Shown here piece after piece: positions 1 to 64,000 of a stretch of 64,000 nucleotides of DNA. Both the position numbers and the translations under genes were made by a program. Position 1 is the first letter of the stretch, and every line of letters begins with the position of its first letter. Source of the DNA: Opitutia bacterium (GTDB taxonomy: Bacteria > Verrucomicrobiota > Verrucomicrobiia > Opitutales > UBA953); contig BGOM01000016.1 in NCBI GenBank assembly GCA_003569245.1, positions 28,689-92,688 on the forward strand, written 5' to 3'. The notes beneath the pieces were generated by a model. It made no database searches. It was not told the origin of the DNA and saw only the letters and a program-made list of their open reading frames with translations.

Positions 1-99
1 GAACGCGTCGCGCAGGCGGCGCACCGTGGCGGGGCCCACGCCGGGCAGGGCGTTCAGGAGCAGGCGTTGCGCGAGCGGATCCGCGGGAATCGGGAACAT
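1..99 (-). CDS. 5' end of a gene that runs off the window. N-terminus MFPIPADPLAQRLLLNALPGVGPATVRRLRDAF carries a helix-hairpin-helix-like motif; a DprA/Smf-like N-terminus is one possibility
   Basis: ATG at 99 (minus strand), open to the window edge, 21 nt downstream of the nnr stop. Only 33 codons are visible. Confidence 0.3.
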   Translation of the reverse strand, partial: MFPIPADPLAQRLLLNALPGVGPATVRRLRDAF

Positions 100-120
100 C
101 CCGCCATCCTGTCGGCCCGG

Positions 121-1608
121 TCAATCGAGCAAGGCCGGGGATAGCTCAGCCAGGAGCTCGGTGGTTCTCACCGCCTCCTCCCCCTGTCTTTCCCCCAGGA
201 GGTCGGCCGCGCGCCCATGCCAGGTCGCCGCCACCACCACCGCGTCGAAGGCGTCGAGCCCGAGCTCGGCGCGGCGCGCGAGCGTCGCGGCGACGATCCC
301 CGCGAGCAGGTCGCCGGAGCCGCCGCGCGCCAGCACGGGCCCGCCGAAGGGGATGTGCGTCACGCGCTTCCCGTCCGTCACGCACGTGAGCGGTCCTTTG
401 AGCACGACGATCGCGCCGGTCCGCCGCGCGTAGGCTTGGGCGGCGGCGACGCCGGCGGCGCGGCCGGACAGGCGGCGGAATTCCCCGGCGTGCGGCAGCA
501 GCACGAGCGGGGCCGCGCGACGGGCCGCCGCGACCACGGTCGGCCGGAGCGCATCCGCGTCGAGCACCAGCGCGCCCGCGAAGGCGCGGACCAGCCGACG
601 CAGGAAAGCCTCGGCCGTCGCCCCCATGCCCGAGCCCGCGAGCAAGGCGTCCTTGTTCGCCAGCGCCGGGCGCAGCCGCGCCCAACCGGTGGTCGCGAGC
701 GTCCCCCGCCGGTCGGTCGGCAACCCGCGCCACATCGCCTCCGGCAATGCGGTGGCGGCGCGCGGGACCAGCGTCCGCGGCAGCGCGGTGGTGACCAGGC
801 CCGCGCCCGCCCGCAACGCCGCCAGCGTGTTCATCAGCACCGCGCCCGGAAAGTCGTCGGACCCGCCGACGATGAGCAGGCGGCCCTGCCGGCGCTTCTC
901 GGTGTCGGCGGCGCGCGGCCGGCGCAGCGGCGCCAGGACCGCGTCGGTCGAGCAGGACTCGGCCGCCTCCGGGAACGTCAGCCCCAGGTCGACGACGCGG
1001 AGCCGGCCGACGAACCGACGGGCGCGGGGCGCGAGCAACGGGCGTTTCAGGCAGCCCAGGGAGAAGGTGACGTCGGCGCGGAAAGCCGGGCCGGTCGCGT
1101 CGTCCCCCAGACCGCTCGGCAGGTCGACCGCCACGCGCAGTCCCTGGAGCGCATCGGTGGCGCGCAGGAAGCGGACGAGGTCGGCCGGCGGTTTCCCGCG
1201 CAAGCCCTGGCCCAGCACGCCGTCGAGGATGAGGCAGAAGGGGCTCCGCGCGAGCCGCGGCAGCGTGGCGGCGGCGGCCACGCGCATGCCCTTCCCGAAG
1301 CGCCGCCAAATCGTGGCGGGCTGGCCCGCCCTCGGGGCGCCCTGCGCGAAGACGACGGTCACCTCCGCGCCCTCGTCGACGAACACGCTGGCCGCGAGGA
1401 TCGCATCCGCGCCGTTGTTGCCTTTGCCCGCGAGCACCAGCACGCGGCGGGCCGGGCGGCGGAGCAGGCGGGCCGAGCGCACGGCGAGGTTCGCCGCGGC
1501 GCGGATCATGAGGTCGAACGAGCGCCCGGCCTCGCCGCCGATCGCCGCCGCCTCGACGGCGGCCGCCGCGGCGCAGGACAGGACCGGCAGGGCGGCGGCG
1601 GGCTCCAT
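121..1608 (-). CDS. nnr: Bifunctional NAD(P)H-hydrate repair enzyme (YjeF_N epimerase + ADP-dependent dehydratase)
   Basis: 495-aa ORF. N-terminal 'VLVLAGKGNNGADA' is the YjeF_N motif. The C-terminal carbohydrate-kinase-like part has 'LLIVGGSDDFPGA' and 'GSGDLLAGIVAA'. Confidence 0.85.
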   Translation of the reverse strand: MEPAAALPVLSCAAAAAVEAAAIGGEAGRSFDLMIRAAANLAVRSARLLRRPARRVLVLAGKGNNGADAILAASVFVDEGAEVTVVFAQGAPRAGQPATIWRRFGKGMRVAAAATLPRLARSPFCLILDGVLGQGLRGKPPADLVRFLRATDALQGLRVAVDLPSGLGDDATGPAFRADVTFSLGCLKRPLLAPRARRFVGRLRVVDLGLTFPEAAESCSTDAVLAPLRRPRAADTEKRRQGRLLIVGGSDDFPGAVLMNTLAALRAGAGLVTTALPRTLVPRAATALPEAMWRGLPTDRRGTLATTGWARLRPALANKDALLAGSGMGATAEAFLRRLVRAFAGALVLDADALRPTVVAAARRAAPLVLLPHAGEFRRLSGRAAGVAAAQAYARRTGAIVVLKGPLTCVTDGKRVTHIPFGGPVLARGGSGDLLAGIVAATLARRAELGLDAFDAVVVAATWHGRAADLLGERQGEEAVRTTELLAELSPALLD

Positions 1609-1609
1609 C

Positions 1610-2005
1610 TCAGCGCACGAGGACCGCGAAGGCCTGCGCCAGGTCGTCGGTATGGGTGAGCGACACCAGGAGGCGCGACGCGCCCCGCTTCGCGAGCAAC
1701 GCGCGGCCCCGTTCGTCGAGCTCGACCACCGGCTCGCCGTCGGGTCCGCTGAGGATCGCGACGCTCGTCAGCGCCAGCTCGGCGCCGAAGCCCGTCCCGA
1801 AGGCCTTGCTCGCCGCTTCTTTCGCGGCGAAGCGCGCCGCGAGCGACGGGAGCGGGTCGGCCTTGGCCAGGCAGAGCGCCTGCTCGGCCGGGGTGAAGAC
1901 CTTGGCGAGGAACGCCTCGCCATGCCGCGCGTGCGCCGAGCGGATGCGGGCGACCTCGGTCAGGTCGACGCCCACGCCGATGACGTTGCCGCCGGCGAGG
2001 TTCAT
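1610..2005 (-). CDS. acpS: Holo-[acyl-carrier-protein] synthase
   Basis: 131-aa C-terminal part of ORF 1610..2500: MNLAGGNVIGVGVDLTEVARI...RFAAKEAASKA...SLTHTD. ATG at 2005 overlaps the pdxJ stop (ATGA). Confidence 0.85.
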   Translation of the reverse strand: MNLAGGNVIGVGVDLTEVARIRSAHARHGEAFLAKVFTPAEQALCLAKADPLPSLAARFAAKEAASKAFGTGFGAELALTSVAILSGPDGEPVVELDERGRALLAKRGASRLLVSLTHTDDLAQAFAVLVR

Positions 2006-2754
2006 GCGCCGCCCCGGAGATGGGCCTTCATCTCCGCCACCGCCGCGCGGACGCCCGTCAGGAGCGAGCGCGCCACGATGGTGTGGCCGATGTTGAGCTC
2101 GTGCAGGTGCGGGAGCGTGCGGATGGCGCGGATGTTGTCGTAGTTGATGCCGTGGCCGGCGTTGACCACGAGCCCGCGGCGGTGGGCGTGCTCGCATCCG
2201 GCGCGGAGCCGCGCCAGCTCGTCGTCCGCCGCCGGGCTCAGCCAGACGTTGGCGAACGCGCCGGTGTGCAACTCGACGACCGGGGCGCCGACGGCGTGGG
2301 CGGCGTCGATCTGCGCGACCTCGGGGCCGATGAACAGGGAAACCTCGATGCCGGCGTCGCGCAGCGCGGCCACGGTGGCCGCGACGCGCTCGCGCTGGCC
2401 GGCGACCTCCAGGCCGCCCTCGGTCGTGACCTCCTCGCGGGACTCCGGGACCAGGCAGACGGCGGCCGGCCGGAGCCGCCGGGCGAAGTCGGTCATCCAC
2501 GGCGTGCAGGCCATCTCGAGGTTGAGCCGCACGCCCGGGAGCCGGGCGATCGCGAGGACGTCGTCCTCCTGGATGTGGCGGCGGTCCTCGCGCAGGTGCA
2601 CGGTGATGCCGTCGGCGCCGCCGGCCAGGGCCTCGCGGGTGAAGGCGAGCGGGCTCGGTTCCGCGTGCGGGCCGGCGTGGGCGCCGCGGTAGCGGGCCTG
2701 GCGGAGGGTCGCGGCGTGGTCGATGTTGACGCCGAGGAGGATCGGTCGGCTCAT
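2002..2754 (-). CDS. pdxJ: Pyridoxine 5'-phosphate synthase
   Basis: 250 aa. 'LGVNIDHAATLRQAR', 'ELHTG.FA' and 'VNAGHGINY' are PdxJ hallmarks. Confidence 0.9.
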   Translation of the reverse strand: MSRPILLGVNIDHAATLRQARYRGAHAGPHAEPSPLAFTREALAGGADGITVHLREDRRHIQEDDVLAIARLPGVRLNLEMACTPWMTDFARRLRPAAVCLVPESREEVTTEGGLEVAGQRERVAATVAALRDAGIEVSLFIGPEVAQIDAAHAVGAPVVELHTGAFANVWLSPAADDELARLRAGCEHAHRRGLVVNAGHGINYDNIRAIRTLPHLHELNIGHTIVARSLLTGVRAAVAEMKAHLRGGA

Positions 2755-5090
2755 TGTTTCCTCAGCTTATCGAGCTCCTTCTGGATCTTCTCCTTGTCGT
2801 GCACCAGCTTGCGACCCAGCTCGGGCTCGTCGCACTTGCCGAAGTAGGGCAGCATCACGTCGATGAGGCCGAGCACCGTCTTCATGCGGAAGACGTCGTT
2901 GCCGGTGTCCTCCATCTCGCGGACGTAGATGCGCCGCATCTCCTCGAGGAAGAAGCGTTCCAGTTTCTTGTTGCCCTTCACGGCGGCGTAGAAGTTGTCG
3001 AGCAGCCCGCGGAACGTCGGCAGGTGCTCCCGGTTGTCCTGCAGGGCGTGGCGCAGGTAGAAGAAGAGGTTCTCCTGGCCCTTCGGGGTCGTGTCCTTGA
3101 CCAGCTGGCGGGCGGTGCGCTCGGCCGCGAGGACGATGAGGTCGTAGCGGGTCTTGTCCATCGTGTCGCCGTGCAGGCGCTTCTTCTCGCGCATGAAGAC
3201 CTCGTAGGACTGGCGGCACTCCTTGAAGATCTGCTCGGGCGTCATCTTCGGGTCCGTCCAGACATGCTTCTCCGCGTAGCCGTCGGCGATCGCGAGCATG
3301 TCGGGCCAGCGCTTGTCCTCGTCGGACACGTTGAACGCCACGCGCATGTCGCGCAGGAACCCGCGCCAGCGCTCGTGGTCGGCCTTGGGCCCGAGGTCCT
3401 CGAGGCAGGCGGCGGCCTCCTTCCAGGCGTCGATGGACAGCTCGGCGGCGTGGGTGGCGAAGCGCAGGCAGGCGTAGCGCCCCTCCTGGTCGGTGTTGGC
3501 GGCGTAGACGCGGGCCGCGAGGCGCAGGCGGAAGGCTTTCTCGTAATGGGACTTCATCCGGCGCTTGGGGTCGCCGGTGATCTGGACCTCGAACTCCCCG
3601 ATGCTGCGGCCCGTCTGCGGGTCGCGGGTGTGGCCGTTCGCGTAGCCGTCGGCGTAGCGGCCGGTACCCGGCAGGTTGCGGGGTTCGTTGAAGGGGCGGA
3701 AGCCGTTGCCCATGTTCCACTGGTGGTTCGGCATCAGGTAGGCGAACCAGGCGTGGCCGCCGCGGTTGCCGTCGCCGCCGACGGAGGCCGCGGGGATGCC
3801 GTAGGCGCGCGCGGCGGTGGTGCCGAAGTGGGACTGGTCCATGCAGATGCCGCCGACCTCGAGGATCTCCTCGAGCGTGCCGCGGGTGAAGCTCTCCGCC
3901 AGCGGCTTGTAGGCCTTCTTGCCCGGCGGGGCCTTCGGGGGCTTGGCGCCCGTGACGAAGTCCATGCGGTAGTTGATCATCGGGTAGGCCTCGCTCCAAT
4001 CCTTCTGCTGGTCGCCGTTGGCCAGCTTGAGCTTCCGGAGGTCGTTCTCCTTGAGGGCCCATTCCATCTCCTCGGTCGTCGCCTCGGCGCTCACCACCCA
4101 GATGAGCTCGTAGGGTTCGAGCTTCTTGAGGTCCGTCTCCAGCCGTTGGCGCTGGGCGTTGTCGCGGAAGTAGCGGTAGCGCTCCAGCGCGTCGACCGTG
4201 AAGCGCTCATGCTTGGGGTCGCGGGCGCGGGCGAAGGTGAACTTCTGATCGAAGACCAGGGCGGTCGCCACCTGCAGGTTGACGTACTTGCCCTTGAGCT
4301 CCTTGGCGTCGTCGTTGGCCAGGCGCGCCCAGACGCGGAGGGCGTTGCCGAGGTTGTCCCCGGGTTTGACGTTGGCGAGGAACAGCTCCATCCGTTCGGC
4401 GTCGCCCAGCAGCTCGATGAGGAAAGGCTGGACCTGCTCGTCGGTCATGAACTCCCGCAGGGTCTTCGGAGTCACCTGGCGCACGAAATCCGCCTGCGTC
4501 AGGCCGATCGCGAAGTAGTTGCTTTCCCAGAGGTCATCGAAGCGGCGGGCCCCGTCGGTCGCCGAGGTGGCGGTGAGCGCGGGGTACAGGCCGTAGCGGA
4601 GCCGGTCGTAATGGCTCTCCCACTTGCCGTCGTAGACCCGGGCCTTGGTGTCGGCCAGCAGCGTCGCGCGACACTGCGGGTCGCGGCGCGAGATGGAGTC
4701 GAACGGGTAGGGGCGGGGGGCCAGGGCGGGCAGTGCCTCCTTCACCGTCGGCGTCACCGCGGTGGCGGGGCCGGTCGGCTTGATCGGCGGCTCGACGGCG
4801 GGGCCGGTGCCGGCGGTGGTGCCCGGGACCGTCTCGGTGACGGCGGCGGGCGCGGTCTTGCCGCCGAAGAAACCGGCCACGTCATCGATCAGGCTGGGGG
4901 CGCCGTCCTTCTCCGTGAGTTCGCGCGGGTGCAGGGTGCGGTCATAGACGGCGTAGCCGAACCAAGCCGCGGCCACGAGCACCGGGAGGAGGATGCCGAT
5001 GAGGATGGCTTCGCCGTTCGCGCCTTGGGACGAGGGCTTCTTTGTAGGCAGGGGTTTGGGTTCGAGCGGCGCACGCATGTCTGGGGTCAC
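2751..5090 (-). CDS. Membrane-anchored transglutaminase-like (papain-fold Cys/His) protein with a long helical C-terminal region
   Basis: 779 aa with one N-terminal TM (AILIGILLPVLVAAAWFGYAVY). Core 'GGICMDQSHFGTTAARAYGIPAA...GGHAWFAY' matches the transglutaminase-like C...ARA.GIPAR...HAW pattern (Cys416 codon at 3843..3845). Its stop overlaps the pdxJ start. Confidence 0.6.
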   Translation of the reverse strand: MTPDMRAPLEPKPLPTKKPSSQGANGEAILIGILLPVLVAAAWFGYAVYDRTLHPRELTEKDGAPSLIDDVAGFFGGKTAPAAVTETVPGTTAGTGPAVEPPIKPTGPATAVTPTVKEALPALAPRPYPFDSISRRDPQCRATLLADTKARVYDGKWESHYDRLRYGLYPALTATSATDGARRFDDLWESNYFAIGLTQADFVRQVTPKTLREFMTDEQVQPFLIELLGDAERMELFLANVKPGDNLGNALRVWARLANDDAKELKGKYVNLQVATALVFDQKFTFARARDPKHERFTVDALERYRYFRDNAQRQRLETDLKKLEPYELIWVVSAEATTEEMEWALKENDLRKLKLANGDQQKDWSEAYPMINYRMDFVTGAKPPKAPPGKKAYKPLAESFTRGTLEEILEVGGICMDQSHFGTTAARAYGIPAASVGGDGNRGGHAWFAYLMPNHQWNMGNGFRPFNEPRNLPGTGRYADGYANGHTRDPQTGRSIGEFEVQITGDPKRRMKSHYEKAFRLRLAARVYAANTDQEGRYACLRFATHAAELSIDAWKEAAACLEDLGPKADHERWRGFLRDMRVAFNVSDEDKRWPDMLAIADGYAEKHVWTDPKMTPEQIFKECRQSYEVFMREKKRLHGDTMDKTRYDLIVLAAERTARQLVKDTTPKGQENLFFYLRHALQDNREHLPTFRGLLDNFYAAVKGNKKLERFFLEEMRRIYVREMEDTGNDVFRMKTVLGLIDVMLPYFGKCDEPELGRKLVHDKEKIQKELDKLRKQ

Positions 5091-5179
5091 ACCTTAGCCC
5101 TTTGCTTGGCCGGGTCAAAATCCAACCACGCGGCTGGGGTGAAATCACCCCGGAAAGCCCCGGATTAACGGGTGGGGCG

Positions 5180-7384
5180 TTATTTCGCGCCCTTCTCCGA
5201 GGCCTCTTTCGCCTTCTGGCCTTCCTTGCGCAGCCGGAGCCCGCGTTGCCCCTGACCGCATTTGCGGAAATACACGTACAGTTCCTCGGTCATCTCGAAG
5301 AACTCCGCGGCCGGCAGGTCGACCTTCCGCCGGAAGGTCCGCTCGGCATCGTCGAGGAAGCGCCGTTCCAGCGTCTCGTCCCCTTTCACCGTCGCGTAGT
5401 AATCGGCCAGCAGGCCGCGGAACTCGGCCATGTCGCCCGCGCAGTTCTCGAGGGCCTCGCGGTAGAGGGCGGAGATTTCCTTCTCGTTCGCGGACCGGTC
5501 CCGGGCGAGCACCCGGGCCGCGCGAGCGACCCCCGCGAGGTAGAGGTCGCGGCGGGCCGGGAAATCCCGGAGCCATCGGCGGAGACGATCCTCGAGCGTC
5601 CGGACGGCCTCGGCCGCGGGGACGCGCCCGAGGAGGAAGCGCGCCTCCTGCTCGTCCGCCAGGTCGCGCATGTCGGCGGAGTCGTCGAAGGCGCGGCGGA
5701 GTTCCGCCAGCGTCGCCGCCCACGGCGCGGTCGGCGCGGCCTCGTCGGTGGCCATCGCCGCGAGCCGTTCGCGCCAAGCCGGCAGGGAGCGGTCGCAGGC
5801 CTTGCACGCCGCGGCGAGACAGGCCTGTTGCCGCCCGGGATCGCCGAGCTGCGCGGCCAGCCGGGCCATCAGCCGCAACCGCGTGCACCGGTCGGCCTCC
5901 GGGCCCGTCCGCCGCCGGTCGACCAAGGCGGCCAGTTCGAACTCGCCCACGGGCAGCCCCGTCTGCGGATCCAAGGCGGTGCCGTTCGCGGCGCCGGTCG
6001 CCGGCCGGCCGAGCCCCAGCTCCCAGCGGCGCGGATCCTTCTGGAACGCGGCCCAGAGCGGCGGCGCGGTCCGGCCGGCCGCCCGGCCCTTCAGCGTGGC
6101 GGCGGGGATGCCGAAGGCCCGGGCGGATTCGACGGCGAAGGCGACCGGGTCGCCGCCGAACTTGAACGAGAATTCGAGCGACCCGGCGTCCACCTCCGCG
6201 ATCTTCGCCTGGGCCGTCTTCGAAAGTTTCGGCTCGGCGTTCTTGCCTGCCGGCCGGTTCGTCGGCGTGAGGAGCTTGGCCAGCGTGCCGCCCTGCGCGA
6301 CGAGCTCGAAGGTCTTGGCCCAGTCGTCCGCGTCGAGCCGGCGCAGCTTCGTCTCGGCGTGCGCCCAATGGAGGTCCGGATCGCCCGCCTCGCTGCCGGC
6401 GACCCAGAGCAGCGCGTCGACCGGCAGCTTGGTCACGTCGGTCTTCAGGCGACCCTCCTCGGCCGCGCTCCGGAAGAAGGCGTAGCGGGTCAGCGGGTTG
6501 ATGGCTTCCTCCGGGTCCTGCGCCAGCGTCCGTTCGCGGTCGAAGACGAGGGCGAACGCGACCTGCAGACGGAGGTATTTGCCGCGCAGCGGCGCAGGGT
6601 CGGCGTTCCAGGCGAGCGCCCAGACCTTGAGGGCCGCCGGTACCTCATCCTCCGGTTTCACCTGCGCGAGGAACGTCTCCATCCACTCGGGGCGCCGGAG
6701 GAGCTCCTCGAGGAAACCCGCGAGGCCCTCGCTTTCGGCGAGGCGGCGCAGCGACTCCGGTCCGGTCCGCGTCGTGAAGCCCTCCGTCGAGCCGGCGCGG
6801 GCGATCAGCAGGGCCTGCCCGGCGCCGACGGCGAAGAGCGGGTCGCGCCAAAGTTCCTCGCAGGCTTTCCCCTCGGGGTCGGTCTTGGTCGCGATCAAGG
6901 CCGCTCGCAGGCCTGGTTGCAGTTTCGCGAGGTGCTCCTCCCAGCGACCGTCGAACAACCGGGCCCGCGTGTCCGCGAGCAACGCGGCGAGCTTCGTCGG
7001 GTCTCGTCGGGCCGCCGGGCTGAAATCGTACGGCGCGGGATCGAGCGGCGGCTTGGCGACCAGGTCGGCTTTCGCGGCTTCCGCCTTGCGGGGGCCGGTC
7101 CCGCCATCGACCCCGCCGATCCCGGGCGCCGGTTCGGGCTTCTCACCGCGCGGCTTGAAGAAATCGGCGAAGAAGCCGGCGTCTTCGCTCGGCGGCGGTG
7201 CGCCCGACCCGGGCGCGGGGGTCGGTGCGGTCGCGGAGGCGGGGGCGTTCGTCGCGGCGGGTCGAAGTTCCTGCTCCGGGCGCAGGGCGAGGACGCCGGC
7301 GGCCACGGCAAGGATGCCGAGTCCCGTCGCGCCTACCCAGACGAGACGGCGGCGGGACGCGGGGGTTGCCTCGGGAGCCGTCAT
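5180..7384 (-). CDS. Paralogue of the 2751..5090 protein that lacks the Cys/His residues (pseudo-transglutaminase-like, membrane-anchored)
   Basis: Start moved to ATG 7384 (MTAPEATPASRRRLVWVGATGLGILAVAAG: RRR followed by a TM). Similar to the neighbour along the full length (PYDFSPAARRDP..LLADTRARLFDGRWEEH vs PYPFDSISRRDP..LLADTKARVYDGKWESH; ARAFGIPAA vs ARAYGIPAA; FRGLLADYYATVKG vs FRGLLDNFYAAVKG). Gly sits at the Cys position and 'PPLW' replaces 'GHAW'. Confidence 0.6.
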   Translation of the reverse strand: MTAPEATPASRRRLVWVGATGLGILAVAAGVLALRPEQELRPAATNAPASATAPTPAPGSGAPPPSEDAGFFADFFKPRGEKPEPAPGIGGVDGGTGPRKAEAAKADLVAKPPLDPAPYDFSPAARRDPTKLAALLADTRARLFDGRWEEHLAKLQPGLRAALIATKTDPEGKACEELWRDPLFAVGAGQALLIARAGSTEGFTTRTGPESLRRLAESEGLAGFLEELLRRPEWMETFLAQVKPEDEVPAALKVWALAWNADPAPLRGKYLRLQVAFALVFDRERTLAQDPEEAINPLTRYAFFRSAAEEGRLKTDVTKLPVDALLWVAGSEAGDPDLHWAHAETKLRRLDADDWAKTFELVAQGGTLAKLLTPTNRPAGKNAEPKLSKTAQAKIAEVDAGSLEFSFKFGGDPVAFAVESARAFGIPAATLKGRAAGRTAPPLWAAFQKDPRRWELGLGRPATGAANGTALDPQTGLPVGEFELAALVDRRRTGPEADRCTRLRLMARLAAQLGDPGRQQACLAAACKACDRSLPAWRERLAAMATDEAAPTAPWAATLAELRRAFDDSADMRDLADEQEARFLLGRVPAAEAVRTLEDRLRRWLRDFPARRDLYLAGVARAARVLARDRSANEKEISALYREALENCAGDMAEFRGLLADYYATVKGDETLERRFLDDAERTFRRKVDLPAAEFFEMTEELYVYFRKCGQGQRGLRLRKEGQKAKEASEKGAK

Positions 7385-7415
7385 GGTCGCGGTCCGACTA
7401 TGACGCGGCCGGACC

Positions 7416-10400
7416 CTATGACAAAGGCTTAATACGTCCGCGCCGCAACGTCTCGGCGAGCGCGGGCGCCGTCGGCGACTTCCGGTGGGCGGCCAGCGAC
7501 TCAGGGTCCCCGGCGTGGACGAGCCGGCCCCCGGCGTTGCCGCCTTCGGGCCCGATCTCCAGGATCCAGTCCGCCTCGGCGAGGACATCGGGGTGGTGCT
7601 CGATGACCACGACCGTGTGACCTTGGTCGACGAGCGCGTGGAGCAGCTCGATCAGGCGGCGGCAGTCCGACTGGTGCAGGCCGATCGTCGGTTCCTCGAG
7701 GATGTAGAGGTTGGGGCGGATCTCGCCGCGCGAACGCTCGCGGAAGGTCGGCAGGCCTTGCGCGAGCTCGCTCACGAGCTTGAGGCGCTGGGCTTCGCCG
7801 CCCGAAAGCGTCGGGCTGCTCTGGCCGAGCGTGAGGTAACCCAGCCCGGTCTTCACCATCAGGCCGCAGAGGTCGCCCAGCTTGGCGTCGAACGACAGGA
7901 ACGCGGCGGCTTCCTCGAACGTCATCGCGAGCAGGTCGGCCGCCGACTTGCCGTTCCAGCGGATCGCCTTGGCGGCGGCCCCGTAGCGCGTGCCCGCGCA
8001 TTCCTCGCAGGGGACGTAGGTGTCGGGCAGGAAGCTCATCTCGAGCTTGATGCGGCCGGCGCCGGAGCAGGCCTCGCAGCGGCCGCCGGAAGTATTGAAC
8101 GAGAAGAAGCCGGCGCCATGACCGCGGATCGCCGCCTCGGGCAGGGACGCGAGGCGTTCGCGGATGAGGTCCCAGGCGCCGACGTAGGTCGCCGGCGTCG
8201 AGCGCGGCGTCTTGCCGATCGGCTCCTGGTCGACCACCACGAGCTGACGGAAGCCCTTGAGGCCGCTGAGCGTCGCGAAGGCGGGTTTGCCCTCGTGCGC
8301 CACCGCGGCGAGCGCCTCCTTGCCGGTCAGCCCGTCCTTCTTCTTCGCCAGCGCGGCGCGGATCGCCGGCGCGAGCAGGTCGGTGACCAGCGTCGATTTG
8401 CCGGCGCCGGAGACGCCGCAGACGACCGTGAGCCGGCCGACCGGGAGCTCGACGTCGAACCCCTTGAGGTTGCGCAGCGAGGCCTGCTTGAGCCGGACCC
8501 AGGCGGCGGGCGCGCCTTTGCCGGCGACCGGTCGCCGCGCGCCGCGGAGCGGGTGCGGGATGGCTTCCTTGAGGAACCGGCCGGTGACGGAGTCGGTCTG
8601 TTTCTCGAGCGCGGCCGCGGTGCCTTGCGCGACGATCCGGCCGCCGTGGACGCCGGCGCCCGGGCCGAGGTCCACCACGAGGTCGGCGGCGCGCATGGTA
8701 TCCTCGTCGTGCTCGACGACCAGGACGGTGTTGCCGCGGTCGCGGAGGCCCTTGAGGGAGCCGATGAGGCGGTCGTTATCCCGCGGGTGCAGGCCGATGC
8801 TCGGCTCATCGAGCACGTAGAGGGCTCCGGAAAGCGTCGAGCCCAGCTGCGCCGCCAGCCGGATGCGCTGCGCCTCGCCGCCCGAGAGCGTGTCGGCGCC
8901 GCGGTCGAGCGCGAGGTAGCCGAGGCCGACCGAATCGAGGAAGCGCAGGCGCGCGGCGATCTCGGGCAGCAAGGCGCCCACGATGGCCTGTTCACGGGGC
9001 GCCAGCCTGAGCCCGGAAAGGAACGCGAGGGACTCGTCGGGCTGCAGGCGCAGCAGCCCGGGCAGCGAGAGCGAGCGGCCCTTGGGTCCGGCGAGCTTCA
9101 CCGAGCGGCCGATCGGGCCGAGGCGTTCGCCCTGGCAGGTCGGGCAGACTTCCTCGCCGACGCGGTCCGCGATGGCGTTCTCGTTGATCGACTCCTCCTC
9201 GTCGGACGAGAAGGTCGCGACCTCGCGGCCGTGGCCGCGGCAATCCGGACACCAGCCGCGCGGCGAGTTCCAGGAAAGGTGCTTCGGGTCGACCTCGGGG
9301 AAGGATTCGCCGGTGGCGGGGTCGCTGCGCGACGTGGAGAGATAGGCGACCTGCCGGCCGTCCGGGCCGAGGAGCACGCACGCGTTCTTGCCGGCGGCGA
9401 GCGTCTGCCGGACGAGCGCGCGCAGGGCCTTCTCCCCGGACTCCTCGGTCTCGTCGGGCCGGCGGATCAGGCCGTCGGCGCGCAGTTCGCCGAAGACGGC
9501 GTCGACGTCGTGCTCGGCATAACGGTCGAGCCCGGCGAAGCCGTCGACCTTGAGCAACCGGCCGTCGCAGCGGAGCACGCGCAGGCCCTTCGTCTCGGCC
9601 CATTCGGCCAGGGGGCGATGGTGGCCCTTGCGGGACCGGACGAGCGGGGCGGCGAGGAGCAGCGCGCCTTTCTTCAGGGCCTTGGCCTTCCGGGCGATGA
9701 GGCGCACCACCGCATCCTCGGTCATCTCCTCGAGGGGTTCGCCCGTGGTCGGGCTGTGCAGCACGCCGGCGCGCGCGAAGAGCACGCGCAGGTATTGGGC
9801 CACCTCCGTGACCGTCGCGACGGTCGATTTCGCGGAGCCGCGGGTCACGCGCTGCTCGATGGCGACCGTCGGCGGCAGGCCCGTGAGCGCGTCGATGTCG
9901 GGCTTCGGCAGCTGCTCGACGAACTGGCGGGCGTAGGCCGAGACGCATTCGAGGAAGCGGCGCTGGCCTTCGGCGAAGAGGATGTCGAACGCGAGGGACG
10001 ACTTGCCGGAGCCGGAGACGCCGGTCATCACCGTGAGCGAGCCATGCGGGATCTCCAAGGAGACATCCCGCAGGTTGTGCTCGCGGGCGCCGCGCAAGGA
10101 GATCGCGGTCGGGCGCGGCGCGGCGGGGCCGGTCGCGGCGGCGGCGAAGGCGTCGTCGCCCCGGGCGAGGAACCGTCCGGTGACCGTGCCGGCCTGCGCG
10201 ACCGCGGCGGGCGGACCTTCGGCGACGAGGCGGCCGCCGGCGGGGCCGGCCTCGGGCCCCATCTCCAGGAGCCAGTCGCAGGCCTTCAGCACGTCGAGGT
10301 GGTGCTCCACCACGACGAGCGAGTGGCCGGCTTCCGTGAGCCGGTGCAGCAGGCCGATGAGGCGCGCCACGTCCTCGCGGTGCAGGCCCGTCGTCGGCTC

Positions 10401-12932
10401 GTCGAGCAGCAGGAGGGCGCCCGGCTTCCGCGCATCGATCCGGGAAAGGTAGCGGACCAGCTTGAGGCGTTGGGCCTCGCCGCCCGAGAGCGTCGTGAGC
10501 GGCTGGCCCATCGCGAGGTACCCGAGGCCGACCTCCTCGAGGCAGGCGAGCTGGGCGGAGGCCGGCGTGCGTTCGCCGAGGAACTTCCGCGCCTCGGTCA
10601 CCGACATCGCGAGCAGGTCGCCGACGGACTTGCCGTCGTAACGGAAGCCCAGCACCTCGTCGCGGAAACGTTGGCCCTGGCAGGAGGGGCAGGGCAGGGC
10701 GACGTCGGAGACGAACTGCATCTCCACCGTCTCCCAGCCGGCGCCGCCGCAACGCTCGCAGCGGCCTTCGCCGGCGTTGAAGGAGAAGTGCGAGGGGGTG
10801 AGCCCGGCCGCCTTCGCTTCCGGCGAGTTGCCGAGCAGCGTGCGGATCGCGTCCCAGGCGCCGACGTAGAGGGCCGGGTTCGAGCGCGGCGTCCGCGTCG
10901 CGGGCGATTGGTCGACGAGCGCGACCTCCGCCGGTTCCCGGTCGAACTTCACCCATTTCGATTCCGCCGCCTCGTCGCCGGATTCCGGGTCGCGCCGGCC
11001 GATGACCTGATGGAGGAGCGTGGACTTGCCGGAGCCCGAGACGCCGCAGAGGCCGACCAGGCGGCCGAGCGGGATCGCGCAGGCGAAGTCGCGGAGGTTG
11101 TTGACCGTCGCGCCGGCGACGCGGAGGCGCGGGGTCGTGTCACCGACCGGGCGCGGGTCGCGGGTCTCCGGTGCGCGTCGGCCCGAGAGCCAGCCGCCCG
11201 TCGCGGAGTCCTTGACCTTGAGGATGCCCTGCGGAGGGCCTTGGTAGAGGAGGTGGCCGCCTTCGGCCCCGGGGCGCGGCCCGATCTCGATCAGCCAATC
11301 CGCGGCGCGCATGACGGACTCGTCGTGCTCGACGACCACCACGGTATTGCCCTGCGCGACGAGGCCGCGGAGGATGCCCACCATGCGCGACAGGTCCCGC
11401 GCATGCATCCCCACGCTCGGTTCGTCGAGGACGAAGACGGTGTCCGCGAGGCAGGCGCCCAGGCAGGAGGTGAGGTTGACGCGCTGCACCTCGCCGCCGG
11501 AGAGCGTGCGCGAGAGGCGGTCGAGCGCGAGGTAGCCCAGGCCGACGGCCTCCAGGTAGCCGAGGCGGGCGAGGATGGCCTCGAGGGCGTGGTCGGCCGG
11601 GTGGCGCGAATCCTTGGGCGCGAGCGGCGCGAGCAGCGTGCGCAACTCGGTCACGGGCAGGGCGTAGAGCTCGGGCAGCGTCCGGCCCTGCCAGCGCCAG
11701 CAGAGCGACTCCTCGCGGAAGCGGCGGCCGCGGCACGTCGGGCACTCCTCGTAGGCCCGCCAGCGGGAGAGGAACACACGCACGTGCATCTTGTAGGTGC
11801 TCGACTCCAGCCAGCGGAAGAACCCGCGGACGCCGTACCACTTGCTTTCCCATTCGCCGGGGACGTACGTGGGGTCGCCCTCCTCGATGAGCCGACGCTG
11901 CGCGGCCGTCAGCTTCTTCCAGGGCACGTCCATCGGGATGCCCGCTTTCCGGCACGCCTTGGCGAGGTCGCGCTGGCTCTCGCCGTAGACCGTCCCTTGG
12001 AACGGGGCGATGGCGCCTTCGGCCAGCGTCAGCGTCGGGTCGGGGATGATCTTCTTCCAGTCGAGGCCGATGACCCGGCCGAAGCCGCGGCAGGCCGGGC
12101 ACGCCCCGACGGGCGAGTTGAAGGAGAAGAGCGCGGGCGACGCCGGGCGGAATTTCCGTCCGTCCACGGGCGACTCGAGCAGCTCGCTGTAGCGCGCCAC
12201 CTCGGCGCCGGCTTCGTCCAGGATCCGCAGGCGCCCGCCGCCGAGCCGGAACGCCGCGAGCGCGGCCTCGTGGAAACGCGCGGCTTCGGCCGGGGCGACC
12301 GTCACGCGGTCCTGCACCACCAGCAGCTCGGCCGCCTCGGCGGGGATGGGCTCCTCGCCGAGGCGTAGCCGTCGGTCGGCGACATAGGCGCGGTTGAAGC
12401 CCGCCTTCACGAATTCGTCCGCCACCGTCGCCCACGCGAGGTCGGCGGGCTTCGCGACCGCGAAGGTCAGCGTCACGGGTCGGCCGGCCTGGCGGGCCAG
12501 GCAATCTTCCCAGGCGGCCGCGGGTCCGCGCGGCGCGAGCGGCTGGCCGGAAGCCGGGTCGATGAGCTGCGCCCGGTGCGCGAACCACACCTTGAACCAA
12601 TCGCACAGCTCCGTCATCGTCCCGACGGTCGAGCGCGAGGTCCGCACGGCGTTGCCTTGCTTGATCGCCACGGACGGACGGACGTTCTCGGCGGAGTCCA
12701 GCGCGGGCGCCGGGAGCAGCTCGAGGAATTGGCGGACGTAAGGGCTGAAGGTCTCGACGTAGCGACGCTGCCCTTCCGCGTGGAGGGTGTCGAAGACGAG
12801 CGAGGACTTGCCCGCGCCGCTGAGGCCCGTGACCACCACCAGCCGGCCGACGGGGATATCGAGGTCGAACCCTTTCAGGTTATTCTGGCGGACTCCGCGG
12901 AGGCGAATGGCGTCGGGTCGGGGGGCGGACAT
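7416..12932 (-). CDS. Tandem-duplicated (covalently fused) UvrA-family ABC ATPase, 1838 aa
   Basis: Two complete UvrA-like units in one frame (N-unit ~10107..12932, C-unit 7419..10106). Four Walker A motifs (GLSGAGKSS, GVSGSGKST, GVSGSGKSS, GVSGAGKST), four LSGGE signatures, four CxxC..CxxC zinc modules and 'FDTLHAEGQRRY'/'FDILFAEGQRRF'. Start set to ATG 12932 (MSAPRPDAIRLRGV), which avoids overlap with the upstream gene. Confidence 0.85.
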   Translation of the reverse strand: MSAPRPDAIRLRGVRQNNLKGFDLDIPVGRLVVVTGLSGAGKSSLVFDTLHAEGQRRYVETFSPYVRQFLELLPAPALDSAENVRPSVAIKQGNAVRTSRSTVGTMTELCDWFKVWFAHRAQLIDPASGQPLAPRGPAAAWEDCLARQAGRPVTLTFAVAKPADLAWATVADEFVKAGFNRAYVADRRLRLGEEPIPAEAAELLVVQDRVTVAPAEAARFHEAALAAFRLGGGRLRILDEAGAEVARYSELLESPVDGRKFRPASPALFSFNSPVGACPACRGFGRVIGLDWKKIIPDPTLTLAEGAIAPFQGTVYGESQRDLAKACRKAGIPMDVPWKKLTAAQRRLIEEGDPTYVPGEWESKWYGVRGFFRWLESSTYKMHVRVFLSRWRAYEECPTCRGRRFREESLCWRWQGRTLPELYALPVTELRTLLAPLAPKDSRHPADHALEAILARLGYLEAVGLGYLALDRLSRTLSGGEVQRVNLTSCLGACLADTVFVLDEPSVGMHARDLSRMVGILRGLVAQGNTVVVVEHDESVMRAADWLIEIGPRPGAEGGHLLYQGPPQGILKVKDSATGGWLSGRRAPETRDPRPVGDTTPRLRVAGATVNNLRDFACAIPLGRLVGLCGVSGSGKSTLLHQVIGRRDPESGDEAAESKWVKFDREPAEVALVDQSPATRTPRSNPALYVGAWDAIRTLLGNSPEAKAAGLTPSHFSFNAGEGRCERCGGAGWETVEMQFVSDVALPCPSCQGQRFRDEVLGFRYDGKSVGDLLAMSVTEARKFLGERTPASAQLACLEEVGLGYLAMGQPLTTLSGGEAQRLKLVRYLSRIDARKPGALLLLDEPTTGLHREDVARLIGLLHRLTEAGHSLVVVEHHLDVLKACDWLLEMGPEAGPAGGRLVAEGPPAAVAQAGTVTGRFLARGDDAFAAAATGPAAPRPTAISLRGAREHNLRDVSLEIPHGSLTVMTGVSGSGKSSLAFDILFAEGQRRFLECVSAYARQFVEQLPKPDIDALTGLPPTVAIEQRVTRGSAKSTVATVTEVAQYLRVLFARAGVLHSPTTGEPLEEMTEDAVVRLIARKAKALKKGALLLAAPLVRSRKGHHRPLAEWAETKGLRVLRCDGRLLKVDGFAGLDRYAEHDVDAVFGELRADGLIRRPDETEESGEKALRALVRQTLAAGKNACVLLGPDGRQVAYLSTSRSDPATGESFPEVDPKHLSWNSPRGWCPDCRGHGREVATFSSDEEESINENAIADRVGEEVCPTCQGERLGPIGRSVKLAGPKGRSLSLPGLLRLQPDESLAFLSGLRLAPREQAIVGALLPEIAARLRFLDSVGLGYLALDRGADTLSGGEAQRIRLAAQLGSTLSGALYVLDEPSIGLHPRDNDRLIGSLKGLRDRGNTVLVVEHDEDTMRAADLVVDLGPGAGVHGGRIVAQGTAAALEKQTDSVTGRFLKEAIPHPLRGARRPVAGKGAPAAWVRLKQASLRNLKGFDVELPVGRLTVVCGVSGAGKSTLVTDLLAPAIRAALAKKKDGLTGKEALAAVAHEGKPAFATLSGLKGFRQLVVVDQEPIGKTPRSTPATYVGAWDLIRERLASLPEAAIRGHGAGFFSFNTSGGRCEACSGAGRIKLEMSFLPDTYVPCEECAGTRYGAAAKAIRWNGKSAADLLAMTFEEAAAFLSFDAKLGDLCGLMVKTGLGYLTLGQSSPTLSGGEAQRLKLVSELAQGLPTFRERSRGEIRPNLYILEEPTIGLHQSDCRRLIELLHALVDQGHTVVVIEHHPDVLAEADWILEIGPEGGNAGGRLVHAGDPESLAAHRKSPTAPALAETLRRGRIKPLS

Positions 12933-12978
12933 CGGACCGTTCAACGGAAGGGAAACCGCGGGCTTGGCAAACCCGCGC

Positions 12979-13554
12979 TCAGTTTCCGCAGTCCATCCAG
13001 CCGGCGGGCGTGACCAACGCGTGCAGGGCGAGGTCGTGCGGCTCCGTCGGGACGACGTCGAGGACCTGCTGGGCGTAGGCGAAGCCGATGCGCCGGCAAC
13101 CGGCGGGCAGGCGCGCGAGCAGGCGGTCGTAGTGACCGCCGCCATGGCCGAGCCGCCCACCGCGGCGATCGAAGCCCAGTCCCGGGACCACGATGAGCTC
13201 CGGCTGGTCCGGCGGCAGGATCGGACGATCGTCGGCGGGTTCCCGCACGCCTTGCGCCGAAAGCACCAGCGGGGTATCCGCGGCGACGACCCGCAAGGTC
13301 ACGCCCGCCGCGTCCACCCGCGGCAGCGCGACCGTCTTGCCGGCCGCATGGGCGGCGGCGCGGAGGGCGGCGGTGTCCAGTTCGGCGCCGTAGGCTTGAT
13401 AAAGAGCCACCACGCGGGCGGCCCGCCAGGCGGCGGAAGCGAGCATGCCGGCGGTGGCGGCGTCCGCGGCGACGCGACGTTCGTCCGCGCTCAGCGCGCG
13501 CCGCGCGGCCAGCAGCGTCGTGCGCAGCCGCGCCTTGAGCTCCCGCGTCTCCAT
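12979..13554 (-). CDS. 5-formyltetrahydrofolate cyclo-ligase
   Basis: 191 aa. 'VVPGLGFDRRGGRLGHGGGHYDRLL' matches the family motif (vPg.aFd..G.RlG.GgG.YDr). Confidence 0.85.
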   Translation of the reverse strand: METRELKARLRTTLLAARRALSADERRVAADAATAGMLASAAWRAARVVALYQAYGAELDTAALRAAAHAAGKTVALPRVDAAGVTLRVVAADTPLVLSAQGVREPADDRPILPPDQPELIVVPGLGFDRRGGRLGHGGGHYDRLLARLPAGCRRIGFAYAQQVLDVVPTEPHDLALHALVTPAGWMDCGN

Positions 13555-13558
13555 GCGC

Positions 13559-14488
13559 TCAGAAAAGCCGGTTGAGCGTGAGAGTCAACAGGACGACCGG
13601 GAGGTACAGGATCGAGGCGAGGAAGAAAGGCTTCGCGACTTCGGCCCGGCGGTGCGGCAAGGCGAAATCCAGGCTGAGCTTGAAGAACCAGATGCCGGCC
13701 ACCAGCGAGACCCAGAGGAACGGGCTGGCCCAGCCGCGGAGCGTGCCGGCGGCTTCGGCGGGGGCGAAGAACGTCATCGCGAGGCGGCCGGCCACGAAGA
13801 GCATCGGGATGATGAACGCGGTGGACCAGAGCGCGGCGGTGCGCCCCGAGGGATCGGTCACCGTCGCCACCTTGAAGCCGCCGCGCGCGTAGTCCTCGCG
13901 GCACATGACCGCCAAGGCCATGAAGTGCGGGATCTGCCAGCAGAAGAGCAGGGCGAAGAGCAACCATCCCATCGGGTCGATGTCGCCGTGGGGCCGGCCT
14001 TGGCCGAGCTTGGCCGCGGTGCCGATGATGGGTGGAATGGCGCCGGGCAGGGAGCCCACCAAGGTACACCAGGAAGTGACGGACTTGAGCGGGGTGTAGA
14101 GCAGCAGGTAGCTCACGACGGTCGCGAGCGTGAGGAAGCCCGCCAGCGCGTTGGCCCCCAGCCAGACCAAGGTCACGCCGGCCGTGGCCAGCGCGCCACC
14201 GAAGAGCAGCACGGCGCCCGGGTGGATCAGCCGGGCGGGGATGGGGCGATGCTTCGTGCGCTCCATGCGGGCGTCGGCCTCGCTTTCCCACCACATGTTC
14301 AGCGCCCCGCAACCGCCGGCGGCCAGCGCCGTACCCACGGCGAGCGCGACGAGCGTCCGGGCCTCCGTCGGCCCATGCGGGTCGCTGCAGAAATAACCCG
14401 CGAGCGCCGTCAGGACGGAGAGGAACGACAACCGGGGCTTGGTCAGCTCCAGGAAGGCGGCGGGGACGGAGCCGGCGCGTGCGTTCAT
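13559..14488 (-). CDS. ctaB: Protoheme IX farnesyltransferase (heme O synthase)
   Basis: UbiA-type polytopic protein: 'LELTKPRLSFLSVLTALAGY', 'NMWWESEADARMERTKHRP', 'FCWQIPHFMALA'. Start moved to ATG 14488. Confidence 0.85.
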   Translation of the reverse strand: MNARAGSVPAAFLELTKPRLSFLSVLTALAGYFCSDPHGPTEARTLVALAVGTALAAGGCGALNMWWESEADARMERTKHRPIPARLIHPGAVLLFGGALATAGVTLVWLGANALAGFLTLATVVSYLLLYTPLKSVTSWCTLVGSLPGAIPPIIGTAAKLGQGRPHGDIDPMGWLLFALLFCWQIPHFMALAVMCREDYARGGFKVATVTDPSGRTAALWSTAFIIPMLFVAGRLAMTFFAPAEAAGTLRGWASPFLWVSLVAGIWFFKLSLDFALPHRRAEVAKPFFLASILYLPVVLLTLTLNRLF

Positions 14489-14555
14489 GCTCAAGGTGGT
14501 GGCGGTTTTCGGCGAAAGGTTAAAGGCAAAACGACCTGCGGCCGGATTTCGCCGT

Positions 14556-15497
14556 TCAGACGTCGCCGAGGGCGCCCTCGCGGCGGTGCGCCAGCAGGGT
14601 GCCGGCGACCACCAGCGAGAAGAGGGCGGCCCCGCTGACGAGGTGCACCGTACGGACATGCGGATTCTGCGGCAGCTGGATCGCGAGGATGCCCAGCGTG
14701 AGCTGGAGCGCGAGCAGGGTGGCGATGCCGCCGCCGAACCGGCGTCCGCCCCGCAGCAGGGCGAGGGCGAAGGCCCCGACGGCCAGGGCGGCGAGCAGGG
14801 CGCCCGAGCGGTGCAGGAAATTGAACCACCAGAGCGCGCCCGTGCCCTGCGCGGGGACGAACCAGTCGACCGGGGAGCCGCCGCTCACCCAGGTGGTGAG
14901 GCGGTTCTGGCGCATCAGGGCCCCGGCGAGGATCACCGCGAGCGTCAGGCCGGCCGCCCAGCGGCCGAGACGACGGGTCGCGGCGCCCGCGCTCGCGGCG
15001 GTGTCCGCCCAGCCCCGCGTGTGACCGAGCGCGATGGCGGCAAGCAGGGCGATGGTCAGCTGGGCGTTGACGGCGTGGGCCACCGCGAAGGCGACGGCCT
15101 TGAAGTTACCCTCCCCGCCGACATTGAGTTTGTCGAGCAGCACGCGCAGTCCGCCGAGCCCGCCCTGGAGGAGGACGAGGGCGAGCAAGCCGTAGGCGGC
15201 GAGGCGGACGAGCCGCCGCGGTTCGCGGCGCGCGTGCGCGACGGCGAGGGCGACGATGAGAAGGCCCAGGCCGGTCGCCGCGAGCCGGTGCGAATGCTCC
15301 GCGAACTTGTCGATCTCGGTGAGCCAGCCCGGGGGGTTGACCGAGCCGTTCGAGAGCGGCCAGTCGAGGAAGGCCATGCCCGCCTGGATGCTCGTCGTGA
15401 AGCCGCCGGCCTGCAGGACCAGGACCGCCCAGAGCAGCGTCGCCCAGCACAGCCCCAGGAGGAGCCGGTCCGGTCGGGTGCGGGCGGGAGCGGTCAT
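14556..15497 (-). CDS. ctaA: Heme A synthase (COX15/CtaA family)
   Basis: 313-aa polytopic protein with 'DWPLSNG', 'EHSHRLAA' and a C-terminal 'HLVSGA' His motif. Directly upstream of ctaB. Confidence 0.75.
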   Translation of the reverse strand: MTAPARTRPDRLLLGLCWATLLWAVLVLQAGGFTTSIQAGMAFLDWPLSNGSVNPPGWLTEIDKFAEHSHRLAATGLGLLIVALAVAHARREPRRLVRLAAYGLLALVLLQGGLGGLRVLLDKLNVGGEGNFKAVAFAVAHAVNAQLTIALLAAIALGHTRGWADTAASAGAATRRLGRWAAGLTLAVILAGALMRQNRLTTWVSGGSPVDWFVPAQGTGALWWFNFLHRSGALLAALAVGAFALALLRGGRRFGGGIATLLALQLTLGILAIQLPQNPHVRTVHLVSGAALFSLVVAGTLLAHRREGALGDV

Positions 15498-15579
15498 GCG
15501 TCCATCAGACGAGGCCGCCGCGCGGGCGCAAATCCGATTCGAAGCCGTCCGCGCTCTTAAGCGGGGACGATGGGGCCCA

Positions 15580-15993
15580 TCAGCCGCCCGCGGCGCGACC
15601 GAACGCCCGGATCTTGGCGACCAGGTTGGTCAGGCCGTTGCGGCGGTTGGGCGAGAGATGCTGGGTGATCCCGACCGCGGCGAGGAACTCCGCGTCGGTG
15701 GCGGCCACCTCGGCGGGGCTGGCGCCGTCGTAGAACTCGCAGACCAGCGTCGCCACGCCCTTGGTGATCAGGGAGTCCGCGTCGCAGCGGAAACGGCACC
15801 GGCCCGCTTCGAGCGAAGGGACCAGCCAGAGGTTGGAGGTGCACCCTTCGACCAGGAAGGCGTCCAGCTTGAGTTCCGCGGCCAGCGCGGGCGCCGACTT
15901 GGCCCGGTCGATGACATACTGGAAACGTTCGTGGTGGTCGCCGAACGGCTCCAGTTCGGCGATGAGTTGGGCGCGGCGCGCGGCGAGATCCAT
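15580..15993 (-). CDS. sufE: SufE-family cysteine desulfuration/sulfur acceptor protein
   Basis: 137 aa. 'VEGCTSNLWLV' active-site Cys motif and 'LSPNRRNGL'. Confidence 0.8.
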   Translation of the reverse strand: MDLAARRAQLIAELEPFGDHHERFQYVIDRAKSAPALAAELKLDAFLVEGCTSNLWLVPSLEAGRCRFRCDADSLITKGVATLVCEFYDGASPAEVAATDAEFLAAVGITQHLSPNRRNGLTNLVAKIRAFGRAAGG

Positions 15994-15999
15994 GGGCGC

Positions 16000-17802
16000 T
16001 CAGCGACCTTCGAGCGCGGCGGCGTCGAGGCCGGGCCGGATCAGGGTTTGCAGCGCGGTCTCCAGCTTGAGCGCCTGGGCCGCGGGTAACTTGGCTTCGG
16101 TACGCAGCCAGGACAGGGCCTCCTGCCAGACCAGCGGGGAAGGCCGGCGCAGGGTCTGCAGGTACTCCAGCTCATCGGACATCGACTTGCGGCTGCCGTA
16201 GGCGTCGGTCAGGCCGGCCAGGAGCCGGGCCCGCACGTAATCCGCGCGGAGTTGGGAGTGGTTCGGGTGGACCTGCACACCGGCCTCGAGGATCCGGACG
16301 GCGGCTTCCGAGGCGCGGATCACGCGCAGGTGGCGGCCGACGGACCGATAGGCTTCGGGACCGAGGTCCTTGGCCCGCAGGAACTCCGCGAGGTAGCGGT
16401 CGCCGATGTCGCGCTCGCGCTTGGCGGTCGCCTCATCGGGCTTGTTGCGGGCGTAGTGCGCGATACCGACGATGGCTTGGATGAGCGGACGGTTGGAATG
16501 GAAGAAGGCCGGGTCGGCGGCGGAAACCTGCTGGTGCTGGGCGATCACCTGATCGGGCAGGCCGGCGTTGAGCAGGGCCTCCAGGTGCAGGGCCGCGAAG
16601 GTCGCGCTTTCGAAACCGCGGGCGGCGGCGACGCTCGTGAGGGCGGCGGTGAGGCCGTCGTAGCCTTTCTCGGCCGCGTAGTTGGCCAAGGCGATCATGG
16701 CCCCCGAGTTGGTCTCGAACTTGGCTTTGATCGTCTGCAGTTCCTTTTCGTACTCATCCTTCAACCCGAGCTTGTCCAGCAACTGCAGGCGCTGGATGCG
16801 AGGGAAGGGGGCCTTCTCGTTGAGCGCGATCCGTTCCTGGTTCACCGAAAGGGCCATCCGGGTCTGGCCGAGCAGGATATGGAAACGGGTTTGCTGGGAG
16901 AGGATGGCGTCCCGGGCGGTGGGGTCCTTGACGGCGCCGCCCTTGGTTTCCAAGAGCGTGAGTCCCTCTTGGGTCTTGCCGCCGTCGAAGAGCGCCTTGG
17001 CTTTGAGCAGTAGACCATTGGGGAAGTTATCCAAGTTGTTTATGGTGATGGTTTTGACGCAATCAGGGTACTTGCCGGACCAGTACTGGGAGGTCGCCGT
17101 GGCCAGGGCGATGGCCTCGCGCGTGGCTTGGGGTAGGTCTTTCCCGACCCGGAGGAGTTTCAATCCTTGATCGATTACTTCGCTGTCGCGTTCTTTTAAC
17201 TGAAGGAACTGGAAATAGCGTTCCAAGTAGTCCCGACCCAGTTTATCGTTAATTTCGAGGAATTCCAGGCCGTGACGCATGGTCTGGATGGCGTCATCGG
17301 TCCGCCCCAACTTACCGTGTAAGAAGTTGGCGTAGAAGAGTTTAGCCTTGGGGTTGGCGGGATTGCAGCGCACGGCGATCTCGGCCAGGCGCAGGGTTTC
17401 GCTCGGCTTATCGGCCGCTTGGGCCTCCATGGCCCGGTCGAGAAAGAATTCCGCCAACTTCGAAAGGTGTTCCTGGCGAATCTGGAGGGCCTTCTCGGGC
17501 TGATCCTCGATCCTGGATAAAGCGAGTTGGACGAACTGGCGCAGGAGGGTGTCCTTGACCAATTCCGCCCGGATATAGGTCTTACGGGCGTAGGAGGATA
17601 CCAACTCGGGGGTCTTTCCCGCCGGCAAACCCGTCAAAAAGATGATTTCCCCGTCCGAATCATCCTCTTTGGCGGTCGGGGCGGGCTTGGCCGACGAAGC
17701 AGGCGCCGGGGAGGGCGGGGCAGGAGTCGGCGTGGGGTCAGCTGCCAGACCGAGGCCCGGGAGTCCAAGGGCTAGTGCGAGCAGCAGGTGCGGACGGGAC
17801 AT
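16000..17802 (-). CDS. Secreted all-helical TPR-like repeat protein (function unknown)
   Basis: Start moved to ATG 17802 (MSRPHLLLALALGLPGLGLAA signal peptide, then a Pro/Ala-rich linker). The rest is helical repeat-like with no catalytic motif recognised. Confidence 0.6.
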   Translation of the reverse strand: MSRPHLLLALALGLPGLGLAADPTPTPAPPSPAPASSAKPAPTAKEDDSDGEIIFLTGLPAGKTPELVSSYARKTYIRAELVKDTLLRQFVQLALSRIEDQPEKALQIRQEHLSKLAEFFLDRAMEAQAADKPSETLRLAEIAVRCNPANPKAKLFYANFLHGKLGRTDDAIQTMRHGLEFLEINDKLGRDYLERYFQFLQLKERDSEVIDQGLKLLRVGKDLPQATREAIALATATSQYWSGKYPDCVKTITINNLDNFPNGLLLKAKALFDGGKTQEGLTLLETKGGAVKDPTARDAILSQQTRFHILLGQTRMALSVNQERIALNEKAPFPRIQRLQLLDKLGLKDEYEKELQTIKAKFETNSGAMIALANYAAEKGYDGLTAALTSVAAARGFESATFAALHLEALLNAGLPDQVIAQHQQVSAADPAFFHSNRPLIQAIVGIAHYARNKPDEATAKRERDIGDRYLAEFLRAKDLGPEAYRSVGRHLRVIRASEAAVRILEAGVQVHPNHSQLRADYVRARLLAGLTDAYGSRKSMSDELEYLQTLRRPSPLVWQEALSWLRTEAKLPAAQALKLETALQTLIRPGLDAAALEGR

Positions 17803-17969
17803 AGACCCCGACTCTGGCCGTTGGGCGGAAATTGTCCCGCATAAAAGAAAGGTCGGCGACCCGGGCCCGCACCCCCCGTAAAGAAACCTTAAAACCAAAG
17901 CACTTTCCGCTTGCATGAGGGGCTTCGACCCCTATGCCCAAACCCTCTTTTCCCTATTTACCGAGGTCC

Positions 17970-18353
17970 ATGCCTACCATCAACCAGCTCGTCCGCAAGC
18001 CGCGGATCCAACCCAAGGCCAAGTCCAAGTCGCCGGCCTTGAACAACTCCCCCTTCCGCCGCGGCGTCTGCGTCCAGGTCATGATCCGCACGCCGAAGAA
18101 GCCGAACTCGGCCCAACGCAAGTGCGCCAAGGTGCGCCTGACGAACGGCCAGGAAGTCATCACCTACATCCCCGACGAAGGCCATAAGCTCCAGGAGCAC
18201 TCCGTCGTCCTCGTCCGCGGCGGCCGCGTGAAGGACCTCCCGGGCGTCCGCTACCACATCGTCCGCGGCCCCCTCGACTGCTCCGGCGTCGAGAAGCGCC
18301 GTCGCTCCCGCTCCAAGTACGGCGTCAAGCGCCCGAAGGAGAAGAAGGCCTAA
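17970..18353 (+). CDS. rpsL: 30S ribosomal protein S12
   Basis: [12 protein letters not shown]... is the canonical S12 N-terminus. Start moved from 17934. Confidence 0.97.
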
Positions 18354-18382
18354 TCCGTTTCCGCACCCAACTCCCTTAGACC

Positions 18383-18856
18383 ATGTCTCGTCGTCGCAAA
18401 GCAGCCAAGCGCGCCCACCTCCCGGACGCCCGTTACGGCTCCCCCCTCGTCAGCCAGCTCATCAACGTCGTGATGAAGTCCGGCAAGAAGTCCATCGCCC
18501 AGGGCATCGTCTACGGCGCGATCGAGAAGGTCAGCGAGAAGCTGATGAAGGGCAACCCCGTCGAGCTGCTGCTCGGCGCCCTCGAGAACTGCCGCCCGAA
18601 GCTGGAGGTCAAGAGCCGCCGCGTCGGTGGCGCCACCTACCAGGTCCCCGTCGAGGTCAGCCACGAGCGCCAGAACAGCATCGCGCTGCGCTGGGTCGTC
18701 GCCGCCGCCGCCGGCCGCAAGGGCACCACGATGTCCGAGGCGCTCGCCGCCGAGGTCGTCGACGCCTACAACAACACCGGCAACGTGGTGAAGAAGCGCG
18801 AAGAGACGCACAAGATGGCCCAGGCCAACCGTGCCTTCGCCCACCTGAAGTGGTAA
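18383..18856 (+). CDS. rpsG: 30S ribosomal protein S7
   Basis: 157 aa: MSRRRKAAKR...KSGKKS.A..I...VEVKSRRVGGATYQVPVEV. Confidence 0.97.
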   Translation: MSRRRKAAKRAHLPDARYGSPLVSQLINVVMKSGKKSIAQGIVYGAIEKVSEKLMKGNPVELLLGALENCRPKLEVKSRRVGGATYQVPVEVSHERQNSIALRWVVAAAAGRKGTTMSEALAAEVVDAYNNTGNVVKKREETHKMAQANRAFAHLKW

Positions 18857-18897
18857 TCCGTCCCCTCCCGACCTCCGCCTGATTCCCGGTCCCGACC

Positions 18898-21063
18898 ATG
18901 GCCAAGCTTTCCGAACTCAACTCCCCGTCCCGCGCGTTCCCCCTGGAGCACACGCGCAACATCGGCATCGCCGCGCACATCGACGCCGGCAAGACGACGA
19001 CCACCGAGCGCATCCTCTTCTACACCGGCGTGGTGCATAAGATGGGCGAGGTGCACGACGGCACCGCCACCACCGACTGGATGGAGCAGGAGCGCGAGCG
19101 CGGCATCACCATCACGGCCGCCGCCATCTCCGCGGGCTGGAAGACGAAGGAAGGTCACTTCGCGAACATCGACCACCGGATCAACATCATCGACACCCCG
19201 GGCCACGTGGACTTCACGGCCGAGGTCGAGCGCTCGCTCCGCGTGCTGGACGGCGCCGTCGCCGTCTTCTGCGCCGTCGCCGGCGTGCAGCCCCAGTCCG
19301 AGACGGTCTGGCGCCAGATGAACAAGTACGGCGTCCCGCGCGTCGCCTTCGTCAACAAGATGGACCGCACCGGCGCCGATTACTTCGGCGCGGTCGACGA
19401 CATCCGCACCAAGCTCAAGGGCAACGCCCACCCGCTCTTCATCCCGATCGGCCAAGGCGAGGAGTTCAAGGGCATGATCGACCTGATCAAGAACGTCGCC
19501 TACCTCTACGACGAGACCGACCCGAAGGGGATGAAGTACCACACGATCGAGATCCCCGAAGGCCAGAAGAAGGAAGCCGCCGAGTGGCGCACCAAGCTCA
19601 TCGAAGGTCTCGCCGACTTCGATGACGTCCTCGCCGCCAAGTACCTTGACGGCCAGGAAGTGACCATCGACGAGATGCGCACCGGCATCCGCAAGGCCAC
19701 CCTCTCCCTCAACTTCATCGGCGTCATCCCCGGTTCCGCCTTCAAGAACAAGGGCGTCCAGATGCTCCTCGACTGCGTCGTCGACTTCCTCCCCTCGCCG
19801 GTCGACATGCGCCCGCAGCGCGCTTTCACCGACGACGGCGACAAGGAGATCGCCATCGGTCCGGACGACAAGGCCAAGGTCACCGGCCTCTGCTTCAAGC
19901 TCTGGTCCGACCCGCACGTCGGCCAGCTCGTCTTCTACCGCGTGTACCGCGGCCAGCTGAAGAAGGGCGAAGCCCTTTACAACCCGCGCACCCGCAAGAA
20001 CGAGCGCATCTCGCGCATCGTGCTCCTCCGCGCCATGGACCGCGAGGAGATCGAAGTCGCCTACTCCGGTGACATCTGCGCCATCATCGGCCCGAAGGAC
20101 ATCGCCACCGGCGACACCCTCACCGCCGAGGACGACCTGGTCCTCGAGAAGACCACCTTCGCCGAGCCCGTGATCTCGATGTCCATCGAGCCGAACTCGA
20201 AGGGTGACCAGGAGCGTCTCTCCATCGGCCTGCAGCGCCTCGCCCAGGAAGACCCGACCTTCCGCGTGACCTCCAACCCGGAGACCGGCCAGACCCTCAT
20301 CTCGGGCATGGGCGAGCTCCACCTCGAGATCATCGTCGACCGCCTCAAGCGCGAGTTCAAGGTCGAGGCCAAGTCCGGCAAGCCCCAGATCTCCTACCGC
20401 GAGACCATCAACGTCGCCTCCGAAGGCGTCGGCAAATTCATCCGCCAGTCCGGCGGCCGCGGCCAGTACGGCCACGTCGAGATCAAGCTCGAGCCCAACC
20501 CGGTCGCCGGTCGTGAGGCCGAGGCCAAGGGCGAGGAAGTCATCAACGAGATCGTCGGTGGCGTCATCCCCAAGGAATTCATCAAGCCCGCCACCGAAGG
20601 CATCCTGGAAGCCGCCAACAACGGCACCGTCGCCGGCTACCCGGTGATCAACTTCCGCGCCCGCATCGTCTTCGGCTCCTTCCACGAGGTGGACTCGAAC
20701 GAAATGGCGTTCAAGATGGCCGGCATCTTCGCCTTCAAGGAAGCCATGAAGGACGCCAAGCCGATCCTCCTCGAGCCGATCATGAAGGTCGAGGTCGTCA
20801 CCCCGGAGGAATACCAGGGCGACATCATGGGCGACCTGAACCGCCGCCGCGGCCAGATCCAGGGCATGGAGACCAAGGCCGGCCTCTGCAACATCGACGC
20901 CCGCGTCCCGCTGGCCGAGATGTTCGGCTACTCGACCGACGTCCGCTCCCTGTCCAAGGGTCGCGCCTCCTACTCGATGGAGCCCGCCAACTACGAGCCC
21001 GTCCCGGCCCAGATCCTCAAGCAGGTCGTCGAGACCTCCTCGCGCGCCCCGGCTCGCACCTAA
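18898..21063 (+). CDS. fusA: Elongation factor G
   Basis: 721 aa: 'RNIGIAAHIDAGKTTTTERIL', 'DTPGHVDF', 'NKMDR'. Confidence 0.97.
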   Translation: MAKLSELNSPSRAFPLEHTRNIGIAAHIDAGKTTTTERILFYTGVVHKMGEVHDGTATTDWMEQERERGITITAAAISAGWKTKEGHFANIDHRINIIDTPGHVDFTAEVERSLRVLDGAVAVFCAVAGVQPQSETVWRQMNKYGVPRVAFVNKMDRTGADYFGAVDDIRTKLKGNAHPLFIPIGQGEEFKGMIDLIKNVAYLYDETDPKGMKYHTIEIPEGQKKEAAEWRTKLIEGLADFDDVLAAKYLDGQEVTIDEMRTGIRKATLSLNFIGVIPGSAFKNKGVQMLLDCVVDFLPSPVDMRPQRAFTDDGDKEIAIGPDDKAKVTGLCFKLWSDPHVGQLVFYRVYRGQLKKGEALYNPRTRKNERISRIVLLRAMDREEIEVAYSGDICAIIGPKDIATGDTLTAEDDLVLEKTTFAEPVISMSIEPNSKGDQERLSIGLQRLAQEDPTFRVTSNPETGQTLISGMGELHLEIIVDRLKREFKVEAKSGKPQISYRETINVASEGVGKFIRQSGGRGQYGHVEIKLEPNPVAGREAEAKGEEVINEIVGGVIPKEFIKPATEGILEAANNGTVAGYPVINFRARIVFGSFHEVDSNEMAFKMAGIFAFKEAMKDAKPILLEPIMKVEVVTPEEYQGDIMGDLNRRRGQIQGMETKAGLCNIDARVPLAEMFGYSTDVRSLSKGRASYSMEPANYEPVPAQILKQVVETSSRAPART

Positions 21064-21090
21064 CCCTCCCCCCACCCGAGAAACTTCCCG

Positions 21091-21399
21091 ATGGCCCGCA
21101 CCAAAATCCGCATCAAGCTCAAAGGTTTCGACTACCGCATGGTCGACCAGTCCGCGAACGAGATCGTCGACACCGCCAAGCGCACGGGCGCCCGCGTCGC
21201 CGGTCCCGTGCCGCTCCCGACCGCGATCGAGCGCCTCACGGTCAACCGCTCCCCGCACGTGGACAAGAAGTCCATGGACCAGTTCGAGATCCGCACGCAC
21301 AAGCGCCTGATCGAGATCATGGACCCCAATTCCCAGACCGTGGACGAGCTGAAGAAGCTGAACCTGCCTTCTGGGGTTGACATTAACATCACCGTCTAA
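21091..21399 (+). CDS. rpsJ: 30S ribosomal protein S10
   Basis: 102 aa: [30 protein letters not shown]. Confidence 0.97.
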
Positions 21400-21547
21400 C
21401 TCCTCAACCCTTCCACCTTAACCCTCAACCCAACGCAGGCTGCGCCAGCGCCCCTCTTCAGGACCAAGACTTCCGCAAGGAAATCCCAAGCCTAATGCAG
21501 GTCAGCAATGACCAAACGGCCTTCACCGGCCACCTGCCTCTTAGAAA

Positions 21548-22198
21548 ATGAAACACCAGCTACTCGGTAAGAAAATCGGCATGACCCAGGTTTACGACGG
21601 GGAGAACAACCTCGTCCCTGTCACGGTCGTCCAAGCGGGCCCCTGCCCCGTCACGCAGGTCAAGACCAAGGCCACCGACGGCTACAACGCCGTCCAGATC
21701 GCCTTCGGCCCCCAGAAGGAGAGCCGGCTCTCCGCGGGCGAGGTCGGCCACCTCCGCAAGGCGGGCGTCGCCCCCCACAGCCATCTCCACGAGATCCGCC
21801 TCGCCGACGACGCCAAGGGCGACGTCGCCAAGGTCGGCGACGTCATCACCGTCGAGAAGTTCACCGCCGGCCAGATGGTCGATGTCATCGGCACCGTCAA
21901 GGGCCGCGGCTTCCAGGGCGTCATGAAGCGCCACAACATGGACGGCCAGCCGGACTCCCACGGTCACATGATGCACCGCCGCATCGGCTCGATCGGCATG
22001 CGCCAGACCCCCGGTCACGTCTTCAAGGGCAAGCGCATGCCCGGCCACATGGGCCAGGTGCAGCGCACCGTCCAGAACCTTCGCGTCGTGCAGGTGCTCG
22101 CCGAGAAGAACCTCCTCCTCATCAAGGGCAGCTTCCCCGGCGCCAACGGCGAGGTCGTCCTCGTCCGCCCGGCCAAGAAGGCCATCGCCGCCAAGTAA
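21548..22198 (+). CDS. rplC: 50S ribosomal protein L3
   Basis: 216 aa: LLGKKIGMTQVYD...GKGFQGVMKRH. Confidence 0.96.
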   Translation: MKHQLLGKKIGMTQVYDGENNLVPVTVVQAGPCPVTQVKTKATDGYNAVQIAFGPQKESRLSAGEVGHLRKAGVAPHSHLHEIRLADDAKGDVAKVGDVITVEKFTAGQMVDVIGTVKGRGFQGVMKRHNMDGQPDSHGHMMHRRIGSIGMRQTPGHVFKGKRMPGHMGQVQRTVQNLRVVQVLAEKNLLLIKGSFPGANGEVVLVRPAKKAIAAK

Positions 22199-22219
22199 TC
22201 CCTCCAGCACCTCAGCGAT

Positions 22220-22846
22220 ATGAAGCTCAAAGTTTACAAGTCCGACGGCACCTCCTTCGCCGAGAAGGAGTTCGACATCCCCACCTTCGAGGGTGACAAG
22301 GGCGTCGCGCTGCTCAAGCAGGTCATCGTCTCCTACCAGGCCAACAAGCGCCAGGGCACTTCCAAGACCAAGGACTACGGCGAGGTCGCCGGCTCCGGTA
22401 AGAAGATCCTCCCGCAGAAGGGTTCCGGCGGCTCCCGCCATGGCGACAAGCGCGCTCCCCAGCTCTTCAAGGGCGGCATCGTCTTCGGTCCGCGTCCCCG
22501 CGACTGGTCCAAGACCATCACGACCCAGGCCAAGAAGATCGCCCTGCAGCGCGCCCTCTTCGAGCTCGCCAAGGACGGCGGCCTCTCGGTGATCGAGAAG
22601 TTCGAGGTCGCCCAGCCGAAGACCAAGCTCTTCGCCAAGGTCCTCACCTCCGTCTCCCCCGAAGGCAAGCGCCTCCTGGTCGTCGACAGCGCCTGGTCCG
22701 AGCCCGTGCTCCGCGCCAGCCGCAACCTCGAGCGCGCCATCTTCTCCAACTCCTCCAACCTCAACGCCCTGGACCTCGTGCGCACGCCCCGCGTCCTGAT
22801 CAGCGAAGCGGGCCTCAAGAAGGTCCTCGAGCGCACCAAGAACTGA
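22220..22846 (+). CDS. rplD: 50S ribosomal protein L4
   Basis: 208 aa: ...RQGTSKTKDYGEVAGSGKKILPQKGSGGSRHG. Confidence 0.95.
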   Translation: MKLKVYKSDGTSFAEKEFDIPTFEGDKGVALLKQVIVSYQANKRQGTSKTKDYGEVAGSGKKILPQKGSGGSRHGDKRAPQLFKGGIVFGPRPRDWSKTITTQAKKIALQRALFELAKDGGLSVIEKFEVAQPKTKLFAKVLTSVSPEGKRLLVVDSAWSEPVLRASRNLERAIFSNSSNLNALDLVRTPRVLISEAGLKKVLERTKN

Positions 22847-22857
22847 GGACCCATCCA

Positions 22858-23145
22858 ATGAAGCCTGCTTCCGACATCATCAGCCGCCCGATCCTCACGG
22901 AAAAGGCCTCCGGCTTGGCCGAGGCCAACAAGTACGTGTTCGAGATCCTGCCCGGCGCCGACCGCGCCCAGGTCAAGACCGCCATCGAGGCCTCCTTCAA
23001 GGTCACCGTGCAGAAGGTCAACATCCTCGTCCGCAAGGGCAAGGTCCGCCGCAGCCGCCTCGGCGGCGGTGCCATCTACCAGGAGACGACCTCCCGCCGC
23101 GCGATCGTGACCCTGAAGAAGGGCGACGTCATCTCCCTCGCCTAA
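22858..23145 (+). CDS. rplW: 50S ribosomal protein L23
   Basis: 95 aa: ISRPILTEKAS...KYVFEI...KV.KVNIL. Confidence 0.95.
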   Translation: MKPASDIISRPILTEKASGLAEANKYVFEILPGADRAQVKTAIEASFKVTVQKVNILVRKGKVRRSRLGGGAIYQETTSRRAIVTLKKGDVISLA

Positions 23146-23166
23146 TCCCGGAGCCCGCATCCCACC

Positions 23167-24027
23167 ATGCCTCTCATCACTTCCCGCCCCATCACTCCCG
23201 GTCAGCGCTTCCTTGTGCGCGTCAAGACCGAGGGTCTCCATCGCGGTCGCTCGGTGCCCAAGCTCACCGAGAGCAACCACCGCGCCATGGGCCGTAACTG
23301 CTACGGCCGCATCACCTCCCGCCGCCGGGGCGGAGGCCATAAGAAGCTCTACCGCAAGGTCGACTTCCGCCGCGACCGCATCGACGAGGTCGCGACCGTG
23401 CTCCGCATGGAGTACGACCCGAACCGCACCTCGCACCTCGCCCTGATCGAGTACGCCGACAAGTCCCAGGCCTACATCCTCGCTCCGGACGGCCTCAAGG
23501 TCGGCGACAAGGTCGTCAGCACCAACACCGCCCAGGAACAGCTCACGCCCGGCCTCTCCCTGCCGCTGCGCCTGATCCCCCCGGCCACCTTCATCCACTG
23601 CATCGAGATCGAACCCGGCAAGGGTGGTCAGCTCGCCCGCTCCGCCGGCGGCTTCGCCCAGCTCCTGGGTCTCGAAGGCGATCGCGTGATCCTGCGCATG
23701 CCCTCGGGCGAGCAGCGTTACCTCAACGCGGATGGTCGCGCGACCGTCGGCATCGTCGGCAACGTCGACCACCACAACGCCAGCCTCGGCAAGGCCGGTC
23801 GCAACCGCTGGAAGGGCCGTCGCCCGCGCCAGCGTGGTATGTCCATGAACCCGGTCGACCACCCGAACGGCGGTGGCGGCGGCAAGAAGAAGGGCGGCGG
23901 CGGTCGCCAGCACCTGAAGTCCCCCTGGGGTCAGCTCGCGAAGGGTTTCCCGACGCGCACCAAGGCGAAGGCTTCCAACAACCAGATCATCGTCCGCCGC
24001 AACGGCCGGAAGGTGAAGCAGGTCTAA
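23167..24027 (+). CDS. rplB: 50S ribosomal protein L2
   Basis: 286 aa: 'GRNCYGRITSRRRGGGHKKLYR', 'MNPVDHPNGGGGGK'. Confidence 0.97.
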   Translation: MPLITSRPITPGQRFLVRVKTEGLHRGRSVPKLTESNHRAMGRNCYGRITSRRRGGGHKKLYRKVDFRRDRIDEVATVLRMEYDPNRTSHLALIEYADKSQAYILAPDGLKVGDKVVSTNTAQEQLTPGLSLPLRLIPPATFIHCIEIEPGKGGQLARSAGGFAQLLGLEGDRVILRMPSGEQRYLNADGRATVGIVGNVDHHNASLGKAGRNRWKGRRPRQRGMSMNPVDHPNGGGGGKKKGGGGRQHLKSPWGQLAKGFPTRTKAKASNNQIIVRRNGRKVKQV

Positions 24028-24048
24028 CCCCCGTCCCGCACTCTCACC

Positions 24049-24327
24049 ATGGCACGCTCTCGCAAAAAGGGATTCTTCGTCGACCCGCACCTCGTCGACA
24101 AGGTCATCGCCGCCCAGAAGGCCAACAGCCGCAAGCCGATCAAGACCTGGTCGCGCCGTTCGACGGTCACCCCCGATTTCATCGGTCTCAACCTCGAGGT
24201 CCACAATGGCAAGGCCTTCGTCGCCGTCTATGTGACGGAGAACATGGTCGGCCACAAGCTCGGCGAGTTCGCGCCCACGCGCACCTTCCGCCAGCACACC
24301 CAGCCTTCCCGCAAGGAAGCCCAGTAA
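24049..24327 (+). CDS. rpsS: 30S ribosomal protein S19
   Basis: 92 aa: [14 protein letters not shown]...[23 protein letters not shown]. Confidence 0.97.
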
Positions 24328-24335
24328 TCCTCCTC

Positions 24336-24683
24336 GTGCGCGCCGCCTCCGCCATGCTCTTCCTGCCCGTCGCCGCCTTCGCGGCCGGCGCGGGGGCGCT
24401 TGGTTCGGCGGAAGCGGACGGCAAGGGCGCCGTCGTCCAGGTCCTCGCGGGCCGGGACGCCGATCTGGTGGTCGTGTCCGGCGGTCATGACCGGGGCTTC
24501 CGCCCCGGCGCCGTCTGCACGGTGAGCCGCGACGGCCGTCCTTTCGGCACCGTCGTCGTCGCCGAGTCCGCCCGCGCCCGTTCGGTCGCGCTCATCCTTT
24601 CGCTCGACCCCGCCGCCGATTCGTCCGCCGCCCGCATCCTGCCCGGCGACGTCGTCGCGACCCGCGCCAATCCCCGCATCTAA
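24336..24683 (+). CDS. Small exported protein of unknown function, embedded between rpsS and rplV (signal peptide plus a ~85-aa probable beta-rich domain)
   Basis: GTG 24336 (or ATG 24353) to TAA 24683 fills an otherwise unexplained 377-nt gap in the operon. Read codon by codon, third positions are almost all G/C, like neighbouring genes. The N-terminus MLFLPVAAFAAGAGALGSAEA is signal-peptide-like. I recognised no family. Confidence 0.6.
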   Translation: MRAASAMLFLPVAAFAAGAGALGSAEADGKGAVVQVLAGRDADLVVVSGGHDRGFRPGAVCTVSRDGRPFGTVVVAESARARSVALILSLDPAADSSAARILPGDVVATRANPRI

Positions 24684-24704
24684 CCCTCCCCCTTTATCAT
24701 CGTC

Positions 24705-25043
24705 ATGGAAGTCCACGCCACCACCCGTTTCGCCCGCATGTCGCCCCAGAAGGTGCGCGAAGTCGCGCGCCAGATCCAAGGCCTCCCGGCCGAGGAAGCC
24801 ATCCAGCTGCTCCGCTTCATCCCGCGCAAGTCCGCCCGTCTCCTCGGGAAGACCCTCGCGAGCGCCATCGCGAACGCCGAGAACAACCACAACCTCTCCA
24901 GCAGCGACCTTGTCGTCGTCTCCGCCACGGTCAACCAGGGCCCCGTCCTCAAGCGGTCGATGCCCGCCGCCCGCGGTTCCGCCCACCCCATCCACAAGTC
25001 CATGAGCCACATCCGCGTGGCCCTGGCCTCCGCCACCAAATAA
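24705..25043 (+). CDS. rplV: 50S ribosomal protein L22
   Basis: 112 aa: ...RMSPQKVREVARQIQGLPAEEA...LRFIPRKSA. Confidence 0.96.
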   Translation: MEVHATTRFARMSPQKVREVARQIQGLPAEEAIQLLRFIPRKSARLLGKTLASAIANAENNHNLSSSDLVVVSATVNQGPVLKRSMPAARGSAHPIHKSMSHIRVALASATK

Positions 25044-25056
25044 TCTCCGCACCCAC

Positions 25057-25698
25057 ATGGGCCAGAAAGTAAATCCGATCGGCTTCCGTCTAGCCGTCCG
25101 CCGCAACTGGGAATCCCGCTGGTACGCCACCAAGCGCGACTTCCCGGCCTTCATCCTGGAGGACTACCGCATCCGCGAGTTCCTCAAGGAGAAGCTCCGC
25201 CAGGCCGCGGTGCCCCGCATCTTCATCGAGCGCGCCGGCCAGAAGGTCCGCGTCCGCATCTGGACCGCCCGCCCGGGCATGGTCATCGGCCGCAAGGGCG
25301 ACGACCTCAAGCTGCTCCGCGGCGAGATCCAGAAGGTCGCCGGCAAGGCCCGCATCGAGGACATCATCCTCGAGGTCAACGAGGTGAAGCGCCCCGACCT
25401 CGTCGCCCAGCTCGTCGCCGAGAACATCGCCCTCCAGCTCGAGCGCCGCATCTCCTTCCGTCGCGCCATGAAGAAGGCCGTCCAGACGACCATGACCAAT
25501 GGCGCCGATGGCATCCGTATCCGCCTCGGCGGTCGTCTCGGCGGCGCCGAGATCGCCCGCGTCGAGTCCGCCCGCGTCGGTCGCGTGCCGCTCCACACCC
25601 TCCGCGAGAACATCGACTACGGCTTCACCGAGGCCCGGACGCTGGCCGGCAAGGTCGGCATCAAGTGCTGGATCTGCGCCAAGGACTCCGAGTTCTAA
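25057..25698 (+). CDS. rpsC: 30S ribosomal protein S3
   Basis: 213 aa: MGQKVNPIGFRL...W.SRWYA. Confidence 0.97.
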   Translation: MGQKVNPIGFRLAVRRNWESRWYATKRDFPAFILEDYRIREFLKEKLRQAAVPRIFIERAGQKVRVRIWTARPGMVIGRKGDDLKLLRGEIQKVAGKARIEDIILEVNEVKRPDLVAQLVAENIALQLERRISFRRAMKKAVQTTMTNGADGIRIRLGGRLGGAEIARVESARVGRVPLHTLRENIDYGFTEARTLAGKVGIKCWICAKDSEF

Positions 25699-25734
25699 GC
25701 CCTCCGCTTCCTCCCCCTCTAAAACTAGCTCACC

Positions 25735-26163
25735 ATGGCCAATCTCCAACCCGCTCGCACCAAGTGGCGCAAGCACCGCAAGGGCAAGATCCGCGGCAAC
25801 GCGACCGCCTGCAACACCCTCGACTTCGGTGATTTCGGCATCCAGTCCCTGGACCGCGCCCGTATCCCCGCCAACCAGATCGAGGCCGCCCGTATCGCCA
25901 TCTCCCGCGCCCTCAAGCGCAAGGGCAAGATGTGGATGCGCATCTTCCCGCACACCCCGGTGACCAAGAAGCCGGCCGAAGTCCGCATGGGCTCGGGCAA
26001 GGGTTCCGTCGAGTACTACGTCGCCGTCATCAAGCCCGGCACCATGATGTTCGAGGTCGCCGGCGTCCCCATCTCCGTCGCCCGCGAGGCCATGCGCCTG
26101 GCCGACACCAAGCTCCAGGTCCGCTGCCGCTTCGTGGCCCGCGAGGAACTGGAAAAGTATTGA
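25735..26163 (+). CDS. rplP: 50S ribosomal protein L16
   Basis: 142 aa: ...TKWRKHRKGKIRG...RIFPH.PVTKKPAEVRMGSGKGS. Confidence 0.97.
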   Translation: MANLQPARTKWRKHRKGKIRGNATACNTLDFGDFGIQSLDRARIPANQIEAARIAISRALKRKGKMWMRIFPHTPVTKKPAEVRMGSGKGSVEYYVAVIKPGTMMFEVAGVPISVAREAMRLADTKLQVRCRFVAREELEKY

Positions 26164-26204
26164 TGCCCCCGGCTCCGACCACCCATAACTGACCCTTTTC
26201 ACCG

Positions 26205-26426
26205 ATGTCCAAGTACCAGAAAGACAAGCCCTCCGCCGCCTCGGCCCTCCGTCCGCTGGCCCCCGCCGAGCTCCAGAAGCGCGTGCGCGAGGCCCGTGAG
26301 GAACTGTTGCAGCTCCGCCTCCGCCAGGCCACCGGCGCGGTCGAGAATTCCGCCCGTTTCCGCGCCCTCCGCAAGGAAGTCGCCCGTTGCCTGACCATCC
26401 TCTCCGGTCAGGCCCAGAAGAAGTAA
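26205..26426 (+). CDS. rpmC: 50S ribosomal protein L29
   Basis: 73 aa in the position between L16 and S17: 'EL..RV.EAREELLQLRLRQATG'. Confidence 0.9.
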   Translation: MSKYQKDKPSAASALRPLAPAELQKRVREAREELLQLRLRQATGAVENSARFRALRKEVARCLTILSGQAQKK

Positions 26427-26450
26427 CCCACCTCCAACCCACGTTTCCCG

Positions 26451-26735
26451 ATGTCCGAGTCCCGCTCCAACCGCAAGACCCTCACCGCCGTCGTCGTCTC
26501 CCGCACCGGGGACAAGTCGATCAAGGTCAACTTCCAGTACACCGTGCCGCACCCCGTGTACGGCAAGGAGGTCAAGCGCCGCACCGTGCTGCACGCCCAT
26601 GACGAGAAGAACGAGTGCAAGACCGGCGACCGCGTCGAGATCATGGAGACCCGCCCCCTTTCCAAGCTGAAGCGCTGGCGCGTGATCCGCGTCGTCGAAG
26701 CGGCCAAGATCGCCGCCCCCGGCATCGACGAATAA
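26451..26735 (+). CDS. rpsQ: 30S ribosomal protein S17
   Basis: 94 aa: RKTLTAVVVSRTGDKSIKV......HP.YGK...R.....AHDE.NECK.GD.V.I.ETRPLSK.KRW. Confidence 0.96.
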   Translation: MSESRSNRKTLTAVVVSRTGDKSIKVNFQYTVPHPVYGKEVKRRTVLHAHDEKNECKTGDRVEIMETRPLSKLKRWRVIRVVEAAKIAAPGIDE

Positions 26736-26765
26736 GCCCCGGCCCACCTCCCGACCCATACTCTC

Positions 26766-27131
26766 ATGATCCAGATGCTTTCCCGGCTCGACGTAGCCGA
26801 CAACACCGGAGCCCGCAAGGTGCGGATGATCCGCCGCCTGGGCCAGCTGACCGACACCGCCGGCATCGGCGACATCATCATCTGCTCCGTCAAGGACTCC
26901 ACCCCGGACGCCCAGGTCAAGAAGGGCTCCGTCTGCCGCGCCGTCATCGTGCGCACCGTCTCCCCGATCCGCCGCGCGGACGGCAGCTACCTGCGCTTCG
27001 ACACCAACGCCGTGGTCATCCTCGACGAGAACGGCAACCCCAAGGGCACCCGCATCTTCGGGCCCGTGGCGCGCGAGCTGCGCAGCAAGAACTTCATGAA
27101 GATCATCTCCCTCGCTCCCGAGGTACTCTGA
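26766..27131 (+). CDS. rplN: 50S ribosomal protein L14
   Basis: 121 aa: [19 protein letters not shown]. Confidence 0.97.
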
Positions 27132-27136
27132 ACACC

Positions 27137-27412
27137 ATGTCCAAGACCGACATCAAGAAAGGCGACGAAGTCGTCGTCATCGCCGGCAGCCACAAGGGTC
27201 AGCGCGGCAAGATCACCGTCTACGATCGCGCCGACGAGCGCGTGACCATCGAGGGCCTGAACCTCGTGAAGCGTCACCTCAAGCGCACCCAGGACGGCCA
27301 GGGCGGCATCACCGAGCGCGAGGCCCCCATCGCCCGCTCCAACGTCATGCTGGCCTCCCTCTGGGACGCCCGCCGCGCGAAGAAGCCGGCCGCCAAGGCC
27401 GCCAAGAAGTAA
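27137..27412 (+). CDS. rplX: 50S ribosomal protein L24
   Basis: 91-aa C-terminal part of ORF 26615..27412, starting at ATG 27137: MSKTDIKKGDEVVVIAGSHKGQRGKI (KOW motif). Confidence 0.93.
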   Translation: MSKTDIKKGDEVVVIAGSHKGQRGKITVYDRADERVTIEGLNLVKRHLKRTQDGQGGITEREAPIARSNVMLASLWDARRAKKPAAKAAKK

Positions 27413-27444
27413 TCCCGACGAAACCCCCCGAGACTTAACACCCA

Positions 27445-28023
27445 ATGGCCACTGTCCCTTACCTGAAGAAGTACTACCTCGAGAAGGTCGTCCCCGAGCT
27501 CATCAAGAGCCGCGGCTACAAGAACATCCACCAGGTCCCGAACCTGAAGAAGATCGTCCTCAACTCGGCGTTCAAGGCCGAGGCCGACAAGGCCCACATG
27601 GCCGAGGTCGTCAAGGAGATCACCAAGCTCTCCGGCCAGAAGCCGATCATCACCAAGGCCAGCAAGTCCGTCGCGAGCTTCAAGGTCCGCGCCGGCATGC
27701 CCCTCGGCTGCGTCGTCACGCTCCGCGGCGCCCGCATGTGGGAGTTCTACCTCCGCCTCACCGCGGTGGCTCTCCCGATGATCCGCGACTTCCGCGGCGT
27801 CGGTAACCGTCTCGACGGCCGGGGTAACTACTCCCTCGGTATCAGCGACCACACCATCTTCCCGGAAACCCAGGCCGACGGCCAGCAGCGCGCCAACATC
27901 GGCCTGGACGTCTGCATCGCCACCTCCGCCCAGACCGACGACGAAGGTCGCGAGCTGCTCCGCCTCCTCGGCATGCCCTTCCGCCGCGCCTCCGCCGCGA
28001 CCGCCGAGACCGCCAAGGCCTAA
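27445..28023 (+). CDS. rplE: 50S ribosomal protein L5
   Basis: 192 aa: ...KNIHQVPNLKKIVLN...FRGV...DGRGNYSLGI.DH.IFPE. Confidence 0.96.
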   Translation: MATVPYLKKYYLEKVVPELIKSRGYKNIHQVPNLKKIVLNSAFKAEADKAHMAEVVKEITKLSGQKPIITKASKSVASFKVRAGMPLGCVVTLRGARMWEFYLRLTAVALPMIRDFRGVGNRLDGRGNYSLGISDHTIFPETQADGQQRANIGLDVCIATSAQTDDEGRELLRLLGMPFRRASAATAETAKA

Positions 28024-28047
28024 CCTCCACTCTAAGCAAACACCCGA

Positions 28048-28353
28048 ATGGCCAAGAAGTCCGTCATCCAGCGCGCCCTCAAGCGCGAACGCCTCGTCAA
28101 GAAGTACGCCGCCAAGCGCAGCGAACTGAAGGCGATCCTCGCCGACCCGAAGACCTCCGAGGAGGCCTTCTACGAAGCCCAGCGCAAGCTCTCCAAGCTC
28201 CCGCGCAGCTCCTCCACCGTCCGCAAGAAGAACCGTTGCTCGATCTCCGGCCGCCCGCGCGCCTACATCCGCAAGTTCGGTCTCTCCCGCATCACCTTCC
28301 GCGAACTCGCCCTCAACGGCCAGATTCCCGGCGTCACCAAGGCTTCCTGGTAA
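28048..28353 (+). CDS. rpsN: 30S ribosomal protein S14 (long, non-zinc form)
   Basis: 101 aa: [20 protein letters not shown]...[33 protein letters not shown]. No CxxC pairs. Confidence 0.96.
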
Positions 28354-28374
28354 ATCCCCCAAGCACCTACAACT

Positions 28375-28773
28375 ATGTCCGCTTCCACTGACACCATCGG
28401 GGATTTCCTCACCGCCGTCCGCAACGCGTCCCAGGCCACCAAGCCGACCGTGACCGTGCAATGGTCCCGCCTCCGCGAGGGCGTCGCCCGCATCCTCGCC
28501 GAGTCCGGCTACGTCGCCGGCTTCCGCAAGTCCGAGCGCGACGGTCTCCCGACCCTCGAGATCACCCTCAAGTACGTCGCCGGCGTCCCCTCGATCACCA
28601 GCATCGAGCGCGTCTCCACCCCCGGCCGCCGCGTCTACGCCGGCTACGCCTCCGTCCCCAAGGTCATCGGCGGCATGGGCGTCTCCATCCTCACCACCTC
28701 GCGGGGCGTCATGACCGACGCCGAAGCCCGTCGCCAGAAGGTCGGCGGCGAGCTCCTCGCGAAGGTCTGGTAA
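28375..28773 (+). CDS. rpsH: 30S ribosomal protein S8
   Basis: 132 aa: TDTIGDFLTAVRNA...ILTTSRGVMTD.EAR...VGGELL..VW. Confidence 0.96.
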   Translation: MSASTDTIGDFLTAVRNASQATKPTVTVQWSRLREGVARILAESGYVAGFRKSERDGLPTLEITLKYVAGVPSITSIERVSTPGRRVYAGYASVPKVIGGMGVSILTTSRGVMTDAEARRQKVGGELLAKVW

Positions 28774-28797
28774 CCCACCCAACCCCTTAGCACCGTC

Positions 28798-29358
28798 ATG
28801 AGCCGAATTGGTAAGCAGCCCGTCACTATTCCCGCCGGAGTCAAAGTCGCCGTCGCCGGCAACGTCGTCTCCGTCGAAGGACCCAAGGGCAAACTCTCGA
28901 AGCCTTTCCCGAAGGAAATCGGCGTCACCGTTGCCAACAACGTCGTGAACGTCGCCGACCTCACGGTCAAGAAGGGCAAGGATGGCAAGGAAGTCGGCAC
29001 CGCCGGCGCCCTCCACGGCACGATCCGCGCCATCATCCGCAACATGGTCGAAGGCGTCGCCACCGGCTACACCAAGACCCTCCTGATCGAAGGCGTCGGC
29101 TTCAAGGCCATCCTCAAGGGCAAGGTCCTCGACCTCGCCCTGGGTTACTCGCACCCGATCCAGTACACCATCCCCGAGGGCGTGAACGTCGTCGTCACCG
29201 ACGGCACCAAGCTCGTCATCACCGGCGCCGACCGCCACATGGTCGGCCAGGTCGCCTCCTCCATCAAGCTCTACAAGCCGGTCGAGCCTTACAAGGGCAA
29301 GGGCGTCCGCGTCGAAGGCGAATACGTCCGCCGCAAGGAGGGCAAGAAGACGGCCTAA
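28798..29358 (+). CDS. rplF: 50S ribosomal protein L6
   Basis: 186 aa: MSRIGKQPVTIPAGV.V...G..V.V.GPKG.L. Confidence 0.96.
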   Translation: MSRIGKQPVTIPAGVKVAVAGNVVSVEGPKGKLSKPFPKEIGVTVANNVVNVADLTVKKGKDGKEVGTAGALHGTIRAIIRNMVEGVATGYTKTLLIEGVGFKAILKGKVLDLALGYSHPIQYTIPEGVNVVVTDGTKLVITGADRHMVGQVASSIKLYKPVEPYKGKGVRVEGEYVRRKEGKKTA

Positions 29359-29378
29359 CCGCCTCGCGCATCCATTCC

Positions 29379-29741
29379 ATGAAACTGCAGAAGAAGAATC
29401 TCCTGGCGCAGAAGCGCCGCTGGCGCATCCGCAAGACGGTCCGCGGCACCGCCGCCCGTCCCCGCGTCGCCCTCAAGCTCACGCACCTCCACCTCTACGC
29501 GCAGGCCATCGACGACGACAAGGGCGTGACCCTCGTCTCCCTCGCCACCACCTCCAAGGACCTCCGCGGCAAGAAGATCCGCCCGAACATCGCCGGCGCC
29601 ATCGCCTTCGGCGAAGCCTTCGGCGCCAAGGCCAAGGCCGCGGGTCTCACCACCGTCGTGTTCGACCGCGCCGGCCGCCGTTACCACGGCACCGTCAAGT
29701 CGTTCGCCGAAGCCGCCCGCAAAGGTGGCCTGACCTTCTGA
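29379..29741 (+). CDS. rplR: 50S ribosomal protein L18
   Basis: 120 aa: ...RPR..L..T..H.YAQ.IDD..G.TL...FDR.G..YHG.VK.FAEAAR.GGL.F. Confidence 0.95.
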
Positions 29742-29745
29742 TTTC

Positions 29746-30381
29746 ATGAGCGAAGCTACCAACAACGCCGCGGCCTCCGCCGCTCCTGCCGCCCCCTCCT
29801 CCGGCGCCCCCGGCCGTTCCGGCCCCGGCGGCGATCGCCGTGGTCCCGGCGGCCCCCGTGGTCCCGGCCGCTCCGGCCCGGGCGGTCCCCGCGGTCCGCG
29901 CCGCGACAACCGCAACGACGGTCCCGCTTCCGAGTACAACGACAAGGTCGTCCACATCAACCGCTGCTCGAAGGTCGTCAAGGGCGGCCGCCGCTTCAAC
30001 TTCGCCGCGCTCGTCGTGGCCGGTGACGGCAAGGGTCGCGTCGGCGTCGGTTACGGCAAGGCCAAGGAAGTGCCCGATGCGATCCGCAAGGGCACCGACC
30101 GCGCCCACCGCGCCCTCGTCCGCGTCAATCTCCGCGGCAACACCATCCCGCACGAGGTCGTCGGCCACGCCGACGGCGGCGTCGTGATGCTGCGCCCGGC
30201 CGCTCCCGGTACCGGTCTCATCGCCGGCGGCGGCGTCCGCGCGGTCCTCGAGGTCGCCGGTTACAAGGACGTCCTCTCGAAGTCCATGGGTTCCAACAAC
30301 CCCCAGGCCATCGTGAAGGCGACCCTCGACGGTCTCGCCAAGCTCCGCACCCTCGAACAAATCAAGAACCTCCGCGCCTAA
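29746..30381 (+). CDS. rpsE: 30S ribosomal protein S5 with a ~60-aa Gly/Pro/Arg-rich N-terminal extension
   Basis: 211 aa. The core '[47 protein letters not shown]' is canonical. It is preceded by ...[37 protein letters not shown]. Confidence 0.95.
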
Positions 30382-30396
30382 GCGGAAACCAAGCCC

Positions 30397-30855
30397 ATGA
30401 AACTCCACTCGCTGCCCGCCATCAAGGGCTCCACTCATCGTCACAAGGTCCTCGGTCGCGGTCGCGGCACGGGCCACGGCAAGACCTCCGGTCGCGGCCA
30501 CAAGGGTATGAAGGCCCGCTCCGGCGGCGGTCATCGCCCCGGCTTCGAAGGCGGCCAGATGCCCCTCTACCGCCGGCTCCCGCACCGCGGCTTCAAGAAC
30601 GTCAACCGCGTCGACTACGCCGTGATCAATCTCCGCGACCTCGAGGACCTCAAGGGCGCCGCCATCGGCCTCGCCGAGCTCCGCGCCGCGGGCATCCTCC
30701 GCGCCAACGCTCCCTTGCTCAAGGTCCTCGGCACCGGTGAGATCACCCGCGCCGTCACCGTCTCCGCCCACCGTTTCTCCGACGCCGCCAAGGCGAAGAT
30801 CGAGAAGGCCGGCGGCAAGGCGATCCTGCTCAAGGCGGCCACCGCCGCCGAGTGA
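30397..30855 (+). CDS. rplO: 50S ribosomal protein L15
   Basis: 152 aa: MKLHSL....GS...KVLGRGRGTGHGKTSGRGHKG.KARSGG. Confidence 0.96.
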   Translation: MKLHSLPAIKGSTHRHKVLGRGRGTGHGKTSGRGHKGMKARSGGGHRPGFEGGQMPLYRRLPHRGFKNVNRVDYAVINLRDLEDLKGAAIGLAELRAAGILRANAPLLKVLGTGEITRAVTVSAHRFSDAAKAKIEKAGGKAILLKAATAAE

Positions 30856-30877
30856 GCCGCGGCTCACCCCCGTCCTG

Positions 30878-32404
30878 ATGTTCTCGGCCTTCGCCAACTG
30901 CTGGAGGATCCCCGAGCTCCGCGCCCGGCTGATCGCCACGGTCGCCCTGGTGTTCGTCGCCCGCATCGGCGCGAACATCCCGCTCCCCGGCATCGACCCC
31001 AAGGACATCATGGAGTACTATCACTCCATGGCCGACAACGCCTCGGGGGGCGTCGTCGCGATGTACAACATGTTCACGGGCGGCGCGCTCCTCAAGGGCG
31101 CGGTCTTCTCGCTGGGCATCATGCCCTACATCAGCGCCTCGATCATCATGCAGCTGGCCTCGGCGGTCGTCCCGTCGATCGCCCGCCTGCAGCAGGAGGG
31201 CGAGGTCGGCCGCCAGAAGGTCGCCCAGTATTCCCGCTACCTGACCATCATCATCGCGATCGTCCAGTCCGCCCTGCTGCTCGGCGCCTTCTGCAACCCG
31301 CAGCAGGTCGGCCAGGCGCTCGGCCTCGGTAATTTCCAGGGCACCATCGTGGTGATGGAGAACAAGACCCTCTTCGTCCTCCTCGGCGTCTGCCTGCTCA
31401 CCTCCGGCGCCATCGTCATGCTCTGGCTCGGCGAGCAGATCACCCAGCGCGGCATCGGCAACGGCACCTCCATCCTCATCACCGTCGGCATCCTGGCCGA
31501 CATCCCCGGGGCCGTGACCTCGTTCGTCACCGTCGCCTTCGGCGGCAAGGTCGGCGCCGCCACCGCCTCCGCCCACGGCTGGGAGAAGGCCGCCGGCATG
31601 ATCATCCTCTTCGTCCTCGTGACCGCGGCCATGGTCGCCATCAACCAGGCCGTCCGCAAGATCCCGATCCAGTACGCCCAGCGCATGGTCGGCAAGAAGA
31701 TGGTCGCCGCCCAGACGAACTACCTGCCCCTCAAGGTCAACTACGCCGGCGTCATGCCCGTGATCTTCGCCGGCGCGATCATGAGCTTCCCGCCGATGCT
31801 GCTGCGTCCGCTCAGCGGCCTGTCCCCGCAGCTCGCCTTCCTCGCCGAGTGGGCCGACGTCTTCAACCGGAGCAACTGGTTCTATTACACGGTCTACGCC
31901 GTCCTCATCTTCGGCTTCAGCTACTTCTGGATCTCCATCATGTTCCGCCCGGTGCAGATCGCCGACGACCTGAAGAAGAACAACGGCTACATCCTCGGCG
32001 TCCGCCCCGGCCAGCACACCGCCGAGTTCCTGGATTTCGTGATGACGCGCCTGACCCTCGCGGGCTCGCTCTTCCTGCTCATCATCGCGCTGATGCCGGA
32101 CCTCTTCATCCTCCAGCTCAGTTTCCCGCAGCGCCTCGCGACCTTCCTCGGCGGCACCGGCGGCCTGATCACCGTCGGCGTGATGCTGGACACCATGCGC
32201 CAGATCGAGACCTACCTCCTGCAGCGCAACTACGAAGGTTTCCTGAAGAAGGGCCGCATCGGGGGCGTCCCCGTCCCGGCCCCCGGCCTGCGCAACGAAG
32301 GCGACGCGGCCGTCCTCGGCTCGCTCGAGCGCACCTGCCTGCTGCTGTTCATCCTCGGCGTCGCCGCCTGGGTCGTGAACCATTTCGTCTGGGCCGCCCG
32401 CTGA
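30878..32404 (+). CDS. secY: Preprotein translocase subunit SecY (508 aa, with a ~45-aa C-terminal extension containing an extra hydrophobic segment)
   Basis: Start moved to ATG 30878 (MFSAFANCWRIPELRARL...ARIGANIPLPGID). 'GIMPYISASIIMQL' and '...LLQRNYEGFLKKGRI' mark the canonical end, followed by GGVPVPAPGLRNEGDAAVLGSLERTCLLLFILGVAAWVVNHFVWAAR. Confidence 0.95.
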   Translation: MFSAFANCWRIPELRARLIATVALVFVARIGANIPLPGIDPKDIMEYYHSMADNASGGVVAMYNMFTGGALLKGAVFSLGIMPYISASIIMQLASAVVPSIARLQQEGEVGRQKVAQYSRYLTIIIAIVQSALLLGAFCNPQQVGQALGLGNFQGTIVVMENKTLFVLLGVCLLTSGAIVMLWLGEQITQRGIGNGTSILITVGILADIPGAVTSFVTVAFGGKVGAATASAHGWEKAAGMIILFVLVTAAMVAINQAVRKIPIQYAQRMVGKKMVAAQTNYLPLKVNYAGVMPVIFAGAIMSFPPMLLRPLSGLSPQLAFLAEWADVFNRSNWFYYTVYAVLIFGFSYFWISIMFRPVQIADDLKKNNGYILGVRPGQHTAEFLDFVMTRLTLAGSLFLLIIALMPDLFILQLSFPQRLATFLGGTGGLITVGVMLDTMRQIETYLLQRNYEGFLKKGRIGGVPVPAPGLRNEGDAAVLGSLERTCLLLFILGVAAWVVNHFVWAAR

Positions 32405-32414
32405 GTCTCGTCGG

Positions 32415-33176
32415 ATGATCGACCTGAAGTCGCCGGATGAAGTCAGCCGCATGCGGTCGGCCTGCGTGGCCGCCGCCCGCGTCCTGCAGGACCTCGCCGG
32501 TCTGGTCGTCCCCGGGGTCTCCACCGCCGGCCTTGACGCCGCCGCCCGCGGCCTCATGGCCCGCCATGGCTGCGAGAGCGCCTGCCACGGCTACGTCGTC
32601 GGCCGGCTGACCTACCCGGGCTACATCTGCATCTCCCTGAACGACGAGGTCGTCCATGGGATCGGCGCCCCCGACCGGATCGTCCGGGAGGGTGACCTGG
32701 TCTCGCTGGACGTCGTCGTCCGCCGCGATGGCTATATCGGGGACAACGCCCGGACCGTCATGGTCGGCAAGGTGGCCCCTGAGGCCCGTCAGCTTTGCCT
32801 CGACACCGAGCAGGCCCTCCATGCCGGCATCGCCTCGATCCGCCCGGGCAGCAGGGTAGGGGACCTCTCGGCCGCCATCCAGGCAGCCTTGGCTCCCGGA
32901 GGCTATGGCATCGTCCGGGACTTTGTCGGCCACGGCGTCGGGCGCAAAATGCACGAAGAGCCCCAGATTCCCAATTACGGTAAGGCTGGAACCGGACCTA
33001 AGTTACTGCCTGGCATGGCTTTGGCTATCGAGCCCATGGTGAACCTGGGCACCCACAAGATCGTCATGGCCGCCGATGGTTGGACCGCCCGGACGGCCGA
33101 CGGTAAGGTTTCAGCTCACTTCGAACACACGGTCTTGGTCACCGAAACCGGGGTCGAAATCCTGACCCTGCCTTAA
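32415..33176 (+). CDS. map: Type I methionine aminopeptidase
   Basis: 253 aa: 'CHGYVV', 'GDLVSLDV', '[18 protein letters not shown]', 'LAIEPM', 'HFEHTVLVT' are the metal-ligand motifs. Confidence 0.95.
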
Positions 33177-33256
33177 CCCCGCATTTTTTGCTTTCCAATC
33201 CCCTCAGAACCTTCAAGTTCCGACCTCTTTCCCACCTTCCAAACAGCACGGACACC

Positions 33257-33637
33257 ATGCCTCGAATCCTCGGCGTAGACATTCCCAACAACAAGAAAGT
33301 AGAGATCTCCCTCCGCTACATCTACGGTATCGGCCCCCGCCGGGCCACCGAGATCTGCGAGGCCCTCGGCTTCGATCCCGCCATGCGGGCGCAGAACCTC
33401 TCCGAGGAGCAGCTCAACAAGATCGTCGAGTACATCGTGCGCATGGGCTACAAGTGCGAGGGTGACCTCCGCCGCGACATCGCCCAGAACCTGAAGCGCC
33501 TCCAGGCGATCAAGTGCTACCGCGGTCTCCGCCACTTCCGCGGCCTCCCGGTCCGCGGCCAGCGCACGCGCACCAACGCCCGTACCCGCAAGGGCAAGCG
33601 CAAGACCGTCGGCGTCGCCGCGGCCCCGTCGAAGTAA
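33257..33637 (+). CDS. rpsM: 30S ribosomal protein S13
   Basis: Start moved to ATG 33257: [26 protein letters not shown]. Confidence 0.96.
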
Positions 33638-33667
33638 TCGTTTTCCCCCTACCAAACTAATTTCATC

Positions 33668-34222
33668 ATGAGCGAAGAAGCCCCCAAGCCCGCCAAGGCC
33701 AAGAAGCCGAAGGCCCCCGCCGCCGAAGGCGCCGCCCCGGCCCCCGCCGCGGAAGCCGTCGCCACCCCGGTGGCCGCCGAAGGCGCCGCCCCGGAGCGCA
33801 AGGAGATCACCGCGAAGGAACTGCTCGGCGAGGACGTCGGCGAGATCAAGGTCCGTCGCGCGAAGGGCTCCAAGAACATCACCGTCGGCATCTGCCACGT
33901 GCTCGCCACCTTCAACAACACCAAGGTCACCATCACGGACGCCAACGGCAACGTGATCTCCTGGGGCAGCGCCGGCCGCCACCAGTTCCGCGGTTCCCGC
34001 AAGTCCACCGCCTACGCCGCCCAGGTCGTCTGCCAGGAAGCCGCGAAACAGGCGATGGCCCACGGCCTCAAGGATGTCTCCGTCCGCGTCAAGGGTCCGG
34101 GCATGGGCCGTGACAGCGCCATCCGCGCCCTCCAGGTGCTCGGCCTGAACGTCACCTCGATCCTCGACACGACCCCGATCCCGCACAACGGCTGCCGCCC
34201 GCCCAAGCGCCGTCGCGTCTGA
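33668..34222 (+). CDS. rpsK: 30S ribosomal protein S11 with a ~55-aa Ala/Pro/Lys-rich N-terminal extension
   Basis: 184 aa. Core '[30 protein letters not shown]...[13 protein letters not shown]' is preceded by [43 protein letters not shown]. No internal Met lies near the canonical start. Confidence 0.95.
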
Positions 34223-34311
34223 TCGTCCCCCGCTTTCCGCATCACCGTCCGGTTATGGCAACCCGGGCGGGAACTCTCCCTCCGCCACCTCTACCAAAAA
34301 ACTAAAACACC

Positions 34312-34920
34312 ATGTCCCGTTACACCGGTCCCACGACCAAGCTCAACCGCCGCTTCGGCCAGAACATCTTCCCGACCTCCAAGGGCGAGGAACGCCGTCC
34401 GTACCCCCCGGGTATCCACGGCAAGACGACCCGCCGCAAGGTCTCCGAATACGGCGTCGGCCTCAACGAGAAGCAGAAGCTCCGCATGATGTACGGCATG
34501 ACCGAGAAGCAGTTCCGCCTCGCCTTCGCCCGCGCCAAGCGGATGGGCGGCGTCGCCGGTGACAACTTCCTCCGCATCCTCGAGACGCGCCTCGACAACG
34601 TCGTGTTCCGCCTCGGCTTCGCCAATTCCCGCTCCGCCGCCCGCCAGCTCGTCTCGCACGGCCACATCCGCGTCAACGGCCGCAAGGTCGACGTCCCCAG
34701 CTTCGCCGTCTCCCCGGGCGACGAGCTCGAGGTCCGGGACCGCACCTCCTCCAAGCAGCTCGCCACCCGCGCCATCGAGGAAGGCCAGGGCCGCGCCGCC
34801 CCCGCCTGGCTCGTGGTCCTCGCCGACGCCCTCAAGGGCCAGATGGTCCGCGAACCCGCCAAGGAAGAACTTCCGTCGGACATCAACGTCCAGATCATCG
34901 TCGAATTCTACAGCCGCTGA
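34312..34920 (+). CDS. rpsD: 30S ribosomal protein S4
   Basis: 202 aa: MSRYTGP..KL.RR.G...YG..L.EKQKLR..YG..EKQFR..F...RLDNVVFRLGFA.SR..ARQLVSHGHI.VNG.KV. Confidence 0.96.
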   Translation: MSRYTGPTTKLNRRFGQNIFPTSKGEERRPYPPGIHGKTTRRKVSEYGVGLNEKQKLRMMYGMTEKQFRLAFARAKRMGGVAGDNFLRILETRLDNVVFRLGFANSRSAARQLVSHGHIRVNGRKVDVPSFAVSPGDELEVRDRTSSKQLATRAIEEGQGRAAPAWLVVLADALKGQMVREPAKEELPSDINVQIIVEFYSR

Positions 34921-34954
34921 TCCCACCCCCAACCCTCCCTACGGAAACACAGCC

Positions 34955-35971
34955 ATGAGCAAGCGTCTCGGTCAATTCCAGCGTCCCAAGCACCTCAAGA
35001 AGGAGGAGTCCTCCGCGACCCCCACCTACGCCAAGTACACGGCGGAACCCTTCGAGACCGGCTTCGGTCACACCGTCGGCAACTCCCTGCGCCGCATCCT
35101 CCTGAGCTCCATCGAAGGCGCCGCGATCTCCGCGGTGACGATCGAAGGCGTCCAGCACGAGTTCCAGCCGATCGAAGGCGTCGTCGAGGACGTCACCGAG
35201 ATCGTCCTGAACCTCAAGAAGGTGCGCATCCGCACCGAGGCCAACAAGCGCGAGGCCTTCAAGGGGTCCATCGACGTCAACAAGACCGGCGTGATCAAGG
35301 CCTCGGACATCAAGTTCGAGACCAAGGGCGCGACCGTCTCCCTCGTCAACCCCGACCAGATCATCTGCACCCTTGACCGCAAGCGCCGCTTCTTCGCCGA
35401 GCTCGAGGTCACCGTGGGCCGCTCCTGGGCCTCCGCCGAGGAGAACAAGAAGGCCGAGCAGGCCATCGGCTCCATCCCGGTCGACTCCCTCTTCTCCCCG
35501 GTCACCGCGGTGAAGTACTCGGTCGAGAACACCCGCGAAGGCCAGAAGACCGACTACGACAAGCTCGTGCTCGAGGTCACCACCGACGGCCGCATCACCC
35601 CGGACGAGGCCCTCAAGGAAGCGTCCGCCATCCTGCGCCACCACCTCGAGGTCTTCGACACCGTCTCCGCCGACAACGTCGAGTTCGAGAGCGGCCGCTC
35701 CGAGGTCAGCGAGGAGCAGAACCGCCTCCGCAAGCTCCTCAACATGTCCGTGAACGAGATCGAGCTTTCCGTCCGCGCCGCCAACTGCCTCAACAACGCC
35801 AACATCAACACCGTCGGCGAGCTGGCGATGAAGACCGAGCAGGAGATGCTCAAGTACCGCAACTTCGGCAAGAAGTCGCTCAACGAGATCAAGGCCAAGC
35901 TCGAGCAGCTCGGCCTCTCCCTCGGCCAGAAGATCGACGAACGCCTCCTCGACAAGGGCGTCAACGCCTAA
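34955..35971 (+). CDS. rpoA: DNA-directed RNA polymerase subunit alpha
   Basis: Start moved to ATG 34955. 'EPFETGFGHTVGNSLRRILLSSIEGAA' plus a C-terminal domain '...ELSVRAANCLNNANINTVGEL...NFGKKSLNEIK'. Confidence 0.96.
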   Translation: MSKRLGQFQRPKHLKKEESSATPTYAKYTAEPFETGFGHTVGNSLRRILLSSIEGAAISAVTIEGVQHEFQPIEGVVEDVTEIVLNLKKVRIRTEANKREAFKGSIDVNKTGVIKASDIKFETKGATVSLVNPDQIICTLDRKRRFFAELEVTVGRSWASAEENKKAEQAIGSIPVDSLFSPVTAVKYSVENTREGQKTDYDKLVLEVTTDGRITPDEALKEASAILRHHLEVFDTVSADNVEFESGRSEVSEEQNRLRKLLNMSVNEIELSVRAANCLNNANINTVGELAMKTEQEMLKYRNFGKKSLNEIKAKLEQLGLSLGQKIDERLLDKGVNA

Positions 35972-35995
35972 CCCGCCCGCCCCGGACCCACACTC

Positions 35996-36460
35996 ATGCG
36001 CCATCGCTCCCACCATCACGTCCTCGGGGTGAAGACGGCCCACCGCCGCTCCCTGATCGCCAACCTCGCCGCCGCGCTCTTCACGAACGCCCGGATCACC
36101 ACGACGCTCTCCCGCGCCCGGGCCCTGCGTCCCTACGCCGAACGCCTGATCACCTTCGCCAAGAAGGCCGCCCAGTCGTCCGACAAGGCCGTCAAGCTGC
36201 ACTACTACCGCCTGGCGATCGCCAAGCTGCGCGACGAGGACGCCGCCCAGCTGCTCTTCAAGACCCGCGCCCCGGAGTTCCTCGCCCGCAACGGCGGTTA
36301 CACCCGCATCTACAAGCTCGGCGCCCGCAAGGGTGACGCCGCCGAACAGGCGCTCATCGAGCTCGTGGCCAAGGACGACAAGACCCCGGCCATGACCCCG
36401 AAGGCCAAGGCCGCCAAGCAGCCGAAGGCCAAGAAGGAAGCGGCCGCCGCCCAGGCCTGA
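35996..36460 (+). CDS. rplQ: 50S ribosomal protein L17 (Lys/Ala-rich C-terminal tail)
   Basis: 154 aa: MRHRSHHHVLGVKTAHRRSLIANLA..L......ITTT..RA...RPYAE.LIT.AK. Confidence 0.95.
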   Translation: MRHRSHHHVLGVKTAHRRSLIANLAAALFTNARITTTLSRARALRPYAERLITFAKKAAQSSDKAVKLHYYRLAIAKLRDEDAAQLLFKTRAPEFLARNGGYTRIYKLGARKGDAAEQALIELVAKDDKTPAMTPKAKAAKQPKAKKEAAAAQA

Positions 36461-36482
36461 GGCCGACCGGCGAGTCCCCCTC

Positions 36483-36525
36483 CGAGACGCGTTCGCCTGC
36501 CCAGGCGGCGCGTCTCGCCTTTTTA
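36483..36525 (+). terminator. Rho-independent terminator after rplQ
   Basis: Hairpin CGAGACGCG (36483..36491) / CGCGTCTCG (36509..36517) with inner stem CGCCTG/CAGGCG, followed by CCTTTTT. Confidence 0.75.
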
Positions 36526-36544
36526 GCCCCTGCGCGACTTTTCC

Positions 36545-36781
36545 ATGCTCACGACCGTCGAACTGGCCACCTTCCTCGCCTTCGTGGGCGGGCTGGCCGT
36601 CGTCGTGCTGCTCGGGCTGCAGGCCTGGTATGACCGGCGCGACGCGCTCCTGAGCGACCACCGTCGCCTCAATTCGGCCTTTTCCTGCGCCCGTTGCGGG
36701 CTAACCTACGTCCGTCCCCGCCGTCGCGAGGAAGCCACCTGCCCCCGCTGCGCCTGGAACAACGCCCGCCTCAAATTCTGA
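36545..36781 (+). CDS. Small membrane-anchored zinc-ribbon protein (unknown function)
   Basis: 78 aa with an N-terminal TM ([19 protein letters not shown]), then C-x2-C...C-x2-C (CARCG...CPRCAW). Codon third positions are strongly G/C. Confidence 0.5.
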
Positions 36782-36803
36782 CCCCCCTTTCCCTTTCCTT
36801 CCC

Positions 36804-38360
36804 ATGGCCCAACAGTCCATCGCCATCCTCGATTTCGGCTCCCAGCTGACCAAGGTCATCGCCCGCCGGATCCGCGAGTGCAACGTGCACTCCCGCATCT
36901 ATCCCTTCGGCGTCTCGCCCGAGACCCTGCGCGCCGACGGCGTGGTGGGCGTCATCCTCTCCGGCGGCCCTTCCAGCGTGAAGGCCAAAGGCTCCCCCCA
37001 TCCGGACGCCGCCATCTTCGACATGGGCGTGCCGGTGCTCGGTATCTGCTACGGCGTCCAGCTCATGGGTCAGATGCTCGGCGGCAACGTCGCCAGCAGC
37101 AGCCACCGCGAGTACGGCCATGGCACGCTCACCTTCGGCAAGGGCTCGCAGCTGCTGCAGGGACTCAAGTCCCCGCTGCGCATCTGGAACTCGCACGGCG
37201 ACAAGGTCACCCGCCTGCCGAAGGGCTTCAAGGCGGTCGCGAGCACCGAGAACTCCGAGTGCGCCGTGGTCGAGGACCCGAAGCGCCGCTTCTACGGCAT
37301 CCAGTTCCACCCCGAGGTCGCCCACTCCGAGCGCGGCATCGACATCCTCCGCAATTTCCTCTTCCGCATCTGCCGCTGCCGCGCCGATTGGAAGATGGAC
37401 GACTACGTCGACACCGCCGTGCGCGAGATCCGCGCGAAGGTCGGCAAGGCCCAGGTCATCCTCGGGCTCTCCGGCGGCGTCGATTCCTCCGTGGCCGCGG
37501 CCCTGATCCAGCGCGCCATCGGCAAGCAGCTCACCTGCGTCTTCGTGGACAACGGCCTCCTCCGCCTCGGTGAGCGCCAGCAGGTCGAGAAGATGTTCCG
37601 CGGCAGGTTCAAGGTCGACCTCCGCGTGGTCGACGCCTCCGCCGTCTTCCTGCGCAAGCTCAAGGGCGTCACCGACCCCGAGCGCAAGCGCAAGATCATC
37701 GGCCATGAGTTCATCAAGGTCTTCGAGCGCTCCATCGCCGAGGTCCAGCGCACGAAGAAGGGCAAGGTCGAGTTCCTCGCCCAGGGCACGCTCTACCCCG
37801 ACGTCATCGAATCCCTCTCGCCCAACGGCGGCCCCGCCGCGACCATCAAGAGCCACCACAACGTGGGCGGCCTCCCCAAGCACATGAAGCTGAAGCTGCT
37901 CGAGCCCCTGCGCGAGCTCTTCAAGGACGAGGTCCGCGCCCTCGGCGAGGCCCTCGGTCTCCCGCACGAGATGGTCTGGCGCCACCCCTTCCCGGGCCCC
38001 GGCCTCGCCGTCCGCGTCTGCGGCGACATCACCAAGGAGCGCCTCGACGTCCTCCGCCAGGCCGACCACATCTTCATCGACGAGCTGCGCACCTCCGGCC
38101 AGTACGCCAAGGTCTGGCAGGCCTTCGCCGTTTTCCTCCCGGTCCGCAGCGTCGGTGTCATGGGCGACGGCCGCACCTACGACAATGTCTGCGCCCTCCG
38201 CGCCGTGACCTCGTCCGACGCCATGACGGCCGACTGGGCCCGCCTGCCCTACGACGTCCTGCAGCGCGCCTCGACCCGCATCATCAACGAGGTCAAGGGC
38301 ATCAACCGCGTGGTCTACGACGTCTCGTCCAAGCCGCCGGCGACGATCGAGTGGGAATAA
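36804..38360 (+). CDS. guaA: GMP synthase (glutamine-hydrolysing)
   Basis: 518 aa: 'ILDFGSQ', 'GICYG.Q', 'SGGVDSSV', '...PPATIEWE' at the C-terminus. Confidence 0.96.
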
Positions 38361-38413
38361 ACCGAGCATCGCTCCGTTGACACCCCGCGGGTCCGACCCT
38401 TCCCTCTGACCAC

Positions 38414-39982
38414 GTGTCCGAACCCGGCTTCCAAGTCATCGCCCGCCGCTGGCGCCCCCGCCGCTTCGATGAGCTGGTCGGGCAGGAGCACATCGTCCGG
38501 ACCCTCCGCAACGCCCTCGAGACGAAGCGCCTGGCCCACGCCTACCTTTTCGTCGGCCCGCGCGGCACCGGCAAGACGACCACCGCGCGCATCCTCGCCA
38601 AGGCGCTCAACTGCACCGGCGGCCCCAAGGCCGACTTCGCCGTCGACGACCCGGTCTGCCTCTCGATCGAGCAGGGCAGCTGCCTCGACGTCGTCGAGAT
38701 CGACGCCGCGTCCAACCGCAGCCTCGAGGACGCCAAGCGCATCCGCGACGAGTGCCAGTTCGCGCCGTCCGCCTGCCCGTTCAAGGTCTTCATCATCGAC
38801 GAGGTCCACCAGCTCACCAAGGACGCCTTCAACGCGCTCCTCAAGACGCTGGAGGAGCCGCCGCCTTGGGTGAAGTTCATCCTCGCGACCACCGAGTCCG
38901 ACAAGGTCCTGCCGACCATCACCTCGCGTTGCCAGCGCCTGGAGTTCCACCCGATCGCCGAGGAGGTCATCGCCGCCCAGCTCGCCCGCATCGTCAAGGC
39001 CGACGGCGTGAAGGCCGACGAGCACGCGCTGACCGCCATCGCGCGCCTGGCCAACGGCGGGATGCGCGACTCGCAGTCGATCCTCGACCAGGTCATCTCG
39101 TTCTCCGGCAAGACGGTCACCGAGGCCGACGTCCTCTCGATCTACGGTCTGGCCTCCGCCCAGCAGGTGACCGACCTCGCCCGGGCGATCGCGACCGGCG
39201 ACGGCCGGGCGATCCTGGCCTTGTGCGACGCCTTCCACACCGAAGGGCGCGACTTGCTCCGCGTGCTGGGCGACCTGCAGGCGAAGGTCCGGCAGGCCTC
39301 CCTCGACTCCGTCCGCCAAGGCGGCACGAGCGCCTTGCTGGGCGCGCCGCTCGCCACGGAACAGCTGGTGCGCGTCCTCGAATGCCTGCAGGCCGGCGAA
39401 CAAGGGATCCGGCAGGGACTTTCGCCCCGGGCCAATTTCGAGGTCACGTTGCTCAAGGCCATCGAGCAAAGCAGGGCGAGGTCGATCGACCTCCTCATCA
39501 AGGACATCGCCGCCGCTTCAGCTGGTCTCCCTCGGGAGCCCGGCGAAAAAAAAATAAACCGGTACCTGGTGCCACCGGTGAACCTCTTCGGGGGGACGCC
39601 CGCCCCGGCGCCGACTTTCGCGACCGCCGCCGCGTCGGCGCCGGCCCCGGCTGTCCGTCGCGAAGCCCCCGCCCCGGTCGTCGACGTGCCGATCGAGGAC
39701 AACCCGGGCTACGAGTCATCGTTGCCGCCGATCGATATCGCCGGCGCCGAGGAGGAGGCCGACCAGGCCGCGGCCCGGAGCGCCTTCGACTTCCCGGTCG
39801 TCGAGCTCCCGGTCACGAAGGTCGCCGAGACCGGCAAGTCGGCCTTCCCGGGTGACCCGGAGTTCCAGGCGGCGTTGGCGGCCTTGCCGGCGGGCCTCGC
39901 GGAGAAACTCCGTTCGACGCTCGGCGCCGAGTTCACCGCGTTGCGTCCCGTGCCGGCGGGCAAACTCCGTCGGCCGGCCTGA
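38414..39982 (+). CDS. dnaX: DNA polymerase III subunit tau/gamma
   Basis: 522 aa from GTG 38414. '[18 protein letters not shown]', '[19 protein letters not shown]', '[12 protein letters not shown]', '[16 protein letters not shown]...TI.SRCQ'. Confidence 0.93.
39546..39557 (+). promoter_or_regulatory. Candidate programmed slippage (recoding) site in dnaX: A9 run followed by TAA in the +1 frame
   Basis: GAA AAA AAA ATA AAC. A9 occupies 39546..39554, and reading AAA AAA AAA TAA gives a stop at 39555..39557. A palindromic ACCGGT...ACCGGT hairpin lies at 39558..39579. Confidence 0.55.
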
Positions 39983-39983
39983 G

Positions 39984-40442
39984 GTGGGCGCGACGGTCGA
40001 GATCGGCGTCCTGGCGGACACGCACGGCCGGCTCCGGCCGGAGGCGGTGATCGCGTTGGCCGGGTGCGCCGAGTACTACGTCGCCGGCGACCTGTGCAGT
40101 CCGCTCATCGTACCCGTGCTCGCCGACCTCGCCCCGACGTTCGCCGTGGCGGGCAACTGCGACGACGATGAGTCGCTCCCGCTGGTCCTCCTGCGCGAGG
40201 TCGCCGGCGTCCGCATCCTGATGCACCACGGGCATCTGCCCGTCGACGAGTCCGCCTACCGGCCCGATGTCGTGATCACCGGACATACCCACGTGCCGCG
40301 GATCGTCCAGGACGGCGGGGTGCTGCGACTCAACCCGGGCAGCGCGGGCCCGCGGCGTTTTAACCTTCCCGTGACGGTGGCCCGCCTTACCTTGCGGGCT
40401 GGCCGGGCTTCCGCCCGGTTGATCGACCTGCCGCTCGCATGA
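39984..40442 (+). CDS. YfcE/MJ0936-family metallophosphoesterase
   Basis: 'IGVLADTHG', 'AGDL', 'VAGNCD', 'MHHGH', 'VITGHTHVP' are phosphoesterase metal-binding motifs. Start assigned to GTG 39984, directly after the dnaX stop (approximate). Its stop overlaps the hrpB ATG. Confidence 0.75.
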   Translation: MGATVEIGVLADTHGRLRPEAVIALAGCAEYYVAGDLCSPLIVPVLADLAPTFAVAGNCDDDESLPLVLLREVAGVRILMHHGHLPVDESAYRPDVVITGHTHVPRIVQDGGVLRLNPGSAGPRRFNLPVTVARLTLRAGRASARLIDLPLA

Positions 40443-42970
40443 GCCAACCCCTGCCCATCGACCTGCTGAAGGCCGACCTCGTCGCCGCCTGCGGGCGGAC
40501 GCGGCGCCTCGTCCTGCGCGCGCCGACGGGCTCGGGCAAGTCCACGCGGATCCCGCAGATGCTGCTGGACCTCGGACTGGTCGAGGGCCAGATCGTCGTC
40601 CTGCAGCCCCGACGGATCGCCGCCCGCCTGCTCGCCGCGCGCATCGCGCAGGAGCGGGGCGGCAAGCTCGGGGCGGAGGTCGGCTACCAGATCCGCTTCG
40701 AGCGGGTCGAATCCGCCCAGACCCGCATCAAGTTCGTGACCGAGGCGTTGCTGCTCCGCCAGATGGCCTCGGACCCCCAGCTCAAGGGCATCGGCGCCGT
40801 GGTCTTCGACGAGTTCCATGAGCGCAACCTGCATTCGGACGTCGCCCTCGCGTTGGCGCGCCGCCTCCAGGAGACCGGCCGCCCCGACCTCCTGCTGGTC
40901 GCGATGTCCGCCACGCTCGACACGGAGGGCGTGGCCCGCTGGCTCGGTGCGGCCGAGACGCTCGCCGCCGATGGCCGCACCTACCCGGTCGACGTCGAGT
41001 ACACGCACCAGCCGCGCAATTCCACGCGTCCCGTCTGGGACGCCGCGGCGGAGCAGGTCCGGCGTATCCTTCAAGAAGAGCCGGAAGGCGACATCCTCGT
41101 CTTCATGCCGGGCTCGTACGAGATCATGCGCACCCTCGGCGCCGTCCGCAACCTGCCGGAGTCCGGAGGCGTGGACATCCTGCCGCTCCATGGCGAACTG
41201 CCGCCCGAGGAGCAGGACCGCGCCGTCAAGCCCGGTCCCCGCCGCAAGGTGATCGTCGCGACCAACGTCGCCGAGACCTCGCTCACCATCCCCGGCGTGC
41301 GCGCTGTCGTCGACGCCGGCCTCGCCCGCGTGGCCCGCTTCGACCCGCACCGCGGCATCGACACCCTGCTCATCGAGCCGGTCTCGCAGGCTTCCGCCGA
41401 GCAACGCGCCGGCCGCGCGGGCCGCACGGGCCCGGGACGTTGTATCCGGCTCTGGTCGCAGACCGACCACGCCGCCCGGCCGCCGCGCGAGACGCCGGAG
41501 ATCAAGCGGGTCGACCTCTCCGAGACCATCCTGCTGCTCCTGACCTCGGGTTGGGGCGACGCGACCACCTTCCCATGGTACGAGAAGCCCGACGACAAGG
41601 CGCTGCAGCGGGCGCTGACCGTGCTGCGTGACCTGGGGGCGGTGGATGGCGCCGGTGCGTTGACGCGGCTGGGTCGCCGCATGGCGGTCTTCCCGGCCCA
41701 CCCCCGCTACGCGCGCATGCTGATGGCGGCCGGCGAGTTCGGTTGCGTCGCCGAGGTCGCCCGCATCGCCGGTTTGTCGCAGGGCCGCGATATCCTGTTC
41801 CGCAAGGTCGACGACCGGACCGAGAACGCGCGCGACGCGGTCGCGCAGGAGGATGGGTCCGACTTCTTCACGCGCCTCGCGCTGCTGCGCCGGGCCGCGG
41901 AGATGAAGTTCGACCTTGATGGCTGCGAGCGCCTGGGGATCCACGCGCAGTCCGCCCGCCAGGCCGACCAGGCGGCGCGTCAGTTCCTGCGCATCGCCGA
42001 AGGGCAGGGGCTCCCCGTCAACGACGACCCCGCGGATCCCGCCGCCCTCCGCCGCTGCCTCCTGCTGGGTTTCTCCGACCGCCTGGCGATCCGGCTCGAC
42101 GCCGGCACCTTGCGGTGCGCGCTCGTCCATGGTCGCAAGGGCGAGCTGCGTCGCGAGTCGGCGGTGCGGCACGCGAAGCTCCTCGTGGCGGCCGAGATCG
42201 ACGAGATCCAGGCGCGCGGCGAGGTCACGACCTACCTGTCGTTGTGCACCGCGGTCGAGGAGTCCTGGTTGCGCGAGCTTTTCCCGGAGGATTTCACCGA
42301 GGTCTCGGCCCCCCGCTACGACCCGACATTGCGGCGCGTGCTCGCGCGGGTCGAACGGCGCTTCCGCGACCTGGTGCTCGAGACGATCGAACGCGACGAG
42401 ACCCCGTCCGACGCCGCCAGCCGGCTCCTCGCCGAGGAGGTGGTGGCCGGCCGGCTGGAGCTCGAGAAGTGGGACGGCCAGGTGGATGGCTGGATCCGGC
42501 GCGTGAACTTCCTCGCGAAGCATTGCCCGGAGCTGGGCATCGCGCCTTTCGACGAGGCGGGCCGCCGGATGGTGATCGAGGAGGTGTGCGCGGGGGCCGT
42601 GGCCTACCGCGACATCCGCGAACGTCCGGTGATGGGAATCGTCCGCGGGTGGCTGACGCACGAGCAGGCGATGGCGCTGGAGTCCTATTGCCCGGAGAAG
42701 ATCGTCCTGCCGCGCAAGAAGCATCCGGCCCGCATCGAGTACACGGCCGACGGCGAGGCCGAGGTCGAGGCGACGGTGCAGGAGCTCTATGATTTCCCCG
42801 GCAGCAAGCTGCGGGTCTGCCAGGGCAAGGTCCCGATCGTCGTCTGTATCCAATCCCCCGCCCGGCGCACCCAGCAGCGCACGCGCGACCTCGACGCCTT
42901 CTGGAAAGGCTCCTATGAGCTGGTGAAGAAGGAACTTCGGGGTCGCTACCCCAAGCACGAGTGGCGATAG
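40439..42970 (+). CDS. hrpB: ATP-dependent DEAH-box RNA helicase HrpB
   Basis: 843 aa: 'LRAPTGSGKSTRIPQ', 'VVFDEFHER', 'MSATLD', 'TNVAETSLTIPGV', 'QRAGRAGR', plus the HrpB-type C-terminal domain. Confidence 0.88.
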   Translation: MSQPLPIDLLKADLVAACGRTRRLVLRAPTGSGKSTRIPQMLLDLGLVEGQIVVLQPRRIAARLLAARIAQERGGKLGAEVGYQIRFERVESAQTRIKFVTEALLLRQMASDPQLKGIGAVVFDEFHERNLHSDVALALARRLQETGRPDLLLVAMSATLDTEGVARWLGAAETLAADGRTYPVDVEYTHQPRNSTRPVWDAAAEQVRRILQEEPEGDILVFMPGSYEIMRTLGAVRNLPESGGVDILPLHGELPPEEQDRAVKPGPRRKVIVATNVAETSLTIPGVRAVVDAGLARVARFDPHRGIDTLLIEPVSQASAEQRAGRAGRTGPGRCIRLWSQTDHAARPPRETPEIKRVDLSETILLLLTSGWGDATTFPWYEKPDDKALQRALTVLRDLGAVDGAGALTRLGRRMAVFPAHPRYARMLMAAGEFGCVAEVARIAGLSQGRDILFRKVDDRTENARDAVAQEDGSDFFTRLALLRRAAEMKFDLDGCERLGIHAQSARQADQAARQFLRIAEGQGLPVNDDPADPAALRRCLLLGFSDRLAIRLDAGTLRCALVHGRKGELRRESAVRHAKLLVAAEIDEIQARGEVTTYLSLCTAVEESWLRELFPEDFTEVSAPRYDPTLRRVLARVERRFRDLVLETIERDETPSDAASRLLAEEVVAGRLELEKWDGQVDGWIRRVNFLAKHCPELGIAPFDEAGRRMVIEEVCAGAVAYRDIRERPVMGIVRGWLTHEQAMALESYCPEKIVLPRKKHPARIEYTADGEAEVEATVQELYDFPGSKLRVCQGKVPIVVCIQSPARRTQQRTRDLDAFWKGSYELVKKELRGRYPKHEWR

Positions 42971-42983
42971 TCCGCCCGTCCCC

Positions 42984-43808
42984 ATGCGCCGTCGCGACTT
43001 CCTTTCCGTAGCTTCCGCCACCGCGCTGGCGCTTTCGCTGGGCGCCCAGGTCGCGCCCGCCGTCCGCGGTTCGCGCAAGAAGGGCCTCGGCCTCGTCGCG
43101 AAGAAAGGCAACGGGTGGGAGGCGAAGGTCCGGGCGCTGCGCCCTGCCTGGCTCTACACCTGGGGTTCCTCGCGGCCGGAAGGCCTGCCGGCCGAGGTCG
43201 ACTTCACCCCGATGGTCTGGGGTTACTGGGGGCAGGACGCCTCGCTCGCCAAGCTCGGCGAGACGGCGAAGGCGAGCGGTCAGCGTCACCTGCTCGGTTT
43301 CAACGAACCGGACGGCAAGGATCAGGCCAACCTCTCCGTGGAGAAGGCCCTCGCCGCCTGGCCCGCCTTGATGAAGACCGGCCTGCGCCTCGGCAGCCCG
43401 GTCTGCGTGCATCCGGACAACGCGTGGATGAAGGCTTTCATGCAAGGCGTCGCGGAGCGCAAACTCCGCGTCGACTTCATCTGCATGCATTCCTACGGCG
43501 GCCCGGATGCCGATGGGCTGGTCAACCGGATCCAGGCGATCTCGAAGACCTACGGAGGCCGGCCGGTGTGGCTCACCGAGTTCGCCGTCGGCGACTGGGA
43601 AGCGAAGTCCCGCGAGCAGAACCGATTCAAGCCCGAGCAAGTGCTCGCCTTCATGCGCAAGGTCATGCCGAAGCTCGACGCGCTCGAATGCCTGGAGCGG
43701 CATGCCTGGTTCCCCGCCGGTCCCACCAGCGCCGCGCTTGGGACCTCCGCCTTGCAGGATGCCGAGGGGCGCCTCACCCCGTTGGGAGAATACTTCCGCA
43801 CCTGCTGA
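42984..43808 (+). CDS. Exported glycoside-hydrolase-like protein (Glyco_hydro_cc / PF11790-like catalytic core), Tat-type signal
   Basis: 274 aa. N-terminal MRRRDFLSVASATALALSLGA (twin-arginine-like). 'LLGFNEPDG' and 'PVWLTEFAV' resemble the two catalytic-Glu motifs of (beta/alpha)8 clan GH-A enzymes. Confidence 0.6.
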   Translation: MRRRDFLSVASATALALSLGAQVAPAVRGSRKKGLGLVAKKGNGWEAKVRALRPAWLYTWGSSRPEGLPAEVDFTPMVWGYWGQDASLAKLGETAKASGQRHLLGFNEPDGKDQANLSVEKALAAWPALMKTGLRLGSPVCVHPDNAWMKAFMQGVAERKLRVDFICMHSYGGPDADGLVNRIQAISKTYGGRPVWLTEFAVGDWEAKSREQNRFKPEQVLAFMRKVMPKLDALECLERHAWFPAGPTSAALGTSALQDAEGRLTPLGEYFRTC

Positions 43809-43810
43809 CC

Positions 43811-44491
43811 ATGGCCCCGGTTTCCCTGCCTTGGCATCAGGTGCCGATCCATGTGGTGGATTTCGAGGGCGGTCCGCGCACGGGCGTCGTCGAGTTCGGT
43901 GTCGCGACCTTGCTAGGTGGCGAGGTCGTCTCGGCCGCGACGGCTTTGCACGCGCCCCGGGCGCCCATCCCGGCGCTCGATACCCAATGCCACGGCTTGG
44001 CCGAGCGCGACCTGACCGGCGCCGCGCCGTTCGAGGCGGAGTGGGAGCGCTGGGTTTCCCTGCGTCGCACGGGGTTGCTGGCCGCCCACAACGCCACGGT
44101 CGAACACGACCTGTTGCGCGGGACCTGGGCCCGTCCGTCGGCGGTCCCCGCCTTCGTCGGCGAGGGTGGCGCCGTCGCCGAATGGGGTCCGTGGATCGAC
44201 ACGTGCCGGCTGGCCCGGGCCTGGGCACCCTCGTTGGGCGACTTCCGACTCGGTCAGCTGGTGGCCGACCTGCGGCTGGGCCCCCGCCTCGAGGTTTTGG
44301 CCGCCCAGCATTGCCCGCCCAAGCGGCGGCGTTTCCATTGCGCCCTCTACGACGCCTTGGCCGCGGCCTTGGTGCTCCGGGCCCTTTGCGCCCTCGAGGG
44401 CCGTTCCCAGGCCACCCTCGCCCAATTAGTGCGCGACAGCGTTTCCGCCCCGGCGGCTAATGACTTGATGCAGGGCGAGCTGGGGCTGTGA
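43811..44491 (+). CDS. DEDDh 3'-5' exonuclease (DnaQ/epsilon-like)
   Basis: 226-aa part of ORF 43115..44491 from ATG 43811. Exo I 'VVDFEG', Exo II 'AAHNATVEHDLL', Exo III 'HCALYDA'. Confidence 0.75.
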   Translation: MAPVSLPWHQVPIHVVDFEGGPRTGVVEFGVATLLGGEVVSAATALHAPRAPIPALDTQCHGLAERDLTGAAPFEAEWERWVSLRRTGLLAAHNATVEHDLLRGTWARPSAVPAFVGEGGAVAEWGPWIDTCRLARAWAPSLGDFRLGQLVADLRLGPRLEVLAAQHCPPKRRRFHCALYDALAAALVLRALCALEGRSQATLAQLVRDSVSAPAANDLMQGELGL

Positions 44492-44541
44492 GTTTCCGCT
44501 TCACTCCCGGGGGGCGGGGACTAACTAGGTAGCCTCTCCTC

Positions 44542-45543
44542 ATGGCATCCAAGACTCCTATCCGCGTGGCCGTCACCGGCGCCGCCGGCAACATCGGTTA
44601 CGCCGCCATCTTCCGCCTCGCCTCCGGCGCGGTGTTCGGGCCCGACCAGCCCGTCGCCCTCAACCTCATCGAGGTCGGGCCCGGTCTCAACGCCCTCACC
44701 GGCGTGGTGATGGAGCTCCAGGACTGCGCCTTCCCGCTGCTCACCGACGTCGTCGCCACCGGCGATCTCGACGTCGGCTTCAAGGACGCCGACTGGTGCC
44801 TGCTCATCGGCGCGGTGCCCCGCAAGGACGGCATGGAGCGCAAGGACCTGCTCGGCATCAACGGCAAGATTTTCATCGGGCAGGGCCAGGCGATCGCCCG
44901 CAGCGCGAAGAAGACCGTCAAGGTCCTCGTCGTCGGCAATCCCTGCAACACGAACTGCCTGATCGCCCTGCGCTCCGCCGGTCACCTGCCCGCCGAGAAC
45001 TTCTTCGCGATGACCCGCCTCGACGAGAACCGCGCCAAGTCCCAGCTCGCGGGCAAGGCCGGCGTGCACAACTCGGTCGTCAAGAACGTCGCCATCTGGG
45101 GCAACCACTCCTCGACCCAGTATCCCGATTTCACCAACGCGACCATCGGCGGCCAGCCCGCCCCGCAGGTCATCACCGACCATGCCTGGTTGAAGGAGAC
45201 CTTCGTGCCCGATGTCCAGAAGCGCGGCGCGGCCGTGATCAAAGCCCGCGGCGCCTCCTCCGCGGCCTCCGCCGCCAACGCCGCGCTGGACACCCTCCGG
45301 AGCCTGCACTTCCCGACCCCCGCGGGCGACTGGCATTCCGCCGCCGTCCTCTCGAAGGGCGACTACGGCATCACCCCCGGGATCATGTTCGGTTACCCGC
45401 TGCGCACCAAGGCCGACGGCTCCTGGGAGATCGTCCAGGGCCTGCCGCTCGACGCCTTCTCCAAGGAGAAGATCGCGGTCACCGAGAAGGAACTGCTCGA
45501 GGAGCGCGCGACCGCCTCCGAAGCCCTCGGCTTGAAGCTCTGA
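44542..45543 (+). CDS. mdh: Malate dehydrogenase (cytosolic-type / LDH-like family 2)
   Basis: 333 aa: '[14 protein letters not shown]', '[15 protein letters not shown]', 'VVGNPCNTN', '[11 protein letters not shown]'. Confidence 0.95.
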
Positions 45544-45563
45544 AGCCGGCCTAATGAACGCCC

Positions 45564-45598
45564 AGGCGGCAAGGGACCTCCCTTGACCGCCTTTTTTT
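45564..45598 (+). terminator. Rho-independent terminator after mdh
   Basis: AGGCGGCAAGGGA-CC-TCCCTTGACCGCCT hairpin (one bulge) followed by a T7 run. Confidence 0.8.
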
Positions 45599-45616
45599 GG
45601 CCCGTAGGCTGGACGG

Positions 45617-46960
45617 ATGGACCTGCTGGCCCGAGTCGACTGGTTCCAGATTTTAGCCGCGCTCTGCTTCTGGCTGGCCTTGGTCTGGGCACAGCACCTG
45701 GACCGCGGCTTCCCGGTCTGGCTGCGCCGCTTCGCCCTGCCGGCCTTGCTCGGGTGGTCGGTGGTGGACGTCTGCGCCGCCGGGGTGGGCTTCTGGCCAG
45801 CCGTGGCCGCCGCTCCGGCGGGCTTCTTCGCGCTCTGGCTCGGGGCGCATGGCCTGCGTCGCTTCCTTTCCGATGACCTCGCGCCGGCGCCGCGCCGCTT
45901 CCTGGAAATGCTCTCGGCCACCGGTCCCTTGGTCGCGGCGGCGGCCTGGATCTGGTCGCGCTACGATCGGACCTTCGCCGGCTTCCCGGATCCGCTCGCC
46001 ACGCTGACCACCGTCCACTTCGCCATCACGTTCGGCGTCCTGCCGCTGGCGATGGCGGCGAGCGAACGCCCGCTGCCGCGCTCGCGCCGGCGCGACCTCG
46101 GGCTCTGGCTTTACGTCGCCGGGGCGCCGGCCACCGCGTTGTGCTTCGCTTTGCGCACGGATCCTTTCCGCCCCGGCCTGGTCGAGGTCGGCTGCGCGGT
46201 CGCCTTCGCCGCCGGGTTCCTGCTCTGGGCCGCCGGCATGCCGGTGCGGCGCGGGCCCTGGCCGTATGTGTGCCTGGTCCCCGGCTTCTTGCTCGGCGTC
46301 GGCTACACCGCCGCCCAGGCCTTCGGCTGGGAGTACCTCACGATCCCGCAGATGGCCGCGGTCCACGGCTCGCTCAACCTGCTCGGCTCGCTCCTGCTCG
46401 CCGCCCAGGCGCCGGCGTTCGCGGACGCGGCGCCGCCGGCACCCGACCTGAGCACGCCCGTCGACGGCGGCGACCGCGCGACGGCGGTGTTCGCCGATAC
46501 GCATCGCGTCGTGCTCGGACCTTGGTCCCCGGAGGCGTTCGCGCGGATCCGGGAGGCTTTGCTCGGTTACCGCTTCTACCCCGGGCACGTCATGGTGCGG
46601 CGGACGCAGTTCGAGGAAGAAGGCCGCGCGGTCCGGGTCGGGGACCGGCTGGGACTCGGTTTGCTCGTGCCCGGCCTGCCCGGACTCGCTCCCTGGATGC
46701 TGCCCGCCGTCGTCGAGGTCGATCACGTGGAAGCCGGCGACGAGCGCTGCGGTCTCGGTTACGTGACCACCCGGCGGCACTATGGCCGGGGGGTCTGGCG
46801 CGCCGAGGTGGCCCGCGAAGGCGACCAGCTGCTGCTGACCGTCTCGTACCACGTCCGCCCAAGCCGCTGGTTCGTGTGGTGCGGCCTGCCGGTCTACCGT
46901 CGCTTCCAGCTCGCCGCCTTCCGCGCGGGCGCCGACCAGTTGCGCCGCCGGGCGGCCTAG
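45617..46960 (+). CDS. Polytopic membrane domain (~270 aa, multiple TM) fused to a soluble C-terminal domain. The architecture tentatively resembles YndJ-like + DUF1990
   Basis: 447 aa with a hydrophobic N-terminal two-thirds (HF..TFG, HGSLNLLG motifs). The C-terminal ~170 aa is 'LLGYRFYPGHVMVRRTQFEEEGRAV.VGDR...GYVTTRRHYGRGVWRAEV'. The family assignment is from memory, not searched. Confidence 0.5.
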   Translation: MDLLARVDWFQILAALCFWLALVWAQHLDRGFPVWLRRFALPALLGWSVVDVCAAGVGFWPAVAAAPAGFFALWLGAHGLRRFLSDDLAPAPRRFLEMLSATGPLVAAAAWIWSRYDRTFAGFPDPLATLTTVHFAITFGVLPLAMAASERPLPRSRRRDLGLWLYVAGAPATALCFALRTDPFRPGLVEVGCAVAFAAGFLLWAAGMPVRRGPWPYVCLVPGFLLGVGYTAAQAFGWEYLTIPQMAAVHGSLNLLGSLLLAAQAPAFADAAPPAPDLSTPVDGGDRATAVFADTHRVVLGPWSPEAFARIREALLGYRFYPGHVMVRRTQFEEEGRAVRVGDRLGLGLLVPGLPGLAPWMLPAVVEVDHVEAGDERCGLGYVTTRRHYGRGVWRAEVAREGDQLLLTVSYHVRPSRWFVWCGLPVYRRFQLAAFRAGADQLRRRAA

Positions 46961-47775
46961 AGGACGATCGGCTGGTGTTTGGCCTTGGTGTAGGCGGGGA
47001 CCGTCATGTAGCGCACCTTCGAGCCCTTCAGCGCGAAGACGCCGTGGCCGTTGAAGTCGATGCCGGCCTGGGTGACGCCGGTCAGCGGCCCCTGCGCGTA
47101 GACATCATGCACGCTCTGCGTGAACATGATCGGGCCGGTGAGCTCACGGATGGCGTCCTTGGGGAAGGCGAAGACCTTGCCTTGGTAGCGCGGGTAGGCG
47201 GCGCAGATGTTGGCGATCGTCCGGAGGGGGATCGGGTGCCCCGGGGCGAAGCCGAAACCCCATTGCAGCAGCAGCTTGTCCGGGTGACGCAGGTGAGGCG
47301 CGACCTCGGCCGGGCAGGGGATCGGACTGGGGTGAGGCTCGAAGGTGATCAAGGCCGCGGCGTCCGGCGCGCAGAGCGTCCGCAGGGGCACCGTGCAGCC
47401 TTTGCTGATATCGAAGTAGAAGCCCCCGCGGTCGGCCATGAGGCAGTAGCGGAAGATGTCGGTCTTCATCGGGCCGAACAGCGCCCGCTCGTAGATCGGG
47501 AAGATCGGATGCTCGCCCCAGCGTTCCCGCATGTAGGCCAGGCGCTGCTCGCGGTCCCAGAGCACGAAGCTGAGCTCGGGGTTGAGGTCGCGGAACTTGG
47601 CCATCTCCCGCAGGTGGTTCTTGCCGAAACGGCGATCCTCCCAGGTCTGGATCACGACCGGAGGGATCTGGCCGACGGCGACGGGCGCCGCGGCCGGCCG
47701 GTCGGCCAGCTCCCGCAGCGGAAGTTCCCGCCAGTAGCGGAGCGGGGCAAGGAACTGCTTGAGGCGATTGATCAT
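46957..47775 (-). CDS. GT32-like glycosyltransferase (OCH1/'Gly_transf_sug' type)
   Basis: 272 aa: 'IPPVVIQTWEDR', 'LNPELSFVLWD', 'TDIFRYCLMADRGGFYFDISKG', 'LTGPIMFTQ'. The usual D-x-D reads D-I-S here. Confidence 0.65.
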   Translation of the reverse strand: MINRLKQFLAPLRYWRELPLRELADRPAAAPVAVGQIPPVVIQTWEDRRFGKNHLREMAKFRDLNPELSFVLWDREQRLAYMRERWGEHPIFPIYERALFGPMKTDIFRYCLMADRGGFYFDISKGCTVPLRTLCAPDAAALITFEPHPSPIPCPAEVAPHLRHPDKLLLQWGFGFAPGHPIPLRTIANICAAYPRYQGKVFAFPKDAIRELTGPIMFTQSVHDVYAQGPLTGVTQAGIDFNGHGVFALKGSKVRYMTVPAYTKAKHQPIVL

Positions 47776-47779
47776 GAGG

Positions 47780-48784
47780 TCAAGGAGCGGGGAGCCGGAC
47801 CAGCGTGATCTCGTCCGGCCGGCAGGTGCCGAGGCGGATCTCGCCGTCGTTGGCCAGGCTGAAGATCGGCGGCTCCGGGTGGATCCGCGCGATCTGCCGC
47901 GCGGCGCGGCCGGCGTTGATCTTCTGCAGGCCGACGAAGTCGAGGATGACGGGGTTCGCGCTCGCGAGCATCACCTTGTCCGAGCGTACCCAGCCCGCGT
48001 CGTAGGTCGGCCCGCCGAGGACCTGGTAGCGCTCCAGCGAGAGGATGGTGAGCGCCTGGCGCCGGGTCAGGCCCGGGATCGCGCAGACCTCGATGGCGGC
48101 CTTGGCCGCGTTCGAGGGCATGTCGAGGAAGCGCTCGGCGTTCACCATGTTGCCGAGCGAGGCGGCGGCCAGGGCGCCGTGCACCCCGAGCGATTTGCTG
48201 TCGCTGAGCACCGGGAGGTTGATCCAGAAGTCGACGTCGTCGAAGAGGGTCTTGGGCAGGATGCTGATCCGCGGGTTGCCCCAGGGGACGTTGGGCGTGC
48301 CGGGACTCGGCATCACCTGGTTCTCGTAGCGCAGGCGCGCGTCGCCGGCCCAGCCGGGTGCCAGCTGGTCCCAGGCCTGCGCCGGGTAGCCTTCGAAGCG
48401 GGCTTCATCCTTGCTCAAGGCCGGCAGGAAACCGCAGGCCCGCATGCTTTCCTGGCGCCCGTCGCAGATGATGACCGCGTCGCGCGCGAACCCGCGCCGG
48501 AGGAGGGCGGCGCCCACGGCCCGGACGAGGGGCTTGGGGGTGCACAGGCCGACGCCCGACTCGGAGGAGATCTTGAGGCCGCATTTGCGGAGCGAGCCCG
48601 GGCGCAAGGGCAGGCCGGTGCGCGTCTCGTGCTCCGCCAGCAGTTTCTCGACCGCGCCGGCGTAATCCTCGTCGGTGAAGCCGTTGAGCTTCTGCTCGAT
48701 CAGCAGGAGCTTCGGGTCGGTGGCCGCCCGGGCGAGGCCGAACCCGAGGAGGCAGGCGAGGAGGAGGCGGGCGGCGAGGCGCAT
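47780..48784 (-). CDS. Exported DUF362-like protein
   Basis: Start moved to ATG 48784 (MRLAARLLLACLLGFGLARA signal peptide). 'GLKIS...TPKPLVRAVGAALLRRG...VIICD' and 'VDFWINLPVLSDSKSLGV.GAL' resemble DUF362 motifs (tentative). Lies 4 nt upstream of the GT gene. Confidence 0.5.
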   Translation of the reverse strand: MRLAARLLLACLLGFGLARAATDPKLLLIEQKLNGFTDEDYAGAVEKLLAEHETRTGLPLRPGSLRKCGLKISSESGVGLCTPKPLVRAVGAALLRRGFARDAVIICDGRQESMRACGFLPALSKDEARFEGYPAQAWDQLAPGWAGDARLRYENQVMPSPGTPNVPWGNPRISILPKTLFDDVDFWINLPVLSDSKSLGVHGALAAASLGNMVNAERFLDMPSNAAKAAIEVCAIPGLTRRQALTILSLERYQVLGGPTYDAGWVRSDKVMLASANPVILDFVGLQKINAGRAARQIARIHPEPPIFSLANDGEIRLGTCRPDEITLVRLPAP

Positions 48785-48867
48785 GGGGCCATCCTCGCGG
48801 CGGAGGCCCGGTTTCGCAAGCCGCTGTTTTGTTTGCGCAGGCAAGGGCGGACCCCATCGTGGGGCGC

Positions 48868-50213
48868 ATGTCCGCCTCCGCCGTCCTCCCCCAGCGCCGC
48901 ATCCTCGGGCTGATCTTCCTGACGGTCTTCATGGATATCGTGGGTTTCAGCATCATCATCCCGCTGTTCCCGCACCTCCTCGACCACTACATCCGGGCGG
49001 AAGGCGCGGCCGGCACCCTCATCGGTTCCCTGAACGCGGCGGCCGAATGGCTGGGCGGCGACACGGTCTTCAAGAAGACGGTCCTGTTCGGCGGTCTGCT
49101 CAGCACGCTTTACTCGCTGCTGCAGTTCGTGTTCTCGCCCATCTGGGGCGCGCTCTCCGACCGCCTGGGCCGCCGCCGGATCCTGACCATCACCTTGGCC
49201 GGGAACGCGCTCTCCTACCTCCTCTGGATCTTCGCGGCCCAGTTCTGGGTCGTGGTCGTCACGCGGCTCGTCTCGGGCATGATGGCCGGCAACATCGCCG
49301 TCGCCAGCGCCGCCGCCGCCGACATCACCGACGAGAAGGAGCGCACGAAGGGCATGGCCGTCGTCGGCATCGCCATCGGCCTGGGTTTCGTCTTCGGTCC
49401 GGTCATCGGCGGTCTGGCCGCGTCCGTCCCTTTCAACCCCGGCGCGGCCGCCGGGTCCTTCGGGCTGAACCCGTTCTCGCTCCCGGCCGCCCTCGCCGCG
49501 TCGCTGGCCGCGCTCAATTTCCTGCTGGTCGCCAAGTTCTTCCCGGAGACGCTCGCCCCCGAACGCCGCGCCCACGCGGACGCCCGGCGCCCCTCGGTCT
49601 TCGACCTCGCCACGGTCCGTTCCGCCGCGGTCCGGCGCACCTCGTTCGCCAACCTCGTCTACCAGGTCGCGTTCACCGGCATGGAGAACACCATCGTCTT
49701 CCTGACGCTGGCGTTGTTCGCCTACAGCCCGCGCGACAACGCCTGGCTCTTCCTCTTCAACGGCGCCTGCATGATCTTCGCCCAAGGGCTGGCGCGCCGC
49801 TCGTGAAGCGGCTGGGGCAGCGCAAGGTCGTGATGCTCGGCATGCTCATCGCGGCCGGCGCCTTCGTCTGGGTCGCGCTGATCCCGCCCACCCTCGCGGT
49901 CGAGGGATCCGGCGCGAAGACCTCCTTCTACCTCGGGCTCGGCCTCATCTCCTTCGCCACGGGTCTGATCCTGCCGAGCGTCTCGGCGCTGGTCTCGCTC
50001 TATTCCGGCGCCGACGAGCAAGGACGCAACCTCGGCATCCTGCGTTCGGCGGGTTCGCTGGCCCGGGTGATCGGGCCGGTGACCGCGGCGTTGCTGTATT
50101 TCCACTTCGGCTCCCACTTCTGGGTCTACCTCGGCGGCGCGCTGCTGATGCTGCCGGCGATCTGGATCGTCCGCGGCCTGCCGGATCCGGCGGTCGAGCG
50201 CGCGTCGGCCTAG
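48868..50213 (+). pseudogene. MFS transporter interrupted by a single-base frameshift near 49785..49806 (or a sequencing error)
   Basis: Frame-1 ORF MSASAVLPQRRILGLIFLTVFMDIVGFSIIIP... ends at TGA 49804..49806 (...MIFAQGLARRS*). The MFS sequence continues in the frame one base earlier (...GAPLVKRLGQRKVVMLGMLIAAGAF... to 50213). The junction lies in a GCGCGCCGC run. Confidence 0.6.
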
Positions 50214-50214
50214 G

Positions 50215-51561
50215 TCACCCGCCCGCGAGCCGGCGGCCCAGCGCATCCCCGCCGCGGACCACCTGCATGAGCGCGATGCCGCCGCGGAACGCGCCGTGGA
50301 AATGCAGCCCCGGGTTGGCCGCCTCGGCCTGCGCCAGCGCGGCTTCCTTGCGGGTCTGGTCGATGCCGTACTGGGGGATCGCGCGTTCCCAGCGTTGGAT
50401 CCATTCCTGCGCCGGGACGCCGCGCGCGCCGAGCGTCGCGCCCAGTTCCTCGTCGACCAGCTGGCGCAGCTCGGGGTCCGTCGACCGTCCGAGCCGCGGG
50501 TGACGGGCCCCGCCGATGAAGCAGGCCAGCAGGACATGTCCCGCGGGCGCGCGTCCCGGGAGGACCGAGGAAGGGAAGAGACAACCCAGCAACCGCCGAC
50601 GTTCCTCGCCGGGGACGAGGAAGCCGAAGCCATCCAAGGCGTGCGCCACCGCTTCGCGCGGGTAGCCGCGGGCGACGACCGTGACCGGCGGAGCCTCGGT
50701 CCGCTCCCAGTCGCGGAAGGCCGCGCGGAGGTTCTCGTCGAAGGGCAGGGCCGCCCAGTGCCAGTGCGGCGCGGTGACGATCAGGTGCTTCGCCCGGGCG
50801 CCCTCGTCCGTGCCGTCGGCATCGCGCCAGGCGACGTTCCAGCCTTTGGTGTCCTTGCGGATCAGGGTCGCCATCGAGCCGAGCCGCAGGGCCTGCGCGG
50901 CCCGCAACGGGGCCGCCATGCCGTCGGCCAAGGCCTGCATGCCGGCGCGGAATCCCACGATGCGCCGCGGTTCCCCGCGGGTGCGGGCCAGGCCGAGGAT
51001 CACCGAGCGGTGGGTCTTCTCCAGCGCGTGGATCTTCGGAAAACAATTCCCCATCACCAATCGGGCGGGGTCGCCCGCGTGCACGCCCGAGACCACCGGG
51101 TCCATCAGCCGGGCCGCCGCCTCCGCGCCGAAGCGGCGCGTGGCGAAGCCTTCGATGGTCTCGCCTTCGAAACCGCCGCGCGGCAGGAAGAGGTCGCCCA
51201 GCAACCGCAGCTTGCCGCGCGTCGAGAGGAGCCGGGACTTGAAGAGCGAGCTCGGGCGGGCGGTGAGCCCGTGGAGTTCGCCGCGCGATAGGATGAAACG
51301 CTTGGCCGCGGCGGTGTCGGCCTCCTGCAGTTCCGCTTCCAGCCCGTAACCTCGCAGCAAGGCGAGGTCGGCCTCGCCTTCGAGCTGGAGCGTGTTGGGG
51401 CCGACCTCCACGAGCCAGCCGTCCTCGCGGATCGTCCGGATCGAGCCGCCGACCCGCCCGGACGGCTCGAGGACCTTGACCTTCGCGCCGCGGGCCTGCA
51501 TCGCGTGCGCCACGGCCAGGCCCGCGGGGCCGGCGCCGAGGATGATCGCGTCGAGGTCCAT
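50215..51561 (-). CDS. hemY: HemY-family protoporphyrinogen/coproporphyrinogen III oxidase (FAD-dependent)
   Basis: 448-aa part of ORF 50215..52173 from ATG 51561. 'DAIILGAGPAGLAVA', 'VLEPSGRVGGSIRT...GWLVEVGPN', and C-terminal 'W.RAIPQYG...GLHFHGAFRGGIAL'. Confidence 0.8.
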   Translation of the reverse strand: MDLDAIILGAGPAGLAVAHAMQARGAKVKVLEPSGRVGGSIRTIREDGWLVEVGPNTLQLEGEADLALLRGYGLEAELQEADTAAAKRFILSRGELHGLTARPSSLFKSRLLSTRGKLRLLGDLFLPRGGFEGETIEGFATRRFGAEAAARLMDPVVSGVHAGDPARLVMGNCFPKIHALEKTHRSVILGLARTRGEPRRIVGFRAGMQALADGMAAPLRAAQALRLGSMATLIRKDTKGWNVAWRDADGTDEGARAKHLIVTAPHWHWAALPFDENLRAAFRDWERTEAPPVTVVARGYPREAVAHALDGFGFLVPGEERRRLLGCLFPSSVLPGRAPAGHVLLACFIGGARHPRLGRSTDPELRQLVDEELGATLGARGVPAQEWIQRWERAIPQYGIDQTRKEAALAQAEAANPGLHFHGAFRGGIALMQVVRGGDALGRRLAGG

Positions 51562-51628
51562 GCGGTCAGCACAACTTCTTACCTCAGGGTTGGCAACCCT
51601 GCGTCCGGTTGTTTGTCTGTGGTGACGG

Positions 51629-52648
51629 ATGCGCCCGTTCTCCCTCCTCTTCCTCGGCCTCGCCGCCGCCGCAAGCGCGGACACCCTCACGTTGCTCGAC
51701 GGCACTTTCCTCCGCGGCCGGATCGAGCGCGTCGCCGATGGCCAGCTGGAACTGCGCGTCCAGGGTTGGGGTGGGAGCGAGCCGTTGCGCATCCCGTTGG
51801 CGCGGATCGAGTCTTTCCGGACCGACGAGGCGGTGCGTCTCAGCGGTCGCCGGGGCGCGGTGCTCGATGGCGTGGCGTGGGCCGTGGGTGGGCGGGTGGC
51901 GAGTTCCGGTGGCGCGGAGACCTTCGCCCAGGACGCCACCGTCGAACTGTGGCGCGAGCCCGGCGCCCGGCCGGCCGAGGTCGTCCCGACACGCCTCTGG
52001 ACGATGCAGGCCGACCTCGATCTGTCGGGTCGTTCCGGCGCGGCCCAAGGCAGCGGTTTCAGCGCCGGCTTCCAGGCGAGGGGCACCACCGTCGCGGACA
52101 CCTTGACGGGCAGCGTCCGCCTGGTCCGCGCCGTCGCCGGGAACCAGACTTCGGCTGACGACCTCCACGTCACCCTGGGCTATGAAACGAACCCGACCGT
52201 CGTCGTCTACTGGTACGCGCGGACCGATACCGGCTACGACAACGCCCGGCAGGTCGACTTCCTCTCGGTCAACGCCGCCGGCCTCGGTCTGCGTCTGTTC
52301 ACCGATGCCCGCGGCAAGCTCGATACCCGGATCGGTCTGGCGCACCGCTACGAGAACTATTCGCTGGCCGGTCAGCCGAGCCTGGCCACGCCGTCCATGG
52401 ATCTGGGCCTGCTTTTCGAACGCGAGTTCGGTTGGGCGAAGATGCAGTCGACGCTCTCGTTGGTCCCGTCTTTCGCCTCCACCCAGAATTTCTACGTCCG
52501 GCACGAATCCGCCTTGAATATCTTCCGCGGGGACGGGCCGCTCTCCCTCAAGGTAGGGGTCTCCAATGACTTCCGCGGTCAACCCCTCCCCGGACAGGTC
52601 GGCCTGGATACGGCCTATTTCCTGCGCGCGGTCTATGCTTGGAAATAA
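51629..52648 (+). CDS. Putative outer-membrane beta-barrel protein (DUF481/YdiY-like)
   Basis: 339 aa. Signal peptide MRPFSLLFLGLAAAASA, N-terminal 'DTLTLLDGTFLRGRIERV' module, alternating-hydrophobic C-terminal strands ending ...YFLRAVYAWK. The family call is tentative. Confidence 0.5.
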   Translation: MRPFSLLFLGLAAAASADTLTLLDGTFLRGRIERVADGQLELRVQGWGGSEPLRIPLARIESFRTDEAVRLSGRRGAVLDGVAWAVGGRVASSGGAETFAQDATVELWREPGARPAEVVPTRLWTMQADLDLSGRSGAAQGSGFSAGFQARGTTVADTLTGSVRLVRAVAGNQTSADDLHVTLGYETNPTVVVYWYARTDTGYDNARQVDFLSVNAAGLGLRLFTDARGKLDTRIGLAHRYENYSLAGQPSLATPSMDLGLLFEREFGWAKMQSTLSLVPSFASTQNFYVRHESALNIFRGDGPLSLKVGVSNDFRGQPLPGQVGLDTAYFLRAVYAWK

Positions 52649-52665
52649 GCAGGAAGGTTTTGCCT

Positions 52666-52690
52666 ATTTTTAGACACAAAGTCTAATAAT
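52666..52690. promoter_or_regulatory. 25-bp palindrome upstream of the glnN promoter (candidate regulator/operator site)
   Basis: ATTTTTAGAC-ACAAA-GTCTAATAAT has 10-bp arms with one mismatch, and the core TTAGAC-N5-GTCTAA is perfect. It sits in an AT-rich patch ~38 bp upstream of the -24 element. Confidence 0.45.
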
Positions 52691-52727
52691 GGGCAAAGGG
52701 GGGTTGTGAATGGTTACCTGTTGAACC

Positions 52728-52743
52728 GTGGCACGCAGGGTGC
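52728..52743 (+). promoter_or_regulatory. Sigma-54 (-24/-12) promoter for glnN
   Basis: TGGCAC-GCAGG-GTGCT matches TGGCAC-N5-TTGCW, with GG (52729-30) and GC (52741-42) at the correct spacing, 45 nt upstream of the glnN ATG. Confidence 0.7.
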
Positions 52744-52787
52744 TTTCCCAATGGGGACCTTTCGTCCATTTTTCACCAATCCCAACC

Positions 52788-54944
<2,157 letters not shown>

Positions 54945-54970
54945 GCCGTCCCCGGCTGCGCCGAGACCAA

Positions 54971-54999
54971 GGGCCGAACCTCCGGGTTCGGCCCTTTTT
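54971..54999 (+). terminator. Rho-independent terminator after glnN
   Basis: GGGCCGAACC-TCCG-GGTTCGGCCC followed by TTTTT. Confidence 0.85.
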
Positions 55000-55033
55000 G
55001 TTCGCCGGCCTGGCCGGCGGACCCCGCCAAGCA

Positions 55034-55060
55034 GAAGGCCCGTCGCGATGACGGGCCTTC
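55034..55060 (-). terminator. Hairpin downstream of rpsU (possible terminator, no clear U-tract)
   Basis: GAAGGCCCGTC-GCGAT-GACGGGCCTTC is a perfect 11-bp stem, 24 nt past the rpsU stop on the minus strand. Confidence 0.4.
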
Positions 55061-55083
55061 GGGCGGTGCGGGGAGGGCGTCGC

Positions 55084-55284
55084 TCAGACGTTATCCCACT
55101 TCTTACGCAGGTAGGCGTTGAAGTTCTTGACCTTCTTCTTGCGGCGGCGGCGTTCGGCCGGCTTCTCGAAGCCTCGCTTGGCGCGGGCGTCCTTGATGAT
55201 GCCCTCGCGGTCGATCTTCTTCTTGAGGCGGCGGAGAGCCTTGTCGACGGTCTCGCCTTTGCGAATCTTGATTTCTACGGACAT
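55084..55284 (-). CDS. rpsU: 30S ribosomal protein S21
   Basis: 66-aa C-terminal part of ORF 55084..55704 from ATG 55284: MSVEIKIRKGETVDKALRRLKKKIDREGIIKDARAKRGFEKPAERRRRK. Confidence 0.93.
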   Translation of the reverse strand: MSVEIKIRKGETVDKALRRLKKKIDREGIIKDARAKRGFEKPAERRRRKKKVKNFNAYLRKKWDNV

Positions 55285-55426
55285 GTTGGCGTTTGGAGGG
55301 TCGAAAGAACAAGGGGCGGGGCGGTTCGTCAACCCCGAATCCTCGGGATATTGCGGCCGTGAATAAGTCCCCCCCTTAGACTCTTGCGGGAGGGGTGGGG
55401 GAGGGCAATCGTGCCGCCTACCCTCG

Positions 55427-58400
55427 ATGTACCTCAAGGAAATCGTCGCCAACGGATTCAAAAGCTTCGCCGACCGGACCCGCATCGACCTGCGCCCGGG
55501 CGTCACGGCCGTCGTCGGCCCCAACGGTTGCGGCAAGTCGAACATCGTGGACGCCATCCGCTGGGTCCTGGGGGAACAGAGCGCCAAATCCCTCCGCGCC
55601 GGCGCCATGCAGGACGTCATCTTCGCGGGCTCCGACCGCCGCAAGCAGCTGCCCCAGTGCGAGGTCGAGCTGATCTTCGCGGATTGCGAGAAGGAACTCG
55701 GCACCGCCTTCGCCGAGGTCTCGGTGATGCGCCGCCTCCACCGCGAGGGCGCGAGCGACTACTTCATCAACGGCAAGCCCTCCCGCCTGAAGGATATCCA
55801 GCGCCTGTTCATGGACACGGGCATCGGCCGCATGTCCTATTCGTTCATGGTGCAGGGCCAGATCGACCAGGTCCTCTCCGCCAACCCCGCCGAGCGCCGT
55901 TACCTCTTCGAGGAGGCCGCCGGTATCACGCGCTACAAGGTCCAGCGGCGCGAGGCCCTGAACAAGCTCGCCGGCGTCGACGCCAACCTCGCGCGCATCA
56001 CCGACGTCGTCAGCGAGGTCGGCCGCCAGATCGCCACGCTGCGCCGCCAGGCCGCCAAGGCCCTGCGCTACCGTCGTCTCCGCCACCGCTTCACGCACCT
56101 CGACCTCGCGTGGCAGGCCAAGCAGCACGGCGACCGCCGCGCCCAGGTCGCCACCTTGGAAGCCGATTTCGCCGCCTGCCGCGAGCAGGTCGCCGTCCTC
56201 GGCGACGACCTGCGCGTCCGCGAGGCCGCCTTGGGCGACGCCCGCGCCCGCCGCACCGCCCTGGCCGAGCAGGTCCAGCAGTCGCAGCAGTCCCTCTTCG
56301 AGCAGCGCACCGCGCGCGAGAACGCCGAGGGTGAGGCCCGCACCTCCGACCTCCGCGCCGACGACCTCGTCGCTCGGCTCGCGGAGATCGCCCGCGAAGC
56401 CGGCGACGCCGAGGCGGCCATCGCCGATTACGACGTGCGCCTGAGCGGCAGCTCCACCGCCCGGACCGACGCCGCCGGCTCGGTGTCGGCCACCGACGCC
56501 GCGTTCCGCGACAAGACCGCCGAGGTCGAGGCCTCCCTCCGCCAGCTGATGGACGTCGAGCAGCGTCTCCGCCGCGCGCGCCAGGATATCCTGATCGCCG
56601 AAGGCGAGATGACCCGCGCCCGCGCGGATGTCACCAACCTCGAGGTCGATCTCCGCGGCTACCAGCAGCGCCACGTCGACCTTTCCGGGTCCCTGACCCA
56701 GGCCAAGGAGGAGCGCGAAGGGCTCGAGCGCCGGGTCACCGAATGCGCCGCCGTCGTCACCGCCCGCCACGGCGAGCTGCAGGCGGCCCGCGCCGCCGAG
56801 CAGGCCGCGCTGGAGCAGGCCCGCGTGCTCCTCGCCGATTTCCGCGCCCTGCAGCAGACCATCTCCGAGCAGGACCGCAAGGTCGCCAAGCTCTCGGCCC
56901 AGCTCGGCCTCCTCGAGCAGATGCAGTCCCGGCTCGAGGGTTTCTCCGACGCCGCCAAGGCCGTCCTGCGCGGTGAGCTCGCCGAGGCCATGCCCACCGG
57001 CAAGGCCGCCGCGCTCGCCGACCTCGTCACCGTCACCGACGTGACCGTCGCCGCCGCGCTCGAGACGATCCTGGGCGCCGCCTCGGAGGCCGTGACCCTC
57101 GACAACGCGGAGTTCCTTCCCGGCCTCGTCGCCCAGATGGGCGAACGCCAGCTCGGCCGCGCCGTCTTCCAGGTCGAGGCCCCGCCCGCCTCCCGCGCCG
57201 GTTCGGCCGCGCCGGCCTGGCTGCGCCCCGCCACCGAGGCCGTACGTTCGAAGTCCGCCGACCACGCCCGCCTCGTCTCCAACCTTTTCGACGGCTGCTA
57301 CGTCTGCCCCTCCTTGGGTGATTTCATCCGCTGGTGGCGGGCGAACCCGGCCTTCGAGTTCTTCCTCGTCGCCACGACCGACGGCGATCTCGTCGACCGG
57401 CGCGGACTCGTCTTCGCGGGCCGCCCGCGCAAGGCCGCCGCCGGCGCCGGCTCCGGCGTCTTCGCGCGCGAGAGCGAGATCCGGTCCGTGCGCGCCGCCC
57501 TCGAGGCGGAGAACGACCGGCTCACGACCTTCAACGAGCAGGCCATGGCCCTGCAGGCCTCCATGGACGCCAACGAGGCCGAGGTCGCCCAGCGCCGCGG
57601 GGCCACCCAGTTCGCCGCCCAGGAACTCTCCGTCGCGCAGGCCGACGAACGCGCGGCCCGCGGCACGCTTTCCTCCGCCGATGAGCGCATCGCCCGCGAC
57701 CAGCGCCAACTCAACGAAATCGAGTCCGCGAAGGCCGAGGCGGTCATCCGCCGCGACCGCGCGCAGGAGACCTTGACCGTGAAGGACGGCCAGGTCGCGC
57801 AGCTGCGCGACGCCATCGTCGCCGGCGAGCATTCCGTCGAATCCGCCCGCGCGGAGAGCGAGCTGCGCCGCGCCGCCCTCGGCGAGGTCCGCCTCTCCCT
57901 CGCCGAGCAGCGCCAACGCCTCGAACTGGTCGGTCGCGAGGTCGCCGAACTGGAATCCCGTCGCACCGAGGCCGCCGTCCGCCTCTCCGCCCGCCGGGCC
58001 GAGGCCGCCCATAACGAGCGCCAGGTCGCGGAGCTCCGCGCGCTGTCCGCCGCCGCGAAGGAGACCTCGCTCCGCCTCGCCGGGGAGATCGAGCTGGCCG
58101 CCGCCGCGCTCGCGACCGTGCGCCAGGAACTCGCCGCCACCGACGCCGCCGTCGAAGCCGAGGATCGCGTCCTGGGCGTCGACCGCGACAAGCTGCGCGT
58201 CGCCGACACCCGCCTGCGAGCCCTCGAGGTCGCGCTGGCCGAGCAGACCTCCCAGTGCGGTTTCCTCGTCGAGAAGGTCCAGGCCGACCACCAGCTCGAC
58301 GTGGCCACGGTCGACTGGCGCCTGCAGCTTTGGTTGTCCGAGGGCGAGCCCGAGGGACTCGCGAGCTTCGACGACCTCGAGGATCCGGAGGAGAAGGAGT

Positions 58401-59179
58401 CCGAGCGCCGTCCCGCCAAGGCCCCCGTCCGCCGCGGCGAACCGACCGCCGAGGACCTCGCCGCCCTCGACGCGACCGACTGGCCGCCCCTCGTCCGCGA
58501 GATCGCTGAGTTGCGCGACCGCATGGCCGGCATGGGCTCCGTCAACCTCGTCGCGGTCGAGGAGTATTCCTCCCTGCGCGAGCGCCATGACTTCCTCACG
58601 AAGCAGAGCGACGATCTCTGGAAGGCCAAGGAGGAGCTGACCAAGGCGATCGACGAGCTCAACCAGACCTCCCTGAAGCTCTTCACCGACACCTTCGAGC
58701 AGGTTCGCAAGAACTTCCAGTTCACCTTCGAGCGCCTGTTCGTCGGCGGCAAGGCCGACCTCCAGCTCGTGCAGGGCGAGGACGTCCTCGAGAGCGGCAT
58801 CGAGATCATCGCCCAGCCGCCCGGCACGAAGCTGCGCGGCATCTCGCTGCTCTCCGGCGGCCAGCGCACGATGACGGCGGTCGCCCTCCTGTTCGCGATC
58901 TACATGGTGAAGCCGTCCCCGCTCTGCGTCCTCGACGAGCTCGACGCCCCGCTGGACGACACCAACGTGGGCCGCTTCACGGACATCATCCGTGAGTTCA
59001 CGCGGCATTCCCAGTTCCTGGTGATCACCCACAACAAGCGCACCGTCTCGGCGGCCGACGCCATCTTCGGGGCGACCATGCAGGAGAAGGGGGTCACCCG
59101 GCTGTTCTCGATGCGTTTCAACAAGGAACGCGACGAGGCCGAGCCGACCACCCCGGGCGGTTTCACGATGGCCCGCTGA
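55427..59179 (+). CDS. smc: Chromosome partition protein Smc
   Basis: 1250 aa: '[45 protein letters not shown]', long coiled coils, a hinge, '[17 protein letters not shown]' and '[14 protein letters not shown]'. Confidence 0.95.
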   Translation: [1250 protein letters not shown]

Positions 59180-59222
59180 GGTCGCTTGCCTTGGCCCCGC
59201 CCGCCGTTAGGCTGGCAGGGTC

Positions 59223-60323
59223 ATGAGCCGCCTCCTCGCCTACATCGCCCTCCTCCCGGCGCTGCTGACCGCCGGCGTGTCCTTCGAGTCCGACCCCCGT
59301 CCGGTCAATCGCGCCGTCCCCGGCGCGAGCTATGCCGACATGCTCACGCGCATCATGCCGGCCGTGGTCAGCATCCGCACCGCCCAGGTCATCCCGCCTG
59401 ACGTCCTGCGCCGGCTGCGCGGGCGCATCGACCCCAGCGACGTGCAGGTCGACCGCAAGACGGGCGAGGTCATGGTGCCGGCCGGCCTGGGTTCGGGCAC
59501 GATCATCCACCCCGAAGGCTACGTGATCACCAACCGCCATGTCGTCACCTTGCCCAACAACCAGACGGCCGAGACCGTCTTCGTGAAGCTGAACGACCGC
59601 CGCGAGTTCCGGGCCAAGGTGCTCGGGGTCGACCCGAAGACGGACATCGCCGTGCTCAAGGTCGAGGAGCGGAACCTTCCTTACGCGCGCTTCGCCGACA
59701 GCGACAAGGTGCGCGTCGGCGACGTGGTGCTGGCCATCGGCAACCCGCTCGGCGTCGGCATGACGGTCACTTCCGGCATCATCTCCGCCACCGGCCGTTC
59801 CGGGATGGGGCTCGACTACGAGGACTTCCTCCAGACCGACGCCGCGATCAATCCGGGCAACAGCGGCGGGCCTTTGATCGACTTCGAGGGCCGCATCGTC
59901 GGCATGAACACGGCCATCCGCACCTCCGGCAACGGCGGGAGCATCGGCATCGGTTTCTCCATCCCCGCCAACCTCATGGTCGGCGTCGCGGTCGACCTGG
60001 CGAACACGGGCAAGGTGGTGCGCGGCCTGATCGGCGTCTTCGGTGAGGATCTCGCGGCCGACGAGGCCGCTAAACTCAACCTGAACCGGAACGGGGCGGT
60101 CCGCGTCACCGAGGTAAGCGACGGCCTGCCGGCGGCCAAGGCCGGCCTGCGGGTCGGGGACATCATCGTGGCGCTCGACGGCCGGCCGTTCGACGGCTGG
60201 ACCGACCTCCGCGTCGCCATCTCCCGGCGTAAGCCCGGCGAGACCCTCACGCTGAGCTATGTCCGCGAAGGGCGCGGCTCCCTGGCCCGGGTCATCGTCG
60301 CGGCCCGCCCCGCGGGCAGCTGA
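59223..60323 (+). CDS. HtrA/DegP-family periplasmic serine protease with one PDZ domain
   Basis: 366 aa. Signal peptide, then 'VITNRHVV' (His), 'DIAVLKV' (Asp), 'TDAAINPGNSGGPL' (Ser). The PDZ domain is '...GLRVGDIIVALDG'. Confidence 0.88.
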   Translation: MSRLLAYIALLPALLTAGVSFESDPRPVNRAVPGASYADMLTRIMPAVVSIRTAQVIPPDVLRRLRGRIDPSDVQVDRKTGEVMVPAGLGSGTIIHPEGYVITNRHVVTLPNNQTAETVFVKLNDRREFRAKVLGVDPKTDIAVLKVEERNLPYARFADSDKVRVGDVVLAIGNPLGVGMTVTSGIISATGRSGMGLDYEDFLQTDAAINPGNSGGPLIDFEGRIVGMNTAIRTSGNGGSIGIGFSIPANLMVGVAVDLANTGKVVRGLIGVFGEDLAADEAAKLNLNRNGAVRVTEVSDGLPAAKAGLRVGDIIVALDGRPFDGWTDLRVAISRRKPGETLTLSYVREGRGSLARVIVAARPAGS

Positions 60324-60325
60324 CC

Positions 60326-61096
60326 GTGCGTTCGCTCCGGACCATCCGCGACCTCACCGGGGGTCGTTTACCGCCGCTGACTCGCCGGGCCTTGGTCGCC
60401 GGCTTGGTCGTCTTCCTGGCCGTGTTGGTGCTGGTCCGCCCGACTGACGGCGGCTTACCTGCGGTCGAACCGCTCCGCTCGGGCGTTCGCTGGGTAGCCA
60501 AGGGTGATGGTACGACAGAGGCGGCGGTATTGCTCGACCCCTCGGTGGCCTACATGCCGGCCCGCCTGATCAGTGCTCCCGAGGCCACGATGGTCGGACC
60601 TAAGCCGAGCGAGGAAACCCCTTTTGCCCGGCTGGACCGGAGATTGCTCAGTGACCCGATGAAGGGGGACGAGCCCCCGCTGAAGACGACGGACCCCTCC
60701 TCGCCTTTGGTGGCCTCCGCGGTCCCCCTTGCCCAGGCCGAACCCTTTACGACCTTCGGCAGAGCCAATTTGACCCAATCTGGCCTCCCTCCCCGTCATG
60801 GAAGCTTTGAAGTTTTCGACCTTAATGGGGGGTCAAAGCCTTCCATTAGTGGGATTTTGCCCCCTTTAGGGTTTAAAAAGGTCGAATCAGTCGACAAAAA
60901 CAAGGAAAACAACCCACTAGTTGCCTTTTTTGAGGCAACCATCGGGGTTGATTCATTCGGGCTGCAGGGTGCGCCTGCCTTGGTTAGGTCCACCGGCGAT
61001 AAGGCGGTCGACCGAGGGATTTTAACTTGGGCGGCCGGGGTTCCTTGGGCCAGGCATTTGCCCCCCGGATCGTACCGGCTCACGGTCGTCCCCTGA
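60326..61096 (+). CDS. Membrane-anchored protein with a Pro-rich linker and a TonB-C-like terminal domain (tentative)
   Basis: 256 aa from GTG 60326. TM 'ALVAGLVVFLAVLVLV'. The C-terminal 'FFEATIGVDSFGLQGAPALVRSTGDKAVDRGILTWAAGVPW' resembles the TonB_C pattern. The 3' third of the gene is visibly lower in GC. Confidence 0.45.
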   Translation: MRSLRTIRDLTGGRLPPLTRRALVAGLVVFLAVLVLVRPTDGGLPAVEPLRSGVRWVAKGDGTTEAAVLLDPSVAYMPARLISAPEATMVGPKPSEETPFARLDRRLLSDPMKGDEPPLKTTDPSSPLVASAVPLAQAEPFTTFGRANLTQSGLPPRHGSFEVFDLNGGSKPSISGILPPLGFKKVESVDKNKENNPLVAFFEATIGVDSFGLQGAPALVRSTGDKAVDRGILTWAAGVPWARHLPPGSYRLTVVP

Positions 61097-61201
61097 GGGC
61101 ACCAGACGGGTTGTAAAAGGCTTGGAAATATCCGCTTGACGGGGGGGGTGGGCGTGGTCATTCAAACCCTTCCCTCCGCGTCCCAAGCACGTGGCCGGGA
61201 T

Positions 61202-61277
61202 GCCCCTGTAGCTCAGTTGGCAGAGCGCGTCCTTGGTAAGGACGAGGTCGCTGGTTCAAATCCAGTCGGGGGCTCCA
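61202..61277 (+). tRNA. tRNA-Thr (anticodon GGT), CCA encoded
   Basis: Manual cloverleaf: acceptor GCCCCTG/CGGGGGC, D arm GCTC-AGTTGGCA-GAGC, anticodon arm CGTCC-TTGGTAA-GGACG, T arm GCTGG-TTCAAAT-CCAGT, discriminator T, then CCA. Confidence 0.9.
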
Positions 61278-61325
61278 CCACTTTCCTTTCCACACACCAA
61301 CCAACCACCTCCCACCACCAAAACC

Positions 61326-62513
61326 ATGGCCAAAGAGAAGTTCAACCGCACCAAGCCCCACGTCAACGTCGGTACCATCGGTCACATCGACCATGGCAAG
61401 TCGACCACGACCGCCGCGATCGTCGCCGTCCAGGCTCGCAAGGGTCTCGCCGAGACCAAGTCGTACGCCGAAATCACCAAGGGCGGCACCGTCCGTGACG
61501 CCACCAAGACCGTGACCATCGCCGCCTCGCACGTCGAGTACGAGTCCGTCAACCGCCACTACGCCCACGTCGACTGCCCGGGCCACGCCGACTTCGTCAA
61601 GAACATGATCACCGGCGCCGCCCAGATGGACGGTGCGATCCTCGTCGTCTCCGCCGCCGACGGCGTCATGCCCCAGACCAAGGAGCACATCCTCCTCGCC
61701 CGCCAGGTCGGCGTGCCGAAGATCGTCGTCTGGCTCAACAAGGTCGACCTCTCCGAGCCCGACCTGATCGACCTCGTCGAGATGGAAGTCCGCGACCTCC
61801 TCAACAAGTACCAGTACGACGGCGACAACGCCAAGATCGTCCGTGGCTCCGCCACCGCCGCCCTCGAGGCCAAGCCGGAAGGCGAGCAGGCCATCCAGAA
61901 CCTCCTGGACGCTCTCGACGCCGAGATCCCTGAGCCGAAGCGCGAGACCGACAAGCCCTTCATGATGTCCGTCGAAGACGTCTTCTCCATCACCGGTCGC
62001 GGCACCGTCGCCACCGGCCGCATCGAGCGCGGCGTCATCAAGGTCGGCGAAGAAATCGAGATCGTCGGCCTCCGCGACACCCTCAAGACCACCGTCACCG
62101 GCGTCGAGATGTTCCGCAAGGAGCTCGACCAGGGCCAGGCGGGCGACAACGTCGGCCTCCTCGTGCGCGGCATCGAGAAGAACCAGATCGAGCGCGGCCA
62201 GGTCCTCGCCAAGCCGGGCAGCATCAAGCCCCACACCGTCGCCAAGGCGCAGATCTACGTCCTCAAGGCCGACGAAGGTGGTCGCCACACGTCCTTCACC
62301 AACAACTATCGCCCGCAGTTCTTCTTCGGCACCTGCGACGCGACCGGCACCGTCATCCTCCCGGAAGGCGTGGAAATGGTGATGCCCGGCGACAACGTCA
62401 CGATCACGATCGAGCTCCAGAAGCCCGTCGCGATGGAGAAGGGCCAGCGCTTCGCCCTCCGCGAAGGTGGCAAGACCATCGGCGCCGGCCAAATCCTCGA
62501 GATCACCAAGTGA
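61326..62513 (+). CDS. tuf: Elongation factor Tu
   Basis: 395 aa from ATG 61326: [32 protein letters not shown], 'DCPGHADF', 'NKVDL'. Confidence 0.97.
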
Positions 62514-62538
62514 TTCCGCGCCGCAAGGCCTGATTCAT

Positions 62539-62572
62539 GATGCCGCGGCCCCCGAAAAAGGGGCCCGGCATC
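62539..62572 (+). terminator. Hairpin after tuf (possible attenuator/terminator before tRNA-Trp)
   Basis: GATGCCGCGGCCCC-GAAAAA-GGGGCCCGGCATC (one bulge), followed by GGTCTCTTT (weak U-tract). Confidence 0.4.
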
Positions 62573-62595
62573 GGTCTCTTTAAAAACCAACACAC

Positions 62596-62671
62596 AGGAC
62601 GGTAGCTCAATTGGCAGAGTAGCGGTCTCCAAAACCGTTGGTTGTGGGTTCGACTCCCACCCGTCCTGCCA
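62596..62671 (+). tRNA. tRNA-Trp (anticodon CCA), CCA encoded
   Basis: Manual cloverleaf: acceptor AGGACGG/CCGTCCT, anticodon arm GCGGT-CTCCAAA-ACCGT, T arm GTGGG-TTCGACT-CCCAC, discriminator G, then CCA. Confidence 0.9.
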
Positions 62672-62697
62672 CCTTCACCCTCGATCACCACCACCAC

Positions 62698-62904
62698 ATG
62701 TTCAGCTTCCTCGGACGCCTGCGCCAATTCTGGAACGAGACCATCACCGAGGTCTTCGTGAAGGCTTCGTGGCCGACGCTCAAGGAGCTGGCGGACTCCA
62801 CCCTGGTCGTGATCGTCGTCGTCGCCCTCCTGGGCGCCGTCGTCTTCCTCTGCGATTTCTCGCTCTCCAACTTCGTCCAGTTCGCGACCCATCTGGTCCG
62901 CTGA
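62698..62904 (+). CDS. secE: Preprotein translocase subunit SecE (single-TM form)
   Basis: 68 aa from ATG 62698: '...FWNETITEVFVKASWPTLKEL..ST.VVIVVVALLGAVVF'. In the conserved position between tRNA-Trp and nusG. Confidence 0.88.
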   Translation: MFSFLGRLRQFWNETITEVFVKASWPTLKELADSTLVVIVVVALLGAVVFLCDFSLSNFVQFATHLVR

Positions 62905-62911
62905 ACCTCCC

Positions 62912-63484
62912 ATGTCCAACTCCCCCTCCGATTACCGCTGGTACACGCTCCAGACCCTCTCGAACAACGAGAGCAAGGCGAAGCGTCTCCTCGAAAAAGC
63001 CATCAAGGACGAGGAGATGGGCGACTACGTCGCCGAGATCCTCATGCCGGTGAAGACCGTCAAGGAGTTCCGCAACGGCAAGAAGCGCGAGAGCGAGATG
63101 AAGCTGTACCCCTCGTACCTCTTCGTCCGGGCCCGCTTCTTCGACGAGGACGGCAACCTGCTCGAGGCCCCTTGGAACCTCCTCCGCGGCATCGACGGCG
63201 TCATCGGCCTGATCGGCGGCCAGACCCCCGTCCCGCTGCGCGAGGACGAGATCCGCACCATCCAGCAGCAGATGGCCGACGCGGCCGACAAGGTCGTGCC
63301 GAAGATCGAGTACAACCTCGGCGAACGCGTCAAGATCACCGACGGTCCCTTCGCCAACCTCGCCGGTAACATCGACAAGATCGAGCCCGACCGCGGCATG
63401 CTCCAGGTCTCCGTCGACATCTTCGGCCGTTCCACCCCGGTCGAGCTCCAGTTCTGGCAGGTCGAGCGCGACGATCGCGACTGA
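62912..63484 (+). CDS. nusG: Transcription termination/antitermination factor NusG
   Basis: 190 aa: 'WYTLQT.SN.E.KAK..L', and a KOW region 'GERVKITDGPFANLAGNIDKIEPDRGMLQVSVDIFGRSTPVEL'. Confidence 0.95.
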   Translation: MSNSPSDYRWYTLQTLSNNESKAKRLLEKAIKDEEMGDYVAEILMPVKTVKEFRNGKKRESEMKLYPSYLFVRARFFDEDGNLLEAPWNLLRGIDGVIGLIGGQTPVPLREDEIRTIQQQMADAADKVVPKIEYNLGERVKITDGPFANLAGNIDKIEPDRGMLQVSVDIFGRSTPVELQFWQVERDDRD

Positions 63485-63520
63485 TCCCTTTTCCACTCCT
63501 AACTTCCAAACTACACCACC

Positions 63521-63946
63521 ATGGCCAAGAAAGTCGTCGGCGAAATCAGGCTCCAGCTCCCCGCGGGCGCCGCTAACCCTGCTCCTCCCGTCGGCCCCGC
63601 GCTCGGCGCGAAGGGCGTGAACATCATGGCGTTCTGTAAGGAGTTCAACGCCAAGACCAAGGACCAGGCCGGCATGATCCTCCCGGTCATCATCTCCGTC
63701 TACCAGGACAAGTCCTTCACCTTCGTCCTCAAGTCCCCGCCCGCCTCCGTCCTCCTCAAGAAGGCCGCGAAGATCGAGTCCGGCTCCAAGGTGCCGAACC
63801 GCGACAAGGTCGGCAAGGTCACCAAGAAGCAGCTCCTCGAGATCGTCGAGCTGAAGAAGAAGGACCTGAACGCCATCAACCCTGACAACGCCGCGCGCAT
63901 GATCGCCGGCACCGCCCGTTCCATGGGCATCGAGGTCGTCGGCTGA
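63521..63946 (+). CDS. rplK: 50S ribosomal protein L11
   Basis: 141 aa: [44 protein letters not shown]. Confidence 0.97.
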
Positions 63947-64000
63947 TTTTCACCCAACCCCAAACCCACCCAACCACTGCATCCCGCAGGAGACCAAAAG

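Follow-up and report, generated by a model that had tools for sequence, protein, structure and literature searches.

The window analysed here is a 64-kb stretch of Opitutales DNA with a G+C content of 68.8%, and it carries a dnaX gene on the forward strand (38414..39982). The gene starts with GTG, and its zero-frame product, as identified from the ORF list and from family matches, is a full-length, tau-like protein of 522 aa. It scores above the curated cut-offs of NCBIfam NF004046 (406.8 bits, cut-off 400) and of TIGR02397, dnaX_nterm (380 bits, cut-off 250), the latter matching aa 7-348. Domains I-III are covered by Pfam matches to PF13177 (136 bits), PF22608 and PF12169 (DNA_pol3_delta2, DNAX_ATPase_lid and DNA_pol3_gamma3), which end near aa 353; the end of domain III is placed near aa 353-365. 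A PDB match pairs residues 5-288 with residues 2-285 of E. coli gamma (gamma/tau, E = 1e-66). The extreme C-terminus of the long product is formed by an element of about 50 aa (39836..39979, forward strand), which is conserved across the proteins termed type 1 below and missing from the short product; a Pfam search with it returned no family match. Its position suggests that it may be the tau-specific region that binds polymerase alpha.

Past domain III, 73% of the way through dnaX, lies an uninterrupted run of nine A's (A9; 39546..39554, forward strand, T9 in the template). The run begins at the second position of codon 378, includes codons 379 and 380, and ends with the first position of codon 381 of the 522, so that E378 K379 K380 I381 N382 is written GAA AAA AAA ATA AAC, with G39545 before the run and T39555 A A A C after it. 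Directly adjoining the run is a TAA stop in the +1 frame (39555..39557, forward strand). The rare Ile381 codon ATA (39554..39556, forward strand) contributes the ninth A as well as the first two bases, TA, of this out-of-frame stop, which would end a short product on an A8 or A11 mRNA, or after a +1 or -2 shift of the ribosome. The product predicted for an A8 transcript has 380 aa (41.2 kDa) and the C-terminal end ...REPGEKK. An earlier, sequence-only reading of the locus had described this site within E378-K-K-I-N, the adjoining stop and the 380-aa product; its placement of the run is exact to the base, and the other two are as it stated. Its remark on the scarcity of A/T homopolymers also holds throughout the window, in which A9 is the sole A/T run longer than 7; the next longest are a single T7 and A6 or T6 runs (three in all). 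Runs of at least nine A's are expected 0.004 (independent bases) to 0.02 (first-order Markov) times in 64 kb. A +1-frame stop at distance 0 has a background frequency of 2.7% of positions in these dnaX genes.

The -1 frame, which would be reached on an A10 or A7 mRNA, reads through from 39553 to a TGA ending at 39855 (forward strand) and adds an Arg-rich tail of 100 codons, for a predicted A10 product of 480 aa. This extension exists as the sequence-only reading described it, but it is not conserved. The -1-frame stop stands 14-289 codons after the run in the window's subclade (63-289 in close relatives, 14 in L003) and 4-34 codons after it in 34 other type-1 species, where the distance lies slightly below the background median of 23, a difference so marginal that we claim no selection on a -1 stop. 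Given such variation among close relatives, the 100-codon ORF is rejected as a functional alternative C-terminus; it is probably an accident of high G+C.

An ACCGGT...ACCGGT hairpin follows the run (39558..39579, forward strand; copies at 39558-39563 and 39574-39579). This repeat, too, had been noted before and is present, but its conservation is confined to the window and L001-L004; it is broken in L005 and replaced by unrelated sequence in the other type-1 lineages. No consistent structure emerged when the 50 nt 3' of the run were folded in 70+ loci (z mostly -1 to +1). The hairpin is thus not a conserved part of the signal, and its narrow distribution, together with the lack of a consistent fold elsewhere, leads us to reject it as a stimulator.

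Conservation of the run and of a hairpin upstream of it

We term type 1 those dnaX genes in which tau occupies the zero frame; the comparison among them covers 41 species-level Opitutales genomes (GTDB) and metagenome contigs. The pattern S-A9-TA-R is kept in 41/41 type-1 species, down to about 50% DnaX identity, with TAA or TAG as the adjoining stop in each. Among the metagenome dnaX contigs, which were found with a run-length-tolerant pattern, A9 is present in 78 of 83 (94%), and the stop adjoins the run in all 78 of these (65 TAA, 13 TAG). Run lengths of A8, A10 or A11 occur in the other 5/83 contigs and in two GTDB MAGs (L034 and L036).

At the protein level, G[EQ]KKI is found in 120/120 homologues, and the sequences diverge completely straight after the motif. 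The codons are fixed as well, SAA AAA AAA ATA being invariant in 40/40 aligned type-1 CDSs. Elsewhere in these genes the codon shares are 26% for AAA, 28% for CAA and 38% for GAA, and ATA accounts for 5% of Ile codons; nevertheless, Ile381 is written ATA in all 40. The synonymous difference is 0.027 over codons 374-382, whereas its mean for the gene is 0.47, and each of the 11 lowest-scoring windows along the gene includes the site. This pattern indicates that selection is acting on the nucleotides of the A9 site, not on the protein alone. An alignment of orthologues, the check proposed with the sequence-only reading, therefore finds both the A-run and the out-of-frame stop conserved at this position in relatives, and the comparison strongly supports the view that A9 is a real recoding signal, conserved across the order Opitutales.

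A GC-rich hairpin that could form in the nascent RNA, GCUGGUCUCC-CUCG-GGAGCCCGGC (39521..39544, forward strand), ends 1 nt before the run. The sequence-only reading had missed it. Its stem has 10 positions, of which nine form pairs in the window and one, U39526/C39539, is mismatched; the hairpin folds at -16.4 kcal/mol. A run-abutting hairpin of -10 kcal/mol or lower is present in 41 of 42 type-1 loci, with a median of -15.0, a value that 1% of control positions reach. Across 16 distinct related sequences, in a region that overlaps a conserved peptide, 90% of the hairpin cells are paired, versus 17-58% in slid controls; the same 16 sequences give modest support for covariation, with compensatory changes at two pairs and a covariation score that was reached by 1 of 500 shuffles. 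In codons 374-377, which form the 3' arm, synonymous sites hardly vary. Since the hairpin overlaps both the conserved peptide GLPREPG and the Shine-Dalgarno-like pentamer GGGAG, other causes of its conservation are possible. We propose that it may stimulate slippage, perhaps biasing it toward the loss of one A. The pentamer itself (39534..39538, forward strand) lies within the hairpin, 8 nt 5' of the in-phase heptamer A_AAA_AAA, and aligns with AGGGAG of the E. coli element in a sub-threshold match to RF00382; it matters only for the ribosomal explanations considered below.

Sister clades with tau in another frame

Three further configurations occur in the order. In 22 species the run is an A10 that lies in phase 2, and tau is encoded in the -1 frame. 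Six species (Opitutaceae) have an A9 in phase 3, again with a -1 tau, and five (Spyradosoma/Spyradenecus) have an A10 in phase 3 and a +1 tau. In all 33, the zero frame stops 1-2 codons past the run and gamma is in frame, so that a full-length tau-like protein would need a change of frame. The configurations track clades, with at least three to four switches between them. The C-terminal motif family of type-1 DnaX is also encoded in the alternative frame of these two-ORF (type-2) lineages. A single-sequence BLAST search of the window's C-terminus against the type-2 tails matched only those of Spyradenecus (L044-L046), and a small HMM added L062 and L070; the remaining type-2 tails were tied to the type-1 C-terminus by eye through a common motif, which is weaker evidence.

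Runs of 9-10 A's that vary in phase and feed different frames are the criterion of Antonov et al. for transcriptional realignment (PMC3711429). The Opitutales display A9 and A10 in different phases, which fits slippage by RNA polymerase. The idea that a programmed slip just past domain III yields a gamma-like DnaX, put forward in the sequence-only reading, thus gains support from the 41/41 and 78/78 counts, from the synonymous constraint and from the sister clades. Why bacteria keep both tau and gamma has been an open question for 30 years (bioRxiv 10.1101/2022.11.10.516041). That one order keeps an A-run at one position while the product that is in frame has been swapped repeatedly is strong evolutionary evidence that both forms matter; to judge from these genomes, the tau:gamma ratio probably matters too. 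Annotation pipelines will call type 1 as single-product and type 2 as split or pseudogenised, and MAG quality tools may flag type-2 dnaX genes as frameshift errors.

Probable slippage and its alternatives

The A9 run is probably a programmed slippage site, by which one dnaX gene would give both a tau-like protein of 522 aa and a gamma-like protein of about 380 aa through slippage of RNA polymerase; slippage at the RNA level is favoured over ribosomal shifting. Because A9:T9 fills the 9-10-bp RNA-DNA hybrid, the polymerase would realign the nascent RNA on the T9 template and produce a mixed mRNA population. Transcripts with A9, A6 or A12 would encode tau, those with A8 or A11 would bring the adjoining TAA into frame and end in ...REPGEKK(K)-stop, and those with A10 would carry the non-conserved -1-frame tail. 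The GC-rich hairpin 1 nt 5' of the run would stimulate the process. The sole invariant out-of-frame stop belongs to the frame that is reached by a 1-nt deletion, and the absence of other A/T runs longer than 7 from the window is as expected if selection removes runs that slip. The occurrence, direction and efficiency of slippage, and a gamma function for the short protein, are what we infer from this arrangement.

Possible, although to us somewhat doubtful, is a version in which the hairpin itself drives deletion-biased slippage. The stem would melt the upstream end of the hybrid and push the transcript forward, and the resulting A8 mRNAs, together with the UAA, would set the tau:gamma ratio. 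If true, this would be the first case in an essential cellular gene of a terminator-like mechanism that has until now been described only in one IS element, and it would account both for the conservation of the deletion-frame stop alone and for the lack of a hairpin in those sister clades that need an insertion for tau. The link between the hairpin and the deletion frame draws on about two clades, which means that phylogenetic inertia could account for it. The conserved hairpin is also a testable handle on how the efficiency and direction of slippage are tuned in a cellular gene.

Two features of the site deserve mention as caveats to slippage. At the T. thermophilus site insertions reportedly predominate, which would make A10 the commonest shifted mRNA, yet the A10 frame of the window is open for 100 codons. 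In addition, a 5'-adjacent hairpin, a rare AUA in the A site and an AAA in the P site able to re-pair at +1 would also be seen at a ribosomal +1 site (PMC6321510).

Ribosomal frameshifting by +1 (or -2) would yield the same gamma-like protein of about 380 aa. With AUA in the A site and the P-site Lys-tRNA on AAA 39551-53, re-pairing on 39552-54 would let UAA enter, and the refolding 5' hairpin would push forward. Much at the site is compatible with such a shift: the +1 stop that adjoins the run is the one invariant stop outside the zero frame, ATA is rare (5%) yet invariant at Ile381, and the 5' hairpin is conserved, a hairpin 5' of the shift site being credited in PMC6321510 with lowering -1 and stimulating +1 frameshifting, including in a 70S system. 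A P-site slip needs only AAA_A, however, so the nine invariant A's, including the third positions of codons 378 and 379, exceed what it requires and are left unexplained. It also does not account for the A9 and A10 phases of the sister clades, which feed both the -1 and the +1 frame, and A9 is expected to cause slippage of bacterial RNA polymerase regardless; we therefore regard a +1 shift as unlikely. A -1 shift of the E. coli type, with GGGAG 8 nt 5', the heptamer A_AAA_AAA and the downstream ACCGGU stem-loop as stimulator, seems highly improbable. The heptamer is in the correct phase, and RF00382 aligns over its full length to 39530-39583, where it matches GGGAGC, the A-run and AACCGG...CCGGUGAA, but this alignment reaches 15.6 bits where the gathering score is 35 (E = 0.2-0.6, even with only 161-501 nt searched), and a scan of the whole window at gathering thresholds returned no RF00382 hit. 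Neither the window nor its close relatives have a nearby -1-frame stop (63-289 codons; 14 in L003), the distances elsewhere being weakly below background, and the downstream stem is restricted to the nearest relatives, with no consistent fold in other lineages.

Other explanations dispense with a programmed shift. The run could simply code for a conserved Lys-Lys-Ile linker, or hairpin and run could serve another role in the mRNA or DNA, with full-length DnaX as the only product. The conservation of G[EQ]KKI and GLPREPG at the protein level agrees with this, but it explains neither the invariant rare synonymous codons nor the invariant out-of-frame stop. In 33 species, moreover, the run stands between a gamma-length ORF and a tau C-terminus that is encoded in a different frame, and tau has proved essential wherever studied (bioRxiv 10.1101/2022.11.10.516041). 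We give this account little credence. Phase variation at the DNA level, in which replication slippage changes the length of a contingency tract and a population holds tau-encoding and gamma-encoding alleles, could draw on the existing A8, A10 and A11 assemblies (5/83 metagenome contigs; L034 and L036) and on an architecture that has flipped several times in evolution. It appears exceedingly improbable, however, as dnaX is single and essential, a wrong-frame allele would lack tau unless rescued by RNA-level slippage, and 94% of assemblies carry A9 exactly; the variants could equally be homopolymer sequencing or assembly errors. Finally, the ACCGGT hairpin followed by TTATTTTTTT could act as an intrinsic terminator on the minus strand and halt antisense transcription. 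A consensus scan does call a terminator-like site there (39579..39558, minus strand, T-run included), but it finds two such sites versus 0.9 expected by chance, no genuine minus-strand gene ends at the site, and the A-run, unlike the hairpin, is conserved beyond the nearest relatives. Without such a gene and such conservation, a terminator is rejected, its probability being in our estimate negligible.

Relation to known systems

Slippage by RNA polymerase, the reading that we prefer, has a close parallel in T. thermophilus dnaX, in which slippage on A9 gives tau and gamma at about 1:1 (Larsen et al. 2000, as cited in PMC1088944 and PMC5009743); in bacteria, runs of 9 A/T slip efficiently (PMC5009743). 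In both genes, an uninterrupted A9 in the sense strand lies past the clamp-loader core, tau is a single zero-frame ORF, a short gamma results, or in the window would result, when the count of A's is not 9 +/- 3n, and the genome, rich in G+C, avoids runs of this kind elsewhere. The T. thermophilus gene differs in that nearby stops in both alternative frames and mostly insertions are reported for it (PMC5009743), whereas the window conserves only the adjoining +1 stop. The T. thermophilus run stands at about 7/8 of the gene in the account given in PMC1088944, compared with 73% in the window, which comes from the Verrucomicrobiota. In contrast to T. thermophilus dnaX, the window's gene is known from its sequence. 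A conserved hairpin abuts its run on the 5' side.

The two-ORF poly-A dnaX genes of Antonov et al. (2013, PMC3711429) come from the same order, Coraliomargarita akajimensis being present in the supplementary alignment. They share with the window an A9-A10 run right past domain III, and both products are inferred from one gene. Unlike the window, in which tau is in frame and gamma would be the shifted product, they have a zero frame that ends 1-2 codons after the run and a tau that is out of frame. A tau-in-frame arrangement is not one that frameshift-finding pipelines such as GeneTack could flag, and it is hard to call by comparison (Baranov 2005, PMC1088944).

The -1 frameshift element of E. 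coli dnaX (A_AAA_AAG, an upstream Shine-Dalgarno sequence and a downstream stem-loop; RF00382) acts in the same gene and with the same biological outcome, and the window offers an SD-like GGGAG together with an A-rich heptamer in phase and a local stem resembling ACCGG...CCGGUGAA. The window's site differs in its sub-threshold Rfam score, in having no nearby -1 stop, in a downstream stem that is not conserved, and in a run that is longer than a heptamer and whose extra A's are conserved.

For the putative role of the 5' hairpin, the closest likeness is the Roseiflexus IS630 element (Penno et al. 2015, as summarised in PMC5009743), in which a GC-rich stem-loop lies directly 5' of a slip motif of about 10 nt and the useful product comes from a transcript minus one nucleotide; the window likewise presents a stem, 1 nt, A9 and a stop in the deletion frame. 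The IS630 motif, unlike A9, is heteropolymeric (T5C5) and, according to the same summary, does not slip without its hairpin, whereas A9 should slip alone. Moreover, IS630 encodes a transposase, and dnaX is an essential cellular gene. In Caulobacter crescentus, too, a single dnaX gene is the source of tau and of shorter gamma forms, a sign that possession of both is important, although there the route is post-translational proteolysis by ClpXP, without a slippery sequence (bioRxiv 10.1101/2022.11.10.516041). Slippage in dnaX is known already in T. thermophilus and has been proposed for the two-ORF genes of the Opitutales; the window, to judge by its frames, would be the tau-in-frame version, and the order adds a phylum-level example beyond the Thermus, Proteobacteria and Chlorobi/Bacteroidetes cases.

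The dnaX gene, its A9 run and the predicted products

The forward-strand ORF at 38414..39982 encodes a 522-aa protein identified as DnaX, with NCBIfam models NF004046 and TIGR02397 both exceeding their cut-offs. Pfam delta2/AAA, lid and gamma-domain-III modules reach approximately residue 353, and E. coli gamma residues 2-285 align with residues 5-288. The gene lies downstream of guaA and is followed by genes for a metallophosphoesterase and an HrpB-type helicase. The dnaX stop codon, TGA (39980-82), is separated by 1 nt from the GTG start of the Metallophos_2 phosphoesterase gene (39984..40442; junction 39980-39986), which the helicase start at 40439 overlaps, a spacing that suggests a densely packed operon. 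The long minus-strand ORFs around dnaX are the usual high-G+C artefacts.

As the sequence-only reading described, an uninterrupted A9 run occupies 39546-39554 within codons 378-382 (GAA AAA AAA ATA AAC), with a +1-frame TAA directly 3' of it at 39555-57. The window has a G+C content of 68.8% and A/T homopolymers are indeed scarce; after A9, the longest are one T7 and then three 6-nt runs, and the chance expectation for runs of at least nine A is 0.004 to 0.02. The T7, the second-longest homopolymer, is found at 45592-45598. A T6 at 60926-60931 falls within the loop enclosed by GTTGCC and GGCAAC, and tRNA-Thr(GGT) (61202-61277) follows ~270 nt further downstream; tRNA-Trp(CCA) is at 62596-62671.

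In silico, a transcript with eight A residues at the run (A8) yields 380 aa and an A11 transcript 381 aa, both ending ...REPGEKK(K). This predicted 41-kDa, gamma-like product would extend ~25 residues beyond the point where Pfam or TIGRFAM matches to the clamp-loader core stop. An A10 transcript, read in the -1 frame, yields 480 aa with the Arg-rich, 100-codon tail to 39855 that had been anticipated.

Conservation and nucleotide-level selection

The nearest DnaX proteins belong to uncultured freshwater Opitutales of the phylum Verrucomicrobiota. At the run, G-[EQ]-K-K-I is common to all 120 homologues listed (69-99% identity), and directly after it their sequences diverge completely. The site was then located in dnaX DNA of 80 species-representative genomes. 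The pairing of A-run and out-of-frame stop seen by the sequence-only reading recurs in 41 species, the most divergent at ~50% DnaX identity. In this arrangement, hereafter type 1, A9 begins at codon position 2, the zero frame encodes tau (full-length DnaX), and a +1-frame TAA or TAG adjoins the run in 41/41 species, against a background of 2.7% of positions in these genes with an immediate +1-frame stop. In the other configurations, the zero frame stops 1-2 codons past the run and a long ORF runs on in another frame. Of these, 22 species (Coraliomargarita, Lentimonas, Puniceicoccaceae) combine A10 in phase 2 with a -1-frame tau, six Opitutaceae species (e.g. Oleiharenicola and Lacunisphaera) have A9 in phase 3 and tau likewise in -1, and five (Spyradosoma, Spyradenecus) have A10 in phase 3 and tau in +1. 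A small HMM places the ends of the shifted ORFs of five loci (L044-46, L062 and L070) in the C-terminal motif family of the window's tau, and inspection of the sequences suggests the same for the others. In a neighbour-joining tree built from the N-terminal region, each configuration follows clade boundaries, and at least three or four switches are needed.

Metagenome contigs were scanned with a pattern that allowed any run length, which returned 83 dnaX contigs. A9 occurs in 78 of them, in every case with a TAA (65) or TAG (13) triplet directly 3' of the run; the remaining five have A8 (two), A10 (two) or A11 (one) (L107, L148, L089, L116 and L091). Two GTDB MAGs with otherwise type-1 dnaX likewise carry A11 (L034, run at ~1651) and A10 (L036, ~4133). 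The non-A9 assemblies may be homopolymer sequencing errors, or genuine polymorphism tolerated because slippage yields both products. Only the two Candidatus Moanabacter loci do not have a long run at the site; L053 (~4100-4250) has GAAGAAAAAACG and one in-frame ORF, and L078 has no run. One locus (L073, run at ~4121) groups with the A10 two-ORF clade (~50% identity), yet carries C-A9-TAG, exactly the type-1 motif, and keeps tau in frame, but has no 5' hairpin; its motif is either a retained ancestral state or of independent origin. In L037, the zero frame of the 3' part of dnaX stops (TAG) after 101 codons, versus 136 in the near-identical L021, and a search for the C-terminal motif found none; an assembly error or a further frameshift is possibly responsible. 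Two MAGs titled 'uncultured Klebsiella sp.' and 'Akkermansia muciniphila' (L007 and L020) carry the Opitutales motif in dnaX genes 77-79% identical to that of the window, and are probably mislabelled or contaminated bins.

For 40 type-1 genes aligned by codon, synonymous variability was scored per column as the frequency with which same-amino-acid pairs differ in codon. Codons 374-382 average 0.027 against a gene mean of 0.47; the 11 lowest nine-codon windows all overlap the run site, and the next-best region scores 0.26. SAA AAA AAA ATA is present in 40/40 genes, although elsewhere in type-1 dnaX each of the codons concerned is a minority choice: AAA makes up 26% of its Lys family, ATA 5% for Ile, CAA 28% for Gln and GAA 38% for Glu. 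The site is thus built of codons disfavoured in the same genes, which, together with the synonymous constraint, cannot be put down to a conserved Lys-Lys-Ile peptide. By these comparisons, the A9 signal is real and well conserved.

Hairpins flanking the run

The ACCGGT...ACCGGT hairpin noted downstream of the run is present in the window, but it is confined to the window and four related loci (L001-L004) and is broken in a fifth (L005); downstream of the run in other type-1 lineages, the sequence is unrelated to it and folds are inconsistent. A different hairpin, absent from the sequence-only reading, lies upstream on the forward strand, GCUGGUCUCC-CUCG-GGAGCCCGGC (39521-39544), ending 1 nt before A9. 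Among type-1 loci, 41/42 have a run-abutting hairpin of -10 kcal/mol or lower (median -15.0 kcal/mol); for control positions from those genes the median is -2.7, and only 1% reach -15. The 28 loci with tau in the -1 frame resemble background (median -5.6), and the five with tau in +1 are intermediate (-9.3). Across 16 distinct sequences, 90% of cells at stem positions are paired, versus 17-58% with slid partners. In two stem pairs both partners have changed (G-C to A-U; mismatch to C-G or A-U), and 1/500 shuffles attained the observed covariation score for these 16 distinct but related sequences. With related sequences, and with a stem lying over the conserved peptide GLPREPG and an SD-like GGGAG, the support for the hairpin is moderate, not conclusive.

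Proposed slippage, its alternatives and known systems

Programmed transcriptional slippage at A9 is the best-supported explanation, and the sequence-only reading appears to have interpreted the run correctly, judging by run conservation, synonymous constraint and two-ORF relatives. Tau would be translated from A9 mRNAs and the gamma-like protein from A8 and A11 mRNAs. All nine A residues are conserved, including positions that neither a ribosomal heptamer nor P-site slippage to +1 would require, and the 9-10 nt runs of related lineages, in differing phases, serve both -1 and +1 frames; both facts favour transcriptional slippage. Retention of runs in different phases and frames is the criterion of Antonov et al. 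for transcriptional realignment (PMC3711429). A ribosomal +1/-2 shift is an unlikely alternative: AAA in the P site could re-pair at +1, the A site would hold AUA, a rare codon, and refolding of a 5' hairpin is described as promoting +1 shifting (PMC6321510), but the full A9 and the other phases and frames of sister clades would be left unexplained.

E. coli-type -1 frameshifting draws on a striking local resemblance to Rfam RF00382, which aligns at full length to 39530-39583 (+) and matches GGGAGC, the A-run and AACCGG-loop-CCGGUGAA. The score, however, reaches only 15.6 bits where the gathering score is 35, there is no nearby -1-frame stop and the downstream stem is unconserved, leaving this mechanism highly improbable; the sub-threshold match may be chance, convergence or a relic. 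That the run involves no recoding is very unlikely, and DNA-level phase variation is scarcely credible. A minus-strand terminator, suggested by the intrinsic-terminator-like score of the ACCGGT hairpin followed by TTATTTTTTT inside dnaX (39579..39546, -), was rejected as next to impossible, as no minus-strand gene ends there and the hairpin is unconserved. Each of these three is contradicted by the synonymous-site data, the two-ORF relatives or non-conservation.

Transcriptional slippage on dnaX poly-A runs is established in Thermus. According to the Atkins review (PMC5009743), the RNA-DNA hybrid is 9-10 bp, a length that nine A:T pairs fit, and runs of nine A or nine T slip efficiently in bacteria. 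In T. thermophilus, whose dnaX likewise has a nine-A run, such slippage is reported to give tau:gamma of ~1:1 (PMC5009743; PMC1088944). Frame-flipping single-base indels can be tolerated because each template gives both products, a point that the review makes for dnaX. Predicted poly-A slippage in two-ORF dnaX genes covers twelve genera, one of them Opitutales, and the supplementary alignment includes the A10 dnaX of Coraliomargarita akajimensis, of the same order as the window (PMC3711429). The in-frame A9 arrangement in Verrucomicrobiota was not found in full-text literature searches; in-frame cases escape frameshift-finding pipelines and, as Baranov et al. remark, are hard to call by comparison (PMC1088944). 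Follow-up is merited by the conserved 5' hairpin and by the switching of architecture across the order.

The +1-frame stop is invariant in type 1 and the -1-frame stop is not, its distance being 4-34 codons in 34 species (background median 23) and, within the subclade to which the window belongs, 14-289 codons. Thermus slippage is reported to be insertion-biased (PMC5009743), and the same bias here would make A10 the commonest shifted mRNA and yield a junk-tailed protein. An upstream hairpin that steers slippage towards deletion might sidestep this problem, and we tentatively raise, as a doubtful possibility, that the 5' hairpin drives dnaX slippage with such a bias. A parallel is Roseiflexus IS630, in which the slip motif is immediately preceded by a GC-rich stem-loop described as favouring forward realignment and 1-nt-short transcripts (PMC5009743). 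The window shares this stem-then-run geometry and, where the Roseiflexus transcripts are one nucleotide short, its conserved stop likewise lies in the deletion frame.
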